Shown here piece after piece: positions 1 to 64,000 of a DNA stretch of 64,000 bases. This stretch comes from Candidatus Poribacteria bacterium. Its GTDB lineage: Bacteria > Poribacteria > WGA-4E > PCPOR2b. The position numbers and the translations under genes are program-made. Location: contig OZ244042.1 in the NCBI GenBank assembly GCA_965215015.1, forward strand, positions 3,840,001 through 3,904,000, written 5' to 3'. The stretch's first letter is position 1. Each line of letters opens with the position of its first letter. Under the pieces are notes generated by a model that saw only the letters and a program-made list of their open reading frames with translations, made no database searches and was not told the DNA's origin.

Positions 1-342
1 ACATCCCCAACCGATGATAAAGGCGACTCCGCCGATCGGCGTTATTGCGCCGAGCCAGCGGACACCGGTTAGCGATAGGATATAGAGGCTTCCCGAAAAA
101 ATAACGATGCCAGCCACAAATAACCAGCCGGATGCAGAGATTAGTTGACTGCTCCACTGCGATGCAGCCCAAGCCACAGCAATCAACCCCAGTGCATGAT
201 ACATTTGATAACGCACAGCGACCTCAAAGGTTGTGAACATATCCGGCGATAACCTCGTTTTCAGGGCATGGGCAGCAAAAGCACCCGTTATCACAGCAAT
301 CAGCGCAAAGCCAGAGCCGAGCGCGAAGAAAAGACGTTGCAT
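1..342 (-). CDS. DUF423 (YgdD/TMEM256) family membrane protein, runs off window start
   Basis: Not in ORF track; manual translation from ATG at 342 gives MQRLFFALGSGFALIAVITGAFAAHALK...YQMYHALG...FSGSLY...GAITPIGG, the family motifs. Confidence 0.9.
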   Translation of the reverse strand, partial: MQRLFFALGSGFALIAVITGAFAAHALKTRLSPDMFTTFEVAVRYQMYHALGLIAVAWAASQWSSQLISASGWLFVAGIVIFSGSLYILSLTGVRWLGAITPIGGVAFIIGWGC

Positions 343-445
343 ATCTTATCCTCCTGCAACTATGGATATATTATCGTAGGGGAGAAAAGTTGAAACCTGC
401 TCCCACACAACCAATGGTGCGAGTTTGTAGCTGTTGAGACCGAGA

Positions 446-553
446 GTGAAACGTGAAAATAATTTGTTCATTGGTTCATGAATGAACTTCTGAACCAATG
501 AGCTCTTGAACGATGGGGGAACGACAGTTTCACTAACTCGCACCAAAGGTTAC
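446..553. repeat. Dispersed ~100-bp intergenic repeat
   Basis: GTGAAACGTGAAAA.AATTTGTTCAT.GGTTCAT ... CACTAAC.CGCACCAAAGGTTA; also ~32246-32357 and partly ~38965-39022. Confidence 0.75.
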
Positions 554-617
554 ACGGATACTTACAAAAGAATGTGGTCAGATCCAGACAGCAGGGAGCC
601 AATTGTCTCAACGGTTT

Positions 618-1484
618 TCAAAACGGAGTATTTCCCCCTTCCTCCGAATCTTTAGACGGTGTCTCTGCCTCTGTGTATTCTGAATCAGTCCCCTTCTCAT
701 TTAGTGTGAGGGGCGATTCAGAATTTTCGGGGACTTCACTCGTTTTCACCGCAGCGTCCAGTTGATGGATGCGCCCTACCAACTCCTTGAAAAGCTCTGG
801 TATGGAGGCCCCGGCTTGTAATTCAGCAGAGAGTTGAGTCCATTGCAGCTCGGTCATATCGTTACGGGATTCAACGCCGTAGCGACGTTTGACATAGCTC
901 CAAAAATCGGATTTTGTGATGCTCTGTTCTTCGAGCTTGCTTTCCAGCTTGCTAGCCATTGCAAACGCGGCTTTCTGTGCATTGGAAATCTTACCGGTTG
1001 CAGCTGCACTCGGTAAGCTCATCTGAGCCCCTTCACCCCCCGCGTGTCGATGGAGGTAGAAGTTAAGTACCTCTTTGATGACTGCAACAGGGAGGAGCTG
1101 TTTGACAGCGTTGCGCTGGGCTTTGTGGACCGCTTTTGTGAACGCAAAGGAATCCTCGCGATTACCCATCCGTTTTGACTGCTCATACGCTCCGTACCGT
1201 GACGAGCCGGTTACTGTATCCGTCGCCTTGGCTATGACCAACCAGGACCGTTCACGCTCTTCGTACCGCACATCATCGACCTGAATCCCGCCTCGGCGGT
1301 TTGCGGCTTCGTTTATCCCCGCAAGCGTTAACCCTTCGACTGTCTTTCCACCCTGCTTAAACGAGTAGACGTAATCTTGAATGGCTTGTCCCGTCATCAT
1401 TTCAACAATCGCTTGGTCATCGACCTGATCTAAGACCTCGTAGTCCGCGACAGGAACAAGTTCATTTTTTGTATCTTCAGCCAT
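618..1484 (-). CDS. Putative single-strand annealing protein (Rad52/Sak/ERF-like N-terminal core) with acidic tail
   Basis: ORF 618..1523, likely start MAEDTK at 1484; beta-beta-beta-alpha-like core ending AFTKAVHKAQRNAVKQLLP resembles phage SSAP helices; family assignment is by eye. Confidence 0.5.
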   Translation of the reverse strand: MAEDTKNELVPVADYEVLDQVDDQAIVEMMTGQAIQDYVYSFKQGGKTVEGLTLAGINEAANRRGGIQVDDVRYEERERSWLVIAKATDTVTGSSRYGAYEQSKRMGNREDSFAFTKAVHKAQRNAVKQLLPVAVIKEVLNFYLHRHAGGEGAQMSLPSAAATGKISNAQKAAFAMASKLESKLEEQSITKSDFWSYVKRRYGVESRNDMTELQWTQLSAELQAGASIPELFKELVGRIHQLDAAVKTSEVPENSESPLTLNEKGTDSEYTEAETPSKDSEEGGNTPF

Positions 1485-2003
1485 TTTTGCCCTCCAGTAT
1501 TTCGGAATATGCGAACAAATCAAATACCTGCCCTCACTAGGATATTATAACCCAGGTTACTAGGACGTGTTGACATGTTGCTATCGCCAATTGGAAATCT
1601 GTAACTGTCAATAATTTGTAGGTTGGGCGTGCTCGCCTCACCTGTGGAGCGAGATTGATATCTCGAAAAATCCCCGGTGTGTCGCGCAACAATCCGGGCG
1701 AATTGAGCCCGGATTATCGTCCCATCGTGTCTGGTATGCTGTTGTGCAATGTGCTAGGTATCTTGTGCAGTGGATTTGTCAATCCACTACGAGCGGTAAT
1801 TGACTCAATTTAGTTTTCATTCTCCACGGTTTTTAACGTTTCCTAGTAAGTGGCAACTTGCGTTATTATAACAGGTTTTTCAACAAAAATCAATAGAAAT
1901 TTTCACATATGTTAAAATATTTCCCTACATGCCAAGGGGTTATTGTCGCCTACAATCGGATTGAAAATTTGCTAACTTCCGGCATGATTCGGAGTTTGTC
2001 AGT

Positions 2004-2564
2004 TCACCACCGCATCGCAGCCTCACGATAGAGCATAACCTGCTGCATACTGCGGCGAACTTCAAGCTGGATTGCCTTCCGTTGCCGGTTAGCATCTTTG
2101 ATGATGATTGGAGCCCGGAGGATATTGGTCATTGTTACCGCTCCTGATTCATAGAAAATCCACATCTGCTGCTCGGTGTAGGGATTAACGATGTACTCCT
2201 GTCCGGGCTCAAAGGGATCATACTTTGGGTATTCCAGCCCAATTGTTTTGTCGTAGCCATCTAACACCAACTCTGCGGGCGCGCCCTTTGGCGAATAGCC
2301 GCTGAGTTTACATTGCTGAATCCGGATTGGACTACCGGATTTGTTGATGAGCCGAAGGGAAACGATGATTGCCAAGCGGTGATTATCATCACGGTTAATA
2401 AACCATGTATCATCTGGGATGGCTTCAATCGTAAATCCGGGAATCTGACGTTTCTGATGATAGATCGCCGCAAACGCAATGAAGCCCCCGATGCCGATAA
2501 GTGTCCAGAGACCGGTCGGCGTCGATAGGAACTGGAGCAGTTGTTTGAATATTTGTTGTAGCAC
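2004..2564 (-). CDS. Hypothetical protein with N-terminal TM anchor
   Basis: 186 aa ORF, AGGAGG RBS, TM segment LWTLIGIGGFIAFAAIY; immediately downstream of pcm. Confidence 0.75.
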   Translation of the reverse strand: MLQQIFKQLLQFLSTPTGLWTLIGIGGFIAFAAIYHQKRQIPGFTIEAIPDDTWFINRDDNHRLAIIVSLRLINKSGSPIRIQQCKLSGYSPKGAPAELVLDGYDKTIGLEYPKYDPFEPGQEYIVNPYTEQQMWIFYESGAVTMTNILRAPIIIKDANRQRKAIQLEVRRSMQQVMLYREAAMRW

Positions 2565-2582
2565 CCTACCTCCTCTAGGCTT

Positions 2583-3329
2583 TCAATCTGGTGCCCCGGT
2601 CATCGGAACAAAGCGAACACCGCTAACGGTTTCACACTCAATACCGTGTTCGGTTCTGCGAATCCGAACCAAATCTTGATGATAGTCCCCAATCGGCAGT
2701 ATCATGAGTCCGTCCTCCTCCAACTGCTTAATGAGACGATTGGGTATCTCCTTTGGCGCGGCGGTCACAATTATTCGATCGTAGGGAGCGTATTCCTCCC
2801 AACCGTAGTAGCCATTGCCGTGTTTTTTATGGATATTTCGATAGCCGAACTCTTCAAACCGTTTGGACGCGCTTTCCGCGAGTTTGGGGATAATCTCAAC
2901 GGTATAGACCTGTTCAACCATTTCCGCTAAGACAACGGTTTGATACCCGCACCCTGTACCAATCTCTAACACTTTGGACGATGTTTTCAGTTCCAGTAGC
3001 TCGGTCATCAGCGCAACGATGTAAGGTTGAGAGATTGTTTGTCCACACTGAATTGGCATCGCATTGTCTTCGTAAGCCTCCCCTATATTATCTGAATCGA
3101 CGAATAGGTGCCGTGGCACTTGCCGCATGACTTCTAGCACCCTTCTGTCTTTAACCCCGCGTCTTTGGATCTGTTCCTCCACCATTTTCTCGCGCAGATC
3201 GGTATAGGGGTCACCCATTGGCTTTGGTCCGTTCTGCGAATTTTGACGGCGGAAACGCATTGTGAATTCTCGAATCTTGTTAGAATAACGCAAGTTGCCC
3301 CCTATCGCAAATACCCGGAAACTTGCCAA
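2583..3329 (-). CDS. pcm: Protein-L-isoaspartate(D-aspartate) O-methyltransferase
   Basis: VPRHLFV, GQTISQPYIVA, VLEIGTGCGYQ, APYDRIIVTAA, VRFVPM motifs; true start probably downstream (3260 or 3218). Confidence 0.95.
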   Translation of the reverse strand: MASFRVFAIGGNLRYSNKIREFTMRFRRQNSQNGPKPMGDPYTDLREKMVEEQIQRRGVKDRRVLEVMRQVPRHLFVDSDNIGEAYEDNAMPIQCGQTISQPYIVALMTELLELKTSSKVLEIGTGCGYQTVVLAEMVEQVYTVEIIPKLAESASKRFEEFGYRNIHKKHGNGYYGWEEYAPYDRIIVTAAPKEIPNRLIKQLEEDGLMILPIGDYHQDLVRIRRTEHGIECETVSGVRFVPMTGAPD

Positions 3330-3568
3330 ATCCTTCTAGGCTCAATGAGCCAAAAGTTGATCGCCCCCCCCCACCGGATATTTGGGGCTTTCGGATATTT
3401 GGGTTAGATATGCTCTGCTATACATACTGTGCCCCTCTGGCGCGCGGGGAATTGCGAAAGGGAGCGCACTTCAAACTTTAACAGAAAATCAATGGATTTT
3501 CAATAGCTAGGTTCCGTTGACATTTGACAAATTGAACTCATCTCCGCTCCGAGACTCTTCGCCCCTCT

Positions 3569-4357
3569 CTAATCCCGAATATCCACACGGTCCTTTTCGC
3601 CCTGCTTGCGGGAGGTTCCCTGCTGTGCCCCTCCCTCCGCTGGCGGGGGAACCGAGGGGGGGACTTGGGGTCTTAGGGGGTTAGATTCAATTTTATGGAT
3701 ACCAGACTCATTTCCGGTTGGGCATTGGGGGCGCAGCACGCATTTCTCGCATTGGGGTGTTTTCTGGCATATCCGTGCGCCGTGAATCACAATCAAAGCG
3801 TGATATTGATTGAACAATCGGCAATCGTGAGGGAGATTTCTCATGAAGATCCCTTGGAGCCTACGGTAATGGAATTTGCCGCTGAACCACCCCAGCCGCT
3901 CCAATAAACGGTAGGTGTAGGTATCAACGACGAAGATCGGTTTTTTGGCGGCGTAGAGCAGAATTGAGTCGGCTGTCTCCTCACCGATTCCATAAATCGA
4001 AAGCAGCTCTTTCCTAAGTGTCGGCAGCTCCTGTGCAAATAGGGAACCCAACCGATTGTTGTGGTGTTCTTGTAGATGGGTCAGGAATGCCCGGACCTTC
4101 TTCGCTTTGGCGCGATAGTACCCTGATGGCAGGATGAGGGGCTCCAACTCCTCTTGGGATAGTTTGCCCAATCGATCTGGAATCATGAGGTCAGCGGTTT
4201 TCAGGTTATCAATTGCTTTGACAGCGTTTCTCCAAGCGGTCGCTTGACCGAGGATTGCGCCGATAACCACCTCAAATGGTGTTTCGGCGGGCCACCAGTT
4301 TAATTCGCCGTACTCGGTATAGAGGTCATCATACAGTTTTAGGAGTTTCTTATGCAT
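3569..4357 (-). CDS. Endonuclease III-related HhH-GPD DNA glycosylase with [4Fe-4S] motif
   Basis: WWPAETPFEV, LLSIYGIGEETADSILLY (HhH), VVDTY, C-x6-C-x2-C-x5-C; last ~45 aa look like read-through into a repeat. Confidence 0.9.
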   Translation of the reverse strand: MHKKLLKLYDDLYTEYGELNWWPAETPFEVVIGAILGQATAWRNAVKAIDNLKTADLMIPDRLGKLSQEELEPLILPSGYYRAKAKKVRAFLTHLQEHHNNRLGSLFAQELPTLRKELLSIYGIGEETADSILLYAAKKPIFVVDTYTYRLLERLGWFSGKFHYRRLQGIFMRNLPHDCRLFNQYHALIVIHGARICQKTPQCEKCVLRPQCPTGNESGIHKIESNPLRPQVPPSVPPPAEGGAQQGTSRKQGEKDRVDIRD

Positions 4358-4676
4358 TATATCTTACAATGTAGTTAAGTCAATGTAGTTAAGTTTCTTG
4401 GCGTCCGAGTAGATACGATTCTTTCAAGTATTGTGAATCTATTTTGCGTTCGTGTGGAGGGTAGATTGCGATTTGAATCCCTAATTTAACGCAAAGTCGC
4501 ACCCCCTGCCCCCTTCAGTTCCGCGCTTGGGCCTCCTCCCTCTGCTAGATAGCCCCCCATCTATCCCCCCGCAAGCAGGGGGAGACAGGTTCATTGAGTC
4601 TATTCCCTCGCTTGCGGGGGTTAGGGGAGCTTGAGGGGTACGAAGAGGGACTTATCTTCATGCTTTGCACTTTCTT

Positions 4677-5306
4677 TTAAGATGAGTCTCCAGATTTTGC
4701 TTCTTCCTCAAAAAGCAGCTCCCGCTGTATCCACGAGATTACATCTTCAAGACCTTCCGATTTTCGTAAGTCCGTGAACACGGCAGGCTTTTCGCCGCGC
4801 ATCTGTTTAGTATCTCGTGCCATGACAGCGAGATCGGCACCGACATATTCCGCCAAATCTATCTTGTTGATAATTAGCAGATCCGAGCGCGTAATTCCGG
4901 GCCCCCCTTTTCGGGGAATCTTATCTCCACCGGCAACATCAATCACATAAATCGCGGCATCAACCAATTCAGGACTGAAGAAGGCGGCGAGGTTATCCCC
5001 GCCACTTTCAAGGAATAGAATATCCAGATTGGGGAATTCTGCTGTCAGCTGTTCAACCGCTTCAAGATTGGCAGAAACATCCTCGCGGATGGCGGTATGT
5101 GGGCAGCCGCCGGTCTCGACACCGAGAATTCGCTCTTGAGGTAATGCCTCAAGGCGCGTGAGTATTTCGGCGTCTTCCCGTGTGTAGATGTCATTCGTAA
5201 TCGCAGCCAATTCGTAGGTGGCCCGCATCCTTTTGCACAACTTTTCAATCAGCGCGGTCTTGCCCGATCCGACGGGGCCGCCAATTCCGATTTTTAACGG
5301 TTTCAT
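4677..5306 (-). CDS. ureG: Urease accessory GTPase UreG
   Basis: [30 protein letters not shown]. Confidence 0.97.
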
Positions 5307-5397
5307 GGGGATCTGTCCTCCCAAGTTTAGGATTCAGTTTTCCGAAAAAGGGCAGCCCTTGTGGCTGCCGTGAAACCTTCCCATACGATTGCCTGAG

Positions 5398-6102
5398 TCA
5401 GGAGATGAATAGCCTTGAATATAGCCTTTCGTGCTGCATACCGCGAATCTCAAGCCCCGGTGTAAACCCACCTAAATCGTCCATACCTGCACCTTCGGCA
5501 AATCGAGCAATGTCGATGAGATCGGAACGAATGCTTTGGATTATCCCTTGTCCGTCCGTAGGCTTCAGTGGAATCAGTCGTACCGCAGCCGAAACCTGCC
5601 CAACGATGTGGGTGTGCAGATAACCGAGCACCGCTGAGAACAGGTCAATTTTTGCCGCAGACGCGACCAAGCCGTAAGCGATTGCGTGGTGTCCGGCGCA
5701 TCTGCCAGATTGAACCTCTTGGGCATATTCGTCCAGTCTCTTATTTCGCTCCAGTATCGCGGCGTTGCGGAGAAATTGCTTGCCGATTTTGATACTCCCC
5801 TCCCGTAATTCCCGCGCGATTTTCATCGCAGTGAGTCGTGCGTCCAGGTCAATAATCTGTTCAACATCGGTTGCCTTATAGGTCAATCCGACAGTAACCG
5901 CATCACCATTTCGGAAGCCGTGATGGAGAGTTGACCGAAGAAACATCTCAAACGTCTCAGGGTCGTTGACAAGCTCAAGCTGCACGTAGGTCTCCAAACC
6001 GAAGGAGTGAGCAAACGCCCCTGTGGGAAAGAGACTATCGGTGAGCTGCAGAAGCGTCAATAGGGATTTACCCGCTGGAGCGGTATCAGTGGACATGGGC
6101 AT
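5398..6102 (-). CDS. ureF: Urease accessory protein UreF
   Basis: LLQLTDSLFPTGAFAHSFGLE...AAVRLIPL...HERLYSRLFIS; MPMSTD start overlaps ureE end. Confidence 0.95.
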   Translation of the reverse strand: MPMSTDTAPAGKSLLTLLQLTDSLFPTGAFAHSFGLETYVQLELVNDPETFEMFLRSTLHHGFRNGDAVTVGLTYKATDVEQIIDLDARLTAMKIARELREGSIKIGKQFLRNAAILERNKRLDEYAQEVQSGRCAGHHAIAYGLVASAAKIDLFSAVLGYLHTHIVGQVSAAVRLIPLKPTDGQGIIQSIRSDLIDIARFAEGAGMDDLGGFTPGLEIRGMQHERLYSRLFIS

Positions 6103-6535
6103 GTAGCTGTGATTGCTGGAGGACGCCTGTGAATACGCGTTCTTCAATGGTGTAGGCGAATCCGAGTCGGGTTAATTGTTTTTCGAGAACAGGTTCATAA
6201 GGGACAAGAATCGCACCATCATCAAATCCGATGGGACGATGCAGGTTTCCAATCTGGTAGCAGGCGAGGCCAAAAGCCTCACGTTTCTCAGGACGTAGGG
6301 CAAACACCTTCTCCGGTTGTCCCTCGACGACGATTTCAACGTCCGCGTCCCGATACAAAATATCGCCGGGCGACAGGCGTGTGCCGGTCGGTAGTGCGAG
6401 TCCAATTTCTCGTCCGGCTTCCGTTCTGAGTCGCTGCCGGCATTTTTGGCGAGCTTCCCAATCGAGATGTACGGCGTCTTGCTCTCGTGAATGGGGTTTG
6501 ACATCTTCTGTGACAATGTCTTGGATGATAAGCAT
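6086..6535 (-). CDS. ureE: Urease accessory Ni chaperone UreE
   Basis: RQKCRQR, LSPGDIL, YQIGNLH motifs; short His tail HAHVH. Confidence 0.9.
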   Translation of the reverse strand: MLIIQDIVTEDVKPHSREQDAVHLDWEARQKCRQRLRTEAGREIGLALPTGTRLSPGDILYRDADVEIVVEGQPEKVFALRPEKREAFGLACYQIGNLHRPIGFDDGAILVPYEPVLEKQLTRLGFAYTIEERVFTGVLQQSQLHAHVH

Positions 6536-6560
6536 TTTATAGCATTTTATAGCATTTTAT
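6531..6560. repeat. 10-bp tandem repeat x3 (AGCATTTTAT) overlapping the ureE start codon
   Basis: Directly visible in sequence. Confidence 0.9.
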
Positions 6561-6835
6561 ATAATTAAGGGGTGCTCATAATTATTGTCTGAATCACGGA
6601 TTAAACTGATGATGCGGATTGCACGGATTCTTGCCTCGAAAATATCCTATATGTTGCACGACACACCGGGCTCATTAAGCCTGCTGTAACCGTGGCGCGA
6701 TGGTGTTAGTATCTTCGGGATTCAAAGCTGTCTGAATCAGGATTTTCAGTATTTAAGGATTCACAGGATGATATAACTCCACTTGAGACGTATCAAACTC
6801 TGAGCAAAGTGGATAGTTATCGTCTGGATTACCGA

Positions 6836-7009
6836 TTAAACCAATGACATCGGTGACCCAAAATCAGCACCATCCAATTCTGCCATGATTTTTGGCATTG
6901 ACTCATCTTTGAAGCATAAAATATCGGCGATATTGATAGCTAGGAATCCTCCCGGCTTTATGATTGGGAAATGTCGCTTGATAACCACTCGCAGTAAAGC
7001 TTTCTGTTT
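6836..7009 (-). pseudogene. Fragment of an N4/N6 DNA methyltransferase
   Basis: Manual translation KQKALLRVVIKRHFPIIKPGGFLAINIADILCFKDESMPKIMAE matches the 'lKpgG.l.inia' segment of beta-class MTases; no start or other motifs. Confidence 0.6.
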
Positions 7010-7250
7010 TCTACGTTGTCTAACAGATTATAGGGAAAAGTTCTGGCATAACTCGCAATTAGACGGTATTTTTCTCTTTGATAATTACAACAGAGGTTGC
7101 TAGGTCGCTTATATCCTGTTGCCCAAACACCCTAATTCAGAAACCTACTGAATAATTATAGTATCACAGCGAGGCTCAGTCAAGTCTATACTTCCACATT
7201 TTCCGAGAGATTATGCAGCAACCCAATAGGGCCGCTGGAGCTACGTTGAT

Positions 7251-7612
7251 TCATTGGTTCCGTTGGTTGATTGAACTGATAACCCCCGCACAGGTGAGGC
7301 GCGTACGCCCAACCCATAAATGATTGACAGTTACAGACGCAGGCTCATCGATGTAAACTTTGTGCTTCATCTCGGCTCTGAGCGTCGCTCGTGTCCAAAA
7401 CTTGATACCGTTGCCGCTTGGTGAGACTTCACCATAACTCACGGCTTTCAGTTTCTCGACAATCGTTTCAGCCCAGGCCTTCACCTTACCATCGTCAATG
7501 CAGTTGTCGAGGTCAATGCCGCAATAGGGATCGCTACTGGAAAACACAAAGCCGATACCACTGAAGCGGTCGCGGTAGCTTATCACGGTCTGATAATCTG
7601 TCCAACATGATG
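7251..7612 (-). pseudogene. Fragment of phage/plasmid primase-polymerase (Prim-Pol)
   Basis: GIGFVF...YCGIDLDNC...YGEVSPSGNGIKFW motifs; truncated at both ends. Confidence 0.75.
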
Positions 7613-7735
7613 TTTACTACAGATATTATTCTAACTGTCTGAATCAGGATTCTCAGGATTTGAAGATTTTCAGGAGTCTGATAGGGCTTGCCCTAACAGG
7701 CGGAGAAGGATCTTCAAATCCCAAAGGAGACCATC

Positions 7736-8724
7736 ATGAATCCATTAGCAGTCAAGCGTAACACTATCGTTAATCTTGACACACTGGACGAAAAGGGGCG
7801 CATCCGTATCGCTGTGGCGTGGGATCCACTCTCGGAAAACACCAAGATGGCTTACCAGAAGGCGTATAAACGGCTTGATAGCCGTGGCGTGGTTGTTGAA
7901 GATCTAACGGATGAATCGCTCGCCTTGTGTATCTCGCAACTGGACGCTGATGGTCTATCGCCTGCCACGCTCTCACTCACTGTCGCTGCGGTCCAGTGGT
8001 ATTTCAAGCATATCAACTCTCGGGCGGCACGGTGTTCAAATGAACCCCTCGGCTGCTGCCACGAGATGCGCTCCCCTGCTAGATGGACAACCACTGATAA
8101 GCGGCTGCTCACCATCAAGCGTGATACTGAGAACAGGGGCAACGGTAAGTCGACGGTCTTTCGTGGGCGGATGTCGATTTCGTGTGCAGGTTCGCTGAAT
8201 CTGAACAAAGCATCAAGGGCTATCGGGATTCTGCGTTGATACGGCTCATGAGTGATTGCCTGTTGCGAATCTCTGAAGCGGTGGCGGTCAACCTTGAGGA
8301 TATCCAAGAAAACGCCTTAATCGTCCAGTCGAGTAAGACGGATCAACAAGGCGAGGGGGTGGCGTTGTATATCGGGGATCGGACAATGCAGATGATACGG
8401 CACTACTGCACCGAAGCAAACATAACCACAGGGGCGTTGTTCAGGCGTATCGTGCGGGGTGATCATATCCAACCCACGAGGCTATCAGTCAACGGGGCTC
8501 GCTACGCTATCAAAGAATGGGCTTCCGTCGTTGGCATTGATGGCTTTATCTCTGGGCATTCCCTTCGTGTGGGGGCTGCGGTGTCTTTATCTCAAGCGGG
8601 GGCATCTGTTGTCGAGATGCAACAAGCGGGCAGGTGGAAATCTCCACAGATGCCAGCGCATTATGCACGCGTCAAAGAAGCGGGAAAAGGGGCTGTGGCT
8701 CGGTATCGGTATAAAAAGGGGTAG
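7736..8724 (+). pseudogene. Frameshifted Cre-like tyrosine recombinase
   Basis: ORFs 7736..8239 and 8182..8724 join after restoring one base near 8146 (RGNG-QVDGLSWADVDFVCRF); catalytic LLRISE, SKTDQ, HSLR, GRW, Y all present. Confidence 0.85.
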
Positions 8725-8799
8725 AAGATGGGTATATTCACCAAAAGAATCGCACCAGGGGCGAATATGGACATCATTTGGCGTTTTTTCAAAAAAGAG

Positions 8800-8828
8800 T
8801 TGACAAAGTTTTGCAGCTATGAGACAAT
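8800..8828 (+). promoter_or_regulatory. Sigma70-like promoter
   Basis: TTGACA (8800-8805), 17-bp spacer, TG-n-GACAAT (8823-8828). Confidence 0.6.
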
Positions 8829-8978
8829 GATAATTGTGGGAGCCCCAAGTGCTCTTCTCGGAGCTCCCGAAACGAAACGAGACTCGACCTCGAATCGCTT
8901 CTTGATTGCTATCCCGATGGGTCGGGATGACAATCGCCAATAGTATAACCCTTTTAGCCATCTGTTTCTACCTAAAAC

Positions 8979-9030
8979 AAAAGGGCTGCGCGATTCGGAA
9001 ATTTTCCTATACGCAGCCCTTTTTCTGTTT
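8979..9030 (+). terminator. Intrinsic terminator-like hairpin upstream of CDS 9066
   Basis: AAAAGGGCTGCG / CGCAGCCCTTTT inverted repeat followed by T-rich tract. Confidence 0.65.
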
Positions 9031-9065
9031 TTAGAGAGAAACATGGCAATAAGGAGATTTTAACT

Positions 9066-9545
9066 ATGTTTGCGAGACAAGGTTTCATGTTAATGATTTT
9101 CATCCCAACAATTGTGATGATGCTCGGTATCCAATCTCATCAGTTAAATGCTGATACGGACTCGGCAAATGGGGTAAGGGTGTCAACCTATGCGAATGGA
9201 TGGTACACCGCTAGCACAGTCTACAGTGGGCAATATGTGTGGACAGCATGGAGTGATTTTACAGCAAGTATGAGTGCGTCAGGACGGGAAATAGGTGACA
9301 CAGCAGATGGGTGGTATAAGCAAAAAGCTTACCTTCCCCTCTACGGCGCAACGAATCCGCCGGATGTAGATGAAGAATTTGAATTAAAAATCACAGGGTG
9401 GTGGATTTTCAAATTTGGTGATAGTGAAATAAATCATCATTATTCTGCTGGTCAGTCATCTTCCTGAAGCGTCCCGGTGGGTGCGAAGGCGGAATGCTCT
9501 GGCAGTTGTGATGGTGTAACGCCAAAGGCAGACGTTTGGCCGTAG
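9066..9545 (+). pseudogene. Secreted hypothetical protein, probably interrupted by an in-frame TGA at 9465-9467
   Basis: AAGGAG RBS, signal peptide; frame stays open 25 codons past TGA (SVPVGAKAECSGSCDGVTPKADVWP) to TAG at 9545. Confidence 0.5.
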
Positions 9546-9601
9546 GCACAACTGAAATGGTTCTGTAAAGGATAAACGGGACAGTCCCATAAGCAGCACT
9601 T

Positions 9602-10779
9602 ATGGGACTTTTTATTCAGGAGAATTCTATGAGACTGAAGACCAAGCTCCTCATCGGTTCAACCCTGTTTTTCGGCGTTGGAAGCCTTCTCCTTTTGCGT
9701 ATTCATGTGAAAGGTTCGATAGAGCAGTTGGCGGAAACGGCGTTGGATCAATCTTCCACGATGAGGGATACAATACCTAAAAAGCGGTTAAATCCTGAGT
9801 TTGAGAATTTCCTCAGCTGGTATCAACCGATGGTGAAGGATGCGAGTCCAGAAGTCCGTGCCGTGATGAAAAAGTTTGATCCGAAATATCGAAAAGGGGG
9901 AAGCCATGGAAACGAGGAGATAGAGCGGCATTTGCCTACAGATGAGTGGATACAAAGGCTCTTGGATATGGGGGTAAAATTTGAGGATTATTCCGATTAT
10001 TCGGCTTATCTCGGTGCGAGATGGAGAATCTTCCACGCACAAAACGACATAGAAGCACTCGATGATTTGAAACAACGACATAGCTTGGCATCTGAAGCGT
10101 CTTGGGATGACGTCATCACGGCACACATCAAGGGCCGTGTTCAACTGCATACGCTGACAGAGCAAGCAATAGAGGGCGATATGGTGGGAGCTTGTCAAAA
10201 GAGGGTGTCTTTATTCCTAAACGAGTTAAGACCGTTTATGTTCAGCCCGGTACTCTACGTGCTGGTCGTGGTGTACCGAAATGGGTTGTCTACGAGCTCA
10301 GAGATAGAGAGAGAGGCTTACCACCGTCAAGAGAGATTCCGAAAGATATTGACATCATCTACCTCGATGAAAAGGGGCAAGCGATAAAGGATAGGGTGCC
10401 ACCCAGTAGTGGTGCTGAAATTGAAGGTTTCTCAAGCCGTGAATCAGACACGACTGGGGACTCAGCAAGCGAGCAAGTCCCGTTAGACGATGATTTTGAT
10501 AACTCGTTTCCTGATGACTTACCACCTTTCGATACAGAACTTCCTCAATTTGAAAAGCCTAATTTCCCCCCCAGCGTGGCAGACCTGGAGAAGCAGTTGG
10601 CACCAGAAAGGATTGAATTGGAACTGGGCGAAGGGTTATCGCCGGAGCGTTTTCGTAAGGGGCAACAGTTGATAGACCTGTATGGCACGGAGGAGGGGCT
10701 GCGTCGGTTGCGTGAGTCTGACCCTGAGGCTGCTCGTCGATTTGAGCAGGAGCGTCGGGGGGCACCTTCCCGCCCGTGA
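9602..10779 (+). pseudogene. Frameshifted hypothetical membrane-anchored protein with acidic C-terminus
   Basis: ORFs 9602..10387 and 10192..10779 overlap; protein-like sequence switches frame near 10180; ends ...YGTEEGLRRLRESDPEAARRFE. Confidence 0.65.
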
Positions 10780-10864
10780 TGTGCCAAGAGGTCATACGCG
10801 TCCCGATGATTAACCCCTTGCTAATTGGCGATAGCAACATGTCAACATGCCCTAGCAACTTGGG

Positions 10865-12877
10865 TTACTTTGCGAGCCACGCTGCGATATCTGCCTCCGA
10901 TACCGATTCTGTCTCCACCTTCAACCGATCTGCGGCACCAACGGCGTGGTACACATCTGCAATCCAATCTGTCTGAAAAGTGTTGCCGGTATTGTGGATA
11001 AGTAGATGGCGTGGTGCAACGAGTGTGCCCGCCGTGCGAAAATCGCCGACACGCCGAATGCCTGGAATGGGAAGGGTGTGGAGGTATGCCGTGTCATTAC
11101 CACTGTCGAACCGGTTGGCATCGATAACGGTATGGGCAACATCGGCAAATCCGGCGGCGAGGAGACACCATATGCCCGCTTCCCCAAGCCCGATCAGGTT
11201 AGGCCTCGCCGTTTGGGACATGAGATATGCGAGGGCGGTCAAAATGTCCTGAATTCGGAGGGCAGCATCGGTGCGGTTGTAGGTGGTGAAGTATCTGCTA
11301 CCATTATCCCGTATCACTTTTCCCTCAGCGGGTCGGTGCGCGCCGGTCAGAAACAGATCTACCCCCAAGACCGACTCCCCGGCGGCGAGAAGATCTCTCA
11401 CCAAGCGTGTCGGTTGGCCTGTCTCAGGGTCCATTAAATTCATCGCCCCTTGGGGGTGGATAATTAATGTTGCCGAACCGTTCCCTGCCTCTGCTTTGGG
11501 TGTCAAGAATAGGGCGGGGAGTTGATTCTTTCCCCCAATCACAAAGGATTGCGCGGTGAAATCCGATTCCTCAACGGAGTTGGGACGGGTCAAATCGTGG
11601 ATAGAGATTGCTAGGGAATGCCGGAGTGCGTTCCCCATCTCCCCCCGGAATTGCTCAAGCGATGCTGCGTTGGTCGGTTTACGTGCTGCAAATTGCTCTT
11701 CAGCACTTTCGATTCGTGAACGGGTGAGTCCTTCAGCATCAAGCGCGTGTTTGGGCAGTTCTCGGTTATAAAAAACCAGCAAAGCTTCGTCCCTTTCCAC
11801 CTCAAAGGGGACCTCTTTGAATTTTGTGGCGTCCTCTTCGCCCAGAAGCCATTTGCCGAACCAGGTATAGACTGCCTCGCGGCTGTCTTTGTTATAGTTA
11901 TGCTCTGCATCGATCTGCACCTGATGTATCTTGTCCTCCGCACCAAAGTGCGCGTAGATGCTGCGAATCGCTGGATATTCGACGGTGGGCGTATTCTTCG
12001 TCCAATCCCCCGTCGCGGAAACGAGCAACAAGGGTTTTGGTGCCATCAAGGCACCGATTTCGATGTTGCTGATGTCTAGTCGCAGGATTGGCGCGTTCTC
12101 ACAGAGGCAACCGCCCTGCATGTGTGCGGAGATCATGTTGACCGGCGCGGCCACTTTGATCCGATCATCAACTGCGGTGAGCATAAATGTCTGTGTGCCT
12201 CCGCCCGACGCGCCGGTGCAGCCAATCCGATCGGTGTCCACATCGGGCAGCGTCTCTAGAAAATCAACGGCTCGGATCCCATTCCACAACTGAAGTGCCA
12301 TCAGGCTCAAGCCCCAGAGTTCTTCGCGTTCTCCGCCGTACGCGTGGTCAATCTGCTCCCCACTGTCGCAGCGTCCGACCATGTCATACGAAAAGATTAC
12401 GTATCCCTGTTTAGCAAAGTTGATACAACGACCGGGGACCGAACCGGCTTCGCTGTTCTCTAGCCGCCCTCTGCCCCAATGCCCGTGCGGACTGACAATC
12501 CCCGGAAACGGTCCTTTCATCCCTTTCGGACGGTAGAGGTTTCCGGTTGTGAAAAAACCGGGATAGGCTTCAAAGTAGACCTTCTCGACGGTGTAATCCT
12601 CGCGTTCAATCCGCCCAAAGATGTGGGCGTTCAGCGGTGTTTTTTCGGGGGTTGGGGTCAATCCGTTGCTGACCAAAATATGTTCCCGAAGTTCCGCCGC
12701 TTTTGCCAACCACTCGGCTTTAGTATAGCCGGGAAATGTGTAGAGTGTGTTGACATTTCGGGTTTGATAGGTTCGCGTATCGTTCGTCGCTTGAGAGATG
12801 CCGGTGAATAGGTCGGCAAGCTCACCGTGATGTTGATCGGTGTTTGACATGTTCTTCTCCGTAAGGGTTGATTTCAT
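10865..12877 (-). CDS. Acetylxylan esterase-like double alpha/beta hydrolase
   Basis: PGIVSPHGHW, IGCTGASGGGTQT nucleophile elbow, GGCLCEN, EHNY. Confidence 0.85.
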   Translation of the reverse strand: MKSTLTEKNMSNTDQHHGELADLFTGISQATNDTRTYQTRNVNTLYTFPGYTKAEWLAKAAELREHILVSNGLTPTPEKTPLNAHIFGRIEREDYTVEKVYFEAYPGFFTTGNLYRPKGMKGPFPGIVSPHGHWGRGRLENSEAGSVPGRCINFAKQGYVIFSYDMVGRCDSGEQIDHAYGGEREELWGLSLMALQLWNGIRAVDFLETLPDVDTDRIGCTGASGGGTQTFMLTAVDDRIKVAAPVNMISAHMQGGCLCENAPILRLDISNIEIGALMAPKPLLLVSATGDWTKNTPTVEYPAIRSIYAHFGAEDKIHQVQIDAEHNYNKDSREAVYTWFGKWLLGEEDATKFKEVPFEVERDEALLVFYNRELPKHALDAEGLTRSRIESAEEQFAARKPTNAASLEQFRGEMGNALRHSLAISIHDLTRPNSVEESDFTAQSFVIGGKNQLPALFLTPKAEAGNGSATLIIHPQGAMNLMDPETGQPTRLVRDLLAAGESVLGVDLFLTGAHRPAEGKVIRDNGSRYFTTYNRTDAALRIQDILTALAYLMSQTARPNLIGLGEAGIWCLLAAGFADVAHTVIDANRFDSGNDTAYLHTLPIPGIRRVGDFRTAGTLVAPRHLLIHNTGNTFQTDWIADVYHAVGAADRLKVETESVSEADIAAWLAK

Positions 12878-12984
12878 GAATCAGTTAGCAGAACACAGGA
12901 CGACCACAAGAGTTGTCCCTACGGAATAAACTGAATGTAGGGCAGGTCTTGTGCCTGCCCAAAATACAGACAGCTTATCAAATA

Positions 12985-14955
12985 TCAACAAAACCTACCA
13001 TCAATTTGAGCGATGGCGTAAGGGAGCAGGTTTAGTTCAAGTGTTCCTTCAGCGGCCTCCACAAGCTCGCCTGCTTCCGCACGGAAGGCTTCGGGCGATG
13101 CCATTGCGTATTGCGCGTTGGTTTCGTCCAAGCAGCGAACCCGGACAGTCCCCGCCAAGTTACCCACCCGGATCTGTTGTGATTCGGGGGTCAAATTCGC
13201 GAGCAGGATCCGCGTTTTCTCGTTCCTGCGCAGGGCAACCCCTTCCACTTTCAACGGATCGCTCGATTTTGAGACCAAGATTTCTCCTCCGGTAAATTCG
13301 CCCACGTCAGCGAGGACATGATAGAGTGGAAAGACCGCGCCGGGCAGGGAAGGGAATTTATCCGGCATCGGCGAACCTGTCGCAGTTTCCATCACGCCGC
13401 GCCACCCGGTCGTTTCGTAGTAAGTCACGCGCGATGCGCTACTTTCTGACAGATACTTGATGCTGCCGAGCGTCCATCCCGCTCCAAATAGCGCCATCTG
13501 TCGCATATCAACCTGTGTGGGTAACTCGCCCGGTGCCAGTTCAGGCTCAGGTCCGGTGGCGTTGGGATTGAAGCGCGCTAAGAGTGTGACGGGTGTGACT
13601 GCAATGGGTAATCCGTCCGCGAATTGATGGGCGCTTTCAACGGTCACCGCTTGCGCCCGCAATGTCTCCATCAGCGAAGAATTGTCAAAGGCATGAACCT
13701 GCGGATTAATTGAATAGCAAACGAGGTCTAGCACGTTCACGGGGGGACGCCCGCGATTCAGGTCGGTAAAGTACGCATTGGTACCCGCCCCAATCTTTGC
13801 GTCGGAGAGGTAGCGTCGCGCGAGGGCAACCCATTGGGCGGAGGTGGAAGCCTCCGTTTTGTGGAAGATAAGATAGGTTTCAACCGGTGGCTTCACCCGC
13901 TCAACCACTTCGGCGAAGGCGCGTAATTCTTCTTCTGCTGCATCGGCCAGGAAAAGGGCAAGCTCCAGCGATACCCCCAACGCCCGCGCTTCGTCCGTCG
14001 CTTGGCGCAGTGCGGATTCATAATCGGGTTGCGTTAGATCGACATCCACACGCAGATGCGAAAGGTTTAGCAACTTAAGGTGCTCTAACTCCTGAGCGTT
14101 GAGCGAATCTCCGTGAGAGGCAACGCCCAATCCGATGTGGGGTAGCGGTTGCGCCTCGGCAGATGAAATCTGCAAGGTGATCGGTTGAGTTGCTGCCTCG
14201 CGCTGCTCGGTGCTTAACTCGCGCTGCGTTTTGAGGATTAAGGTAATCCGTTGGGAGATTTTCGTGCCGAGGGCGATTTCCACTGGAAAGGGTTCGCTCA
14301 ACGGTGTGCCGTAGGTCTTGTAAGAGGCATCGGTCCAATTGCGCTGATCCTCCATCTCGAAGACCTCGCCCTCAAATCGCACCTCCGCTTCAACCCCAGA
14401 GGTAACCTCGTAGCTGAGTGCCCGTATATTATTGAACGGTGCAACCGGCTTAATTTCGCCATCAATCAGATACTGAGGGGCAATGGAGATTGGGAAGGGG
14501 CTCTCTTCAACTGCCCCATCTACCTTCTCAATGCGGCAAGGGACGCCTGCACAGTCCATCGGGTGCAGCACACAGAAGCCGATGCGGTTGCGACGAAAGG
14601 TCGAGCGTGCCTCCCCATCCATCGAAAGAGTGATAGTCCCATTTGCGTCCCCCGTGATTGTCCCGTGCCAGAAAAAATCAACATCAGCCTCCTTGTTCTC
14701 CACATCGTAGGTGATGTGAAACGTGTCGCTGTCGCGTTCAATCTGAACGTTTGAGAGTTGGGGGGGGATGGTGTCCCAATTGTGATCGCGGACAGCGACA
14801 TAGACCCGGCGGAGAATCTCGTGGTCTCCGAACCGAATGTAGCGTAGGTCTCCCGCTTCAAAGGTCATAGATAACGGTCCCCCGCAGAGTTGTGTCCGTT
14901 CTGGCAAGGGTTCATCTTTTCCGTAATGTAACACCCTACGTGACAGTTGGCTCAT
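12985..14955 (-). CDS. D-apionate lactonase (ApnL)-like protein
   Basis: LRYIRFG..EILR..YVAVRD.NW, NRIGFCVLHP, FEMEDQRNWTDASYKTY, PQVHAFD motifs recalled from the ApnL family. Confidence 0.7.
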   Translation of the reverse strand: MSQLSRRVLHYGKDEPLPERTQLCGGPLSMTFEAGDLRYIRFGDHEILRRVYVAVRDHNWDTIPPQLSNVQIERDSDTFHITYDVENKEADVDFFWHGTITGDANGTITLSMDGEARSTFRRNRIGFCVLHPMDCAGVPCRIEKVDGAVEESPFPISIAPQYLIDGEIKPVAPFNNIRALSYEVTSGVEAEVRFEGEVFEMEDQRNWTDASYKTYGTPLSEPFPVEIALGTKISQRITLILKTQRELSTEQREAATQPITLQISSAEAQPLPHIGLGVASHGDSLNAQELEHLKLLNLSHLRVDVDLTQPDYESALRQATDEARALGVSLELALFLADAAEEELRAFAEVVERVKPPVETYLIFHKTEASTSAQWVALARRYLSDAKIGAGTNAYFTDLNRGRPPVNVLDLVCYSINPQVHAFDNSSLMETLRAQAVTVESAHQFADGLPIAVTPVTLLARFNPNATGPEPELAPGELPTQVDMRQMALFGAGWTLGSIKYLSESSASRVTYYETTGWRGVMETATGSPMPDKFPSLPGAVFPLYHVLADVGEFTGGEILVSKSSDPLKVEGVALRRNEKTRILLANLTPESQQIRVGNLAGTVRVRCLDETNAQYAMASPEAFRAEAGELVEAAEGTLELNLLPYAIAQIDGRFC

Positions 14956-14988
14956 ATCTCAATCCCCTTCCGATTGAAACAGCATTTT

Positions 14989-15012
14989 GTCGAGATATGA
15001 ATCTCGACCTAC
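14989..15012. repeat. REP-like palindrome GTAG-GTCGAGAT-TCAT-ATCTCGAC (representative copy)
   Basis: Further copies near 43876, 46727, 47968, 52226, 60317, 62009. Confidence 0.85.
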
Positions 15013-15035
15013 GGGGGCTTTTGGCTGCTGAACGT

Positions 15036-16124
15036 TTAGTAGATAATTGAGGGTTCTTTGATTCTCCGTTTCTCTGATTTTGCTCCTGTTCGCGCCCCGT
15101 ATCGGCGCAATTTTTCTTGAAAGTGTGGGTTGTCTAACGCATCGCGGTTCACCACGTTTTTTGGAACCCGTCCCGCTGCGACCTCTAAAATGCTTTCGCA
15201 TGCACTCCGTCCATTGCCGAGGAAGCACTCGTCCGTCCAGCAGATGCCGTGCGGCGTGACGATGACGTTATCTAGCTTTAATATGGGATCATTGGGATCT
15301 ACCGGTTCCTGTTCAAATACATCGAGTGCTGCCCCCTGAATGCGCCGTTCACGCAACGCGACGGTGAGCGCGGCCTGGTTAACAATGGGACCCCGAGCGG
15401 CATTGATCAGATAAGCGGTCTCCTTCATCAATGCGAGTCGCTCCGCGTTAATTAGGTGGTGTGTCTCTGGAGTCAGGGCACAACAGATGGAAACGAAGTC
15501 TGATGTGCGGAGCAATGTCTCTAAATCCACCAATTCTACCTCCGCAGCACTCGCCTGTTCGGGCGTTAAGTAGGGGTCATAAGCCAAATGACGCATCTCA
15601 AATGGTTGGGCAAGTTTGAACACCTCGCGCCCGATATTGCCCATCCCGATCAGGCCGAGCGTCCGCCCGGTGACTCCCATCCCCATATAGTCCAGCTTTT
15701 CGCCCCAACGTCCATCGCGGGTGAGGCGGTTTTTGATTAGCAACTTGTGGCTGAGTGCCAAGATGAAGGTGATGACAGCGGCGGCCACAGGGCGGCGTAC
15801 GCCATCGGGTGTGATGGTCAGTAGGACACCATTTTGGGTGCAGGCATCCACATCGATCGCATCGTAGCCGACGCCGAACCGCGCTAAAATTGTCAGGCGG
15901 TCAACGCCTGCCAAGGTCCCGGCAGTTATTGATGGTGCCAATACCAGCAAAGCATCATAATCTTGTACCTGATCACGGTGCAACGTCGGTGTATTTTCTG
16001 CTAAGATTTCCCACTCCACCCCTGCTGCCTCGTCTAGCAGACTCAAACCGATGTCGCCGAACCCAATTGTCCCATCCGGTTTCAGGATGTCGCGGGTGAG
16101 TCCCACGCGAAATGTTTGGTTCAT
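15036..16124 (-). CDS. D-2-hydroxyacid dehydrogenase (PGDH-like)
   Basis: RFGVGYD, GLIGMGNIG, INAARG, LDVFEQEP, TPH. Confidence 0.92.
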   Translation of the reverse strand: MNQTFRVGLTRDILKPDGTIGFGDIGLSLLDEAAGVEWEILAENTPTLHRDQVQDYDALLVLAPSITAGTLAGVDRLTILARFGVGYDAIDVDACTQNGVLLTITPDGVRRPVAAAVITFILALSHKLLIKNRLTRDGRWGEKLDYMGMGVTGRTLGLIGMGNIGREVFKLAQPFEMRHLAYDPYLTPEQASAAEVELVDLETLLRTSDFVSICCALTPETHHLINAERLALMKETAYLINAARGPIVNQAALTVALRERRIQGAALDVFEQEPVDPNDPILKLDNVIVTPHGICWTDECFLGNGRSACESILEVAAGRVPKNVVNRDALDNPHFQEKLRRYGARTGAKSEKRRIKEPSIIY

Positions 16125-16268
16125 AAAATTGTATCCTCCCAACGTTTATATTATTTTAAGCACTGGTGCGATATACTACTTTTGGTTGACAATCTCTGAG
16201 AATATAGAATAAAATTAAGACGTGGTTTGATAAGGACTCGCTTGGCCTTTTGAAGGAGGTACACAGAG

Positions 16269-16826
16269 ATGCCGGAAACATTGCATTTTGAACAGTTAAA
16301 AAAAACCTTCGATGCCTATTTTAGGAAATGGTGGAGAGTTGTTTCCATTTTATATTTACTCGCTTTTGGTCTTTATACAGTTGGGTTGTTTAACAAATAC
16401 TTAGACTTCGCACTGCCATCGTTTCTCCGTGCGATAGTCACTTTTGAATATTGGTCATGGATGGGCGAAATGCCAGTTGGCATAATCGGTATCGGCTTTA
16501 TCTCAGTTGGTGCACTATCAGTGGGCGTGGTTTTTATCGGTGCATTCTCTATCGGTATTGTTGCGTTTGGTGGACATTCTTTTGGAGTCATCACGATCGC
16601 GGCAGGTACACGCTATGGGTACGAGGTCGGTCCAAGGGGATGGTTTGATATCGGTAGAGCGGTTGGGTTTATCGCCATAAGTCCTGAAGCCTACGGTGTC
16701 TACGCATTATCCTATACGGGCAGAGGTGTTTATACGCTCTCGCCACACCACCAAGATGCGGTTGCGGTCGCATTGTTTACACGGTGGATGCCAAAGTTCA
16801 AGGGAGCATTCTCTCGCGCCTCTTAG
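16269..16826 (+). CDS. Hypothetical membrane protein with Gly-rich (IG/VG) repeats
   Basis: AGGAGG RBS, TTGACA-18-TAAAAT upstream (16186-16215), hydrophobic helices. Confidence 0.75.
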   Translation: MPETLHFEQLKKTFDAYFRKWWRVVSILYLLAFGLYTVGLFNKYLDFALPSFLRAIVTFEYWSWMGEMPVGIIGIGFISVGALSVGVVFIGAFSIGIVAFGGHSFGVITIAAGTRYGYEVGPRGWFDIGRAVGFIAISPEAYGVYALSYTGRGVYTLSPHHQDAVAVALFTRWMPKFKGAFSRAS

Positions 16827-17240
16827 GGCGATCTATAGAAGGTGAAAGTCGCGATTCGGAGGCTATACCTCCGCCCGTCTGTCTTGTGTAGGGGGAAATT
16901 CCAATTCCCGACTATTGCGTCGATCCGCCCCGCTGGGGTTATGTTGGTTCATCAGTAGAATTCATGAACTTTTGAACGAATGGCCCCCTTGCACTTAAGG
17001 GGTTATTGGGACAGCGGTTACGGCATACGGGGTATGCCTACTACAAGGCTTCCCTGATGACCGTTTAGGAGGTATAGTGTCAGTCAATTATACACTAAAA
17101 CGCTTTTGAAACCAAGAAAAACCAATGTGAAAGTAAAGGGGGTGCCCCCAACATAAATGTTTGGGTTTTAGACCTAAAGGATTTTTGATAAAATTTTGGA
17201 TATAATAAACGAAAATTTTAACGACCGAAAAGAATACGCA

Positions 17241-17465
17241 ATGGTGAAAAGGAAACGAGATACAGAATCCAATAGAAATGGGGCGACGCTCGGCTTTGAA
17301 GTGCCCCTATACCAAGCAGTGGACAAACTCCGTAACAACCTTGATGCCGCTGAATATAAGCATGTGGTGTTGGGGTTGATTTTCCTCAAGTATATCTCGG
17401 ACGCTTTTGAGGAAAAACGCGATTGGCTGTTCAAGGGATCTACGCTGAGATGCAGCGATCTGTAA
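17241..17465 (+). pseudogene. hsdM: Type I R-M HsdM N-terminal fragment
   Basis: [43 protein letters not shown] is the typical HsdM N-terminus; stops after ~70 aa. Confidence 0.88.
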
Positions 17466-17498
17466 GGATTTGGAAATGGTTGGGATCGGAGATAATTC

Positions 17499-19253
17499 AT
17501 GAATTTCAGTGACGAAGAGATTAAACGCCAAATGCGCCTCGGTGAAGACAGCCATTGGGAGTTCAAGGCGATTGAGTTCGCGGGGGATGTTCCTAAGAGT
17601 CCTCGTCGTGAGGATCTGGCAGACGAACTCGCCGCATTTGCCAATACGGACGGCGGTGTGGTATTGTGTGGTGTAACCGACAGCGGCGATGCACAAGGTA
17701 TGTCACGCGAGCAGATGGACGCGCTGGAGCGGGTCTTGGGGGAAGTTTGCACAGACATGATTAATCCCTCGATCCGGACTGTGGTTCTTCGCAGAGTAAC
17801 AGAGGAAGAAATGCCATTCCTGCTGGTTGAAGTGCCACAAGGGCATACCCAGCACAAAAGCCCCGGCGGCAGCTACTGCCGAGTTGGCAGCTCAAAACGC
17901 GAGATGACGAGCGATGAGCAGCTGCGTCTGGCACAGCAGCGTGGACAGGCACGCTTCCTCTGGTTTGACAAACAGCCGGTGCAGGAAACCGGATTTGGAT
18001 CCTTGGATGAATCGCTTTGGAAACCTTTGTTGAGTGCCGTAGGTGCCGACAGGCCTGAATCCGCGCTGGAGAAGATGGGCCTCTTGACAAATGACGAAAA
18101 CGGAACAACGCGGGCTACGGTGGCGGGTGTCCTGTTGTGCAGTCGTTCTCCCGAAAAATGGTTGTCTAACGCCTGCATTACCGCAACCTGTTACCGAGGC
18201 AATGACCGTGCCTCCGGGCAGATAGATGCCCAAACCATTACGGGCCCGCTGAATCGACAAATTACTGAGGCGGTTGCCTTTGCAGTTCGCAACATGCGGG
18301 TCGGTGCTTACAAAAGCCCTGCCCGTACCGACTTGCCCCAATACAGCGAGGCTGCCCTGTTTGAAGCGATTGTCAACGCCGTTGCCCACCGCGACTATTC
18401 AATTCGTGGCAGCCAAATTCGACTCTCAATGTTTGCGGACCACCTTGAAATAAACTCTCCCGGTGGGTTGCCGAACAACCTGACCATTGATAGCATGGAA
18501 TTCCGCCAGTCAACGCGCAATGAAGCACTCGCCTCTATACTTGGGGGAATACCTGTTGGAGAGGTTCGGGGTTCGGGCGACCGGCAATGCTTCATGGAGC
18601 GACGGGGGGACGGTGTGCCAATCATCTTTCGTGAAACAGAAGCCTTGAGCGGAAAGCGTCCAGAGTATAAACTAGTTGATAATTCAGACCTTTTTCTTAC
18701 AATCCCGGCCTCTCCCACGGATGCAACACCGGCAACTACCGTAATCATGTGCTACCATTGTGGCCTCCCCGTGCCGGGAATTGAGTTGTTGGCACTGTTT
18801 CCGAATAAGACCTGGAAACACGCAACTACCGACGAGAATGGCGAGGCGCAAGTTGACCTGCATTCTACACACCTGCCCATGACAGTGTTCGCGGCTGCTA
18901 CCGGCTATGCCGCTCACCTTGAATATGACTGGGTGCCAGCGCAGGGGGCACTAGCAATTGAAATGCAAAGCCTGCCTAACGGGGGGGCGGTGATTTTTCC
19001 GGAGGCGACCGGAGCTCTTCCGGGCTTGTCGGGACGTTTGAATCCCATACGCGATAACCATGACAGGACCTACCTTTATGCCTCCAACATCGCCATCAAC
19101 GAGGGCAAACAGCAGCCGGTTTATTTCATTCCCGGTGAGGATTTGCGCCTCACCGATGCCGATGGTAGAGAACTGGTAGTGCGTATTGTCGCAATCAGCG
19201 GTAGATCTGCGCTGGTCGAGTATCGTCCTTATTTCAAAGGAGATGGAAAATGA
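17499..19253 (+). CDS. Schlafen/AlbA_2 + HATPase_c_4 (RecG C-term-like) protein with beta-rich C-terminal domain
   Basis: GEDSHWEFK, AFANTDGG, EAIVNAVAHRDY, SPGGLP, RN..LA, ERRGDGV. Confidence 0.88.
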   Translation: MNFSDEEIKRQMRLGEDSHWEFKAIEFAGDVPKSPRREDLADELAAFANTDGGVVLCGVTDSGDAQGMSREQMDALERVLGEVCTDMINPSIRTVVLRRVTEEEMPFLLVEVPQGHTQHKSPGGSYCRVGSSKREMTSDEQLRLAQQRGQARFLWFDKQPVQETGFGSLDESLWKPLLSAVGADRPESALEKMGLLTNDENGTTRATVAGVLLCSRSPEKWLSNACITATCYRGNDRASGQIDAQTITGPLNRQITEAVAFAVRNMRVGAYKSPARTDLPQYSEAALFEAIVNAVAHRDYSIRGSQIRLSMFADHLEINSPGGLPNNLTIDSMEFRQSTRNEALASILGGIPVGEVRGSGDRQCFMERRGDGVPIIFRETEALSGKRPEYKLVDNSDLFLTIPASPTDATPATTVIMCYHCGLPVPGIELLALFPNKTWKHATTDENGEAQVDLHSTHLPMTVFAAATGYAAHLEYDWVPAQGALAIEMQSLPNGGAVIFPEATGALPGLSGRLNPIRDNHDRTYLYASNIAINEGKQQPVYFIPGEDLRLTDADGRELVVRIVAISGRSALVEYRPYFKGDGK

Positions 19254-19663
19254 GCTTACAGTTGAACACCTTGGCCAAATCTATTGACGCTCTGGAACCT
19301 TCTGTGGAAATCGCGAGCAGTCTTGATACTTCTGATGACGCTTTGTGGGAAACGGTTCGCGCCGGAGTCATTCAAAACTTTAAGGCCGCTTACGAGCGGT
19401 GCTGGAAAATGATGAAGCGAGGGTTGGAAGAAAATATAGGCAACACCTATGTTGATGATGTCACCCGCCGAGAACTGTTTCGTCTGGCAGCGGAAAGCCG
19501 CCTCATCACCGGTGTGGAGCGATGGATGGATTACCACATGGACCGTAACCAGACTTCCCAGGCTTACGATGCAGCGACTGCCCAAAGCATGTTTGAGGAA
19601 GCAACGCAGTTTTCAGGTGATGCTAGACAGCTTTTAGAGACGCTAGAGACACACAATGATTGA
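19250..19663 (+). CDS. HI0074-family nucleotidyltransferase substrate-binding (HEPN) protein
   Basis: RAGVIQNF..AYERCWK, RELFRLA, RNQTSQAYD; ATGA-coupled to upstream gene. Confidence 0.85.
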   Translation: MSLQLNTLAKSIDALEPSVEIASSLDTSDDALWETVRAGVIQNFKAAYERCWKMMKRGLEENIGNTYVDDVTRRELFRLAAESRLITGVERWMDYHMDRNQTSQAYDAATAQSMFEEATQFSGDARQLLETLETHND

Positions 19664-19979
19664 TCTCACTCCCAAATATCTTGAAACGATTCAGCGCATA
19701 TTGGCTGAACATGTGCCGAAATGCGAAGTTCGTGCCTACGGGTCCCGGGTGAAATGGACAGCGAAGGATTATTCCGATCTTGATCTTGCGGTTGTCGGCA
19801 GTGAACCGTTAACCCGGAGGCAGCTGCGCCGATTAATAGAGGCTTTTGAGGAATCCGACGTGCCGATTCGGGTTGATGTGGTAGATTGGCAGTCGTTGGC
19901 AGATTGGTTCAAGCAGGAGATTTCGGAGAAGTACGAGGTGATACAAGAAGCAGAATTTGGAGGCATTTACGGGAATTGA
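19656..19979 (+). CDS. Minimal nucleotidyltransferase (MNT, HI0073-like)
   Basis: AYGSRV...YSDLDLAV, VDVVDW. Confidence 0.9.
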   Translation: MIDLTPKYLETIQRILAEHVPKCEVRAYGSRVKWTAKDYSDLDLAVVGSEPLTRRQLRRLIEAFEESDVPIRVDVVDWQSLADWFKQEISEKYEVIQEAEFGGIYGN

Positions 19980-19982
19980 GGT

Positions 19983-20177
19983 ATGGAGAATAACCGCTGG
20001 AAGCTAGTAAAACTCGGTAATGTTATCCAAATCAATCCTCGGCGAACACTTCGCAGAACAGAAGTTGTATTTCATGTATCTATGCAGGATATTGAGGTAT
20101 TTAAACGATAGATTACTTCACACTCGTTCAAAAAATTTAGCGGATCAGCGGCGCGGTTTCAAAATGGAGATACGCTA
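19983..20177 (+). pseudogene. hsdS: Type I R-M HsdS N-terminal fragment with internal stop
   Basis: Manual translation MENNRWKLVKLGNVIQINPRR...VSMQDIEVFKR*ITSHSFKKFSGSAARFQNGDTL. Confidence 0.75.
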
Positions 20178-20283
20178 GGACAAACCTGTACCGTCCCGAT
20201 AGGGATTCGTTTTTAATGGTTCAACCCAACCTACGTCCTGCTTCAATCCCTCAAACGTCAACAGGACCTAGCAAGCCAATGGC

Positions 20284-21537
20284 TTACTCTCCTTGGTAGC
20301 GCATTTCCTCCCAAACCTCGCGGGCGTAAGCGGTAGCTTCCTCGCTTGGCGGATTAAACCCATTGATGCTGGGGGCTGGCTGATTAGGGTTGTGGTGTTC
20401 GGGCCAAGGAGACCAGTTATCGTCCTCGTAATCCACCCTGACGGATTCTCGGCGAAAATCTGGAATTTCGTAGGGTGCTCCGTTATCCAGACATGACCGC
20501 CACGCTTGAATCCCGACCATCGCCATCTCAAGCCCACGATAGACATCAAAGTAGGGAGGTTCGTTCTTGCGAATGGCTTCGGCGAAATGGTAGGTTGTGA
20601 AGAAATCGCCGCCGCTATGTCCTGCCTGTCGTGCCTCCTCAGCGTGGTGGGGAAAATCTGGGGTATAAATCTTTTCGCGTTCATCGCCTTCCCGCAGATC
20701 CCACGGCTCGTGCATCACGCGCAGGGAGCCGGGGGCACCAGCCCGTAGATTCTCCATCAGTCCGCGTGTGCCGTGAATCCGATACCAGACGCCGTGCCCG
20801 CGCATCTTTAGGCCCATAATCCGGACGACCGAGTTGTTGTCCATGCGGCAGAGGATGATACCACCGGGGTCGCCTCGCTGGACATTCAATTTTTCGGTAT
20901 CGTTGTCGGAACGGGGGATTGACAGCGCGTTCACACTCACCGGATGAGTGTCGGTGATGTACATAATTGGTGCCAGCGCGTGAGAGCAGTAGTAGGTAGA
21001 CGGAATCCAGTTGCGCCAGTGGTTCATCCCCGGCGATAATAGGTTGTAACCTCGTGAATCGAAGGGGTGGTTATACTCCCCTTCTCCGTATTGCATCTCG
21101 CCGACCTCATCGCTCTGGTAGAGGCGGCGCATCGCCTGATTGTAGGCAAAATAGGGGTAATTCTCGGCGAACAGATAGATTTTGCCGGACTTGTCTACCG
21201 CCCGCGCCAATGCCACTCCTTCCGCTGGCGTTCCACACGCGGTTGTTTCACTCATCACATGCAGCCCTGCCTCAAGGGCTTTGACGGCAAAGGGGGCATG
21301 CTGATGAAAGTAGTTCGCCAAAACAACGGCGTCCATGTCGTGGGAAAGAAACCCCTCGTAATCCGTGTATGTCGTAACGTTTAGTGTTTTTCCCGCCTCA
21401 TACAGCTTCGCCTCCCACGTATCGCAGAGTGCGACCAATTCCATGCCAACAAAGGGAGTGCCCTGCGCGAATCCCATTCCGCGCCCGACCCCAACGACGC
21501 CGACGCGAATCTTGTTTTGATCGGTTTTCCTTGTCAC
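20284..21537 (-). CDS. Gfo/Idh/MocA family oxidoreductase
   Basis: VGVVGVGRG, HVMSETTA, AENYPY, GHSGGD. Confidence 0.92.
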   Translation of the reverse strand: MTRKTDQNKIRVGVVGVGRGMGFAQGTPFVGMELVALCDTWEAKLYEAGKTLNVTTYTDYEGFLSHDMDAVVLANYFHQHAPFAVKALEAGLHVMSETTACGTPAEGVALARAVDKSGKIYLFAENYPYFAYNQAMRRLYQSDEVGEMQYGEGEYNHPFDSRGYNLLSPGMNHWRNWIPSTYYCSHALAPIMYITDTHPVSVNALSIPRSDNDTEKLNVQRGDPGGIILCRMDNNSVVRIMGLKMRGHGVWYRIHGTRGLMENLRAGAPGSLRVMHEPWDLREGDEREKIYTPDFPHHAEEARQAGHSGGDFFTTYHFAEAIRKNEPPYFDVYRGLEMAMVGIQAWRSCLDNGAPYEIPDFRRESVRVDYEDDNWSPWPEHHNPNQPAPSINGFNPPSEEATAYAREVWEEMRYQGE

Positions 21538-21769
21538 GGACGTGCTCCTTTCAGAATATCAGAAACCCACATCTAAAGCTCCAATTGCTTTGGATCCCGA
21601 AGATACTAACAATAGAACTCCCAATACTGTTACGCCACGCGATTGGCTCCATCCGCCCTGAACATTGCGCTATTCTGACACTGCCTAGACAAGCGAATTG
21701 CCCTGGTTCGCCGATAGATGCACACAGCCATTCACACAGATGCGTAAGCTCTAATATTGTTTCGGTAGT

Positions 21770-21860
21770 GGTTCAGTCAAAAAGAAGGTGCAAGGCGCGA
21801 AGGGAAACCGAGTTTTTCGGCAAAACTCGGTTTCTATTGCACGATTTCTTAACATGAGCC
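21770..21860. mobile_element. 91-bp MITE with 8-bp target-site duplication (IS1595-like ends)
   Basis: TCGGTAGT at 21762-21769 and 21861-21868; imperfect TIRs GGTTCAGTCAAAAAGAA / TTCTTAACATGAGCC; internal hairpin AACCGAGTTTT..AAAACTCGGTT. Confidence 0.75.
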
Positions 21861-21890
21861 TCGGTAGTTTGCTTGATGAGCACCCTTCAG

Positions 21891-23798
21891 TTAATTTTGT
21901 AGGGCAATTTGAGTAGATAAGACTTTGACGAGTTCATCTAAGTGGACGTGGCGGAAAAACTCCGAAAGCCGCTTCTGCTTCGGTTTCATCGGGAGTAAAA
22001 TAAAATCTGAATAATGTACTTGGAGGCATTCAAACACCATGCGATAGGCCTGACTTGTGGCATATCCGACAACCAAAGTATAGCAGGTGCTGTGCTTATT
22101 AAGATAGGCTTTGAATCGATCGGCACCCAACTGTATCTGCGCGGTATTTCTGGGGGATAGCTGGAAATCATAGCGAACGACGGGTTCCTCAGATTCAAAT
22201 TCTTCTGGTACTGGACCGTAGAGTCCGGAAAGAGTAATTTTGTGAATCGCCCGTTGATTGTTCCCAAAAGCATTTTGAAGCTTGGTGTTGATGATAGTGT
22301 GTGTACGTGAAAGTGAATACGGCTTTTTCCCTGCACACGGAATTGCCAAAAGAATCTTTTTATCCTTCGGGGGGTTGTAATTTGCTGGAACAGAAAAAGA
22401 GTCGGGCGTATAATCGAGTGAAATCGTCGGTTGTTCGTTCTGAAGCGATGAATCCGTTTCTTTTGTTGAAATTGTCGGAAAAAGTTCCAATTGATACGGG
22501 TTACTCTTGACCATACGCCGATTTTCTGACGTGGAGACACCAACAACGGTCTTTGCCATACGATTGGCAAATGCTTTATTATTTTCCATCAACCAGCCGA
22601 CCGCGTTACGGCTGCCTCGCGATGTAGAAGCATGAAGGACTAATTCTTCCAGTGCCTCATCGGCTTCAATGGCGTCCTTCATGCGAGAAAGCAGCCCTGC
22701 TTCCAACTCGAAATTATGCAAGGCGATCGCCGCATAACATTCGCTCTTGTATTTTCCGGTCGAAGTCCGCTTATAGCTGACCTCTTCCATTAAGGTGCGC
22801 TGCATCTCATCAAGGGAAACGTCCCGGCAGATGCGGCAAGTACAGGTCAGTTCATCCAGTTCCATCAGCCTTCGCTTCGTTCGTGTCAATGGGTCTGCGT
22901 AGTTGAGTCTACGTGCTGCTTGAATATAGCTGGTACTGTCAAAGCTATCGACACCCATGTACGCCAATATAGGTGTCAATTCGCCGGAGACGCCGAAAGC
23001 GTGGATGGGAGTATGGTGCCGCTCTGATTCTGGAATCGCTTTTTGAACTCCGCAGATTCGCTCAAGCACTGCCGAATCCTGTTTCCCCCGCAGCGGCACT
23101 AGAGAGCCAACCGCTAGTCCAAAAGAGGGCAGCACGCCTAAAAGCCGATCAAAAACTTGCTTAACATAACTCTCAATATCTGATTGGGATTGTCCATGAC
23201 AGCAAACGTATAAAAAGGGAGGTTGTGCTCTGGTTTCAAGCAATGTAGCGACGCGATAGGCATTTTTTAGACTTAGGTTCATCCGTTTCTCAGCTTCAGA
23301 GCGTTCCAACCCCGGTGGTAACGGATAATCTAAAGAAGCAATAATTTCGCCTCCAAAATCTTCCTGAAGCGCGAAAATATCATCGGCTTCGGTCTCCTTT
23401 TCAATTCCAAATTCCTTTAGGTCTAACCCTGCGTTGTAAAGCAGCTTAAATCCACCGGAGTCCAGAAATAGTGGGGCATTATAAACACCGTTTACCTCTT
23501 GATACCACTCACGCATTGTTTTTTGACGCCACGTTGTTAAATGTTTCCCCTCAAACGGGAAGTCCAGAAAGTGCAAGACTTGGGATAACATCGGGACATC
23601 GTGCTTCATCAAGTCACGGAGAAGGTACTTCCAGAGACCTCCTCCCCGTGGGGTGGAGCCGGTCATAAACGAAACCACTGGATATAGTATCGGCGTTGAC
23701 AAAGGTGATAAGACTTCGCCATCTCGTTGCAAACGAAGCTCACCGATTCTGCCGCCTTTCCTCTGGACGGTCGTATGGTAAGTTGGAGTTGTGTTCAT
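21891..23798 (-). CDS. tRNA-guanine transglycosylase-family domain fused to an ArcS-type (DUF5591-like) domain
   Basis: FLDSGGF, ASLDYP, GLAVGSLVP, PIHAFGV, GVDSFDS, CTCRIC-x36-H; C-terminal PCAGKKPYSLSRTH and GPVPEEFE..P...YD. Confidence 0.88.
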   Translation of the reverse strand: MNTTPTYHTTVQRKGGRIGELRLQRDGEVLSPLSTPILYPVVSFMTGSTPRGGGLWKYLLRDLMKHDVPMLSQVLHFLDFPFEGKHLTTWRQKTMREWYQEVNGVYNAPLFLDSGGFKLLYNAGLDLKEFGIEKETEADDIFALQEDFGGEIIASLDYPLPPGLERSEAEKRMNLSLKNAYRVATLLETRAQPPFLYVCCHGQSQSDIESYVKQVFDRLLGVLPSFGLAVGSLVPLRGKQDSAVLERICGVQKAIPESERHHTPIHAFGVSGELTPILAYMGVDSFDSTSYIQAARRLNYADPLTRTKRRLMELDELTCTCRICRDVSLDEMQRTLMEEVSYKRTSTGKYKSECYAAIALHNFELEAGLLSRMKDAIEADEALEELVLHASTSRGSRNAVGWLMENNKAFANRMAKTVVGVSTSENRRMVKSNPYQLELFPTISTKETDSSLQNEQPTISLDYTPDSFSVPANYNPPKDKKILLAIPCAGKKPYSLSRTHTIINTKLQNAFGNNQRAIHKITLSGLYGPVPEEFESEEPVVRYDFQLSPRNTAQIQLGADRFKAYLNKHSTCYTLVVGYATSQAYRMVFECLQVHYSDFILLPMKPKQKRLSEFFRHVHLDELVKVLSTQIALQN

Positions 23799-23901
23799 AG
23801 TACGATGTTTTTCCGATGGCCATTTAAGGACTAATTTGGTTGAGTGGAATCAGTTCCAAATGCTGAGCTGGTATATATTCCATCAAAATTTAAATTTAAT
23901 G

Positions 23902-24258
23902 TAGGACTTACGCAGTTGAACGTTCAAACTTTCGTAATTCGGTGACTCCTCAAATACTGGGTGTGTTCCTCAACAGTGTTTGGTGAATTGAAAATACCAA
24001 GTATGTTGCGTGCCAGTCCTGTCTCAACTCACCTAGAACGTTGTGTAACCGTGTCGGGTGTCCACTGTTGCACAACAGGGTTGGTATCTATACGACTCAC
24101 GCCGCCCGATGAATCGGGTAACTCCAGTTCAGCCGCCAGGAGTCGGCACGGTCCGCTGTGCTGTCATTGGCACAACGGCTACGGCATACGGCGTATGCCG
24201 ACTCCCTTAAAGACGCGGGTTGAATTGCGCGACTACAAGCTCAAGTGCGTAACTCCTA
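23902..24258. mobile_element. 357-bp MITE-like element, TA-flanked 18-bp TIRs
   Basis: TAGGACTTACGCAGTTGA ... TCAAGTGCGTAACTCCTA (16/18 complementary). Confidence 0.75.
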
Positions 24259-24604
24259 AAATGAATAAAGTGGCGGTTTTTCATGGCCGCACCGAACGCC
24301 CCATGAAACCAAATATTGAAGCCTATTTTGTGCAACATGATTTTGAATCGTCTCCGGCAATATTGACTGGCGACATGATAAAACAATCAACCCAACATTT
24401 TCCAAGGGTGGTTCTCAAAACAACTTTATCATTCGGCAATTATACGATCCCTTCCGTCAGTGGGGCATCAACACTCAAAAGGAAGTTCGCCCACTTTTCT
24501 TTTCATTCGATTCACGGACGCCCCCAGTGTTGTTGGGAACATGCATTTGCCAATAAGAACGATTACAACAGTATCCGATTGGTAAAATCCGCGAGTTATC
24601 AGAT

Positions 24605-25621
24605 TCATGAACCTACCTGAATATTTAACCTCAACTCATCAAGCCGTTTTTGAGCAATCTGATTATACGCTTCTTCTTTCTCAATCATTACCCATTTTCG
24701 GTTCTGTTTTTCCGCGATGACCCCGGTCGTACCAGTCCCTGAGAATGGGTCAAGAATAAGGTCGTCTTCATTGGTTCCCGCCAAGATGAGCCGTTCAACA
24801 ACCTGAAGCGGCTTTTGGGAAGGGTGTTTTCCATGTTTTCGTTCCGAAGGCTTAATTAGTGGAATTTCCCACATATTCCGCATCTGTTTGTTATTATTTA
24901 TCGCCTTCATCGTATGATAGTTGAAGGTCCAATTCTTCGCCTTCTTACTCTCATTGTTGACCGCCCATAAGATGAACTCGGTAGACTCAGTAAACATGCG
25001 ACAAGTAATATTGGGCTGTGCATTCGGTTTATACCAAACAATTTGGGTAATAATTCGCCGGTCAAATATATTTTGCAGAATGAATCCAAGCGTAAAGATA
25101 CTGTGAAATGAACCAAAAACAAAGATATTCCCGTTTGGCTTGACGACTCTCAAAACTTCAGTAATCCAATCGAGTGTAAATTGGAAATATTCGTCTTTTG
25201 AAAAAATATCCCAGCCTTCTTGCATGGTAATATGAGAACTGAACGCCCAGCCCAACCCTTTCTTTTGAGATATGTTGAACGGTGGGTCAGCAATGCAGCA
25301 ATCGAAGGCACTGTCCGGCAAAAAAGGCAAAATACTGAGGCAATCGCCGCATAAAATTTGTTTGACGGGCAGATTCTCAAGTAGGCTATCCAAAGGTAAG
25401 GTGAGATCCGCTTCTGATAGAGCTGTCTGTATCTGATTTTCTGAAGCAACTGTGGATTTTGCTCCCGGATCTGGATTGAGAGTCGTCTTCGGTTGGAGCG
25501 GGTGAACTCCCGTTTCAAGATATTGAATCAGTTGAGCTTTATTCAACGAAGAGTATCCTCTTAATCTACGTTTTTTCGCCTCTCTTCTCAGATCTTTGTC
25601 TCGCATTTGATTAAAGTTCAT
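24605..25621 (-). CDS. Beta-class N6/N4 DNA methyltransferase (DpnB-like) with N-terminal Rho_N/HeH-like motif
   Basis: IADPPFN, KPNG, WYKPN..PN, KHPSQKP, LDPFSGTGTT; N-terminal DLRREAKKRRLRGYSSLNKAQLIQYL. Confidence 0.92.
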   Translation of the reverse strand: MNFNQMRDKDLRREAKKRRLRGYSSLNKAQLIQYLETGVHPLQPKTTLNPDPGAKSTVASENQIQTALSEADLTLPLDSLLENLPVKQILCGDCLSILPFLPDSAFDCCIADPPFNISQKKGLGWAFSSHITMQEGWDIFSKDEYFQFTLDWITEVLRVVKPNGNIFVFGSFHSIFTLGFILQNIFDRRIITQIVWYKPNAQPNITCRMFTESTEFILWAVNNESKKAKNWTFNYHTMKAINNNKQMRNMWEIPLIKPSERKHGKHPSQKPLQVVERLILAGTNEDDLILDPFSGTGTTGVIAEKQNRKWVMIEKEEAYNQIAQKRLDELRLNIQVGS

Positions 25622-25668
25622 TATACGCAGCCCGTACTGCTTCAAGAAAACTATACCGTAAGGTCTTC

Positions 25669-27264
25669 CTATGCTCGCCGCAGGACCTGCCCACTACGCT
25701 TCCCAGTCAACTCCCCATGTTTAAGAGCCACCTCTCCATTGACGATGACATGGCGCATACCGAGGGCGGTCTGGTTCGGTTCAAAGGTGGTGCCCTGATC
25801 TGCAAAAGTCATCGGATCGAAAATTGCCACATCTGCCCAGGCTCCCTTGCGAAAGAGACCGCGGTCTCTTAAGCCAAGTCGGCTGGCTGGCAATGACGTG
25901 AGCCTGCGGATCGCTTCTTGCGGACTGAACGTTTTTTTCTCGCGCACAAAGTGCCGGTAGAACCAAGACGCCCATGTGTACGCGCCGTGGAACGCTGTCC
26001 CCGCTAACGGTCCGTCAGTCGCTAGCGCGGTAGCGTCGGAACCGACCATGCAACTGGGGTGCTCAAAGGCGATGCGAATATCTTCTTCCTGATAGGTGAA
26101 GGCAAGAATCATCAGGCTGTGAAGGTCGTCAATTTCAGCGAGCAGGAGGTTGTAGATAGCATCGAACGGGGCAACAGCCGTCAATTCGCTGATTTCAGCG
26201 ATGCTCTTGCGGGAGAATTCGGGGCGCGCTTTGCTGTTAAAAAGGACAATGTTCTTCCAATCTCCCCGTGCCAGAGCGGTGATTATACTGGAATAGGTTT
26301 TCAACTCTCGGCGGACCGCAGGCGACCGTAGGCGCGCGGCAATGGCGGCTGTGTCCCCCTCTAGGGCCCATGGTGGCAGGGCAGCACTTAGGTTGGTAGT
26401 TCCGAACAGTCGTGTGTGCATATCAAAACCGACATCTAACCCACCATCCTGTGCTTCGTCAACCTGCCTGAGAGCATCTTCGATTGCCGCCCGTCCATCC
26501 TCAGCGAGTCGCGAGACCACTAAGATGTGGGAAATTTGGAGAGGTAGGTTCGATGCGTCGCCGGTCCGGATTGCCTCCGCAATGGTTTCCTGCGCTTCCC
26601 CGTCTCGATTGCGGGTATGGGTCGCATAGAATCCCCCGGCGTCGGATGCCACTCGACAGAGTTCGACAATCTCCGTTTCCGTACAGCCTCTTTCGGGTCC
26701 GTATTCAAGTCCTGTGGAAAAACCGAACGCCCCTTCCTCTAGGCTCTGTGATAGCAGAGTTTTCATCTGTTTTAGTTCATCGGGTATTGAGGGACGATCT
26801 ACCAGCCCGGCGACAGCAAGGCGCAGGTTGCCGTTTGGAACGAGGGAGGCAACGTTGACCGCAGGCTTTCCCACTTCAAGGCATTCGAGGTATTCAGCCA
26901 TCGTGCGCCAATCGATCTCGTGTCCCTCTAGGTGTCCGTAGATGTTCATTTTTGCCAATTCCGGGTCGCCGATGGGTGCACAGCCGTGACCGCAGTTGCC
27001 AACGACTTCGAGGGTCACACCTTGGGTTATTGAACTCATCGCCCGTGGATCAACAATCATTGTGAAATCGGAATGGCTGTGGATATCGATGAAGCCGGGC
27101 GCGACAAAGAGGCCTTGGGCATCTAAGCACGGCACCCCTTCCTGTTTTTCGATTGCGCCAATGTCGAGGATTTTGCCATTTGCAATCACCACATCTGCAC
27201 GAAAAGGTGGGGCTCCCGTACCATCGATAACAGTCCCACCATGAATCAGCAGATCCGCCTGCAT
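25669..27264 (-). CDS. N-acyl-D-amino-acid deacylase (D-aminoacylase) family amidohydrolase
   Basis: IDGTGAP, PGFIDIHSHSD, GNCG, STGLEY, HTRN, GSD, DRG. Confidence 0.92.
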   Translation of the reverse strand: MQADLLIHGGTVIDGTGAPPFRADVVIANGKILDIGAIEKQEGVPCLDAQGLFVAPGFIDIHSHSDFTMIVDPRAMSSITQGVTLEVVGNCGHGCAPIGDPELAKMNIYGHLEGHEIDWRTMAEYLECLEVGKPAVNVASLVPNGNLRLAVAGLVDRPSIPDELKQMKTLLSQSLEEGAFGFSTGLEYGPERGCTETEIVELCRVASDAGGFYATHTRNRDGEAQETIAEAIRTGDASNLPLQISHILVVSRLAEDGRAAIEDALRQVDEAQDGGLDVGFDMHTRLFGTTNLSAALPPWALEGDTAAIAARLRSPAVRRELKTYSSIITALARGDWKNIVLFNSKARPEFSRKSIAEISELTAVAPFDAIYNLLLAEIDDLHSLMILAFTYQEEDIRIAFEHPSCMVGSDATALATDGPLAGTAFHGAYTWASWFYRHFVREKKTFSPQEAIRRLTSLPASRLGLRDRGLFRKGAWADVAIFDPMTFADQGTTFEPNQTALGMRHVIVNGEVALKHGELTGKRSGQVLRRA

Positions 27265-27295
27265 CTATTTGTCCTTTCGACTGAATTTTTGCCCC

Positions 27296-28054
27296 TTATC
27301 TCGCTGTCCAACCCAGATCTATTGTCCAGTCTGCTCCGGTGACGGCACCGGCTGCCTCAGAGGAGAGGTAAAGGACAAGGGCTGCGACTTCCTCTGTCGT
27401 AATGAGCCGCTTGATGGCAGCGGGCTCTAACATGACCTGTTCGACAACGTCTTCGGTGGAAATCCCGCGTGTCCGTGCTTGATCGGCAATTTGGCTCTCA
27501 ACCAGAGGTGTGTGGACATAAGCCGGGCAGATGGCATTGACGGTAATACCGTGTTCGCCTCCCTCCAGTGCCGCCGTACGCGTGAGGCCGATGAGACCGT
27601 GTTTGGCTGTCACGTAAGCACTCTTAAAGGGTGAAGCGACCCGTCCGTGAATGGAGGAGATGTTGACGATACGTCCCCACCCATGGGTTTTCATCGCCCC
27701 CCAGACGTATTTGGTCAGTAAGAAGGGCGCGGTGAGCATTACCCCCAGCATTTTGTCCCAGGTGTCTTCGGGAAAGGCCTCAATGGGGTCAATATGCTGG
27801 AACCCCGCGTTATTGATTAGAATGTGCACATCGCCGTAGTAAGCCAAGGTCTCGTCCACAAGGCACTTGCAGTCTGATCGTTGCGAAAGATTTGCTTTTA
27901 CAAAATATCCACCGATTGTGTTAGCAATCTCTTCTCCCTCAACCTCATTTAGATCAGCGACGACCACTTGATCGCCCCTGCCTGCAAGTGCTTCGGCGAC
28001 AGCTCTACCGATGCCACTCGCCCCCCCGGTGACAATGGCAACCCGTTCGCTCAT
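27296..28054 (-). CDS. 3-hydroxybutyrate dehydrogenase-like SDR
   Basis: [39 protein letters not shown]. Confidence 0.88.
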
Positions 28055-28533
28055 TTTCTCTGTCCTCGCTATTGTCCGCTGGCTTTGTCATAATTCAGAG
28101 CGGAGAATCTTGCAAAGCTGGTGTGTTGGGAAGCTCAAGAAAGAGTGAAACGCATTCGATTTCCCAATCAACCCATGACATTGGTTTCTTTGACGTATTC
28201 CCAACCCTAAAGGAGACTATCGCTAACCCCCCTCAAGCCGAAAGCTTAAATGTGCTTTATTACTATGCGGAAACGGGCCATCTTTCACTTTTGGGGCACT
28301 TTTGAACTGACCTTGAACAGGATTCCCAATGTATTCAAAGACGGTTGCTCAAATCTAACAACGTCTTCAAAAATTAGCGTGCGGTCTTTTGAATATAGAA
28401 ATTGATTAGATGGATTTAGGGGACTAGCATAATACTCAGATTATGAATTGCAACTATCAACCGGTTCCCTGCTATCAATGGTGAAGGTGATATTCAAAAA
28501 AATCATAATAATTATAATAGCCTATTATTGTCC

Positions 28534-30258
28534 TCATACTTGCGTTTGTCCGCGGAGTGCTGTGGTGGCGGCTTCATCCACCGCCAGCGTTGTCTCATCG
28601 AGGACCACACCATACGCCTCCCGCGCTGCTTTAAGCGAAACTTTGCCGTTCTTGACATCATGGGCCACATCAGCGGGTGGACGCAGCAGCGGGTTGCCCC
28701 ACCCCCCACCCCCAGCCTGACGATGATAGATTCGCTCGTCCGCCTCCATCGATGTGGATATCATGGTCTGCAACACCTCTTCCGATCCGTCGGTGTGATG
28801 GAGGATATTGATCGAACCTCTTCCCGGCTTTCCACCGTAGAGACCGTAGGGGAGATGGTCTCTGCGATCGGAACGAATAGCGAGGTGGGCTTCACTTGAA
28901 AGCAGCCGCCATTCACGCTCAAGCCCAAGACCGCCGCGGAATTTGCCCGCTCCCCCGCTATCCGTAACATATCCGTAACGTTCGATCTGCACCGGGTATT
29001 CGCATTCCGCTTGCTCAATTGGGATGTTGCTGGCGACGTTGGCGGGGTTACACAGCCCATCAATTCCATCGCGGTCGGGGCGCGCTCCCCACGTTCCCGA
29101 CATCAGCTCGTAGTAGACATACGGCGTCCGATCCTCCCGTTGTCCGCCAATAATTACCAAGGAATTGCCCCCTTCGCCTGCGGCTAAGACTTGGTCCGGC
29201 AGCAAGCCTGCTAATGCGCCGAAGATAGTATCCGCCAATCGAAACCCGGTGATCCCGCGCATCGAGGACGCAGCCGGCATGACGCCATGAACCACTGTCC
29301 CCTCCGGCGCGATAATTTTCAACGGCTTAAACATGCCAGCCGTGTTTGGAATATCTTCGCGCAACACCGATCGGACACACAATGCAACCACCGATGCAGT
29401 AAAGGAGAGGGTATTATTGATGGCACCCCGGACCTGTGGGTTTGTGCCGGTAAAATCAGCGGTGAGGGTGTCCCCCTCTACCGTTATCGTTACTGTTAGG
29501 CGAACAGGCGGCCCACCGACACCGTCGCTGTCCATGTAGTCCGTGAAGGTATGGCTGCCATTGGGCCAGGAGGCGATTTCTGCGCGGACAAGCCGCTCGG
29601 TATAATCAATGAGCGATTTAGCGCAGGTGGTAAAGGTTTCCAATCCGTAACGTTGAATCAGTGTGTGCACCGCCCGCTCGCCGATATGACAGGCCGCCAG
29701 TTGCGCTCGTAGGTCCCCGATAGCCATCTGTGGCACCCTGACATTCGCACGCAGCAGCGTGAAGATTGCCTCATCGGGTTCACCTGCGCGATATAGTTTC
29801 AACCAGGGAATGCGGAAACCGTCTTGGAAGATTTCGGTATTATCACAGGCGGAGCTGCCGGGCAAACGGCCGCCTAGATCCAAATGGTGAGCGGTGCTGA
29901 CGGCAAATCCTACACGCTCATTCTCCCAAAAAATGGGTTTAACGATGAAGATATCTGGGATGTGCATCCCGCCATCAAAGGGGTCATTAAGGATAAAGAC
30001 ATCGCCGGGCTGCATATCCCCGTCGAATTTTTTAAACAACGTTTCCATTGCAAAGGGGACAGAGCCGAGGTGGAGGGGAATAGTTACACCCTGTGCAATC
30101 ATTTTGCCATCAGCGTTACAAAGGGAGGTTGAGTAGTCGAGACAGTCCCGAACAATGGTTGAATAGGCGGTACGATATAAAGCCATTGCCATTTCGTCGG
30201 CAGCCGACGCCAAAGCATTTTGCATAATCTCGCGCGTGATTGGATCAATCTTAGGCAT
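28534..30258 (-). CDS. Hydantoinase B/5-oxoprolinase family subunit
   Basis: RTAYS.IVRD, LNDPF.GGMH.PD, H..D.GG..PGS, SGGAGKFRGG, GGGGWG.P; likely start MPKIDP. Confidence 0.93.
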   Translation of the reverse strand: MPKIDPITREIMQNALASAADEMAMALYRTAYSTIVRDCLDYSTSLCNADGKMIAQGVTIPLHLGSVPFAMETLFKKFDGDMQPGDVFILNDPFDGGMHIPDIFIVKPIFWENERVGFAVSTAHHLDLGGRLPGSSACDNTEIFQDGFRIPWLKLYRAGEPDEAIFTLLRANVRVPQMAIGDLRAQLAACHIGERAVHTLIQRYGLETFTTCAKSLIDYTERLVRAEIASWPNGSHTFTDYMDSDGVGGPPVRLTVTITVEGDTLTADFTGTNPQVRGAINNTLSFTASVVALCVRSVLREDIPNTAGMFKPLKIIAPEGTVVHGVMPAASSMRGITGFRLADTIFGALAGLLPDQVLAAGEGGNSLVIIGGQREDRTPYVYYELMSGTWGARPDRDGIDGLCNPANVASNIPIEQAECEYPVQIERYGYVTDSGGAGKFRGGLGLEREWRLLSSEAHLAIRSDRRDHLPYGLYGGKPGRGSINILHHTDGSEEVLQTMISTSMEADERIYHRQAGGGGWGNPLLRPPADVAHDVKNGKVSLKAAREAYGVVLDETTLAVDEAATTALRGQTQV

Positions 30259-30536
30259 TTTTGGGTTCCATCGAGGAGAGATATAGTTATCACAACCGAT
30301 CGGTTCACACTTCACAGCCGCCTCAAAAAGTGTCTTTATTATTAAAAAAAAGAAACGCAGAATGGAAAGAGAGCACGTTACAGATTTCAGTTGACAATCG
30401 AGGCACGGCTAAGACAACCATAAAGCAGTAGGGAGGCAGATTTGCATCCGCCAGTTTTGAACCCTTATCTTCCTCCCTTTCCACCAATCTGCTTGTCCAT
30501 AGTTTTCCCGCCCCATTATTTTTAGTGTTACGGCTT

Positions 30537-30641
30537 CTAGCGCGCTTGCTTCAGTGCTAACTTCTTTCTTTTAAGACGGCGTTTTTGGCGATGTCGAATC
30601 TGTGTTCGTCGCCGTACTTGTCCAACTTTTGATCGTGCCAC
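30537..30641 (-). CDS. Small highly basic protein (34 aa)
   Basis: Below ORF-track cutoff; AGGAGGTG RBS, GTG start, MARSKVGQVRRRTQIRHRQKRRLKRKKLALKQAR. Confidence 0.75.
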   Translation of the reverse strand: MARSKVGQVRRRTQIRHRQKRRLKRKKLALKQAR

Positions 30642-30762
30642 TGAATCACCTCCTTTTAATGAATTGTTTTAACCTAGGTTCTTTCTATACACATACCACC
30701 CTGCTAGGGCTAATAAAAAAATAAGGGGATAAGCCGTTACTGGCTTTTAATAAAACGCTAAG

Positions 30763-30939
30763 ACGCAATAAAAAGAAAGTGAGAGAACCGGCTTCCCCTT
30801 CGTCAGGGAAGGTTCCTGTTTCGTTTCTTCGTCTCTCCCGATGGAACCGTGAATCCCCGATGCGGTAGGCATTCCCTTTAGAGGAGGACAACGGCATCGG
30901 GACTGGCGCCCCCTCCGTTATGGGGGTGCGACGTTGCGT
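30763..30939 (-). ncRNA. Putative structured RNA / 5' leader (unassigned; strand inferred)
   Basis: GC-rich island with several stems inside AT-rich flanks, upstream of the small basic ORF. Confidence 0.4.
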
Positions 30940-31083
30940 TAAATTCAGAGAAAAGCCAATAACTACTCATTGCAAAAAATAATACGTAATGCGTAAGAGA
31001 AGCCGTCTCGAACCTTACGCATTGCCCATCACGTTTCACGCATCCCGCAACATCTATCGATTCGTCCTGATAAGATTGGTCTT

Positions 31084-32130
31084 TTATGTATCATCAAACG
31101 TTCTTGCTAAATAGAACAGCGCATCATCGCACAGTGATTCAACCTCTGCCATTGCAGTGTCCAACAGTTCTTTTGAGGAGCATCTCAGCAGCAGTCGATT
31201 CATGGTAAGCGTGATATAACACTGTCTGTCCGTGTGAGCGAACTCCACCTGCCAATGGGTATCCTGAACGACCCGATACCCATTGACCTCAATTGCTTTC
31301 CGAATTTCCAGTCCATTGGCGTTTTTGTAGAGTGCTTTCGCCCGCAGCGTTTCGGGTAAAATCTCCGGGGCAGGCGGAACGAATTCGGGTTCAGTTGTCG
31401 GAACCTCCCGCGGTTCAAGAACCAAAACTGGTGCCCTTGCTGAATCAACGATTTCTTCCACATCGTCCGGAGCTTTCAGCGGCTCCTGTTGGCCCTCGGT
31501 TTCTACCGCTCGGCTCTCCTTGAGTACGTCAGAGAGCACGCTCGTGACAGTGTCGGGTGCCGGTTGAGGGTCTGCCAATATACCCTCAAGGGTACGCGCA
31601 CAAATACTGAAGATAAGTGGATGAAACACCAGTGTTTCAGGGTCGGCAAATTCAAAAAGCGATCTCGCAACGAGTGCCACTTCTGCTTTCTCTCGATAGC
31701 CCATCCGTTTGAGACGAGTCTCACATGCCCTGAGTGTGTACAACACAGTGTTGATAAACTCCACGGTAATCAGGTGGGGCAGCACTTCAAAGCGAAACAT
31801 TTCACTAATGTGTTCGGGTCCTTTCTCAGCCTCCGATGTTGATTCTTCGCCCCTTTCACCTTCTGAGGTAAACAGTTCTGATTCAAGGGCTTCTATCGTT
31901 TTCTGTCGCAACAGGTCGTGATCAAAGGTAATATTTTCAAATTCAGGTTCATCAAGCAACAACCTGCTGTTCGCGATTTTGTCCTGTAACAGTTCTTCAT
32001 CAGACTTCGCTGCTTGTAATGCTCGCTGCTTCTGAAGAGCCAACTGCTTGCGCTTAGACTTCTGATTTTGTTGACGTTTTTCGCGTTTCCGCGCAATGTT
32101 GAGGCGTCGATTCTTCCTTTTTTTCGCCAT
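31084..32130 (-). CDS. Hypothetical protein, basic N-terminus
   Basis: ORF 31084..32148, likely start MAKKRK; own promoter upstream. Confidence 0.8.
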   Translation of the reverse strand: MAKKRKNRRLNIARKREKRQQNQKSKRKQLALQKQRALQAAKSDEELLQDKIANSRLLLDEPEFENITFDHDLLRQKTIEALESELFTSEGERGEESTSEAEKGPEHISEMFRFEVLPHLITVEFINTVLYTLRACETRLKRMGYREKAEVALVARSLFEFADPETLVFHPLIFSICARTLEGILADPQPAPDTVTSVLSDVLKESRAVETEGQQEPLKAPDDVEEIVDSARAPVLVLEPREVPTTEPEFVPPAPEILPETLRAKALYKNANGLEIRKAIEVNGYRVVQDTHWQVEFAHTDRQCYITLTMNRLLLRCSSKELLDTAMAEVESLCDDALFYLARTFDDT

Positions 32131-32193
32131 CTTTGACCTAATTTGCAATTATGGTTGGCTGAAATCGTTCCGAGAGGCTTTCGGACTCAGAAA

Positions 32194-32222
32194 AGTATAC
32201 AGAAAGAGACTGAGATTGTCAA
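32194..32222 (-). promoter_or_regulatory. Sigma70-like promoter
   Basis: TTGACA-17 bp-TATACT on minus strand. Confidence 0.7.
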
Positions 32223-32378
32223 CACCGATCAGGGAATATAAGAAGCGTGAAACGTGAAAACAATTTGTTCATGGGTTCATTCGTTGATTGGTTCATTAAT
32301 GAACGCGTGAACTAAGGGGTGGAAACGCCCTCCTCACTAACCCGCACCAAAGGTTATAAGTCGCTCTTTGAAACACAG

Positions 32379-34874
32379 CTAATGCAGAATGCCCAACTGA
32401 TGCATTCGTCGGTGAATGGCTTCCTTGGCCTCCATGAACGGACGTTCAAGGAACGCCTGATGGTCATCTTCCCCGTGATGATGTGTTACGGTCCCCGGAC
32501 GATGGTGGCGGGCAGTATTGCGGATATATGACAATCCCCCCTCAATTAGTGTCAGCATATAGTTGGCGGTTTCCGAATCAAACATCCACCACTCACCCCC
32601 AACAGCGAGATAGACCGGGGAGGTGTGAGCGATGATGCCGCGCCCCCAACCGTCGTGATGCGGAACCGCTTGGGCATAGCTGGGACCTCCGCATCGGGCT
32701 GCAATCCACGAGTGCTGATTGACCGGCAGCGATGTTTTCAGATGCAACCTGCGGGCACCGTTATTTTCCGCTGTCGAAGCGACAACCCTCCCCGCCTGAA
32801 CGATTTCCAACGTATGAATGGGGAATATGGACTCCGCTGACGCTTCGACCTCTAGCGTGCCGCCATTTCCCGGTAGGTTGATTGTGCTCCCGATAGGTTG
32901 TCCATCAACTGTCAACCGAATAATGGGGCCACCACTGAGGAAAGTGTTTCCAGCCCGGAGATACTTGCACCAATTATCGTAGTTGAATTCCTGATCATTG
33001 GGAATATGGACATAGGTGCGATAGACACCAACGGGAACGTCGCTGGTCATTTTATCCGTTCCACCGACCAGCGGTAGTTTGTAGCCACAGTTCAGATACC
33101 GGTAATACTCGATGTGGCCATACATCGCTTCCGTCAGGTACTCGACAGCATCAACACGATTGGTGGCAATCAACGTCGCTGGCTCACAGTTGGGGTTCGG
33201 GATGTGGGGCAGCACCACAGTCCCGCCTTGTGCGTGACAGGCATCTGCCCAATGTGAAAGTGTCGTTTCCATGTTGCCACCGAGCTCCGCTTCGCCGGGC
33301 CCGTCAGAACACCATGGACTCACCTGTTCTTTTAAGCCCAGTAGTGTGAGGTGCCCAAGCAGATGCTGACGATTTTCCTGTGTGGCGTAAACAATGCTGC
33401 GACCATCATCAGACACAGTCGGGCGCCCAATAAATTCCTCTGTGTTGGTAAACAGGTGTCCCCATTGAGAGAGTAGTAGGTTGACAACGTTGAGATCTTC
33501 GCCGCGAGCCTCTGTGTGGGCACCTTGCGTTGAAAGGAAATGGACGTGGGTATCACCGCTAAAGTATCTTTCGGCATTCATGTTGCACCAACGCTTGAGG
33601 CGTAGTGTCAGTTCGCGTTGGCCTGGTTGAATCTCCACCTTTGTGCGCAACGGCTCATATTCGTAACCTCGTGCGACATCAACGATGACTTCGCCGCGTG
33701 GTAGCCAACCTTGGCAGGTTCCATCGGTGTAGGCGTAAGAGATTTGCCCCAGTCGCACATCTCCACCGACATCAATATGCCAAGTACCGTTGTTTGAGTT
33801 GACGTGTGCGTGGTGTCCGTGTGGTGCATAAGGAACTCCCTTCGGAGAGCGAAAGTGGATGCGGCATGGAATCGGTTGATTGGTCTCATCATCAAGCACC
33901 CTTGTGTGGACCCAGTTTCTGCCGGTGTCAACGATTTCGACCTGCACTCGATCGTTTGGTACTACTTTCCCTTTCTCCTCTAACTCTCCCCATTTCACTG
34001 TGCCTAATGTTTCATCGTGATTCTTGACCGTCACTGTCGCCGACGGGGTCGCTGTTACTTCGACATAGGCGGGGCTGCTATTATTATTTTGTGTCTCGCC
34101 CCAACCTTTCCGTTCGTCATCAAGAAATTCGTCTGCCGATTTTTCAGGCAGCGGATAGGGATACGTTGCGACACCACGGTCAACCTCCACTGCCATGCGG
34201 AAAGGCTTTGTGGCATCTTCCGCCTGTGGCAAGGTAATCATGACATCGCGGATGGCTTTTCTAGGGATTGGATCTTCATCGAGGTATCCCAATGTAAGGG
34301 CAGCGAAAATAAACGCCGGTCCCTGCGGGACGATTTGGAGGGATTCAAGCATCTCCGACGGACTCGGATTTTCCCAGATCCACAGATAGTAATCCCTAGG
34401 GCCTGCTTGCGTGGCTTCGGTCTGTCGGTTTCCCGCTGCGCCCCAATTCCCTTCGTGACGTGGGTAGAGTCCATCTTGCTGATCTGGCCATGCGAGAAAA
34501 GGCAGTTGACCCCAGCCCGGCGGCACAACAGCAATCTCGAAACGTTCTCGTATTGGCACCCTGACCGTTTCACCGTTTGCATAGCGGAAAACGTAGTTCG
34601 CGATTAAACGCCCGATAGGGTCGCCCTCAAAAATTTCCGATTCAAGCAGGCGATGTACAACGAGGATCCGTTTCGGCGTTGCGTTTAGTGGTATGACAGT
34701 CGGGGCGATGCTAGCCCCGTTTCCGAAACCGAGAAAACAGTTACTCGCCTCGCCAATCTGGAAGGGTAGTCCGTGGAAGGTTTGTGTGCCAATTGCAGGG
34801 GTGGCGTTTTCGCCGAGAACTTCCGCGCCAACGTTGCAGAGTGATGAGAGATTTAGTGGTTGATAATCCGGCAT
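32379..34874 (-). CDS. CehA/McbA family metallohydrolase (PHP-like)
   Basis: SGDTHVH, QENRQH.LGH, YYRYLNCG..LP.VGGTD, AHTSPVY. Confidence 0.85.
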   Translation of the reverse strand: MPDYQPLNLSSLCNVGAEVLGENATPAIGTQTFHGLPFQIGEASNCFLGFGNGASIAPTVIPLNATPKRILVVHRLLESEIFEGDPIGRLIANYVFRYANGETVRVPIRERFEIAVVPPGWGQLPFLAWPDQQDGLYPRHEGNWGAAGNRQTEATQAGPRDYYLWIWENPSPSEMLESLQIVPQGPAFIFAALTLGYLDEDPIPRKAIRDVMITLPQAEDATKPFRMAVEVDRGVATYPYPLPEKSADEFLDDERKGWGETQNNNSSPAYVEVTATPSATVTVKNHDETLGTVKWGELEEKGKVVPNDRVQVEIVDTGRNWVHTRVLDDETNQPIPCRIHFRSPKGVPYAPHGHHAHVNSNNGTWHIDVGGDVRLGQISYAYTDGTCQGWLPRGEVIVDVARGYEYEPLRTKVEIQPGQRELTLRLKRWCNMNAERYFSGDTHVHFLSTQGAHTEARGEDLNVVNLLLSQWGHLFTNTEEFIGRPTVSDDGRSIVYATQENRQHLLGHLTLLGLKEQVSPWCSDGPGEAELGGNMETTLSHWADACHAQGGTVVLPHIPNPNCEPATLIATNRVDAVEYLTEAMYGHIEYYRYLNCGYKLPLVGGTDKMTSDVPVGVYRTYVHIPNDQEFNYDNWCKYLRAGNTFLSGGPIIRLTVDGQPIGSTINLPGNGGTLEVEASAESIFPIHTLEIVQAGRVVASTAENNGARRLHLKTSLPVNQHSWIAARCGGPSYAQAVPHHDGWGRGIIAHTSPVYLAVGGEWWMFDSETANYMLTLIEGGLSYIRNTARHHRPGTVTHHHGEDDHQAFLERPFMEAKEAIHRRMHQLGILH

Positions 34875-35096
34875 TGAGAGCTCCTTGACTTGAGGTTTGT
34901 AATTAATTGTTCCATATACACATGAGGCAGCGGGATTTTTGAACGGAATTAGGACATAGATTCATTGAACTGGTGAACTTTATACCCCTGGTGCTCCTCC
35001 CCGATAAGATTGCAATTCAAAACAGGAGCGAAAGGTGGCGCACTTAACGGACGGGGAAACCCCGCCCTACGAGAAAATCAAGGGATTTTCAATAAC

Positions 35097-35246
35097 TAGG
35101 GCGTATTGACATTTTGTTGTCGCCAATTAGCAATCTGGAAAATGCCAACAGTTCGTAGGTTGGGCTTCCTCGCCCAACCGATGCAGATTAGTCCAACGGC
35201 GGGCTAGAGCTCCGACCGCCGGGTTGTCAAATGTCAACATAATCTA
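35097..35246. mobile_element. CTAG-flanked MITE-like element with IS5-like ends and internal GTAG palindrome
   Basis: TAGGGCGTATTGACATTT ... AAATGTCAACATAATCTA; related ends at 1561, 10820-10855, 47080-47112, 52259-52293. Confidence 0.6.
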
Positions 35247-35388
35247 GCGACTTAGGTTATTATAGCATAATCTGAGGCGGATAACGGTTGATTTTCACTA
35301 ACTCGCGCAACAAAAAAGCCCTGTGCACAATGCACAGGGCGGGCTCGCTTATACTCATCCACCAAAACTGACAAGGGGCAAATACTGT

Positions 35389-36510
35389 TTACTCTCTCTT
35401 CTTTGTCTCAATCTGCGGCATGTAGTTTTCTCTGCCCATTTGAGGCTTTTTGTTATCCATCCGCGAACTTTTCGGGAAAAGTCTAAGACTACGGTCTTCA
35501 AGCGGTAGCCTCATCGGGGCGTATCCGCGTCGATGCGATTCCCGTAGCGCAATGGCGATTTCTAGGACCTTACGTCCATTGTCCCCGCTGCCCCTCGGCT
35601 CAATGTCCCGTTCAAGGGCATCAACGATGGATTGCACAGTCGCCATGTTTCGGTCTCCTGGCCATCTCCAGCCGTCCTCATCATAGCCACCGCTCATTCT
35701 GCCATAAACGCTGGCTTCAGGGAACACTCCCTTCACTTTCTTGAGCCCCCCCCATGTCGGTCGATCGACATCATCGTCCGCCTTCCACAGGCTAAGAAAG
35801 CCATTATTACTGCGGAATATACCCTTGCTGCACGAGACCTCAAACCCATTTCCCCTCGCATCGGTCTCGCGGTGCATGAAGGCTTCAATACCGTTGGTGA
35901 AACGTAGATAACCTGCGCCTCCTTGGTCATGGTCGCTCTCCGGGTCGTCAGCGACCCAGCCGATCGCCCACGCAACATCGGCATCTCCGGTAAACAAACG
36001 CATCAGACTAAAAAGCTGACAGCCGCCGCCTGACATTTCGGTGCCGCTTCCCCCCGTGAAGTTGATGCTTTTGACCTCACCGAGCTCGCCTGACTCGATG
36101 ATTTCACGGGCTTTCCAGTATTGTGGTAGATTCCGATCTAGGTCCCCGGAACCGAACTTAATCCCTCGCGATTGACAGGCGTCCACCATTCGGTCCGCAT
36201 CTGCAAGCGTTGCTGCAATGGGCTTCTCGCAAAGAATCGCCCGTACCCCCGCTTCGGCACACCCAATGACGATCTCCGGGTTGGGTCTAACCGGTAGGAT
36301 AGGCGCAGCGATGTCAATTTGTTCTTTCTCAAGCATCTCCCGATAGTCGCTGTATCCTGGCACACCGTAGTATTTACAATACAACTCCAAGTTCTCAGAA
36401 TCAGTATCAGCAAATGCAACGACTTCTGTCAAGGGATTGAGCGCATACGCCCGCGCATGTTGTCCGCCCTTTCTTCCGCAGCCGATGACTCCGACTCGAT
36501 ATTTAGCCAT
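35389..36510 (-). CDS. Gfo/Idh/MocA family oxidoreductase
   Basis: VGVIGCGRKG, ILCEKP, GELGEV. Confidence 0.92.
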   Translation of the reverse strand: MAKYRVGVIGCGRKGGQHARAYALNPLTEVVAFADTDSENLELYCKYYGVPGYSDYREMLEKEQIDIAAPILPVRPNPEIVIGCAEAGVRAILCEKPIAATLADADRMVDACQSRGIKFGSGDLDRNLPQYWKAREIIESGELGEVKSINFTGGSGTEMSGGGCQLFSLMRLFTGDADVAWAIGWVADDPESDHDQGGAGYLRFTNGIEAFMHRETDARGNGFEVSCSKGIFRSNNGFLSLWKADDDVDRPTWGGLKKVKGVFPEASVYGRMSGGYDEDGWRWPGDRNMATVQSIVDALERDIEPRGSGDNGRKVLEIAIALRESHRRGYAPMRLPLEDRSLRLFPKSSRMDNKKPQMGRENYMPQIETKKRE

Positions 36511-36587
36511 TTAAGCTTCTCCTTGTCTGACGTGACCGACTCAATCTGCATCGGAAACTGGTGGTTGGATATCACAAATGTCTGTTT

Positions 36588-37439
36588 CTAAACGTTCACA
36601 TATCTTCGTACCGGTGCGATGCTCCCAAATAGTCCGAGCAGAATGCCGCCAAGCAGAATCAGACCGAGTTGATTTAACGGAATAAACGCCATCTGACTAA
36701 TCCGCGGAATAAATAGGCGAAATAGTATGTAAAAACTAATTATTCCGGATAAACTTCCAATAAATCCTAGAAACACGCCTTGGACAATCAGTGGGATACG
36801 GATGTACCAGTAGGTTGCCCCAACTAGTCTCATGACTCGAATCTCCTCTCGGCGAAAGTAAGCGGTCAACATAATAGAAAAGCAGACAATAATCATCGAA
36901 GCCACACCCATTAGCCCTCCCAACCCCATGAGTACCACTTCCACTTTTTGAATGAATTCAGAGCTTTCTTGGACATGTGTGACATCTTCCACCTGATGAG
37001 TAAAGGACCGAATCTGATTGACAAGTTGGGATAGCTTATCCGGGTTCAGTAATGTCTCTTTAATATAAATCTCCAGTGAGGCGGGGAAAGGGTTACTATC
37101 TGCAAAGCCCTCCGTGAGGGTTTTTCCAAATTCACCAAACATCAGCTCACCTCGGGCAAGTGCTTCTTCTTTAGAAACGTAAGTGACTGAAGCAGCCCAA
37201 TCGATCTTCTCAATTTGGCTGCGAAATTCCTGTCCTTCGGACTCACCGATGCTGTCCTTTAGAAATACAATAATCGCTGGTTTGTCTTTAAGGTCTTCAA
37301 TTTGGCTGCTTAGATAATTGCCAATCAGGATCAGCGCACTCCCGATTGTAATTGTCAGGGTAATAATCACAATGCTTAGGAAACTGACAGAACCGCCGTG
37401 GCGGATATTGGAAAACGACTCTTCAAGTAAGTATGACAT
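36588..37439 (-). CDS. ftsX: Cell division permease FtsX
   Basis: YVSKEEAL, NPFPASLEI, RREEIRVMRLVGAT..YIR.P...G; 4 TM segments. Confidence 0.9.
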   Translation of the reverse strand: MSYLLEESFSNIRHGGSVSFLSIVIITLTITIGSALILIGNYLSSQIEDLKDKPAIIVFLKDSIGESEGQEFRSQIEKIDWAASVTYVSKEEALARGELMFGEFGKTLTEGFADSNPFPASLEIYIKETLLNPDKLSQLVNQIRSFTHQVEDVTHVQESSEFIQKVEVVLMGLGGLMGVASMIIVCFSIMLTAYFRREEIRVMRLVGATYWYIRIPLIVQGVFLGFIGSLSGIISFYILFRLFIPRISQMAFIPLNQLGLILLGGILLGLFGSIAPVRRYVNV

Positions 37440-37452
37440 AGTTAAATACCAA

Positions 37453-37562
37453 TGCTTATAAAAAAGAAAATGCCAAAACGGTAAGAGAAACCGAGTTTTT
37501 TAGTAGGAAACGCGGATCTGTGTTTCCTACGGTTGCTGTTTCGCGATTTCTTAACATAGGCC
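37453..37562. mobile_element. Second copy of the IS1595-like MITE carrying an inserted GTAG palindrome
   Basis: Near-TSD AATACCAA / AATATCAA; end TTCTTAACATAGGCC; GTAGGAAAC..GTTTCCTAC in the middle. Confidence 0.6.
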
Positions 37563-37604
37563 AATATCAAATGTAATAGGTAAACGTCAGCAAACTTCAA
37601 CGCG

Positions 37605-38579
37605 TTATAAGGAATTCAGAGAATTCTTAATAATATTATCGGTCTGGATGCCTTCCCCTTCGCCTTCAAAGTTCAAAATGATACGGTGGCGTAAGGCTGG
37701 CAGCGCAACAGCTTGCACGTCTTCAAAAGCAACATTGTAACGTCCATCGAGTAGTGCCTTAATTTTTGCTGTCAATGTAATCGCTTGCATCCCACGAATA
37801 CTTGCACCTAATTCGACGTACTGCCTCGTCATCTCTGGACTGTTGGGATTATCCGGATGCGTGGCACGGATAAGCCGAATGATATAGTGTTCTACATGAT
37901 CGGCGATTAGCACATGCCGGACGAGTTGGCGCATTGACTGGATTGTTTCCGCATTACTAATCTTCTCAATAGCGATCTCTGCCTCCGATGTTGTTCGTCG
38001 CAAGATTTCACCGAGCTCATCTTCATTCGGGAAAGCAATCTGGAGTTTGAACAGGAATCGATCCAGTTGTGCCTCTGGCAAACGGTATGTCCCGTCCATC
38101 TCAATAGGATTCTGGGTCGCAAGCACACAGAAGGGCTCTTTTAGTTTATAGCTCGTCCGCGCCACGCTCACGGTTCGTTCCTGCATCGCCTCTAGCAGGG
38201 CAGACTGCGTGCGGGGGGTCGCGCGATTAATCTCGTCTGCGAGAACAATCTGTGCAAAGATGGGCCCCGGCTGAAATTCAAACTGCTTTCGCCCTTGAGT
38301 ATCTTCGACGAGAAGCATTGTCCCCGTAATGTCTGAGGGCATCATGTCCGGCGTAAACTGAATCCGGCTGAACGACAAACTCAGTGCCTCGCTCAGGGTA
38401 TGAATCAACTGCGTTTTACCTAAGCCGGGGACACCTTCGATGAGCACATGTCCATTGGCAAAAAGGCAGAACAATACCCCTTCAATAACCTCATCCTGCC
38501 CAACGATACGTTTGTGGATCTCTGCCTTCACTCGGTTGAAGTTTTCCTTAAACTGCTGTACTTGAGCTTCTAGAGGCAT
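37605..38579 (-). CDS. MoxR family AAA+ ATPase
   Basis: EGVPGLGKT, RIQFTPD, LADEINRA, ATQNPIE, LPEAQLDRF. Confidence 0.95.
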   Translation of the reverse strand: MPLEAQVQQFKENFNRVKAEIHKRIVGQDEVIEGVLFCLFANGHVLIEGVPGLGKTQLIHTLSEALSLSFSRIQFTPDMMPSDITGTMLLVEDTQGRKQFEFQPGPIFAQIVLADEINRATPRTQSALLEAMQERTVSVARTSYKLKEPFCVLATQNPIEMDGTYRLPEAQLDRFLFKLQIAFPNEDELGEILRRTTSEAEIAIEKISNAETIQSMRQLVRHVLIADHVEHYIIRLIRATHPDNPNSPEMTRQYVELGASIRGMQAITLTAKIKALLDGRYNVAFEDVQAVALPALRHRIILNFEGEGEGIQTDNIIKNSLNSL

Positions 38580-39072
38580 AATTGAGACCTAGTTTATGAC
38601 TATTGATGCGAGTTTGCAACTGTTGATACACGTTCCGATCAAAGACCTTCAGTGAAACGTGAAACCGACAGTAGTAGACATACGGCGTATGTCATCCCCC
38701 CTTCTAAGAACCCTCCTTTATCCGCCCCGCAAACAGGGGGCTGGCACGCGGAGCGTGTCAACTCTTGTCGGCTTAACTGTCGCCGCCCGATGAGTCGGGC
38801 GTTGCGAGGCATCTTCATCGAATTTGTAATCGTGGTGCAGAGATTATCTTCGCTGAAATCGGGGTTGTCTAAGCTGCCAACAACATAGTCCCTCTGTCGG
38901 TCAATTTTTCAAAATCGAGCCTATGGACATTTGGGTGTCGAGATATCAGTAAGTCCTAAATGTACGGATGAACTGTTGAACGATGTGGAAACGCCAACCT
39001 CACCAACTCGCATCAAAGGTTAACTATTCGAGAAATTTTGTAAAGTGGCTGCTGTGTTAATTCGCCGATTTG

Positions 39073-39930
39073 TTACCAACGTGGCGACGTTTCAATGAAT
39101 TGATTGTAGTAGTCCTCAACGTTGACTTCACCCGCATCGCCCTCGTGGATGAGAATACGGAACCGTTGTGTCACGCGTTCATTGCGGAACAGTTCGTACT
39201 TGTCTAGCAAAGTAAAATTTGCTAGAAATGTACCATAATTCCGCGTAAAAAATGCCGAAGGTGGATTTGATGGGTGGTTCATCAGCGTAACACCGACTGT
39301 TTTACCGGCGACAACCCCGCTGTAGTCTGTCCAATCGGCAGACTGTTGCATCGCTTCTTCCTCGTTACGTTGCCCATTGGCATTGAGAATTGTCCCGCCA
39401 TCTTCGACATCCATCGTATCGGCAACACGCACACCGAGAAAAGCGTGGTTATCTTGTGCAAAAATCAGATCCGTTTGGCTAGCAATCAGGGTGCTTGTCA
39501 GGTCAATGATATAGGCATCTTCTTCAAAAGAGACGGTGAAGTTGCGTTCCTCGTCTAACAGACGGCCCCCTGCCTTCGTCATCCAACCGTTATGTGTCAT
39601 GACGCGAACCTCGCTTTCATCAATTGTATGTTGGCTCTTTTCCAATATAATATCGCCGAGGTTCGATCGGGTTGGATTGTTGTCGTGGAAGAAGTTAATC
39701 CCGTTCACGTTCGCATGCCCGATGAAAATCGATTTGTGATGATTGTAGCGGTAGGCACAGGTACATGTTACTTCGCGCCCACTCGGAGAATAAACAGGAT
39801 AGAAATCAGGACGCGATTTGTACATATCGCCGTATTGAGTACAACCCTTATTATAGGCGAGGAAAAACGTTTCTCCGTCATAGAACTTAAAACGCAGTTC
39901 TTCTTCGATAATTCTTGGAACGCTGGCCAT
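39073..39930 (-). CDS. PmoA-like / DUF6807 family beta-sandwich protein
   Basis: FYPV.SPSG, HHKSIFIGH, GVRVA..M, DWTDYSG, HPSN, RNYG. Confidence 0.7.
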   Translation of the reverse strand: MASVPRIIEEELRFKFYDGETFFLAYNKGCTQYGDMYKSRPDFYPVYSPSGREVTCTCAYRYNHHKSIFIGHANVNGINFFHDNNPTRSNLGDIILEKSQHTIDESEVRVMTHNGWMTKAGGRLLDEERNFTVSFEEDAYIIDLTSTLIASQTDLIFAQDNHAFLGVRVADTMDVEDGGTILNANGQRNEEEAMQQSADWTDYSGVVAGKTVGVTLMNHPSNPPSAFFTRNYGTFLANFTLLDKYELFRNERVTQRFRILIHEGDAGEVNVEDYYNQFIETSPRW

Positions 39931-40088
39931 TGGATTACTCGCGGTAGTATGTACGTGACAATCCCGATGAAACTTATGGTAAAAGAAAGTGCAAAACGCG
40001 AAGATAAACCGAGTTTTTATAAGTAAAGAACAACGATTGCTGTTCCCTACGGTTTCTGTTGCACGATTTCTTAAAGGATTATCATCTA

Positions 40089-43000
40089 TTAGACATAGCT
40101 CATTACAGAAGAGGATTTCTCTCCAACACGGGTGGTGCGATTGCTCGGCTTAACGGAATCACTGCCGAATAGGGCTTCAATTTTCGACACTGTTTGAGAC
40201 GCATATGAAATGTTGTAGCGTGAGCTACATTGTGCAATGACCTCACCATACTTGGGAGTGAGTAGACGTAAGATGAGATCGTGGCCCCCCTTCTCCTGCA
40301 AGCAGATACTTCGCAGCGCATCCAGCTTTTCTTGATTAACAGCATCGCTTTCAGAAATTGTGACTTCGACCGCCGATGTTAATCGATCGACAACCGCGTC
40401 AATAGACAAAATCTCTTCTGCCTGAATCTGATGGGTGTCTTCCTCTATTTCATCATCACTCCCGCCATTTTTTCGTCGATTTTCGCCGACATTGCCTCGA
40501 ATCCACACCACCGCCTCCGCCTCTATCGCATCGCGCGAATTTTTGTAGGCTTCCGGGAAAACAACGACATCCGTCGTTCCCTCCAAGTCCTCAACAACGA
40601 GAATAGCCATCGGATCGCCCTTCTTCGTCTTGGTAAGACGAACGGAGATCAGCTGACCGGCGGCATATACCTCCGCTCCACTGGGGGGCTCCCCAAGCGT
40701 TTGAGAGGTGACGGTGGTATAGTATTTCATAATGTCCTCATACTGTTCCAGTGGGTGTCCGGAAAGGTAGAAGCCGAGTTGTTCCTTTTCGTTCTTTAGT
40801 ATATCAGCGTGTGGCCATTCTGGCATATCAACTAGTTCCATCTGTGTCATCGGCATCTCTTCAGCCGCACCGAAAAGCCCCATTTGCCCCTTTTCCCGGT
40901 CTTGCTGGGTGCTTTGAGCTACCTTCATAATCTGCTCAAGGCTTGCGAGTTGTTGCGCTCGATGTCCATCAAGCGCATCAAATGCCCCCGCCATAATCAG
41001 ACTTTCAATCGCCCGTTTATTGACCACTTTTGTATCAACCCGTTCGCAGAAGTCTTGGATCGACTTGAACGAACCGCCCTGCTCCCTCGCTTTGACAATC
41101 GTCTCAAGTGCGCTTTCGCTGACATTTTTGACCGCAGCGAGTCCGAAGCGGATATCGTCCCCAACGACGGTAAAATCCTTGCTACTACTGCTAATATCCG
41201 GCGGCAGTACCTGGATTTTCGTTTCGAGGTATGCCGACAGTTCGGTACACTCACCGATGTACTTTCTAATCTTGTCGCTGTCGGCAGATTCGCCGGTCAT
41301 CATTGACGCCATAAACTCACGGGGATAGTGCGTCTTGAGATAAGCGGTCTGATAGGAAAGAATCGCATAAGCGACTGTATGCGATCGGTTAAATGCGTAT
41401 CGGCCAAAGGGTTCAAGATAATCGAAAACTTTTTCAGCATCTTCCGCCTTGATGTTATTGTTGAGGGCACCTTTGATGAATTTTTCACGCTGCATTTTGA
41501 GGACGTCCATTTTTTTCTTGCCCATCGCATCGCGGAGGACATCCGCCTCACCAAGCGTAAAGTTAGCCATATCTCGTGCAATCTGCATCACCTGCTCTTG
41601 ATAGATACACACGCCGTAGGTGTTCTTCAGCGCATCTTCGAGGGTCGGATGGAGATAGTCTACCTTTTCAATCTTTAGTTTTCTACGAATGAAGCTGTCC
41701 ATCATACCGCTGTCAAGGGGCCCAGGACGGTAGAGTGCAGGAATGGGTATGAAGTCCTCGAAGTTGCTCGGTTTAATTTGCATGATGACGCGGCGCATTC
41801 CCGGCGAGGTCTCTAATTGAAAGAGCCCCCCAACGAGGCCATAACTGATAAGTCCATACGTCTTTTCGTCATCGAATGGAATTTCCTCAAGCGAGATTTC
41901 CTTGCCATGGTTCTCCTTAATTCGTGCCAAACAGTCGTAAACCTCGTTCAAGGTTCGGAGACCCAGGAAGTCGAATTTGACCATCCCGACATCTTCAAGC
42001 ATCTTGAGATCGAATTGTGTTGCAATGCGGCCATGCTTGTCCTTGAAGAGTGGAACATAATCGGTCAGCGGCCCATTGGACAGGACAACCCCGCACGCAT
42101 GGATGGAGACATGCCGTTTCATGCCTTCAATTGACTTGGCAATGTCCATCATCTCTCGGTTTTCCTGTGCTTCGGCGACCTCCCGCAGCTGTGGCACCTC
42201 TTCCAACGATTCATCAAGCGTCACGCCGGGAATAGTTGGAACGAGTTGAGTGACTCGTCGAACATCCTGCACTGGCACATCAAGTGCTCTGCCAACATCG
42301 GCGACAGCAGCCTTCGCACCAAAGGTGCTGAATGTCGCCACCTGTCCGACACACTCTGCCCCGTATTTATTAGTCAGGTAATCAATGACAATTTTGCGAT
42401 GCTCATCTCCAAAGTCGATGTCAATATCGGGCATACTGATACGATCAAGGTTCAGGAACCGCTCAAACATACAGTCATATTTCATCGGTTCAAACGTTGT
42501 AACGCCGAGCGCGAAAAGTGCTAAACTGCCCCCTGCCGAACCCCGTGCGTTGAGCGGAAATCCTCGCTTGCGGGCGAAATTGACGTAATCCCATACAATC
42601 AGCAGATAGCCAGCATAACCTGTCTTCTGAATAATGTCAAGTTCATAGTCGAGTCGTTCCTTCATCTCTGTCGACAGCTCACCATATTTTTTTCGGAGCG
42701 CGTCATAGCATAGTTTACTGAGGTATGAATCGGCCGTATAGCCTTCAGGGACTTCGTATTTCGGCATGATGTGCTCGCCGTAATCGAGTTTCAGTTGGCA
42801 GCGCTTGGCAATTTCAAGTGTATTGGTAATCGCCTCAGGAGGGTACTCCCTTAGAGCTTGGTGCATCTCATCGACACTTTTGAAATGGAACTGATTCAGG
42901 AACTTCATGCGGTCTTCTTCCTTCACCGCTCGCTTCATTTGAATACATAGCAGCACATCGTGCATCGTGTGGTCGGTACTGTTAAGGTAATGGCAATCAT

Positions 43001-43616
43001 TTGTTCCGACAAGCGGTAGATTGTGTTCCTTAGCAAGCTCAATCATCACAGAGTAAGCACGCGCTTCGTCAGGAATGCCGTGATTTTGAACTTCAACGTA
43101 TAGGTTATCTTTGCCCATAATATCTTGGAGCAGCCGGAAATTTTTCACTGCCCTTTCGCGCTGATCGGAGGCAAGAAGCGCAGGAACGTAGCCTTGAATG
43201 CACCCTGTCAAGGCAATAATTCCTTCATGATGTTCGCGCAAAATCTCCATATCAATGCGAGGTCTTGAGTAGAAACCTTCAAGGTAAGCGATCGACCCAA
43301 GTTTCATGAGGTTTTTATACCCGGTCGCATTTTCAGCCAGCAGCGTTAGATGGTAGGGACTGCCTTGTTTTTTTTCGCGGTCATGGCGGCTGTTGGGGGC
43401 AACATATGCTTCGCAGCCGACAATTGGGTTGACGCCTTTGTCCTTTGCTTTCTTGTAAAACTCCCACGCCCCGAACATGTTACCGTGGTCTGTCAGCGCA
43501 ACAGCAGGGGCACTATTTTTATACGCCCATTCAATCATGTCAGGGATTCGACAAGCACCATCAAGCAGACTATATTCGCTATGGTTGTGTAGATGAACGA
43601 ATGCAGATTTTGCCAT
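40089..43616 (-). CDS. dnaE: DNA polymerase III alpha subunit
   Basis: FVHLHNHSEYSLLDG PHP domain, RGSAGGS, PDIDIDF, KFDFLGL, YAFNRSH, OB fold; likely start MAKSAF. Confidence 0.98.
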   Translation of the reverse strand: MAKSAFVHLHNHSEYSLLDGACRIPDMIEWAYKNSAPAVALTDHGNMFGAWEFYKKAKDKGVNPIVGCEAYVAPNSRHDREKKQGSPYHLTLLAENATGYKNLMKLGSIAYLEGFYSRPRIDMEILREHHEGIIALTGCIQGYVPALLASDQRERAVKNFRLLQDIMGKDNLYVEVQNHGIPDEARAYSVMIELAKEHNLPLVGTNDCHYLNSTDHTMHDVLLCIQMKRAVKEEDRMKFLNQFHFKSVDEMHQALREYPPEAITNTLEIAKRCQLKLDYGEHIMPKYEVPEGYTADSYLSKLCYDALRKKYGELSTEMKERLDYELDIIQKTGYAGYLLIVWDYVNFARKRGFPLNARGSAGGSLALFALGVTTFEPMKYDCMFERFLNLDRISMPDIDIDFGDEHRKIVIDYLTNKYGAECVGQVATFSTFGAKAAVADVGRALDVPVQDVRRVTQLVPTIPGVTLDESLEEVPQLREVAEAQENREMMDIAKSIEGMKRHVSIHACGVVLSNGPLTDYVPLFKDKHGRIATQFDLKMLEDVGMVKFDFLGLRTLNEVYDCLARIKENHGKEISLEEIPFDDEKTYGLISYGLVGGLFQLETSPGMRRVIMQIKPSNFEDFIPIPALYRPGPLDSGMMDSFIRRKLKIEKVDYLHPTLEDALKNTYGVCIYQEQVMQIARDMANFTLGEADVLRDAMGKKKMDVLKMQREKFIKGALNNNIKAEDAEKVFDYLEPFGRYAFNRSHTVAYAILSYQTAYLKTHYPREFMASMMTGESADSDKIRKYIGECTELSAYLETKIQVLPPDISSSSKDFTVVGDDIRFGLAAVKNVSESALETIVKAREQGGSFKSIQDFCERVDTKVVNKRAIESLIMAGAFDALDGHRAQQLASLEQIMKVAQSTQQDREKGQMGLFGAAEEMPMTQMELVDMPEWPHADILKNEKEQLGFYLSGHPLEQYEDIMKYYTTVTSQTLGEPPSGAEVYAAGQLISVRLTKTKKGDPMAILVVEDLEGTTDVVVFPEAYKNSRDAIEAEAVVWIRGNVGENRRKNGGSDDEIEEDTHQIQAEEILSIDAVVDRLTSAVEVTISESDAVNQEKLDALRSICLQEKGGHDLILRLLTPKYGEVIAQCSSRYNISYASQTVSKIEALFGSDSVKPSNRTTRVGEKSSSVMSYV

Positions 43617-43690
43617 ATTATGTATCCTTCCAATAAGCAATCAAACAGTGAGTTATAAAAAAACACGGGCTCTGTCGATTTTTCTAGGGT

Positions 43691-43931
43691 TAGGAGTTAC
43701 GCTCTTGAGAGTGTCGTAACGCGATTCAACCCGCGTCCCGATCCCCCCCCTTAGTCCCCCCGCAAGCGGCTGGAAAAGAACCGTAACTGCGAAATGTACC
43801 AAACATAGGACTTCTGTCGGTTGATTTTTCAAAATCAAAAATACCGAGAACATTGCGCTATAATCCGGGTGTTTTGTCGAGATATGAATCTCGACCGACA
43901 AGGCTTCGAGGGTTCAACTGCGTAACTCCTA
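43691..43931. mobile_element. TA-flanked MITE-like element (TAGGAGTTACGC family) filled with nested palindromes
   Basis: TAGGAGTTACGCTCTTGA ... TCAACTGCGTAACTCCTA. Confidence 0.75.
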
Positions 43932-44004
43932 TAGGGTATCTTCTACCAACAAACCTGCCCTACCAATTTTACTAATGATCATCCGCATGGTGATGTGCAT
44001 CGCG

Positions 44005-44871
44005 CTAATGTAAGCTATGGTGATCGTGGGTCACAGCACGTGTCAAGAGAAAAACAGCCAATAAACCAACTATGAAAACTATTGCCGCGATAGCCTTATT
44101 AGAAGAAAAAATTCTTTCTTTTATCGAAAGGACTTTGTGAGAATCTACATCTTCAGAATGCGGAGCGTGGGTGGGCACCTCATGACCGCCCTGAAAGCTC
44201 TCAATTGCCACATTCAACAGCGTGCCGGCAGCGAAGGCCGTCAGGTATTCGATAAATTCACCGAGCCTTCCACTCAAAATACGTTCCCCGATAAATGCAC
44301 CAATGACCGGCGCAATCGAGAGCGGAAGAAGCCGCCCGACGGTTGAGACAAATGCCAATCGTGCGCTGAACTGTAAACGAGATCCGAAGGGGAGGCCACG
44401 CCCATTGGCTGCAATAAGTGAGTTGGTACTGAGATACGCGAGCGTCAGCACAAAAGCAACTGGCAGGCGGTGTATTAAAATCACAGCAGCAAGCCCGGGA
44501 CCGAGCATCTCGTGTTTGCTTGCAATAACGAGGTTAAATCCATCGCTCAACGCGTGGATGGATAGCCCAATCAGTGTCACATCTGCGACCCATCGGTGAC
44601 TCTGTAGCGGGAATCGTGATTTGTTATGACTGATCCGCTCGAGCAGAAAGATTGGCAGAAAACCGGCCCCCATGACAAGGAGGCTTACCCAACCGAGATC
44701 TTTATAAAGGTGGGGTATGAGGAAAAAACCAATAAACCCCAAAACGGTACTGGCTTTGAACCCCATGAGTATTGCGAAAATGATCGGATCTGAACGGAGC
44801 GTATAGAAGGCGATGAGGGCACCGATAAAGATCGAGAGTACTGCAATTGTGAGATAGATAGTAAGCATCAA
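44005..44871 (-). CDS. ZIP-like divalent metal permease
   Basis: GLSIHALSDG, ILIHRLP, AFAAGTLL, His-rich loop and tail. Confidence 0.8.
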   Translation of the reverse strand: MMLTIYLTIAVLSIFIGALIAFYTLRSDPIIFAILMGFKASTVLGFIGFFLIPHLYKDLGWVSLLVMGAGFLPIFLLERISHNKSRFPLQSHRWVADVTLIGLSIHALSDGFNLVIASKHEMLGPGLAAVILIHRLPVAFVLTLAYLSTNSLIAANGRGLPFGSRLQFSARLAFVSTVGRLLPLSIAPVIGAFIGERILSGRLGEFIEYLTAFAAGTLLNVAIESFQGGHEVPTHAPHSEDVDSHKVLSIKERIFSSNKAIAAIVFIVGLLAVFLLTRAVTHDHHSLH

Positions 44872-45396
44872 ATCTTGGGACTAGGGCTCCCACTCCTTTG
44901 TATATAAGAGCAATCTATTCTATTGTAACTCAACTACTATGTTTTTGTCACTGAAAATCCTAATATGGTGAGTGCGGCAATCCATTATCGGAACGAAAAA
45001 AGGCTGCATGTTACACTTCTGCTTTGGAAGGAGGCGTATGCCTATGACTTTGAGACATAACAATGAAAATCCACTCGTAGCCACAGATCTGCCAACCTGT
45101 GATCGCCTACAGGTTGGCAGACCTCATGCTACGACAGGGGTTGCCCCAAGGTTCTGATGGCTGAACTGCCTAATTCCTATAACAGATGCAATTCCCCTAG
45201 TCAACAGAGCCTAAATATTAAAATCTATCGATTTTCTGTTAAAGTTGAAGTATTTTCGCTCCGGAGGAGCGATAGGACTATAGAATACCGATAGCTCTAA
45301 TACCCGCGTTCCAGGGGAGTGCAATGTATAGAGCCCATCAGCTCAATACACCTTTGAGCGAATGAACCAACACTGCAATTCCCAAAGTAAATTCCC

Positions 45397-46023
45397 CTAC
45401 GGTGTAACCGTTACTGGAATCAGGAGTGCCGCCGTAAAATCTGCATGATCGCCATGCCAGAGCTGGAACTTAATCTCTGTCTCACCACTTTTAAGGCCTT
45501 TCACCTCAAAAGTGAATTGCTCGGCGAGCTCATCATCGTGGTGTTCCTCATCTTCATGATGGTCATTGTGCTCATCTTCATGATGATCGCCCTCACCTTC
45601 GTAAAGGTGGATTTCAATGATTGACGAATCAAATTCACTGACAGATAAGGCATATACCTCTTCCTCATCATGGTCATGATCGTCATGATCTTCCTCCTCT
45701 TCAGCGCTTTCAGGGAAAAATTCATCTTCATCATGGTCAAGGAACGCAGCGAGAATCTCTAATTCCTCTCCAACTTTAAGGGTGATATTGCCCTCATGAG
45801 TTCCTTGAAACTGACGGTAAATCTCCTTACCGTCAACCTTGAGGGTAAAGCCGTCAGCATCGGCATGCTCGGCATGACCACCGTCCGCGTCGGCAACAGG
45901 ATTATCATCTTCGCCACAAGCGGCGAACAACACAACAAATGCGAATAGCAATAGCGTGAATCTAAAGAAACGCGTAAACATAATGTCCTCCAAATATAGA
46001 TAGATTGTTTTTCCCAGCATCAC
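45397..46023 (-). CDS. His/Asp/Glu-rich lipoprotein, probable metal binder
   Basis: Lipobox FAAC, H.DADG and H.DHADF motifs, poly-His/acidic tracts; true start may be MFTRF. Confidence 0.8.
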   Translation of the reverse strand: MMLGKTIYLYLEDIMFTRFFRFTLLLFAFVVLFAACGEDDNPVADADGGHAEHADADGFTLKVDGKEIYRQFQGTHEGNITLKVGEELEILAAFLDHDEDEFFPESAEEEEDHDDHDHDEEEVYALSVSEFDSSIIEIHLYEGEGDHHEDEHNDHHEDEEHHDDELAEQFTFEVKGLKSGETEIKFQLWHGDHADFTAALLIPVTVTP

Positions 46024-46366
46024 GACTGATGAAATAGTAATGAGACCGACGCCGTTGAAGACTCAATGCTAACACTAGAAACGAGCACACCATGTGCCCG
46101 GTGGATTGTGCCAATCGGGTGGCGCAATCCTGTCGGATATTCTATGGCGCAAGAGTCCCTGTATCCTTTGACAACTCAGCACCGGGGCACACTCCCCTGA
46201 GAGCCGATTCATCTAAGGAACTCGTAGGGGACACCGATCGGTATTCCCTACTGAAGTGCGTAAGTCCTAAGGAAATATAGGCAGACTATCACCAAGGTCA
46301 AATCAGCCGGAAAAAGGCAAAAATTGATTGAATCAAAAAAACAGAGATATGGGTTAAGCGATGAGA

Positions 46367-46669
46367 TTAAACGGAGGACACTGGTGGGGCACGACTTTGG
46401 ATACTGTTGTCAAGTATCGTGGAAATGAAAGTAAGGCTGAAAGGGGGGTGAATTGAGAGGCAGGTATCAAGATTGGTAATTTCAACAACATCAAGCTCAA
46501 CACCAACGTGGTTGACATTGAAGAAGCAAGCAGAACAATCTGTCGAACAGTGGCCAGTGTGGTCGTGTTCATGTTCATGTGCCACTCCAACCAGCCCAAT
46601 TGCCATCAGAGTACAAAAAATCCCAATTACCCAGCCGGTTGGATTGATGTGGATTCGATTGTTTTGCAA
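46367..46669 (-). CDS. DUF2946-like leader peptide (TM - His-rich - CxxC - RAPP)
   Basis: HEHEHDHTGHCSTDCSAC ... IQSRAPP near C-terminus; first gene after a strong promoter. Confidence 0.8.
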   Translation of the reverse strand: MQNNRIHINPTGWVIGIFCTLMAIGLVGVAHEHEHDHTGHCSTDCSACFFNVNHVGVELDVVEITNLDTCLSIHPPFSLTFISTILDNSIQSRAPPVSSV

Positions 46670-46694
46670 AAACCTGTCCCTCTTCCAGATAATT

Positions 46695-46786
46695 TAGGAG
46701 TTACGCCGTTGAACCCTCGAAGCCTTGTTGGTCGAGATTCATATCTCGACACAGAAACGTTGATTCCATCAAGGGCGTAACTCCTA
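46695..46786. mobile_element. 92-bp TA-flanked MITE (TAGGAGTTACGC family)
   Basis: TAGGAGTTACGCC..TTGA / TCAA..GGCGTAACTCCTA; first ~57 bp nearly identical to the reverse complement of 43875-43931. Confidence 0.8.
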
Positions 46787-46799
46787 TAATTGATAAGAG

Positions 46800-46828
46800 A
46801 TTATAGCACAACCCCCTGGTTTTGACAA
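46800..46828 (-). promoter_or_regulatory. Sigma70-like promoter with extended -10
   Basis: TTGTCA-17 bp-TATAAT with TG at the extended -10 position. Confidence 0.7.
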
Positions 46829-47455
46829 CTTTTTTAGTCGGCTGCGAAGTTTATAGTTGAATATGCCGCCTATGATATTGCGGTGCTAAAGACACAATCC
46901 AAGTCTATTCCAAGAGGCGGAACCCATGACAACATGTTCCCATCGATCTGTGCACGGTTGCTGTTCATTGATGCCTCGGTTCAAGCAGAGCCCCAATAAA
47001 TCGGGGTTCAAAACAACTTGAGATTTTTGTAGGGCAATTTTCCAAAATCGACATTTCTTGCTGATGGTTACAACGTTTGCTGAATTGGCGACACACAAAA
47101 TGTCAACACGCCTTGCGGATGTCGGTTATGTTAGCATAGGACTATTTAGTTTTCGGTTTTCTCTCTACCTGAGGGGTGTGGATTCGGAAATCCCTCCTAT
47201 AGAAGAACGAAATGCCCTAATATGTCAACTAGGTCATTTAACGGATTGTCCCCACTTGCGGGGGGATTAGAGGGGCTTGGGCTTCTTCTCCCCGTCGCAG
47301 ACAATCCTTACCCCCGGCCCCGTAAACGGAAAGAAGAATAAGACACACGCTAGAATACTGAGTGATCCCAGAATCCAGACAGATTGGGAAATATTGGGGT
47401 AACGGTAATTTTCTGTCATGTCAACCGCCGATTTGCGGAACATCGGTAATCGGTA

Positions 47456-47884
47456 TCACGCGTCGGGGGCCGTGCTTTCTGCCTCACTAAAGACTTCCAT
47501 TCCAGCAGACCCATCGGCAACTTTCCGAATTTGGGTCTCGAAGCCGGGGGGAGACAGTGCCCACGTAATCCAGAGCGGCGTGTCGCTCGTGTTGACAAAG
47601 CGGTGTTCAACCTTTGGCGGCAGGTAAATCACCGTTCCCCGTTTCAGGTCTGCCACCTCGTCACCGACATATCCTACACCTTGCCCGCCAAATACAAAGA
47701 TAATCTCCTCTGCGTCTGCGTGGGAATGCCACGGAATTTCGCTGTGAGGATCAATTTCCTCTAGCCCCATTGAAAAATGCTTTGTATTGGCTGTCTTGGG
47801 TTCAATACAGGTATACAATGTGCGCGGTGCTTCGCCTTCAATCCGAACGACTTCTGCATTTTCTTTGTGGAAAAAGTATCCCAT
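47456..47884 (-). CDS. Cupin domain protein
   Basis: PWHSH...EE, P..VEH.F.N motifs. Confidence 0.9.
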   Translation of the reverse strand: MGYFFHKENAEVVRIEGEAPRTLYTCIEPKTANTKHFSMGLEEIDPHSEIPWHSHADAEEIIFVFGGQGVGYVGDEVADLKRGTVIYLPPKVEHRFVNTSDTPLWITWALSPPGFETQIRKVADGSAGMEVFSEAESTAPDA

Positions 47885-48009
47885 TGTATCTTCCTTTTAG
47901 ATGTGTATAGTGGTGACGTTTCACGTTTTGTAACCGAAGTTGCTACTATCTTAGGCAAACCGGGAATATCGAGATATGAATCTCGACCAACAGGTATCTA
48001 TTTGAGGCA

Positions 48010-49314
48010 TCACGTCTTCTGTGGTTTTTTCTTTGCAGCGGGAAACAAGATGTTATTCAGGATAAGCCGATAACCCGGCGAATGTTTATGGAGGTCTAGG
48101 TTGGTTGGGACCTTTCCTTCTCCGACAAGGTGACGATAGTCCTCCGGATCATGTCCGCCGAGGAAGGTAAACGTCCCTTTCCCCAATTTGCCATGAAGGT
48201 ATTTGGCGTAGTGGCTCCCCTCAATGTCCCCCATGATTGTGATAGTTTCACGGAGGGTGTTTTTGTTGAACGATGTGGTTTGTCCTAGGAATCCCCGCAC
48301 CCGATTCACATGATTTTGGGTGAGCATAGTGGGGATAGGATCGTGTTTTGCGGCAAACTCAAACAGGATGAAATCCTCCAGACCTGAGAGCGGGTTGAGC
48401 TCCGGTCGTGGGTTATCGATATTTGAAAATTCGTACCGATTTGGGTTGGGATAGAGGACAAATTTCTCAAAGGCAAAGGTTTTATCGAAATCGAGTTTGG
48501 ACTGATAGTCTGGATCCAGTGGGGTTCCGTCGAGCTCCGGGGCGACGATATCCACACCTCCTTCGTTTGTTGCAAGTGCAATATCCAACGTTTCTGGCGC
48601 GGAGCACATAGCGAAAAGAAATCCACCTTTGATGATGTAATCTTGGATTAACTGGGTAATGTATGCTTTGTGCTTCGGTACGCTATTAAATCCTGCATCG
48701 GCTGCAGCCTGTTCAAACAGATGCTTGCGTTGTTGATACCAGACATGCCCCTTATACGCGCTGTAGAATTTTCCGTGCTGCCCTGTAAAATCTTCATGAT
48801 GCAGATGCAACCAATCGTACTGCTCCGTAAACAGTACACCCGCTTCAACCTCCTGATCCCAGATTGTATGGTAAGGGATTTCCGCATATTTTAGAGCGAT
48901 CTTCACGGCATCATCCCACGGATCTCGGTAGGGCGAATCCTCCGATGGGGCGTATACGGCAATCTTGGGAGCCTTTTCCAGCAAGATTTCATCCATGTTG
49001 CTGTTATCCATTTCGGCTTGAATAGCACCGTACTCGGCGGTCGAGATTGGCTGAAAACTCACCCCCATCGTTTGGGCCTTAAGTTGCACATCTGGGGAAT
49101 CATGCAAAAGAAAAGAGCCCCCGCGGTAGTTCAACAACCACCTTGCGTCATATTCACGGGGCACCTCCAGCGTCCAGTAGGTCAATCCGTAAGCCTTCAG
49201 ATGGTTAATCTGTGTATTATCCATCGGTACAAGTAACCACTGTGGGTAGACGCTGCCTGCTGCTACAAAAAAAAGCAGCAAACATAGTGGTGCCAATTTG
49301 CTTGTTGTGTTCAT
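48010..49314 (-). CDS. Conserved secreted protein (family often labelled 'asparagine synthetase B')
   Basis: Signal peptide, HLKAYG, LNYRGGSF, PWDDAV, DWLHLHHEDFTGQ, MCSA, GGHDPED, SPGYRLILNN. Confidence 0.75.
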   Translation of the reverse strand: MNTTSKLAPLCLLLFFVAAGSVYPQWLLVPMDNTQINHLKAYGLTYWTLEVPREYDARWLLNYRGGSFLLHDSPDVQLKAQTMGVSFQPISTAEYGAIQAEMDNSNMDEILLEKAPKIAVYAPSEDSPYRDPWDDAVKIALKYAEIPYHTIWDQEVEAGVLFTEQYDWLHLHHEDFTGQHGKFYSAYKGHVWYQQRKHLFEQAAADAGFNSVPKHKAYITQLIQDYIIKGGFLFAMCSAPETLDIALATNEGGVDIVAPELDGTPLDPDYQSKLDFDKTFAFEKFVLYPNPNRYEFSNIDNPRPELNPLSGLEDFILFEFAAKHDPIPTMLTQNHVNRVRGFLGQTTSFNKNTLRETITIMGDIEGSHYAKYLHGKLGKGTFTFLGGHDPEDYRHLVGEGKVPTNLDLHKHSPGYRLILNNILFPAAKKKPQKT

Positions 49315-49346
49315 TAGTTTTCCCTTTATTTAAAAATATTTAAAAA

Positions 49347-49829
49347 CTACAATCCCAGAAACACCTTGACAATCAAAGCGATGAGTGCTAGATATATTGG
49401 TGTCATCAATCCAATAATCCATCTTAACTGCGTGTTGAGTTGACCCTCAATCCCAGAAATCCGTCCCTCAATTACCTCAAAACGCCTTTCAACTGCTTCA
49501 AAACGTCTCTCTATCTGCTCGAAACGTCTCTCCATCTGCTCGAAACGTCCCTCTATCTGCTCGAAACGATAGTTGACAGACTGGGTAAGGTCGTCAATAC
49601 GTTTATCCACCTGTTCAAAGCGGTAATTGAAAAGTTGAATGAGGTCGTCAAAACGTTTGTCCACCTGCTCAAAGCGTTGATTGATAGATTCAACCAGAGC
49701 CTCGAAGCGTTTGTCCATCTGCTCGAACGCGCCGCGCAAGTACGCATTATCTTTGGCATTCTGTTCAGCCATTTTGACGGTTTGCCGAACGGCTTCTCGG
49801 AGTTCAGCGGTCTCAGGATTAATATTCAT
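49347..49829 (-). CDS. Coiled-coil heptad-repeat protein with C-terminal TM helix
   Basis: Repeated (RFEQ[VMI][DE][KR]) units; C-terminal WIIGL..PIYLALIALI. Confidence 0.85.
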   Translation of the reverse strand: MNINPETAELREAVRQTVKMAEQNAKDNAYLRGAFEQMDKRFEALVESINQRFEQVDKRFDDLIQLFNYRFEQVDKRIDDLTQSVNYRFEQIEGRFEQMERRFEQIERRFEAVERRFEVIEGRISGIEGQLNTQLRWIIGLMTPIYLALIALIVKVFLGL

Positions 49830-50099
49830 TAATTGCCTCCCGTTAATTGGATAACATGAATGTAAAGTGTAAGATAAGTGTAGCCTGCTGCGCTATTTCT
49901 TCATTCGATTGTTCAGAGGCTATGAGAGTGTAGCATAGGTTGCCTTGAATCTCAAGGAAGCCCCCCAATTTTTCTGTTTGGCTTCGATTGGAAGGTTCTA
50001 CGCAGAAAGGGTAAGAAAATTGATTGACGGGGAAACGAGCCGATGCAGCTAATTTCCCCGGTCCCCGGAGTCTGGCTAAACTTTCTGAGCCGATCTGTG

Positions 50100-51272
50100 C
50101 TATTGCACTTGGCTGGCGGCGTAATGGAGGATATTCTCTATTAATTTCTTGTTTTTCCCAACAGTGTACCGATTATCGTTACGCAGGCTTGTGATGATGT
50201 ACAAGCCTTTGCCGTGCTTTCGTACACCAACAACGAGGTCACTTCCGTCATTGGAAGTCGCTAACACTTGAAAGTTACTATCCCAATCTGTCCAAGCATC
50301 ATCAATATACAGTTGCCCGGATTGTACTTCATTCGGTTCAGCAAACATTTTTTTCCCTTGTTCCGTCACGGCGAAATTCTGAGTCGGCTTTCGCTCAACA
50401 CCTTTCAAACTTCCTACCAACCAACCGATTTCAAACGGATCGTCCCGGGCCGCGTCTTGTCCGCTCACAATGACAATCCCGCCATTTTCGACGAACCTTC
50501 TGATTTTCTGTTCAGTTGCTTCGTTGAGTAAGTAGCCTCCATAAGCAATCTCCCGATGTCCAAACCACAAAATATCCACCTCGTCTAGGTCAGGCAGCGT
50601 GGAATCTTGGGTTGACTCATAAGCCATCGTTCTGTTTCCAGCCTTGCGGACAGATCGGAGGGCGTTGTATTCATAGCTGACGGTGTTGGTGGGCACAGCA
50701 ATGGGGCCGTCAGATGGCATGGGTTCAGTATTTCCCGTCAAAGTCAATACCTTCAAAGCATGTTCCGGGGCACCGACCCATCTCTCACCCGCGAGAATTG
50801 CTCGGATAACCTCTCGAAATTCTATAGTTGTCCCATTGAATGTCCGCTCCATATAGGGGCACAGATGGGTGAATATCCACCAACCGTCGGGGTTTCCTGT
50901 GCGGTTTCTATACCACGTTCCATCAAAGTATCCAAGCCCTTCGACGGTATGCGTCTGTTGATAAAAAACGATGAGGGGCATGCCAACCTCGAGGAGGCGG
51001 ATCATTTTCTGTGGTGAGCTTCCCCGGACATACCACCCAGTGGCAATATTGAGCTTAATTTGGTCAAGTTTTTTTTCTTTGAGGTCCTCTTCGACCTCAA
51101 TGATGGCGTTCATTCTCTTGGTATCGACACTTTTAATTTTTCCAAACACGATGTTGGTGCTGCCATCAATAATCTCTTGGATGGTAAACTCGCGATAAAT
51201 AAACCCTTGTGCATCTGAGGAAAACAGCGAGCTAATGAGAAGCACGCTTAAAATGGGTAGAAACCGGCGCAT
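50100..51272 (-). CDS. Secreted hypothetical protein with C-terminal class I glutamine amidotransferase-like fold
   Basis: Signal peptide MRRFLPIL..; FVENGG.VIV and GKGLYIIT segments. Confidence 0.7.
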   Translation of the reverse strand: MRRFLPILSVLLISSLFSSDAQGFIYREFTIQEIIDGSTNIVFGKIKSVDTKRMNAIIEVEEDLKEKKLDQIKLNIATGWYVRGSSPQKMIRLLEVGMPLIVFYQQTHTVEGLGYFDGTWYRNRTGNPDGWWIFTHLCPYMERTFNGTTIEFREVIRAILAGERWVGAPEHALKVLTLTGNTEPMPSDGPIAVPTNTVSYEYNALRSVRKAGNRTMAYESTQDSTLPDLDEVDILWFGHREIAYGGYLLNEATEQKIRRFVENGGIVIVSGQDAARDDPFEIGWLVGSLKGVERKPTQNFAVTEQGKKMFAEPNEVQSGQLYIDDAWTDWDSNFQVLATSNDGSDLVVGVRKHGKGLYIITSLRNDNRYTVGKNKKLIENILHYAASQVQ

Positions 51273-51320
51273 TTCGTGGACTCCTTTCACTCGTTGATTG
51301 TTCGGTACTGCTTCAGCGTT

Positions 51321-52211
51321 TCAGTGCTCCCTTTTCGGTATTTTTGAGGGCGGTGGAAGCCGCTTTTTAATTTGGTGAAAACGCTGAGAATCTTTCTTCA
51401 GATTCGGTTTTCGGGGCAGCTTGGCTATCTGCGAACGGACAGCAGCAATCCGTTCAACTGTCGGAGGGTGTGTCGAGAACATCTGTTCGAGTCTCGACGG
51501 TTCCCCTTTCTGGAGTTTGAGAAGTTTTTGAAAAAATGTCGCCATGCCCTCGGGGTCAATGCCAGCGTCGTACATCTCTTGGATAGCGTATATATCTGCC
51601 TCTCTTTCAGCGTCCCGGCTGTACTTCATAAGGACTCCATTCGCAGCTAAGCCAGCGACCATCTGTTCGAGTTTAGTTTGGTTCTCCCCTAAAGCTAATT
51701 GTGCCACGGCTGCAAGCCCGAGTTGTCGGGTCATCTGCTTGACGCTATGTTTGCCGACGACATGTCCGATTTCATGACCAATCACGCCTGCTAACTCGGA
51801 TTCATTTTCTGCCGCGCGGATTAGCCCAATATTCACATACAGATACCCTCCCGGTATTGCGAAAGCATTAATAACTTCGGTATGAACAACCTTAAAATGG
51901 TATGTGATGTTCTGTCGTTGAGAATGGTTTGCGAGGTGTTGTCCGAGTTGAGTGATGTAGGCAGTCACAACCGGATCTGAGTACATCTTCATCTCTTTTT
52001 CAATTTGGCGAGAGAATTGTTTCCCAAGTTGAACTTCCTCTGCATCAGAGAAAATGTTAATATCACTTATCTTCGCGGCACAGCCAAAAAATCCGGTGCC
52101 GGTCGTCACAACAAGTGTAATCCATAAGGTTAGTTGCGTGATTCGACAGATTTTTTGCATGTTAATCCGCCTCCGTCCTTGTAGTTGCTCTCCTGTCGGT
52201 TGATTTTCCAA
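51321..52211 (-). CDS. M48 family zinc metalloprotease (probable lipoprotein)
   Basis: NAFAIPGG, HEIGH, YSRDAEREAD, STHP; likely start MQKIC. Confidence 0.95.
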   Translation of the reverse strand: MENQPTGEQLQGRRRINMQKICRITQLTLWITLVVTTGTGFFGCAAKISDINIFSDAEEVQLGKQFSRQIEKEMKMYSDPVVTAYITQLGQHLANHSQRQNITYHFKVVHTEVINAFAIPGGYLYVNIGLIRAAENESELAGVIGHEIGHVVGKHSVKQMTRQLGLAAVAQLALGENQTKLEQMVAGLAANGVLMKYSRDAEREADIYAIQEMYDAGIDPEGMATFFQKLLKLQKGEPSRLEQMFSTHPPTVERIAAVRSQIAKLPRKPNLKKDSQRFHQIKKRLPPPSKIPKREH

Positions 52212-52492
52212 AATCGACAGTGGCGGTCGAGCTATGAATCTCGGTCTACTTCATTTGTGCAATTGGCGACAGCAAAATGTCAACACGCCCTAGTCCCACG
52301 CATGTTAGGGATATGGGGTTGGAGTGAAGGTGGAAACTGACTTCATTGAAGTGGATGTCAATCGGAGAGGCGTATCCGTGGTCTCTAGCATCCCGGGAGG
52401 GATTGCAGATCTTCGTCGAAACAGGTAACATATTCACTAACCGTTGGACTTCGGAGGGAAACGCTGATGGAGGAGTAGGCTAACATTCTGTT

Positions 52493-52678
52493 CTACACGA
52501 CGTCGTCATCTTCCACAGCAGGTTCAAACAGGACGCTGCAACTACTACAACGATAGCCGCTCTCCGCGTTGGATTCATCAATGAGAAACAGCATACCGCA
52601 ACAGATTGGGCACGGTTCCTCGATTTCCATTTCCGCCCGTTCAAGGATTCCAGTTCTATCTTCAAACTCAACAAGCAT
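52493..52678 (-). CDS. Small zinc-ribbon protein
   Basis: CPICC ... CSSC, acidic; AGAGGA RBS; directly follows rhodanese. Confidence 0.65.
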   Translation of the reverse strand: MLVEFEDRTGILERAEMEIEEPCPICCGMLFLIDESNAESGYRCSSCSVLFEPAVEDDDVV

Positions 52679-52696
52679 TTTGGTCCTCTCTAAAAA

Positions 52697-53068
52697 TCAG
52701 TAGCGATTCAGCGTGGGGTCTATTTCAATTGCCCACTGATCGATTCCGCCAGTTAAACTTTTCACGTTTTGAAAGCCGTTCTGATATAGGTAGTAAGCGG
52801 CTTGCATACTCCGCATCCCGTGATGGCAATGGAGGATGATCTCACGACTTGGATCGAGTTGCTCAATATGTTGGGGGAGGTTATCCATCGGGATGAGTTG
52901 GGCCTCCTCAAGACAGACGATTTGATGTTCCATCGGTTCTCGAACATCAATGAGTTGTATCGGTTCATCTTGATTAAGCTTTTGCTTGAGTTCGTGGACT
53001 GAAATTTCGTGTTTCTCCGGCTGAAAAGGTGGGGGTGCTTCGGAGGGAGGGGGGTCTGCTCTTCTCAA
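52697..53068 (-). CDS. Rhodanese-like sulfurtransferase
   Basis: IDVREP.E, CHHGMRS, L.GGID.W...IDP. Confidence 0.93.
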   Translation of the reverse strand: MRRADPPPSEAPPPFQPEKHEISVHELKQKLNQDEPIQLIDVREPMEHQIVCLEEAQLIPMDNLPQHIEQLDPSREIILHCHHGMRSMQAAYYLYQNGFQNVKSLTGGIDQWAIEIDPTLNRY

Positions 53069-53088
53069 TTTTTATACCTCAGTTTCGA

Positions 53089-53442
53089 TTAAACACACTC
53101 CGGACAGGGACAGATTTCCCTGAGTGTTTCAAAAGAGTAGATGCCGGTCGAATGCCCATCGCTCCAAGTAAACTGGAGGGCATAACGACCAACTAGTTCA
53201 AGGTTAACCGCTTGGGTATCAGCTGGAACTACAAGCTGGTCTGGATTGCCGAGTCCTTCTGGACCAAATAGGGAGTGAACATCCTGGCCGCTGTGCCTTA
53301 TCGTTGAACACTCCGCACAGGGACATAACCGCCTGAGATATGGATAGGTGTACTCACTTTCATGCCCATCTTTCCAGACGATTTGGAGCCCGCCGCCTCC
53401 CAACCGCTTAATCGTTTTTGGCTGTTGCTGTCTCATAGACAC
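53089..53442 (-). CDS. DUF971 / gamma-butyrobetaine hydroxylase-like N-terminal domain protein
   Basis: W.DGH, LR..CPCAEC, VGRYA, WSDGHSTGIY. Confidence 0.92.
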   Translation of the reverse strand: MSMRQQQPKTIKRLGGGGLQIVWKDGHESEYTYPYLRRLCPCAECSTIRHSGQDVHSLFGPEGLGNPDQLVVPADTQAVNLELVGRYALQFTWSDGHSTGIYSFETLREICPCPECV

Positions 53443-53445
53443 AGG

Positions 53446-53745
53446 TTAAAAGATTCCTAATTCGTCCTTAGCTTCTTCGGTCATCATTTCTGGCGTCCAA
53501 CGCGGCGTCCAAACGACGTTAATGTTCACTTCTTCAATGCCTTCCAGCTGTTGGGTGACATGCTGCGTTCCGTTGACAATTTGTCCACCCGCAGGACAGC
53601 CCGGGCTGGTCAGGGTCATTGTGACATTAACGGTATCGGCCTCAACGTCAACGCCGTAAATTAACCCCATATCAACAATGTTGATGCCAACCTCCGGATC
53701 AATAATTTCTTTGATTGCCTCAAATACAGCATCTTCTGTTACCAT
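53446..53745 (-). CDS. DUF59 / SufT-like Fe-S assembly factor
   Basis: DPE.GINIVDMGLIY, MTLTSPGCP, W.P.W. Confidence 0.93.
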   Translation of the reverse strand: MVTEDAVFEAIKEIIDPEVGINIVDMGLIYGVDVEADTVNVTMTLTSPGCPAGGQIVNGTQHVTQQLEGIEEVNINVVWTPRWTPEMMTEEAKDELGIF

Positions 53746-53757
53746 CAGAGCCCTCCA

Positions 53758-54072
53758 TTAATAATCCACGCGGACGAAAATCGCATCGCCCTCAACTTTG
53801 ACTTCGTAACATTCAACCGGCTCGGTCGCCGGCATACAAAGGACTGCCCCAGTGCGGACATTGAAGCGTGCCCCGTGTCGCGGGCATTCGATTTCGTCGC
53901 CGTCGAGCTCGCCTTCAGCGAGGGGCCCTCCATCATGGGTGCAGACATCTTCGATAGCGAAAAATTCGCCATCCACGTTAAAGAGCGCAACGGGTATATC
54001 GTCCACTTCAACCAGTTTTTTTCTTCCCGGCGGTAGTTCGCTGACCTTTGCAACCTCGAAAAACTCGCTCAT
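53758..54072 (-). CDS. Rieske-type ferredoxin
   Basis: CTH ... CPRH; start MSEFF overlaps sufU stop (ATGA). Confidence 0.93.
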   Translation of the reverse strand: MSEFFEVAKVSELPPGRKKLVEVDDIPVALFNVDGEFFAIEDVCTHDGGPLAEGELDGDEIECPRHGARFNVRTGAVLCMPATEPVECYEVKVEGDAIFVRVDY

Positions 54073-54467
54073 TTGGTCTCCTCGTCTTCCTCTCCGGGCC
54101 AACCTTTGAGTCCATAAACCCCCGCTTTTAGCACTTTTAGGGCTAACAGTCCACACTTCAGACGTACGGGCCCTAAGGGGATACCGAGCATGTCCAAAAT
54201 GTCATCTTTGCTTAACTGTTTGACCTCATCTAAATGTTTGCCTTTAATCTCTTCCGTCAACATTGAAGCGGCTGCTTGGCTGATGGTGCAACCGTAACCG
54301 CAGAACCGAAGGTCGGTTATGATACCGTCCTCAACCTTAAGATCGATGCGAATCTGATCGCCACACAGGGGGTTATCCTCCACATGAGAAATGTCAGGGT
54401 GTTCAAGCGTCCCATAATTGCTTGGGTTTTCATAATGATCGAGAATGTCTTCTTCGTAAATGTTCAT
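54069..54467 (-). CDS. sufU: SufU/NifU-like Fe-S assembly protein
   Basis: ILDHYENP, NPLCGD, GCTISQA, RLKC; no LPPVK. Confidence 0.9.
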   Translation of the reverse strand: MNIYEEDILDHYENPSNYGTLEHPDISHVEDNPLCGDQIRIDLKVEDGIITDLRFCGYGCTISQAAASMLTEEIKGKHLDEVKQLSKDDILDMLGIPLGPVRLKCGLLALKVLKAGVYGLKGWPGEEDEETK

Positions 54468-55726
54468 CTTCGTCTCCGCGTCAGCATACGTTGGGCTTTC
54501 ATCAATCCTTCATGCAGGATATCAATCTCTTCAAGTTTGTTATAAAGGTAGAAACTTGCGCGGGCTGTAGCGATAACCCCAAATTTCTGCATGAGCGGCT
54601 GTGCACAGTGATGTCCGGCTCGGACTGCAACTCCAACTGTATCCAAGACGCCTGCTAAGTCGTGAGGGTGAATACCCTTCAAGTTAAATGTGATTGCTCC
54701 CGTTTTTTGCCTCGGTTTGGGTCCATAGATGGTGATACCCTCAATTTCACCGAGTTTCTGATGTGCATATTCGAGCAATTCGTGTTCATGCCCGAAGATT
54801 GCTTTTAGTCCAACTTTGTTGAGATAGTCCGCAGCAGCTGCAAGCCCAATGGCTTCCGCAATGGCTGGCGTCCCCGCTTCAAATTTGGCTGGCACATCCG
54901 CGTAAGTCGAACTTTCGCGTTGGACAGAGCGAATCATCGAACCACCCCCCAAAAATGGGGGCATTTCTTCTAAGAGGTCTGACTTACCGTACAAGACCCC
55001 TATGCCGGTGGGTCCGCACATTTTATGCCCTGAAAAGGCGAGAAAATCGCAATCTAGCTCCTGCACATCCACGTCGAAATGCGGGACACTCTGTGCGCCA
55101 TCAATCAGCACCTTTGCACCGACGGCGTGGGCGGCGGCTGTAAGTTCCTGAACGGGATTAATAGTACCGAGGACGTTGGAAACATGCGTCATTGCAATTA
55201 GCTTGGTGCGCTCTGTCAACAACCTCTCCAAACCATCAAGCTGCAACACCCCTTCGTCAGTGACTTCAATAAACCGCAGCTTCGCTCCGGTGCGCTGGGA
55301 CAGTAACTGCCACGGCAGGAGGTTGCTGTGGTGTTCCATTACGGTGACAAGGATTTCATCGCTCTCTCGGAGATTGGCACTCCCCCAACTATACGCGACC
55401 AAATTGATCGATTCAGTGGTATTTCGTGTAAAGATAATCTGGCTGGAACGTCGGGTGTTGATGAGCTGTCCAATCCGCTGTCGTGCCTCCTCATACTTGG
55501 CGGTTGCTTCCTCAGAGATACGGTAAATGCCTCGATGGATATTTGAGTTGTAGGTCCGGTAATAGGCATCCATCGCCTCAATCACGCAATCGGGTGTTTG
55601 GGAGGTCGCGGCACTATCCAGATAGATTAACGGCCGATCATTTTCCTGTTTTAGAATGGAAAAATCGTTTCGGATAGTTTCGACATCAAACGCATTGAGT
55701 GCATTGTTCATAGGTTGAGCGTACAT
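54464..55726 (-). CDS. sufS: SufS cysteine desulfurase
   Basis: YLDSAATSQ, MEHHSN, SGHKM, FEAGTP, RAGHHCAQP. Confidence 0.97.
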   Translation of the reverse strand: MYAQPMNNALNAFDVETIRNDFSILKQENDRPLIYLDSAATSQTPDCVIEAMDAYYRTYNSNIHRGIYRISEEATAKYEEARQRIGQLINTRRSSQIIFTRNTTESINLVAYSWGSANLRESDEILVTVMEHHSNLLPWQLLSQRTGAKLRFIEVTDEGVLQLDGLERLLTERTKLIAMTHVSNVLGTINPVQELTAAAHAVGAKVLIDGAQSVPHFDVDVQELDCDFLAFSGHKMCGPTGIGVLYGKSDLLEEMPPFLGGGSMIRSVQRESSTYADVPAKFEAGTPAIAEAIGLAAAADYLNKVGLKAIFGHEHELLEYAHQKLGEIEGITIYGPKPRQKTGAITFNLKGIHPHDLAGVLDTVGVAVRAGHHCAQPLMQKFGVIATARASFYLYNKLEEIDILHEGLMKAQRMLTRRRR

Positions 55727-56002
55727 GGGGATTCCAATTCAAATCAGGATTAAGGATTCGATGTTCGCCTATGTTAAGAAGTACAACAGGAACCGGGCCT
55801 TTGTCAGGGCAACGACAAGTTGGTTTGAGTTCCGAGGATACCACCAACGTGGCACCATAGAATACTCGAAAACTCACTGAACCGTTCTCGGCAAATACCC
55901 GGCATGTTGCACGACACACCGGGTATTGGGGAGGCCCCTACAGTTTATCTTCAGCTTTGCGCCTTCTTTTGACATAAGCCTCACGTTTTACGCATGATCG
56001 GC

Positions 56003-56380
56003 TTATTTTGAGAACAGGTTGCTTGCCCAGTTGGTCAATTTCCCACCTGAGAACGAGACATCAACTGTAGTTTCGCCGTGATCGGCACATGCCTCGTCTG
56101 TCGGCACATCAGTCTCTGCATCACTCGATTGGACATAGCCTTTTGTAATAAGGTATGCTTCCACTTCATCGCCGCTGACATCAGCGATAATCTCGCCATT
56201 GATTTCGATCGTTGGCTGGAGTGGCTGACCACTCTTCTCGACCATTTCACGATAGTTATCTGCGTTGTTAATAATGTCTCGATCTTCGTATTCCAAGCCA
56301 TACTTTTGGAAGATTGCGCGGACACCATTGCTCCAACCGCAAACAGGTTTCATATAAGCGGTAATTTTTGGCTGACTCAT
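56003..56380 (-). CDS. Glutaredoxin-like protein (CGWS)
   Basis: KPVCGWS, SGQ..QP.IEING; C-terminal acidic extension with EAC.DH. Confidence 0.85.
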   Translation of the reverse strand: MSQPKITAYMKPVCGWSNGVRAIFQKYGLEYEDRDIINNADNYREMVEKSGQPLQPTIEINGEIIADVSGDEVEAYLITKGYVQSSDAETDVPTDEACADHGETTVDVSFSGGKLTNWASNLFSK

Positions 56381-56482
56381 TATTGGGTTCCTTTCAGTTT
56401 TGAAAAGTGTGAAGTATCTCCGAAAGGTTCGGAGGATCAGATATAGCGGCCTGGATTGGTTCTATTTGCCGCTATTATATAG

Positions 56483-57892
56483 TTACATCGCCAATTTGTA
56501 ATCAATTGACTGCTGAAGTTGTGTCCGGACTGATTCTAACGAAATCCTTTGCATCACAGGTTCAAAAAAGCCGTCAACAATCAACCGTTCCGCTGCGTCG
56601 TGAGATAATCCACGACTCATAAGATAAAACACTTGATCTTTATCTATGGGGCCTGCGGTCGCCCCGTGTGTACAACGAATGCCTTCACTCGCTAAGATTT
56701 CGAGTCCGGGCAGGGGATCTGCGCGGGCCCGGTCACTTAACATCAGATTATCGTTCTTCTGATAGGCATCGGTATGTTGGCCACCGGGGTGGACATGAAT
56801 CATACCCGCCCACACACTTCGCGATCGGTCCTTGAGGACAGTTCGATAGAGCAGATCACTTGTTGTATGAGGGGCTTGATGGTCTTGATATGTATGAATA
56901 TCAAGGTGCTGACGGGCGTGTGTAAAGGTCAATCCGAGCATCTCGACATGACTTCCCGTCTTTTCCAAGACCGAGACCTGATTGAGTTTGCTCACGCGAC
57001 TCCCTAATGCACTCGAAACCCAGCGCAATTGTGCGTCTCTCCCAATAATCGCCCGTTGTGTCGAAAAATTCCAGACCCGGAGATTCCACCTTTGCATCCA
57101 GATGTAGTTGACATGGGCGTTGTCTGCGACAAAGATTTCGACAGCACCGCAGTGTAACCCGGGGGTATCCGTATCTGTCGAGAGGTGTTCCTCCAAAACG
57201 GTGACTTGACTGCCCGCATCAGCAATAATGAGTGTGTGCGATAAATCTGTCCGTCCCGCTTCAGACAGTGCGACAAACACCCGTAACGGGACTTCAAGGA
57301 CAACGCCTTTGGGAATATGTAATAGATAGCCGCCCTGCCAAAATGCGCCGTGGAGGGCATCGAATTTATTCCAATCCACCTCAACGGCTTGGGTCATAAA
57401 ATGGGACCTGATCACCTCTGGACGCTCTTTCAACGCGGTATTCATATCCGCGAAATAGACCCCTTTACGTTCCCAGTCTTCTGCCAACGCAACATTGCGT
57501 GCGATACCGTCTTGCTGCACTATTTGCCCTGGTTCTCCATTCAATGACGCCAATCGATCCACTAGCGTATCGGGCAACGGGGCATGTTCAGCAGATTCGG
57601 AAGGCGAAAGCGAAATCGGGTGATACTGATGCAGCTTGAAGGGACGGAGGTCTGTGCGACGCCAATAGTCCTGTACGTGCATATCCGTCGTCCGCTTCCA
57701 CGTATCCTCATTGGGCATCTTGGGGATTGGCAACCGATCGTACACGTCATACGCTGCCAACCGCCGCTCACGCATCCAATGGGGTTCGTCCTGCGTTTTG
57801 GATATGTGCTCTACAAATTCTCGTGAAAAATCCCCCGTGTGAACTTCATAAGGAGGATTTTGATTTAATTCTAAAGGCAATTCGTTCTCCAT
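56483..57892 (-). CDS. sufD: Fe-S assembly protein SufD
   Basis: WRRTDL, PGLEI...[14 protein letters not shown]...A..LIV.GF. Confidence 0.93.
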   Translation of the reverse strand: MENELPLELNQNPPYEVHTGDFSREFVEHISKTQDEPHWMRERRLAAYDVYDRLPIPKMPNEDTWKRTTDMHVQDYWRRTDLRPFKLHQYHPISLSPSESAEHAPLPDTLVDRLASLNGEPGQIVQQDGIARNVALAEDWERKGVYFADMNTALKERPEVIRSHFMTQAVEVDWNKFDALHGAFWQGGYLLHIPKGVVLEVPLRVFVALSEAGRTDLSHTLIIADAGSQVTVLEEHLSTDTDTPGLHCGAVEIFVADNAHVNYIWMQRWNLRVWNFSTQRAIIGRDAQLRWVSSALGSRVSKLNQVSVLEKTGSHVEMLGLTFTHARQHLDIHTYQDHQAPHTTSDLLYRTVLKDRSRSVWAGMIHVHPGGQHTDAYQKNDNLMLSDRARADPLPGLEILASEGIRCTHGATAGPIDKDQVFYLMSRGLSHDAAERLIVDGFFEPVMQRISLESVRTQLQQSIDYKLAM

Positions 57893-57932
57893 CTCTCTCT
57901 AAAAAATTGAGTGAACCCGCTGTGGTCACTCT

Positions 57933-59354
57933 CTACCCCACCGAGCCTTCCATCTGAAGCTGGATCAGCCGGTTCATTTCGACCGCGTACTCCATCGGGA
58001 GTTCCTTCACGAGCGGTTCAATGAATCCGTTGACAATCATGGTGGAAGCCTCCTCTTCGGACAGTCCACGGCTCATTAGATAGAAGAGTTGTTCCTCGCC
58101 AATCTTGCTGACACGCGCCTCGTGACCGACGTTTACATCGTCTGCATCAATTTGGATAACCGGATAGGTATCGGAGCGCGATTCTTCATCAAGGATTAGG
58201 GCGTCACATTCGACGTTGGATTTACACCCTTTTGCACCATTAAGCACTTTGAGTTCACCACGATAGCTGGAACGCCCACCATCCTTGCTAATTGACTTGG
58301 AGGTGATACGCGAACTGGTATTCGGCGCACAGTGAATGACCTTACCGCCGGCGTCCTGATGTTGTCCCTTGGTTGCAAATGCGATTGAGAGAATTTCTCC
58401 GTGGGCACCCGGCTCCATCATGTAAATGCTTGGGTACTTCATCGTGAGTTTTGAGCCCAGGTTGCCGTCAATCCATTCCATGTGGGCCCCTTCGTAAGCC
58501 GTTGCTCGCTTGGTTACGAGATTATATACGTTATTCGCCCAGTTTTGGATGGTGGTGTAGCGCACACGCGATCCCTTCTTGCAGATAATCTCAACGACAG
58601 CACTATGCAACGATTCACTGGAAAAGGTTGGAGCCGTGCAACCTTCCACATAATGCACCTCTGCACCTTCGTCAGCAATAATCAACGTCCGCTCAAACTG
58701 ACCCATATTTTCGCTGTTGATACGGAAGTAAGCCTGCAGCGGGTAATCAACTTTCACACCGGGCGGGACGTAGATGAAAGACCCTCCGGACCAGACCGCT
58801 GAATTGAGCGCGGCAAGTTTGTTATCCGCGGACGGAATCACTGTACCGAAATACTCTTTGAGCAGATCCGGATATTCACGGATAGCTGTATCGGTATCGA
58901 CGAAGATGACGCCAATCTTCTCCAACTCCTCTTCGATGTTATGATAGACAACCTCCGAATCGTATTGGGCACCCACACCGGCAAGGAATTTTCGCTCCGC
59001 TTCCGGGATGCCGAGTCGATCAAAGGTTTTCTTGATGTCGTCGGGGACATCGTCCCAACTACGCTCGACCCGATCAGAGGCTTTGACATAGTAATAGATG
59101 TCATCGTAGTCGAGTTCAGAGAGGTCGCCTCCCCATTTCAGGTCGGGCTTCTGCTTAAAGATTTCATAGGCTTTCAGCCGGTATTGGCGCATCCAATCGG
59201 GCTCACCTTTGACGTCGCACATCTCGTTGATGACCTCGGTATCCAACCCTTTTCGCGATTTGAAAACAGGCTTGACATCATCATAAAATCCGTATTTGTA
59301 TTCGCTGCTGACACCGATGTCTACCGTCTCATTCGGCTTCTCTTGTTCTGCCAT
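57933..59354 (-). CDS. sufB: Fe-S assembly protein SufB
   Basis: [44 protein letters not shown]. Confidence 0.98.
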
Positions 59355-59399
59355 TTTTCGTATTTCCTTTCCATTTTTCGGTGAATCTGTTCTGTTTTT

Positions 59400-60230
59400 T
59401 TAAGCTCTTAAAGAGGGCAATGTATCCTCGGCTTCAGTTTCAACAACAGTCTCCATCAGGCCATGTGCCTCACGAATTGGGTCGTACCCCTTCTCCTCCA
59501 GCAGTTCAGCGAGCTCCCAGCCTCCGGATTCGACCACTTTTCCGTCAAGCAGAATGTGTACGAACTGTGGGCGGATGTAGTTGAGCAGGCGCGGGTAGTG
59601 GGTAATAATAAGCACACCGAGGCTTGGACCGATCAATCGATTGACGCTTTCGCCAACGATACGCACCGCGTCAATATCTAGCCCCGAATCGGTTTCGTCA
59701 AGGATGGCAATCTTGGGTTCAAGCATTGCCAGCTGCAAAATCTCGGCTCTTTTCTTCTCGCCCCCGGAGAACCCGTCGTTGAGATAGCGTCGCGCAAAGG
59801 ATTCATCAACGCCCATCTGTTTCATCTTTGCCCGCAACTCGCGGCGAAACTCTCGCATCGGGATGAGTTCGGTTGTGTCGGATCCATTTGAATCTTCAGA
59901 ACGCACGGCACTCACCGCGATGCGGAGGAAGTTCGCCATGCTAACACCGGGGATTGTGGTTGGATATTGAAACGCAAGAAAAAGCCCTAACTTTGCGCGT
60001 TCGTTCGGCTCTAGCTCAAGGATATCTTCCCCCCCTATGGTGATTTCCCCAGAATCAATCGTATAGAACGGATTCCCCATCAGCGCGTTGGCAAGGGTGC
60101 TTTTGCCGGATCCATTCGGTCCCATAAGTGCGTGGATTTCACCCTGTCTGACGCTCAAGTTTAAGCCTTTGATGATAGGTTGTTTTTCCACGCTGACGTG
60201 TAAATCTTTGATAACCAATTCAGTACTCAT
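59400..60230 (-). CDS. sufC: Fe-S assembly ATPase SufC
   Basis: GPNGSGKST, FLAFQYP, FSGGEKKR, LDETDSGLDID. Confidence 0.98.
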   Translation of the reverse strand: MSTELVIKDLHVSVEKQPIIKGLNLSVRQGEIHALMGPNGSGKSTLANALMGNPFYTIDSGEITIGGEDILELEPNERAKLGLFLAFQYPTTIPGVSMANFLRIAVSAVRSEDSNGSDTTELIPMREFRRELRAKMKQMGVDESFARRYLNDGFSGGEKKRAEILQLAMLEPKIAILDETDSGLDIDAVRIVGESVNRLIGPSLGVLIITHYPRLLNYIRPQFVHILLDGKVVESGGWELAELLEEKGYDPIREAHGLMETVVETEAEDTLPSLRA

Positions 60231-60368
60231 TACTACTTTCTCGACTCCTTCTGTATATTGCTGTATATTAACCCACGTTGCTAGGTTGGCTGTAGGTCAA
60301 TTTTCCCAAATCAACTGCCGAGATATGAATTTTGACCTACGGACTATAATATCATATACACAATGTCC

Positions 60369-61382
60369 CTAACCGCCAATCATAGACATATTTCGTTTCG
60401 GTTTGACAAAGTTCGCGGCATTAATCTGGTGTCCCGCTTCTTTCTGCTTCACCGCTTCAATAATAAGGTTCTCGATAGTTTCATCGCAGGCACCGGCGCG
60501 CAGTGGGGTCAACAGGTCGGTTTCTACAATAGAGAACAGACATGTCCGCAATTGACCGTCGGCGGTGAGACGGATCCGATTACACTGTTCGCAAAACGGC
60601 TCCGTCACGGAAGAGATAAACCCGACATCCCCCTTCCCGTCTTCAAACTCATAACGCTTTGCCGGATCATGTTTCGCATCGCCGTTCATCTCGACTGGAC
60701 TCAGGGGATAGACTGTATCAATTTTATTGATAATCTCCGCCCCCGGAATGAACATATTCCGTCCCCAGATGTCATCGGCGTCTAAGGGCATAAATTCAAT
60801 GAACCGGAGTTGGTAAGAATTATCACGGGCAAACTTTGCGAGGTCAACAATCTCATCGTCGGTGAACCCTTTCATTGCTACCGCGTTCACTTTGATTGGA
60901 TCAAACCCACAACGTTGCGCCTCTTGCAGCCCTGCTAATACCCTTGAAAGCACCTTGCGGCGCGTCATTTGCTCAAATTTTGCTTCATCTAGCGTATCAA
61001 GACTGACATTGATTCGACGAAGCCCGGCATCGTAGAGGTCTTTTGCCTGTTTGATTAAGCCAATGCCGTTTGTGGTCAAGCTGATGTCCTTCAACCCCTT
61101 GATTTCTTGGAGCCGTTTAATGAGCTCTGGCACCCCCCGACGAACCAACGGTTCTCCCCCTGTCAGTCTGACTTTATTGATTCCCAGGTCGACGAAGATA
61201 CGCGCGAGGTGAACAATTTCGTCAAACGTCATGATAGCGTCATCTTCCATGAACTGCATGTCTTCCGGCATACAGTAGATGCAGCGGAAGTTACACTGGT
61301 CAGTTACAGAGATGCGTAGGTTAGTATGCTCTCGATTGAAGCTGTCAATGAGTCGTGGGTTCGTCATTTTGTGAGTGGGCAC
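60369..61382 (-). CDS. moaA: GTP 3',8-cyclase MoaA
   Basis: CNFRCIYC, RLTGGEP, FCEQCNRIR..CLF, C-terminal MSMIGG. Confidence 0.97.
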   Translation of the reverse strand: MPTHKMTNPRLIDSFNREHTNLRISVTDQCNFRCIYCMPEDMQFMEDDAIMTFDEIVHLARIFVDLGINKVRLTGGEPLVRRGVPELIKRLQEIKGLKDISLTTNGIGLIKQAKDLYDAGLRRINVSLDTLDEAKFEQMTRRKVLSRVLAGLQEAQRCGFDPIKVNAVAMKGFTDDEIVDLAKFARDNSYQLRFIEFMPLDADDIWGRNMFIPGAEIINKIDTVYPLSPVEMNGDAKHDPAKRYEFEDGKGDVGFISSVTEPFCEQCNRIRLTADGQLRTCLFSIVETDLLTPLRAGACDETIENLIIEAVKQKEAGHQINAANFVKPKRNMSMIGG

Positions 61383-62081
61383 ACAAGGTTAATCAGTTGG
61401 GTTAAAGTTTGATTCGGCGTTAATAATAACACAAGCGACGCAGTTTTGCAAATCTTTTTATAGGTTTTTTATGTAAAATACCATAAAAAATACGACTCAT
61501 GTCAAAAGGGAGTGCCAAACGGTCAGAGCACCCGAGTTTTTGGCAAAAGCTCGGTTGCTGTTGCACAATTTCTTGAGGGATAGGCATCATTATTGTGTGA
61601 ATCACAGATTCGAGGGATTCAGCTATATTATGAAGGAAAAGGACCACTGGAATATCTACCGGGACTCAATCCAAGAAGGTATAGACCATCAGTTGACAAA
61701 TGATCTTTATGACAATTTCGCACCACACGAATCACCACACAAATGGACTCCACGGCTATCGGTCTCGTCTCAGAGACTGACCCCAACGCTTTTGGGAGAA
61801 ATAAAGGAAATTAAGTAGTACCTAGGCAATTGAACGCTCAAAACCTTGTCGTTCAGCGATTTATCGTCGTACACCGACGCCCGATGAATCGGGCTATTAC
61901 AGTAAGATCTTAGGTTGATAGTAGGGCAATTTATCAAATACCCGATGTGTTGCGCTATTGCGTTTGGTGAATTGCGCTAGAATTGTGGCGGGACACGTCG
62001 GGTATTTTGTCGAGATATGAATCTTGACCTACGGGGCCCGGAGATTACTCCGTGAGATTTCCGAGTTCAGATTCATCAAAT

Positions 62082-62636
62082 TTAACCTCCGATATCCTTT
62101 ATCATTTCAATGAGATCTGAATACACTAGATTGCCCTCGTCATCTTTCATGCTGTACCATTCGGGTACGCGTCCCACTTCTCGGTATCCAATTTTTTGAT
62201 AGAGCCGAATCGCAGCCTCGTTCAGATGCCAAACATGTAGGTAAATCCGTCGCAAACCGAGTTTTCGACCTTCCGCCTCCAAGAGCAGCATCATTTCTCT
62301 GCCTAGTCCGCGTCTGCGATACCTCCCGATGATTTTTATCCCCAGCGTTCCCATCTGATGGGCAGTGTCGAGTTGTAGGCTTCCCTCCCCAATAATCTGT
62401 CCCTCCGTTTCTATTAAGAGATGAGAGCGTTTTCCGGTTTCCAAATCGACGAGGATCCCACCCAACCTCTCACAGCCCTTGGCGAAACTCGTTCGCGCGT
62501 GGTATGCCATGACCCGCTCTTGATGCAAGATATTGCACATCTCAACATACGCAGGGACATCCTGCCATCGTGGATGGCGAAAGGTAACTGTTTCACCATT
62601 GTTTTGGACTGTCCTAATGATTTGACCTTCTTTCAC
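62082..62636 (-). CDS. GNAT family N-acetyltransferase
   Basis: YRRRGLG, N.AAIRLYQKIGY. Confidence 0.9.
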   Translation of the reverse strand: MKEGQIIRTVQNNGETVTFRHPRWQDVPAYVEMCNILHQERVMAYHARTSFAKGCERLGGILVDLETGKRSHLLIETEGQIIGEGSLQLDTAHQMGTLGIKIIGRYRRRGLGREMMLLLEAEGRKLGLRRIYLHVWHLNEAAIRLYQKIGYREVGRVPEWYSMKDDEGNLVYSDLIEMIKDIGG

Positions 62637-62810
62637 CTGAACGCCTCCATCAAATTCTGCTCATACGATACAAAATGAAACGTGAACGGATTACGCGTTA
62701 CACTTAGATTTGGGGGTATGTTAATTTAACGTAAATTGCTACTTAATAGGGAGAGCATCAACTGTTACGGATTTAATGTGCCTATATGGCAGTGGAAATG
62801 GACAAAAAGG

Positions 62811-63173
62811 TAACGTGCAATGAATTGCACTACTACGAACCAGTGGCCGCAATTACGTGTAAGGTAACGTGCAATGAGTTGCATTACGACGAACCGGTGC
62901 TCGCAATTACGTGCGAGATAACGTGCAATGAATTGCACTACGACGAACCGGTGCTCGCAATTACGTGCGAGATAACGTGCAATGAATTGCACTACGACGA
63001 ACCGGTGATCGCAACTACGTGCGAGATAACGTGCAATGAATTGCACTACTACGAACCGGTGGCCGCAACTACGTGTAAGGTAACGTGCAATGAATTGCAT
63101 TACTACGAACCGGTGTCCGCAACTATGTGCGAGATAACGTGCAATGAATTGCACTACTACAAACCGGTGATCG
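62811..63173. repeat. Tandem array of 54-bp units (6 full + 1 partial), each with a GTAG-type REP palindrome
   Basis: Units start at 62811, 62865, 62919, 62973, 63027, 63081, 63135; core GTGCAA-TGAA-TTGCAC-TACTAC. Confidence 0.95.
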
Positions 63174-63286
63174 AGGGGGGGGGGCAGCGCAGTGGCAATC
63201 CTGATTTATCGGGGGTGCCTGACCTACGGGTATGTGTGCAGGTTACGGCATACGGCGTATGCCTACTGCTAGCGGCCTCGGTTAAT

Positions 63287-64000
63287 TTAATCTGCCACAT
63301 CACCGAAGTTTTCAATGCTGGCAGGCAGCTTGCCATCGGGTAGATAGAATTCGTCTTGGATGTTTACAGGCACCGGTTGATGGGTCCGCATTGATTCGAG
63401 TGCCTTCTCAAAGATGAGCGTTGGCACGCAAGCTTCCCACGCATCCATCGGGCTTGGACCGCCCTCAAGGCACAATCGGGCGAACATACCCATTTCCTGG
63501 TCGAAGCCGTTATGATACTCGTTGTGCTCGATGCCGGGCTCGTCAGTGCCTTGGAACACAAGGTTTCCGAAGCGAATCGTTGCCGCACTTACGGATCCAG
63601 CCAGGACCTCGGCGTAGTGTTTGGGGAGTGCACCGCCGCTGCCGACAGTGCTGAAAACGGAAGTTCCAATCCCGCCGTTGGCGAAGCGAATAATGATTGT
63701 GCTGGTGTTTGTCGGTTGCCCGTCGTATCCCATGGCAAGAATCTCCGCCGGTTGCGAACGCATAACATGCCAAATCCAGTGGAGATTGTAGCCGGAATTG
63801 TCAAGGATACCGTCGCGGCCGTAGGGGCCTTCGGGATCGTTCGGTTTTTCGTAAGAGACGCGGCAGGTAAAGAGGGTATAGTACGGGTGAGGGATGACCT
63901 CGCGCAGCCGTTTCGTTACCGGCGAATGCTTGAACCACCAACCGCTCATCAGTTGCACCCCTGACTCATGCACAGCTTTCTGAACCCGTCGCCCCTCATT
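63287..64000 (-). CDS. Gfo/Idh/MocA family oxidoreductase, C-terminal part (runs off window end)
   Basis: Frame open to 64000; RFANGGIG, EM..FA..C..G, ALES..T..PV. Confidence 0.7.
   Translation of the reverse strand, partial: NEGRRVQKAVHESGVQLMSGWWFKHSPVTKRLREVIPHPYYTLFTCRVSYEKPNDPEGPYGRDGILDNSGYNLHWIWHVMRSQPAEILAMGYDGQPTNTSTIIIRFANGGIGTSVFSTVGSGGALPKHYAEVLAGSVSAATIRFGNLVFQGTDEPGIEHNEYHNGFDQEMGMFARLCLEGGPSPMDAWEACVPTLIFEKALESMRTHQPVPVNIQDEFYLPDGKLPASIENFGDVAD

Follow-up and report, generated by a model that had tools for sequence, protein, structure and literature searches.

What is the substrate of a bacterial protein that joins a TGT-type barrel to the C1 domain of ArcS and is encoded beside a DNA methyltransferase (MTase)? 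Such a gene lies in the window analyzed here, a 64,000-nucleotide stretch of the genome of a Candidatus Poribacteria sponge symbiont (Table 1). 7-Deazaguanine marks in DNA have been described both in bacterial Dpd systems, as dPreQ0 and dADG, and in phages, with eight derivatives that include dG+. We propose, at roughly even odds (about 0.5), that the fusion is an enzyme that inserts and modifies a 7-deazaguanine in DNA, here without Dpd restriction partners. Marking of DNA rather than tRNA is most likely, since relatives elsewhere are found inside Dpd-like defense islands; thus, we infer the DNA substrate from genomic context together with the absence of RNA-binding domains.

Table 1. Features of the fusion gene and its neighbors, in window coordinates
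Feature	Position	Strand	Evidence
Whole ORF, 635 aa: TGT barrel + linker + ArcS-C1/DUF5591	21891..23798	(-)	translation, Pfam, NCBIfam, homologues, AF2
TGT-type (beta/alpha)8 barrel + Zn subdomain, residues 1-415	22554..23798	(-)	Pfam TGT, AF2, Foldseek, conservation
Linker, disordered, residues 420-454	22437..22541	(-)	pLDDT < 50
ArcS C1/DUF5591 Rossmann-like domain, residues 458-635	21894..22427	(-)	Pfam DUF5591, NCBIfam ArcS alpha, 2q07
Beta-class N6/N4 DNA methyltransferase, CcrM-like	24605..25645	(-)	Pfam, NCBIfam, PADLOC MTase_II
DUF6996/DUF6997 type II restriction nuclease relic	~24265..24611	(+)	tblastn, Pfam, PADLOC REase_II

The fusion gene is real, far beyond chance: 425 homologues were found at E<=1e-3, the two-domain layout is kept, and both Pfam domains are present in 119 of the best 120. 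The encoded enzyme is one of an unnamed and widespread family with this two-domain build. The protein exceeds the Pfam thresholds for both the TGT superfamily (PF01702, residues 106–382, 54.1 bits against a cut-off of 26.3) and DUF5591, the ArcS C1 core (PF17884, residues 472–591, 53.8 bits against 26); the best stretch for NCBIfam ArcS alpha covers residues 472–592. Neither PUA, TGT_C2 nor C2 is matched by Pfam. The AlphaFold2 (AF2) model (mean pLDDT 90.8, pTM 0.89) comprises the barrel, the disordered linker and a single Rossmann-like domain within the residue limits of Table 1; it has no third domain, and the chain stops with C1. By Foldseek, the best match of the barrel is arcTGT (1iq8, E 5.8e-20), and the C1 domain was matched to the AF0587 structure 2q07. 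A sequence-only reading of this DNA had described an intact ORF with both catalytic Asp motifs, a CxCxxC-x36-H Zn site, the PCx3KPYx2Sx2H signature and no PUA domain, all of which is borne out by sequence, conservation and model. DSGGF occupies residues 113–117, GVDSFDS 282–288 and CTCRIC 319–324, with His361 exactly 36 residues past Cys324, and the full signature motif (PCAGKKPYSLSRTH, residues 487–500) lies inside the C1 domain.

The key residues of the barrel are D113, F117, D157, H201, D287 and the Zn site C319/C321/C324/H361, which is conserved across the family. Among 48 family members, D113, S114, G116, D157, H266 and H361 are invariant, and 90% or more of the members retain H201, D287, C319, C321, C324, C488, K492 and S497; the family alignment also shows conservation of P493 and Y494 next to C488, K492 and S497 in C1. 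In canonical haloarchaeal ArcS N-domains, the equivalents of S114, G116, D157 and H266 are lost in the alignment. Therefore, catalytic constraint acts on the fusion barrel, which sets it apart from the ArcS N-domain. The H201 column corresponds to the His at chain position 201 of the DpdA structure 7ui4 (aligned via P0273), which is DpdA His181 once a 20-residue tag offset is removed. The DpdA active site is given as Asp95, Asp130, His181 and Asp256 (PMC10164549), and the fusion equivalents are D113, D157, H201 and D287. By contrast, column 201 is Gln in arcTGT and bTGT, and the fusion pocket combines GSLV with H201 where three arcTGT sequences combine Q with G(A/S)V(V/T). The barrel is best explained as a catalytically intact guanine-exchange (TGT) domain akin to stand-alone, DpdA-like enzymes.

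Family scores leave the protein outside the curated groups. It reaches 87.2 bits on the ArcS equivalog NF040592 (cut-off 440), 79.3 bits on the arcTGT/TgtA equivalog TIGR00432 (cut-off 350; the genuine arcTGT P0270 scores 521), 26.5 bits on the bacterial tRNA G34 TGT model TIGR00430 (cut-off 306.75), and 25.7 bits (NCBIfam) or 24 bits (PADLOC) on DpdA (NF041059; PADLOC PDLC02807; cut-off 200). Against the proposed reading, the barrel is closer by sequence score to arcTGT than to canonical DpdA, and a profile of the fusion family scores 122 bits on 1iq8 versus 20 on 7ui4. In the tree it clusters with stand-alone short TGTs (SH-aLRT 91.3), with arcTGT and ArcS placed separately (83), a split that FastTree reproduces; monophyly of the fusion family itself is weakly supported (SH-aLRT 64.5). 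The earlier reading of an arcTGT barrel thus needs correction, as this is no typical arcTGT: it groups among the short TGTs and has His in place of Gln.

Does the host need this protein for tRNA? A separate canonical tgt, for which the sequence-only reading had advised a search, is present in the genome (554 bits, at G000:C1:4695101), so the fusion is not the G34 enzyme; queC (259 bits) and queF (109 bits) are present too. Another TGT-like gene, a GNAT-TGT fusion (L003), lies about 275 kb from the fusion gene. The latter is patchily distributed, in 54 of 176 Poribacteria genomes with some copies broken, and deletion has left only a 27-codon stub of the second paralogue in the host genome. In six loci a PTPS-family gene abuts the paralogue start; with 34 bits it falls short of the 89-bit cut-off of the QueD model. 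Counting against the DNA reading, host matches to DpdJ and DpdK are weak (39 and 22 bits), and no DpdJ/K/H, DUF6884, GHKL ATPase or que cluster adjoins the fusion in the window or in any of the 26 Poribacteria-type loci. No dpd cluster (dpdB/C plus the restriction genes dpdD-K) was found in the window, and no biosynthetic cluster surrounds the gene. The second and third Poribacteria subgroups occupy syntenic chromosomal contexts (RsgA, aminotransferase, cyclophilin, Fe-ADH) that contain no defense genes.

The strongest evidence for the DNA reading is the genomic context of the relatives. The claim that no dpd or que genes flank the gene holds for the window, but relatives have both. Among the best 80 of 229 metagenomic relatives, many of them close kin so that the loci are not independent, the neighbors include a GHKL ATPase (40 loci), DUF6884 (33), a second, short TGT (32), PTPS/QueD (19), QueC (17), radical-SAM QueE-like proteins (15), a DpdJ-like helicase (19; PADLOC DpdJ, 180 bits), a DpdK-like PLD protein (13), a DpdH-like protein (8) and a YhhQ-type Vut_1 transporter (5). 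With the GHKL ATPase excluded, at least one island gene lies beside the fusion in 55 of these 80. In 14 of them DpdJ/K/H-like genes occur with no TGT besides the fusion, which could therefore be the sole modifier there. Two haloarchaeal megaplasmids provide further defense-type contexts: on the Haladaptatus plasmid the relative sits in a layout matching the metagenomic islands, and on the Natrinema plasmid it sits among helicases and ATPases. On the negative side, the nearest non-Poribacteria relatives (L065-L067, 48–51% identity) have an ABC transporter, a sigma factor and Lon as neighbors, and the search revealed no copy of the fusion in phages or other viruses. Because Dpd-like islands containing que genes surround relatives, a DNA or defense role, as first suggested from the letters of the window, is the best-supported reading. 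JGI labels the close homologues P0015, P0023 and P0097 as 7-cyano-7-deazaguanine tRNA-ribosyltransferase, and RefSeq names the two full-length plasmid relatives tRNA-guanine transglycosylase; the family analysis corrects these public names.

Several other readings have to be weighed against this one. The enzyme might belong to an archaeosine-like bacterial pathway, placing preQ0 at a tRNA or rRNA site other than G34 and amidinating it there. Its top-scoring curated families are indeed tRNA enzymes (ArcS alpha, TgtA), its best structural match is arcTGT, and the second and third subgroups live in syntenic surroundings free of defense genes. In addition, the PUA domain of arcTGT is reportedly dispensable for archaeosine formation, and substrate choice by ArcS is loose, in that even preQ0 nucleoside or nucleotide is reported to be accepted (PMC11298593). 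We nevertheless consider an RNA substrate unlikely, if worth keeping in mind, given the lack of C2 and PUA, the embedding of relatives in Dpd-like islands, the His that replaces Gln at the DpdA His181 position, a patchy distribution with pseudogenes and a deleted paralogue, and scores far under the curated cut-offs. Alternatively, only the second step might be carried out: the barrel would flip out and hold a preQ0 inserted in DNA by another TGT, with C1 as the catalytic part, making the protein an analogue of DpdC. A role of this sort on tRNA is assumed for the N-domain of ArcS. DpdC is described as working independently of DpdA and DpdB (PMC10164549), candidate inserting partners exist in the host (the GNAT-TGT fusion) and, as short TGTs alongside DUF6884 and GHKL ATPases, among the best 80 of 229 loci. 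The separate short TGT in 32 of these 80 islands counts against an insertion role, and the fusion may not insert. On the other side, all or nearly all family members keep the catalytic Asp and base-reading residues, several of which are lost in ArcS N-domains, 14 loci with DpdJ/K/H-like genes offer no other TGT, and the GNAT-TGT gene is distant. We judge this reading unlikely as well.

It is quite improbable that no self-DNA mark is made at all, the barrel being a glycosylase-type effector or sensor acting on foreign modified DNA, or the protein an enzyme for free nucleotides or a small molecule. Phage DNA carrying 7-deazaguanine is reported to be the target of certain glycosylases (bioRxiv 10.1101/2025.10.29.685425), TGT-like folds turn up in other immune contexts (e.g., a Cap10 match of 26 bits), and the action of ArcS on preQ0 nucleotides would suit such a role. 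However, the que genes and YhhQ-type transporter beside relatives point to base supply for insertion, a conserved nitrile-modifying domain makes little sense in an excision enzyme, and a biosynthetic cluster around the fusion is absent.

The neighboring MTase invites one more reading, in which methylation and deazaguanine modification would be coupled in an integrated two-mark system. The beta-class MTase, noticed earlier as co-oriented and some 0.8 kb away, is 806 nt upstream of the fusion in the same orientation, and its motif order (DPPF, then FSGTGTTG) is that of the beta class; it scores 176.6 bits on Pfam N6_N4_Mtase and 225.6 bits on NCBIfam CcrM, under the 830 cut-off. Its alignment with homologues begins no earlier than residue 9, which places the probable true start at 25621. 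The suspected restriction-modification (R-M) relic is also real: it is convergent with the MTase, has an internal deletion and frame breaks, and its DUF6996/DUF6997 nuclease pieces are 50–80% identical to the intact L015/L019 genes (tblastn). The AT-rich patch said to contain these genes is present (GC 0.455–0.469 over window 22–26 kb versus 0.51–0.56 on both flanks) but mild, as other window regions drop to 0.436. The MTase comes from a type II R-M cassette whose nuclease is one of two alternatives, with intact copies next to the MTase in L015, L016, L017, L019 and L026; in the window the pair is incomplete, the MTase being the intact half of a system whose nuclease has decayed. The proposed pairing with methylation is found in 9 of 11 close Poribacteria loci (at least 70% identity), where, as in the window, the MTase is directly upstream, in at least four flanking contexts, with a gap of only 66–88 nt in L036 and L018 and with identities of MTase and enzyme declining roughly in parallel. 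But the survey of neighborhoods limits this link to close Poribacteria: the MTase is next to the fusion in 0 of 15 more distant Poribacteria-type loci and in 0 of the best 80 of 229 metagenomic relatives. Moreover, two unrelated type II nucleases lie between the two genes in five loci, with the relic of one in the window, so the MTase has its own cognate partner, and in L011, L014 and L021 the MTase is missing although context and enzyme are retained. A coupled system is, in our view, very improbable.

Returning to a DNA insert-and-modify enzyme, preQ0 would be supplied by the host queuosine pathway, and the barrel would swap a DNA guanine for it, with Asp287 as the predicted nucleophile, Asp113 as the predicted general acid/base, and Asp157 and His201 predicted to read the base. 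The tethered C1 domain would then turn the 7-nitrile into an amidine-type group, yielding dG+ or a lysine adduct. Elsewhere the mark would belong to Dpd-like modification-restriction islands; in the host Poribacteria genome the enzyme is found without those restriction genes, adjoining an ordinary type II R-M remnant. A phage C1-only protein, ArcS2, together with DpdA2 gives dG+ in plasmid DNA in E. coli (PMC10516641, Table 3), and the fusion C1 domain is best explained as the same module that ArcS2 uses on DNA. We hold as possible, though rather doubtful, the more specific proposal that one polypeptide carries out both steps, placing preQ0 in chromosomal DNA and turning it, in cis, into archaeosine-type dG+ or a lysine-amidine adduct. 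Salmonella DpdA is reported to require the ATPase DpdB (PMC10164549), and no dpdB-like partner was seen at the window locus.

If the single-polypeptide proposal is true, genomes of Poribacteria, haloarchaea and other cellular lineages would contain a DNA base that has been seen only in phages to date, and queCDE, the fusion, DUF6884, the short TGT, the GHKL ATPase and DpdJ/K/H would make up a new Dpd-like type; the enzyme of sponge symbionts would persist as an orphan, marking self DNA or giving protection from foreign nucleases. With this family, cells would have a way to make an ArcS-type derivative in DNA, insertion and modification would be combined in one protein, and a new island layout would become recognizable. 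For the window alone the finding is more modest: a modification gene on its own, with a decayed R-M system as neighbor.

How does the fusion compare with known systems? The stand-alone short TGTs are its nearest barrel relatives in both trees and share most signature residues, but have no C1 domain. They occur in plasmid and defense contexts (Haladaptatus, 352 aa; Picosynechococcus, 307 aa, between two DEAD helicases and adjoining dpdA; Nostoc, 311 aa); in the tree alignment those of Picosynechococcus and Nostoc have Q at column 201 and are missing the Zn Cys columns, and no characterized member was found among the three. arcTGT provides the best sequence and structure match to the barrel and Zn subdomain, yet differs in Gln at column 201 and G(A/S)VV in place of His and GSLV; the fusion stays far below the arcTGT cut-off, lacks C2 and PUA, and falls in a separate clade. 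With DpdA of S. Montevideo (7ui4) it has in common a TGT barrel that lacks tRNA-binding domains, the Asp/Asp/His/Asp set whose His separates both from arcTGT and bTGT, and, in its relatives, adjoining DpdJ/K/H-like and que genes, all at very low sequence similarity (25.7 bits by NCBIfam, 20 by profile). The proposed logic, preQ0 insertion followed by nitrile modification on DNA, is that of DpdA plus DpdC; however, DpdC is a separate DUF328 protein where the fusion would use an ArcS C1 domain in cis, and the ParB-like DpdB has no counterpart at the fusion locus, as restriction genes have none in the window. The idea that two otherwise separate proteins had been joined does not hold, as canonical ArcS is described as already having a TGT-like N-domain and C1 in one protein (PMC10516641). 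ArcS thus shares with the fusion the C1/DUF5591 domain with its full PCx3KPYx2Sx2H motif and the TGT-like domain N-terminal to it; the difference is that the fusion barrel is catalytically intact, retaining residues lost in ArcS, and that C2 and PUA are missing. Phage ArcS2, finally, resembles the fusion in having no PUA and a DNA-linked context, but is a stand-alone C1 domain of viruses, whereas the fusion is a two-domain protein of cells.

The fusion ORF matches Pfam TGT at residues 106–382 (54.1 bits) and DUF5591, the catalytic core (C1) of the archaeosine synthase ArcS, at residues 472–591 (53.8 bits), both above cut-off. Among the NCBIfam models, only the general TGT superfamily model was passed (60 bits versus a cut-off of 47.6), with ArcS alpha (87 bits, cut-off 440), the archaeal tRNA enzyme arcTGT TgtA (79 bits, cut-off 350) and the DNA-guanine transglycosylase DpdA (25.7 bits, cut-off 200) all falling below. 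The motifs named in the sequence-only reading were all found: DSGGF at 113, GVDSFDS at 282, the Zn site CTCRIC at 319 with His361 lying 36 residues beyond Cys324, and the C1 signature PCAGKKPYSLSRTH starting at residue 487. The AlphaFold2 model, built on an alignment of 48 family members, is confident (mean pLDDT 90.8, pTM 0.89) and comprises a barrel with a helical Zn subdomain (residues 1–415), a disordered linker (420–454) and a single Rossmann-like domain (458–635). The claimed absence of a PUA domain holds as well, as the model contains no PUA-like third domain and Pfam returned no domain match beyond TGT and DUF5591. Foldseek placed P. horikoshii arcTGT first (1iq8, E 5.8e-20), then bacterial and eukaryotic TGTs. 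The C-terminal domain matches in sequence the DUF5591 protein AF0587 (structure 2q07); DUF6884 was rejected as its kin (pairwise BLASTP E-value 1.5).

Features in the window and at related loci, with coordinates
Feature	Coordinates	Strand	Remarks
TGT-DUF5591 fusion ORF	window 21891–23798	-	635 aa
DNA methyltransferase (MTase), beta-class N6/N4	window 24605–25645	-	Pfam 176.6 bits; CcrM model 225.6 bits (cut-off 830); PADLOC MTase_II match
Nuclease relic pieces	window ~24265–24611	+	tblastn, 50–80% identical to DUF6996+DUF6997 protein
Patch of Schlafen AlbA_2 + HATPase_c_4 protein and HEPN/MNT pair	window 17499–19979	+	Schlafen protein 584 aa; patch ~2 kb from fusion
Metabolic genes farther out in window			amidohydrolase; short-chain dehydrogenase (SDR); hydantoinase B; GFO/IDH oxidoreductase; 2-hydroxyacid dehydrogenase
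Second-paralogue site, own genome (L042)	G000:C1:4335432–4338746		TGT-DUF5591 deleted to 27-codon stub
Third TGT-like gene, own genome (L003)	G000:C1:3585805–3589461		~275 kb from fusion
GNAT-TGT ORF within L003	L003 1420–2997	-	525 aa
Picosynechococcus plasmid locus (L060)	NZ_CP014001, 1074–9403		annotated 691-aa dpdA with 307-aa short TGT

Which transglycosylase the barrel resembles can be approached through its active site. In the 48 family members D113, S114, G116, D157, H266 and H361 are invariant, and ≥90% of members retain H201, D287, C319, C321, C324, C488, K492 and S497. DSGGF/Y, His201 and GS(L/M/I)V are common to the fusion family and most stand-alone short TGTs (337–356 aa); column 201 is Gln in arcTGT and in the canonical bacterial tgt of the own genome, and columns 231–234 of arcTGT form a G(A/S)V(V/T) pocket. 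The His of one short TGT, P0273, aligned with chain residue 201 of the DpdA structure 7ui4. Since chain Asp115 of 7ui4 aligned with the DSG Asp, the offset is 20 and this His is the equivalent of DpdA His181, a position at which the same alignment output has Gln in arcTGT. In the available part of PMC10164549, the DpdA active site is given as Asp95, Asp130, His181 and Asp256, with Phe99 stacking on the base.

One alternative is that the fusion is simply an ArcS that lacks the PUA domain. As references we took the canonical ArcS and arcTGT of two haloarchaeal genomes (ArcS 847 and 818 bits, arcTGT 630 and 623 bits, all above cut-offs). In the alignment columns, the N-domains of these ArcS have lost S114, G116, D157 (Pro instead) and H266. 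In two barrel trees (57 sequences and 347 columns, with the canonical bacterial tgt as root), ArcS and arcTGT grouped together (FastTree 0.72, SH-aLRT 83), and the fusion family fell with the short TGTs (SH-aLRT 91.3), near the 352-aa Haladaptatus TGT of a Dpd-like island; monophyly of the fusion family itself was weakly supported (SH-aLRT 64.5). The alternative was rejected because the residues lost in ArcS are kept in the barrel and the grouping differs in both trees. By raw score the family profile is much nearer to arcTGT (122 bits, versus 20 bits for Salmonella DpdA), which is why the barrel is described as DpdA-like in active site and genomic company, not as a DpdA orthologue. The barrel-plus-C1 architecture may be the ancestral one. 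A second alternative, that the fusion is the genome's only tgt, is ruled out. The proposed check for a separate canonical tgt was run on the own genome, a single 5.94-Mb contig, and found one elsewhere (554 bits); of the que genes to be sought, queC was present (259 bits), and also queF (109 bits). It follows that the fusion does not serve as the G34 enzyme and that this genome should have a supply of preQ0. DUF5591 occurs there only once. The third TGT-like gene of the genome encodes a GNAT acetyltransferase fused to a TGT-like barrel, in which the Asp/His set is kept and the first Zn Cys is Leu; the accessible text on BREX-related 'BRC' systems (2026, PMC12839542) describes a modification arm of GNAT plus TGT, sometimes fused.

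The genomic company of the distant relatives is informative. In an exhaustive representative search, 649 clusters reached E≤1e-3 and 104 reached E≤1e-30; a good many are full length, at 33–47% identity, and in a protein atlas such clusters fall in Bacteria (Chloroflexota most frequent) and Methanobacteriota. Full-length relatives (33% identity) were also found by tblastn on two haloarchaeal megaplasmids. The Haladaptatus plasmid (L044) carries a DEAD/DEAH helicase, a PLD-like protein, DUF6884, the 352-aa TGT, an ATP-binding protein and a large AAA protein as neighbours, as well as a second fusion copy of 673 aa; on the Natrinema plasmid, the gene lies amid helicases and ATPases. From a metagenome scan, the loci of the best 80 of 229 relatives were kept, ORFs were called and clustered, and recurrent clusters were annotated; the loci include many near relatives and are not independent of one another. 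The 80 loci contain a GHKL-type ATPase (40), DUF6884 (33), a second TGT of 380–440 aa (32), PTPS/QueD-like (19), DpdJ-like helicase (19; PADLOC DpdJ, 180 bits), QueC (17; 247 bits), radical-SAM QueE-like (15), DpdK-like PLD (13), DpdH-like (8), PbeA/PbeC (6), Vut_1/YhhQ-type transporter (5) and HerA plus NurA-like (3) genes. At least one que, Dpd-like, DUF6884 or short-TGT neighbour is present in 55 of them, and 14 have DpdJ/K/H-like genes with no other TGT; 21 have none of those neighbours, nor the GHKL ATPase, 10 of these being contigs shorter than 5 kb. The loci nearest to Poribacteria (L065–L067, 48–51% identity) adjoin an ABC transporter, a sigma factor and Lon, and relatives at 42–45% identity have a DpdJ-like helicase, PTPS, YhhQ or HerA/NurA.

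A recurrent layout emerges, in which queC-queE-queD is divergent from fusion–DUF6884–short TGT–ATPase, the ATPase being of the GHKL type, with DpdJ-, DpdK- and DpdH-like genes close by and Pbe genes sometimes. Examples are L087, L088, L094, ~30 further metagenome loci and the Haladaptatus plasmid; the island looks like a Dpd-like system type, of which we found no description in the portions of the literature available. Compact islands such as L132 and L141 have DpdJ-like, DpdK-like, fusion and YhhQ genes. Thus, the earlier remark that no que or dpd genes flank the fusion is true of the window, where helicase-nuclease genes are absent around it as well, but untrue of the family elsewhere. A phage-borne origin was rejected, as tblastn against 50,697 phage records came back empty; scanning viral contigs with a pattern yielded a single weak match, to the TGT part only, and no fusion. 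On the Picosynechococcus plasmid, the short TGT is flanked on both sides by DEAD/DEAH helicases. The representative search also returned P0255 (418 aa), with a TnpB-like N-terminal part and a DUF5591/ArcS-C1-like part; this protein could be either a fusion or an artefact of gene calling.

Within Poribacteria, a word-indexed search found 425 homologues; 119 of the 120 best have both domains (63–92% identity), many on megabase contigs. In the genome survey of the phylum, 54 of 176 genomes have the gene (by family 24/28, 9/11, 0/7 and 19/112; one genus 0/40), with several copies broken by stops. Gene maps of 26 full-length loci distinguished three layouts. The first, at ≥70% identity, comprises 11 loci and the window; in 9 of the 11 loci the MTase lies immediately upstream of the fusion, in at least four different flanking contexts. 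Between the two genes lies a MutH/Sau3AI-like nuclease on the same strand (L016, L017, L026), a DUF6996/6997 nuclease on the opposite strand (L015, L019), a 116-aa ORF with no assignment (L012) or no nuclease (L013, L018, L036; gap 88 nt in L018 and 66 nt in L036); the MTases paired with these two unrelated nuclease families are each 74–89% identical to that of the window. L011 and L014 have the fusion and no MTase, and L021 has the same flanks as L018, yet the MTase is missing. The second layout is a second paralogue (63–68% identity), often in the same genomes and in conserved chromosomal context. In 6 loci a divergent PTPS-family gene ends 1–5 nt ahead of the paralogue start, and in 2 more that gene is degraded. 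This neighbour was not accepted as a certified QueD (34 bits, model cut-off 89). Ahead of the paralogue stub in the own genome, the PTPS-family gene is still intact. A radical-SAM LAM-like gene three genes downstream was rejected as a lysine-linked partner and given no weight, because the own genome still has it despite having lost the paralogue. In the third layout (50–58% identity), the fusion is flanked by a GNAT gene on one side and an Fe-ADH gene on the other.

In the window itself, the true MTase start is probably 25621, since homologues align from residue 9. The 806-nt gap between MTase and TGT gene has no good ORF on the same strand, and the relic within it shows an internal deletion among its pieces. 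L015 and L019 have the DUF6996+DUF6997 protein intact (259–272 aa), and PADLOC classes it among type II restriction enzymes. The MTase is therefore the half of a type II R-M system that has survived, and the suspected R-M relic beside the fusion was borne out. The pairing with methylation fared less well as a general claim: the MTase was found in none of the 15 mapped Poribacteria-type loci below 70% identity, and no relative of it in the 80 metagenomic loci (best 80 of 229). We conclude that the pairing is specific to this lineage, a neighbourhood in which a type II R-M system has decayed. As to the AT-richer patch, a dip is present (GC 0.455–0.469 at 22–26 kb, 0.51–0.56 beside), but it is mild and inside the window's own range (0.436–0.575). 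After the Schlafen AlbA_2 gene comes an overlapping pair of HEPN-type (NTase_sub_bind) and MNT-type nucleotidyltransferase genes, and this stretch is a small defence or toxin-antitoxin patch.

According to the available part of PMC10164549, DpdA swaps guanine in DNA for preQ0, with one Asp as nucleophile and another as acid/base, and the nitrile is then altered on DNA by DpdC. ArcS, in the text accessible from PMC11298593, attaches lysine to the nitrile of preQ0, and even a nucleotide can serve as its substrate. Furthermore, Table 3 in the available part of PMC10516641 has the viral C1-only ArcS2 with DpdA2 yielding dG+ in plasmid DNA in E. coli. Because the fusion joins an intact exchange barrel through a flexible linker to C1 and has no RNA-binding domains, we propose that the barrel would insert preQ0 into DNA and that C1 would convert it in cis to an amidine-type base. 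In the own genome DpdJ (39 bits) and DpdK (22 bits) are not convincing, and any mark made there would be an orphan. The best-supported reading is a 7-deazaguanine enzyme that acts on DNA or is linked to defence, to which we give roughly even odds (about 0.5). The role first suggested is partly supported in that form, with relatives amid que and Dpd-like genes, and its methylation component is confined to one lineage.

Public records give tRNA-enzyme names to three close homologues and to both full-length relatives on plasmids. The fusion lies outside the curated DpdA, ArcS and arcTGT families, because it misses all three score cut-offs and has neither PUA nor C2. 'DUF5591' turned up in a single work of the literature available. 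The deazaguanine papers, in their available parts, describe ArcS domain splits and viral C1-only forms, and contain no description of a cellular (bacterial or archaeal) barrel-plus-C1 fusion in Dpd-like islands, although supplements may list such. Among known systems, the fusion would work most like DpdA plus ArcS2 or DpdC.
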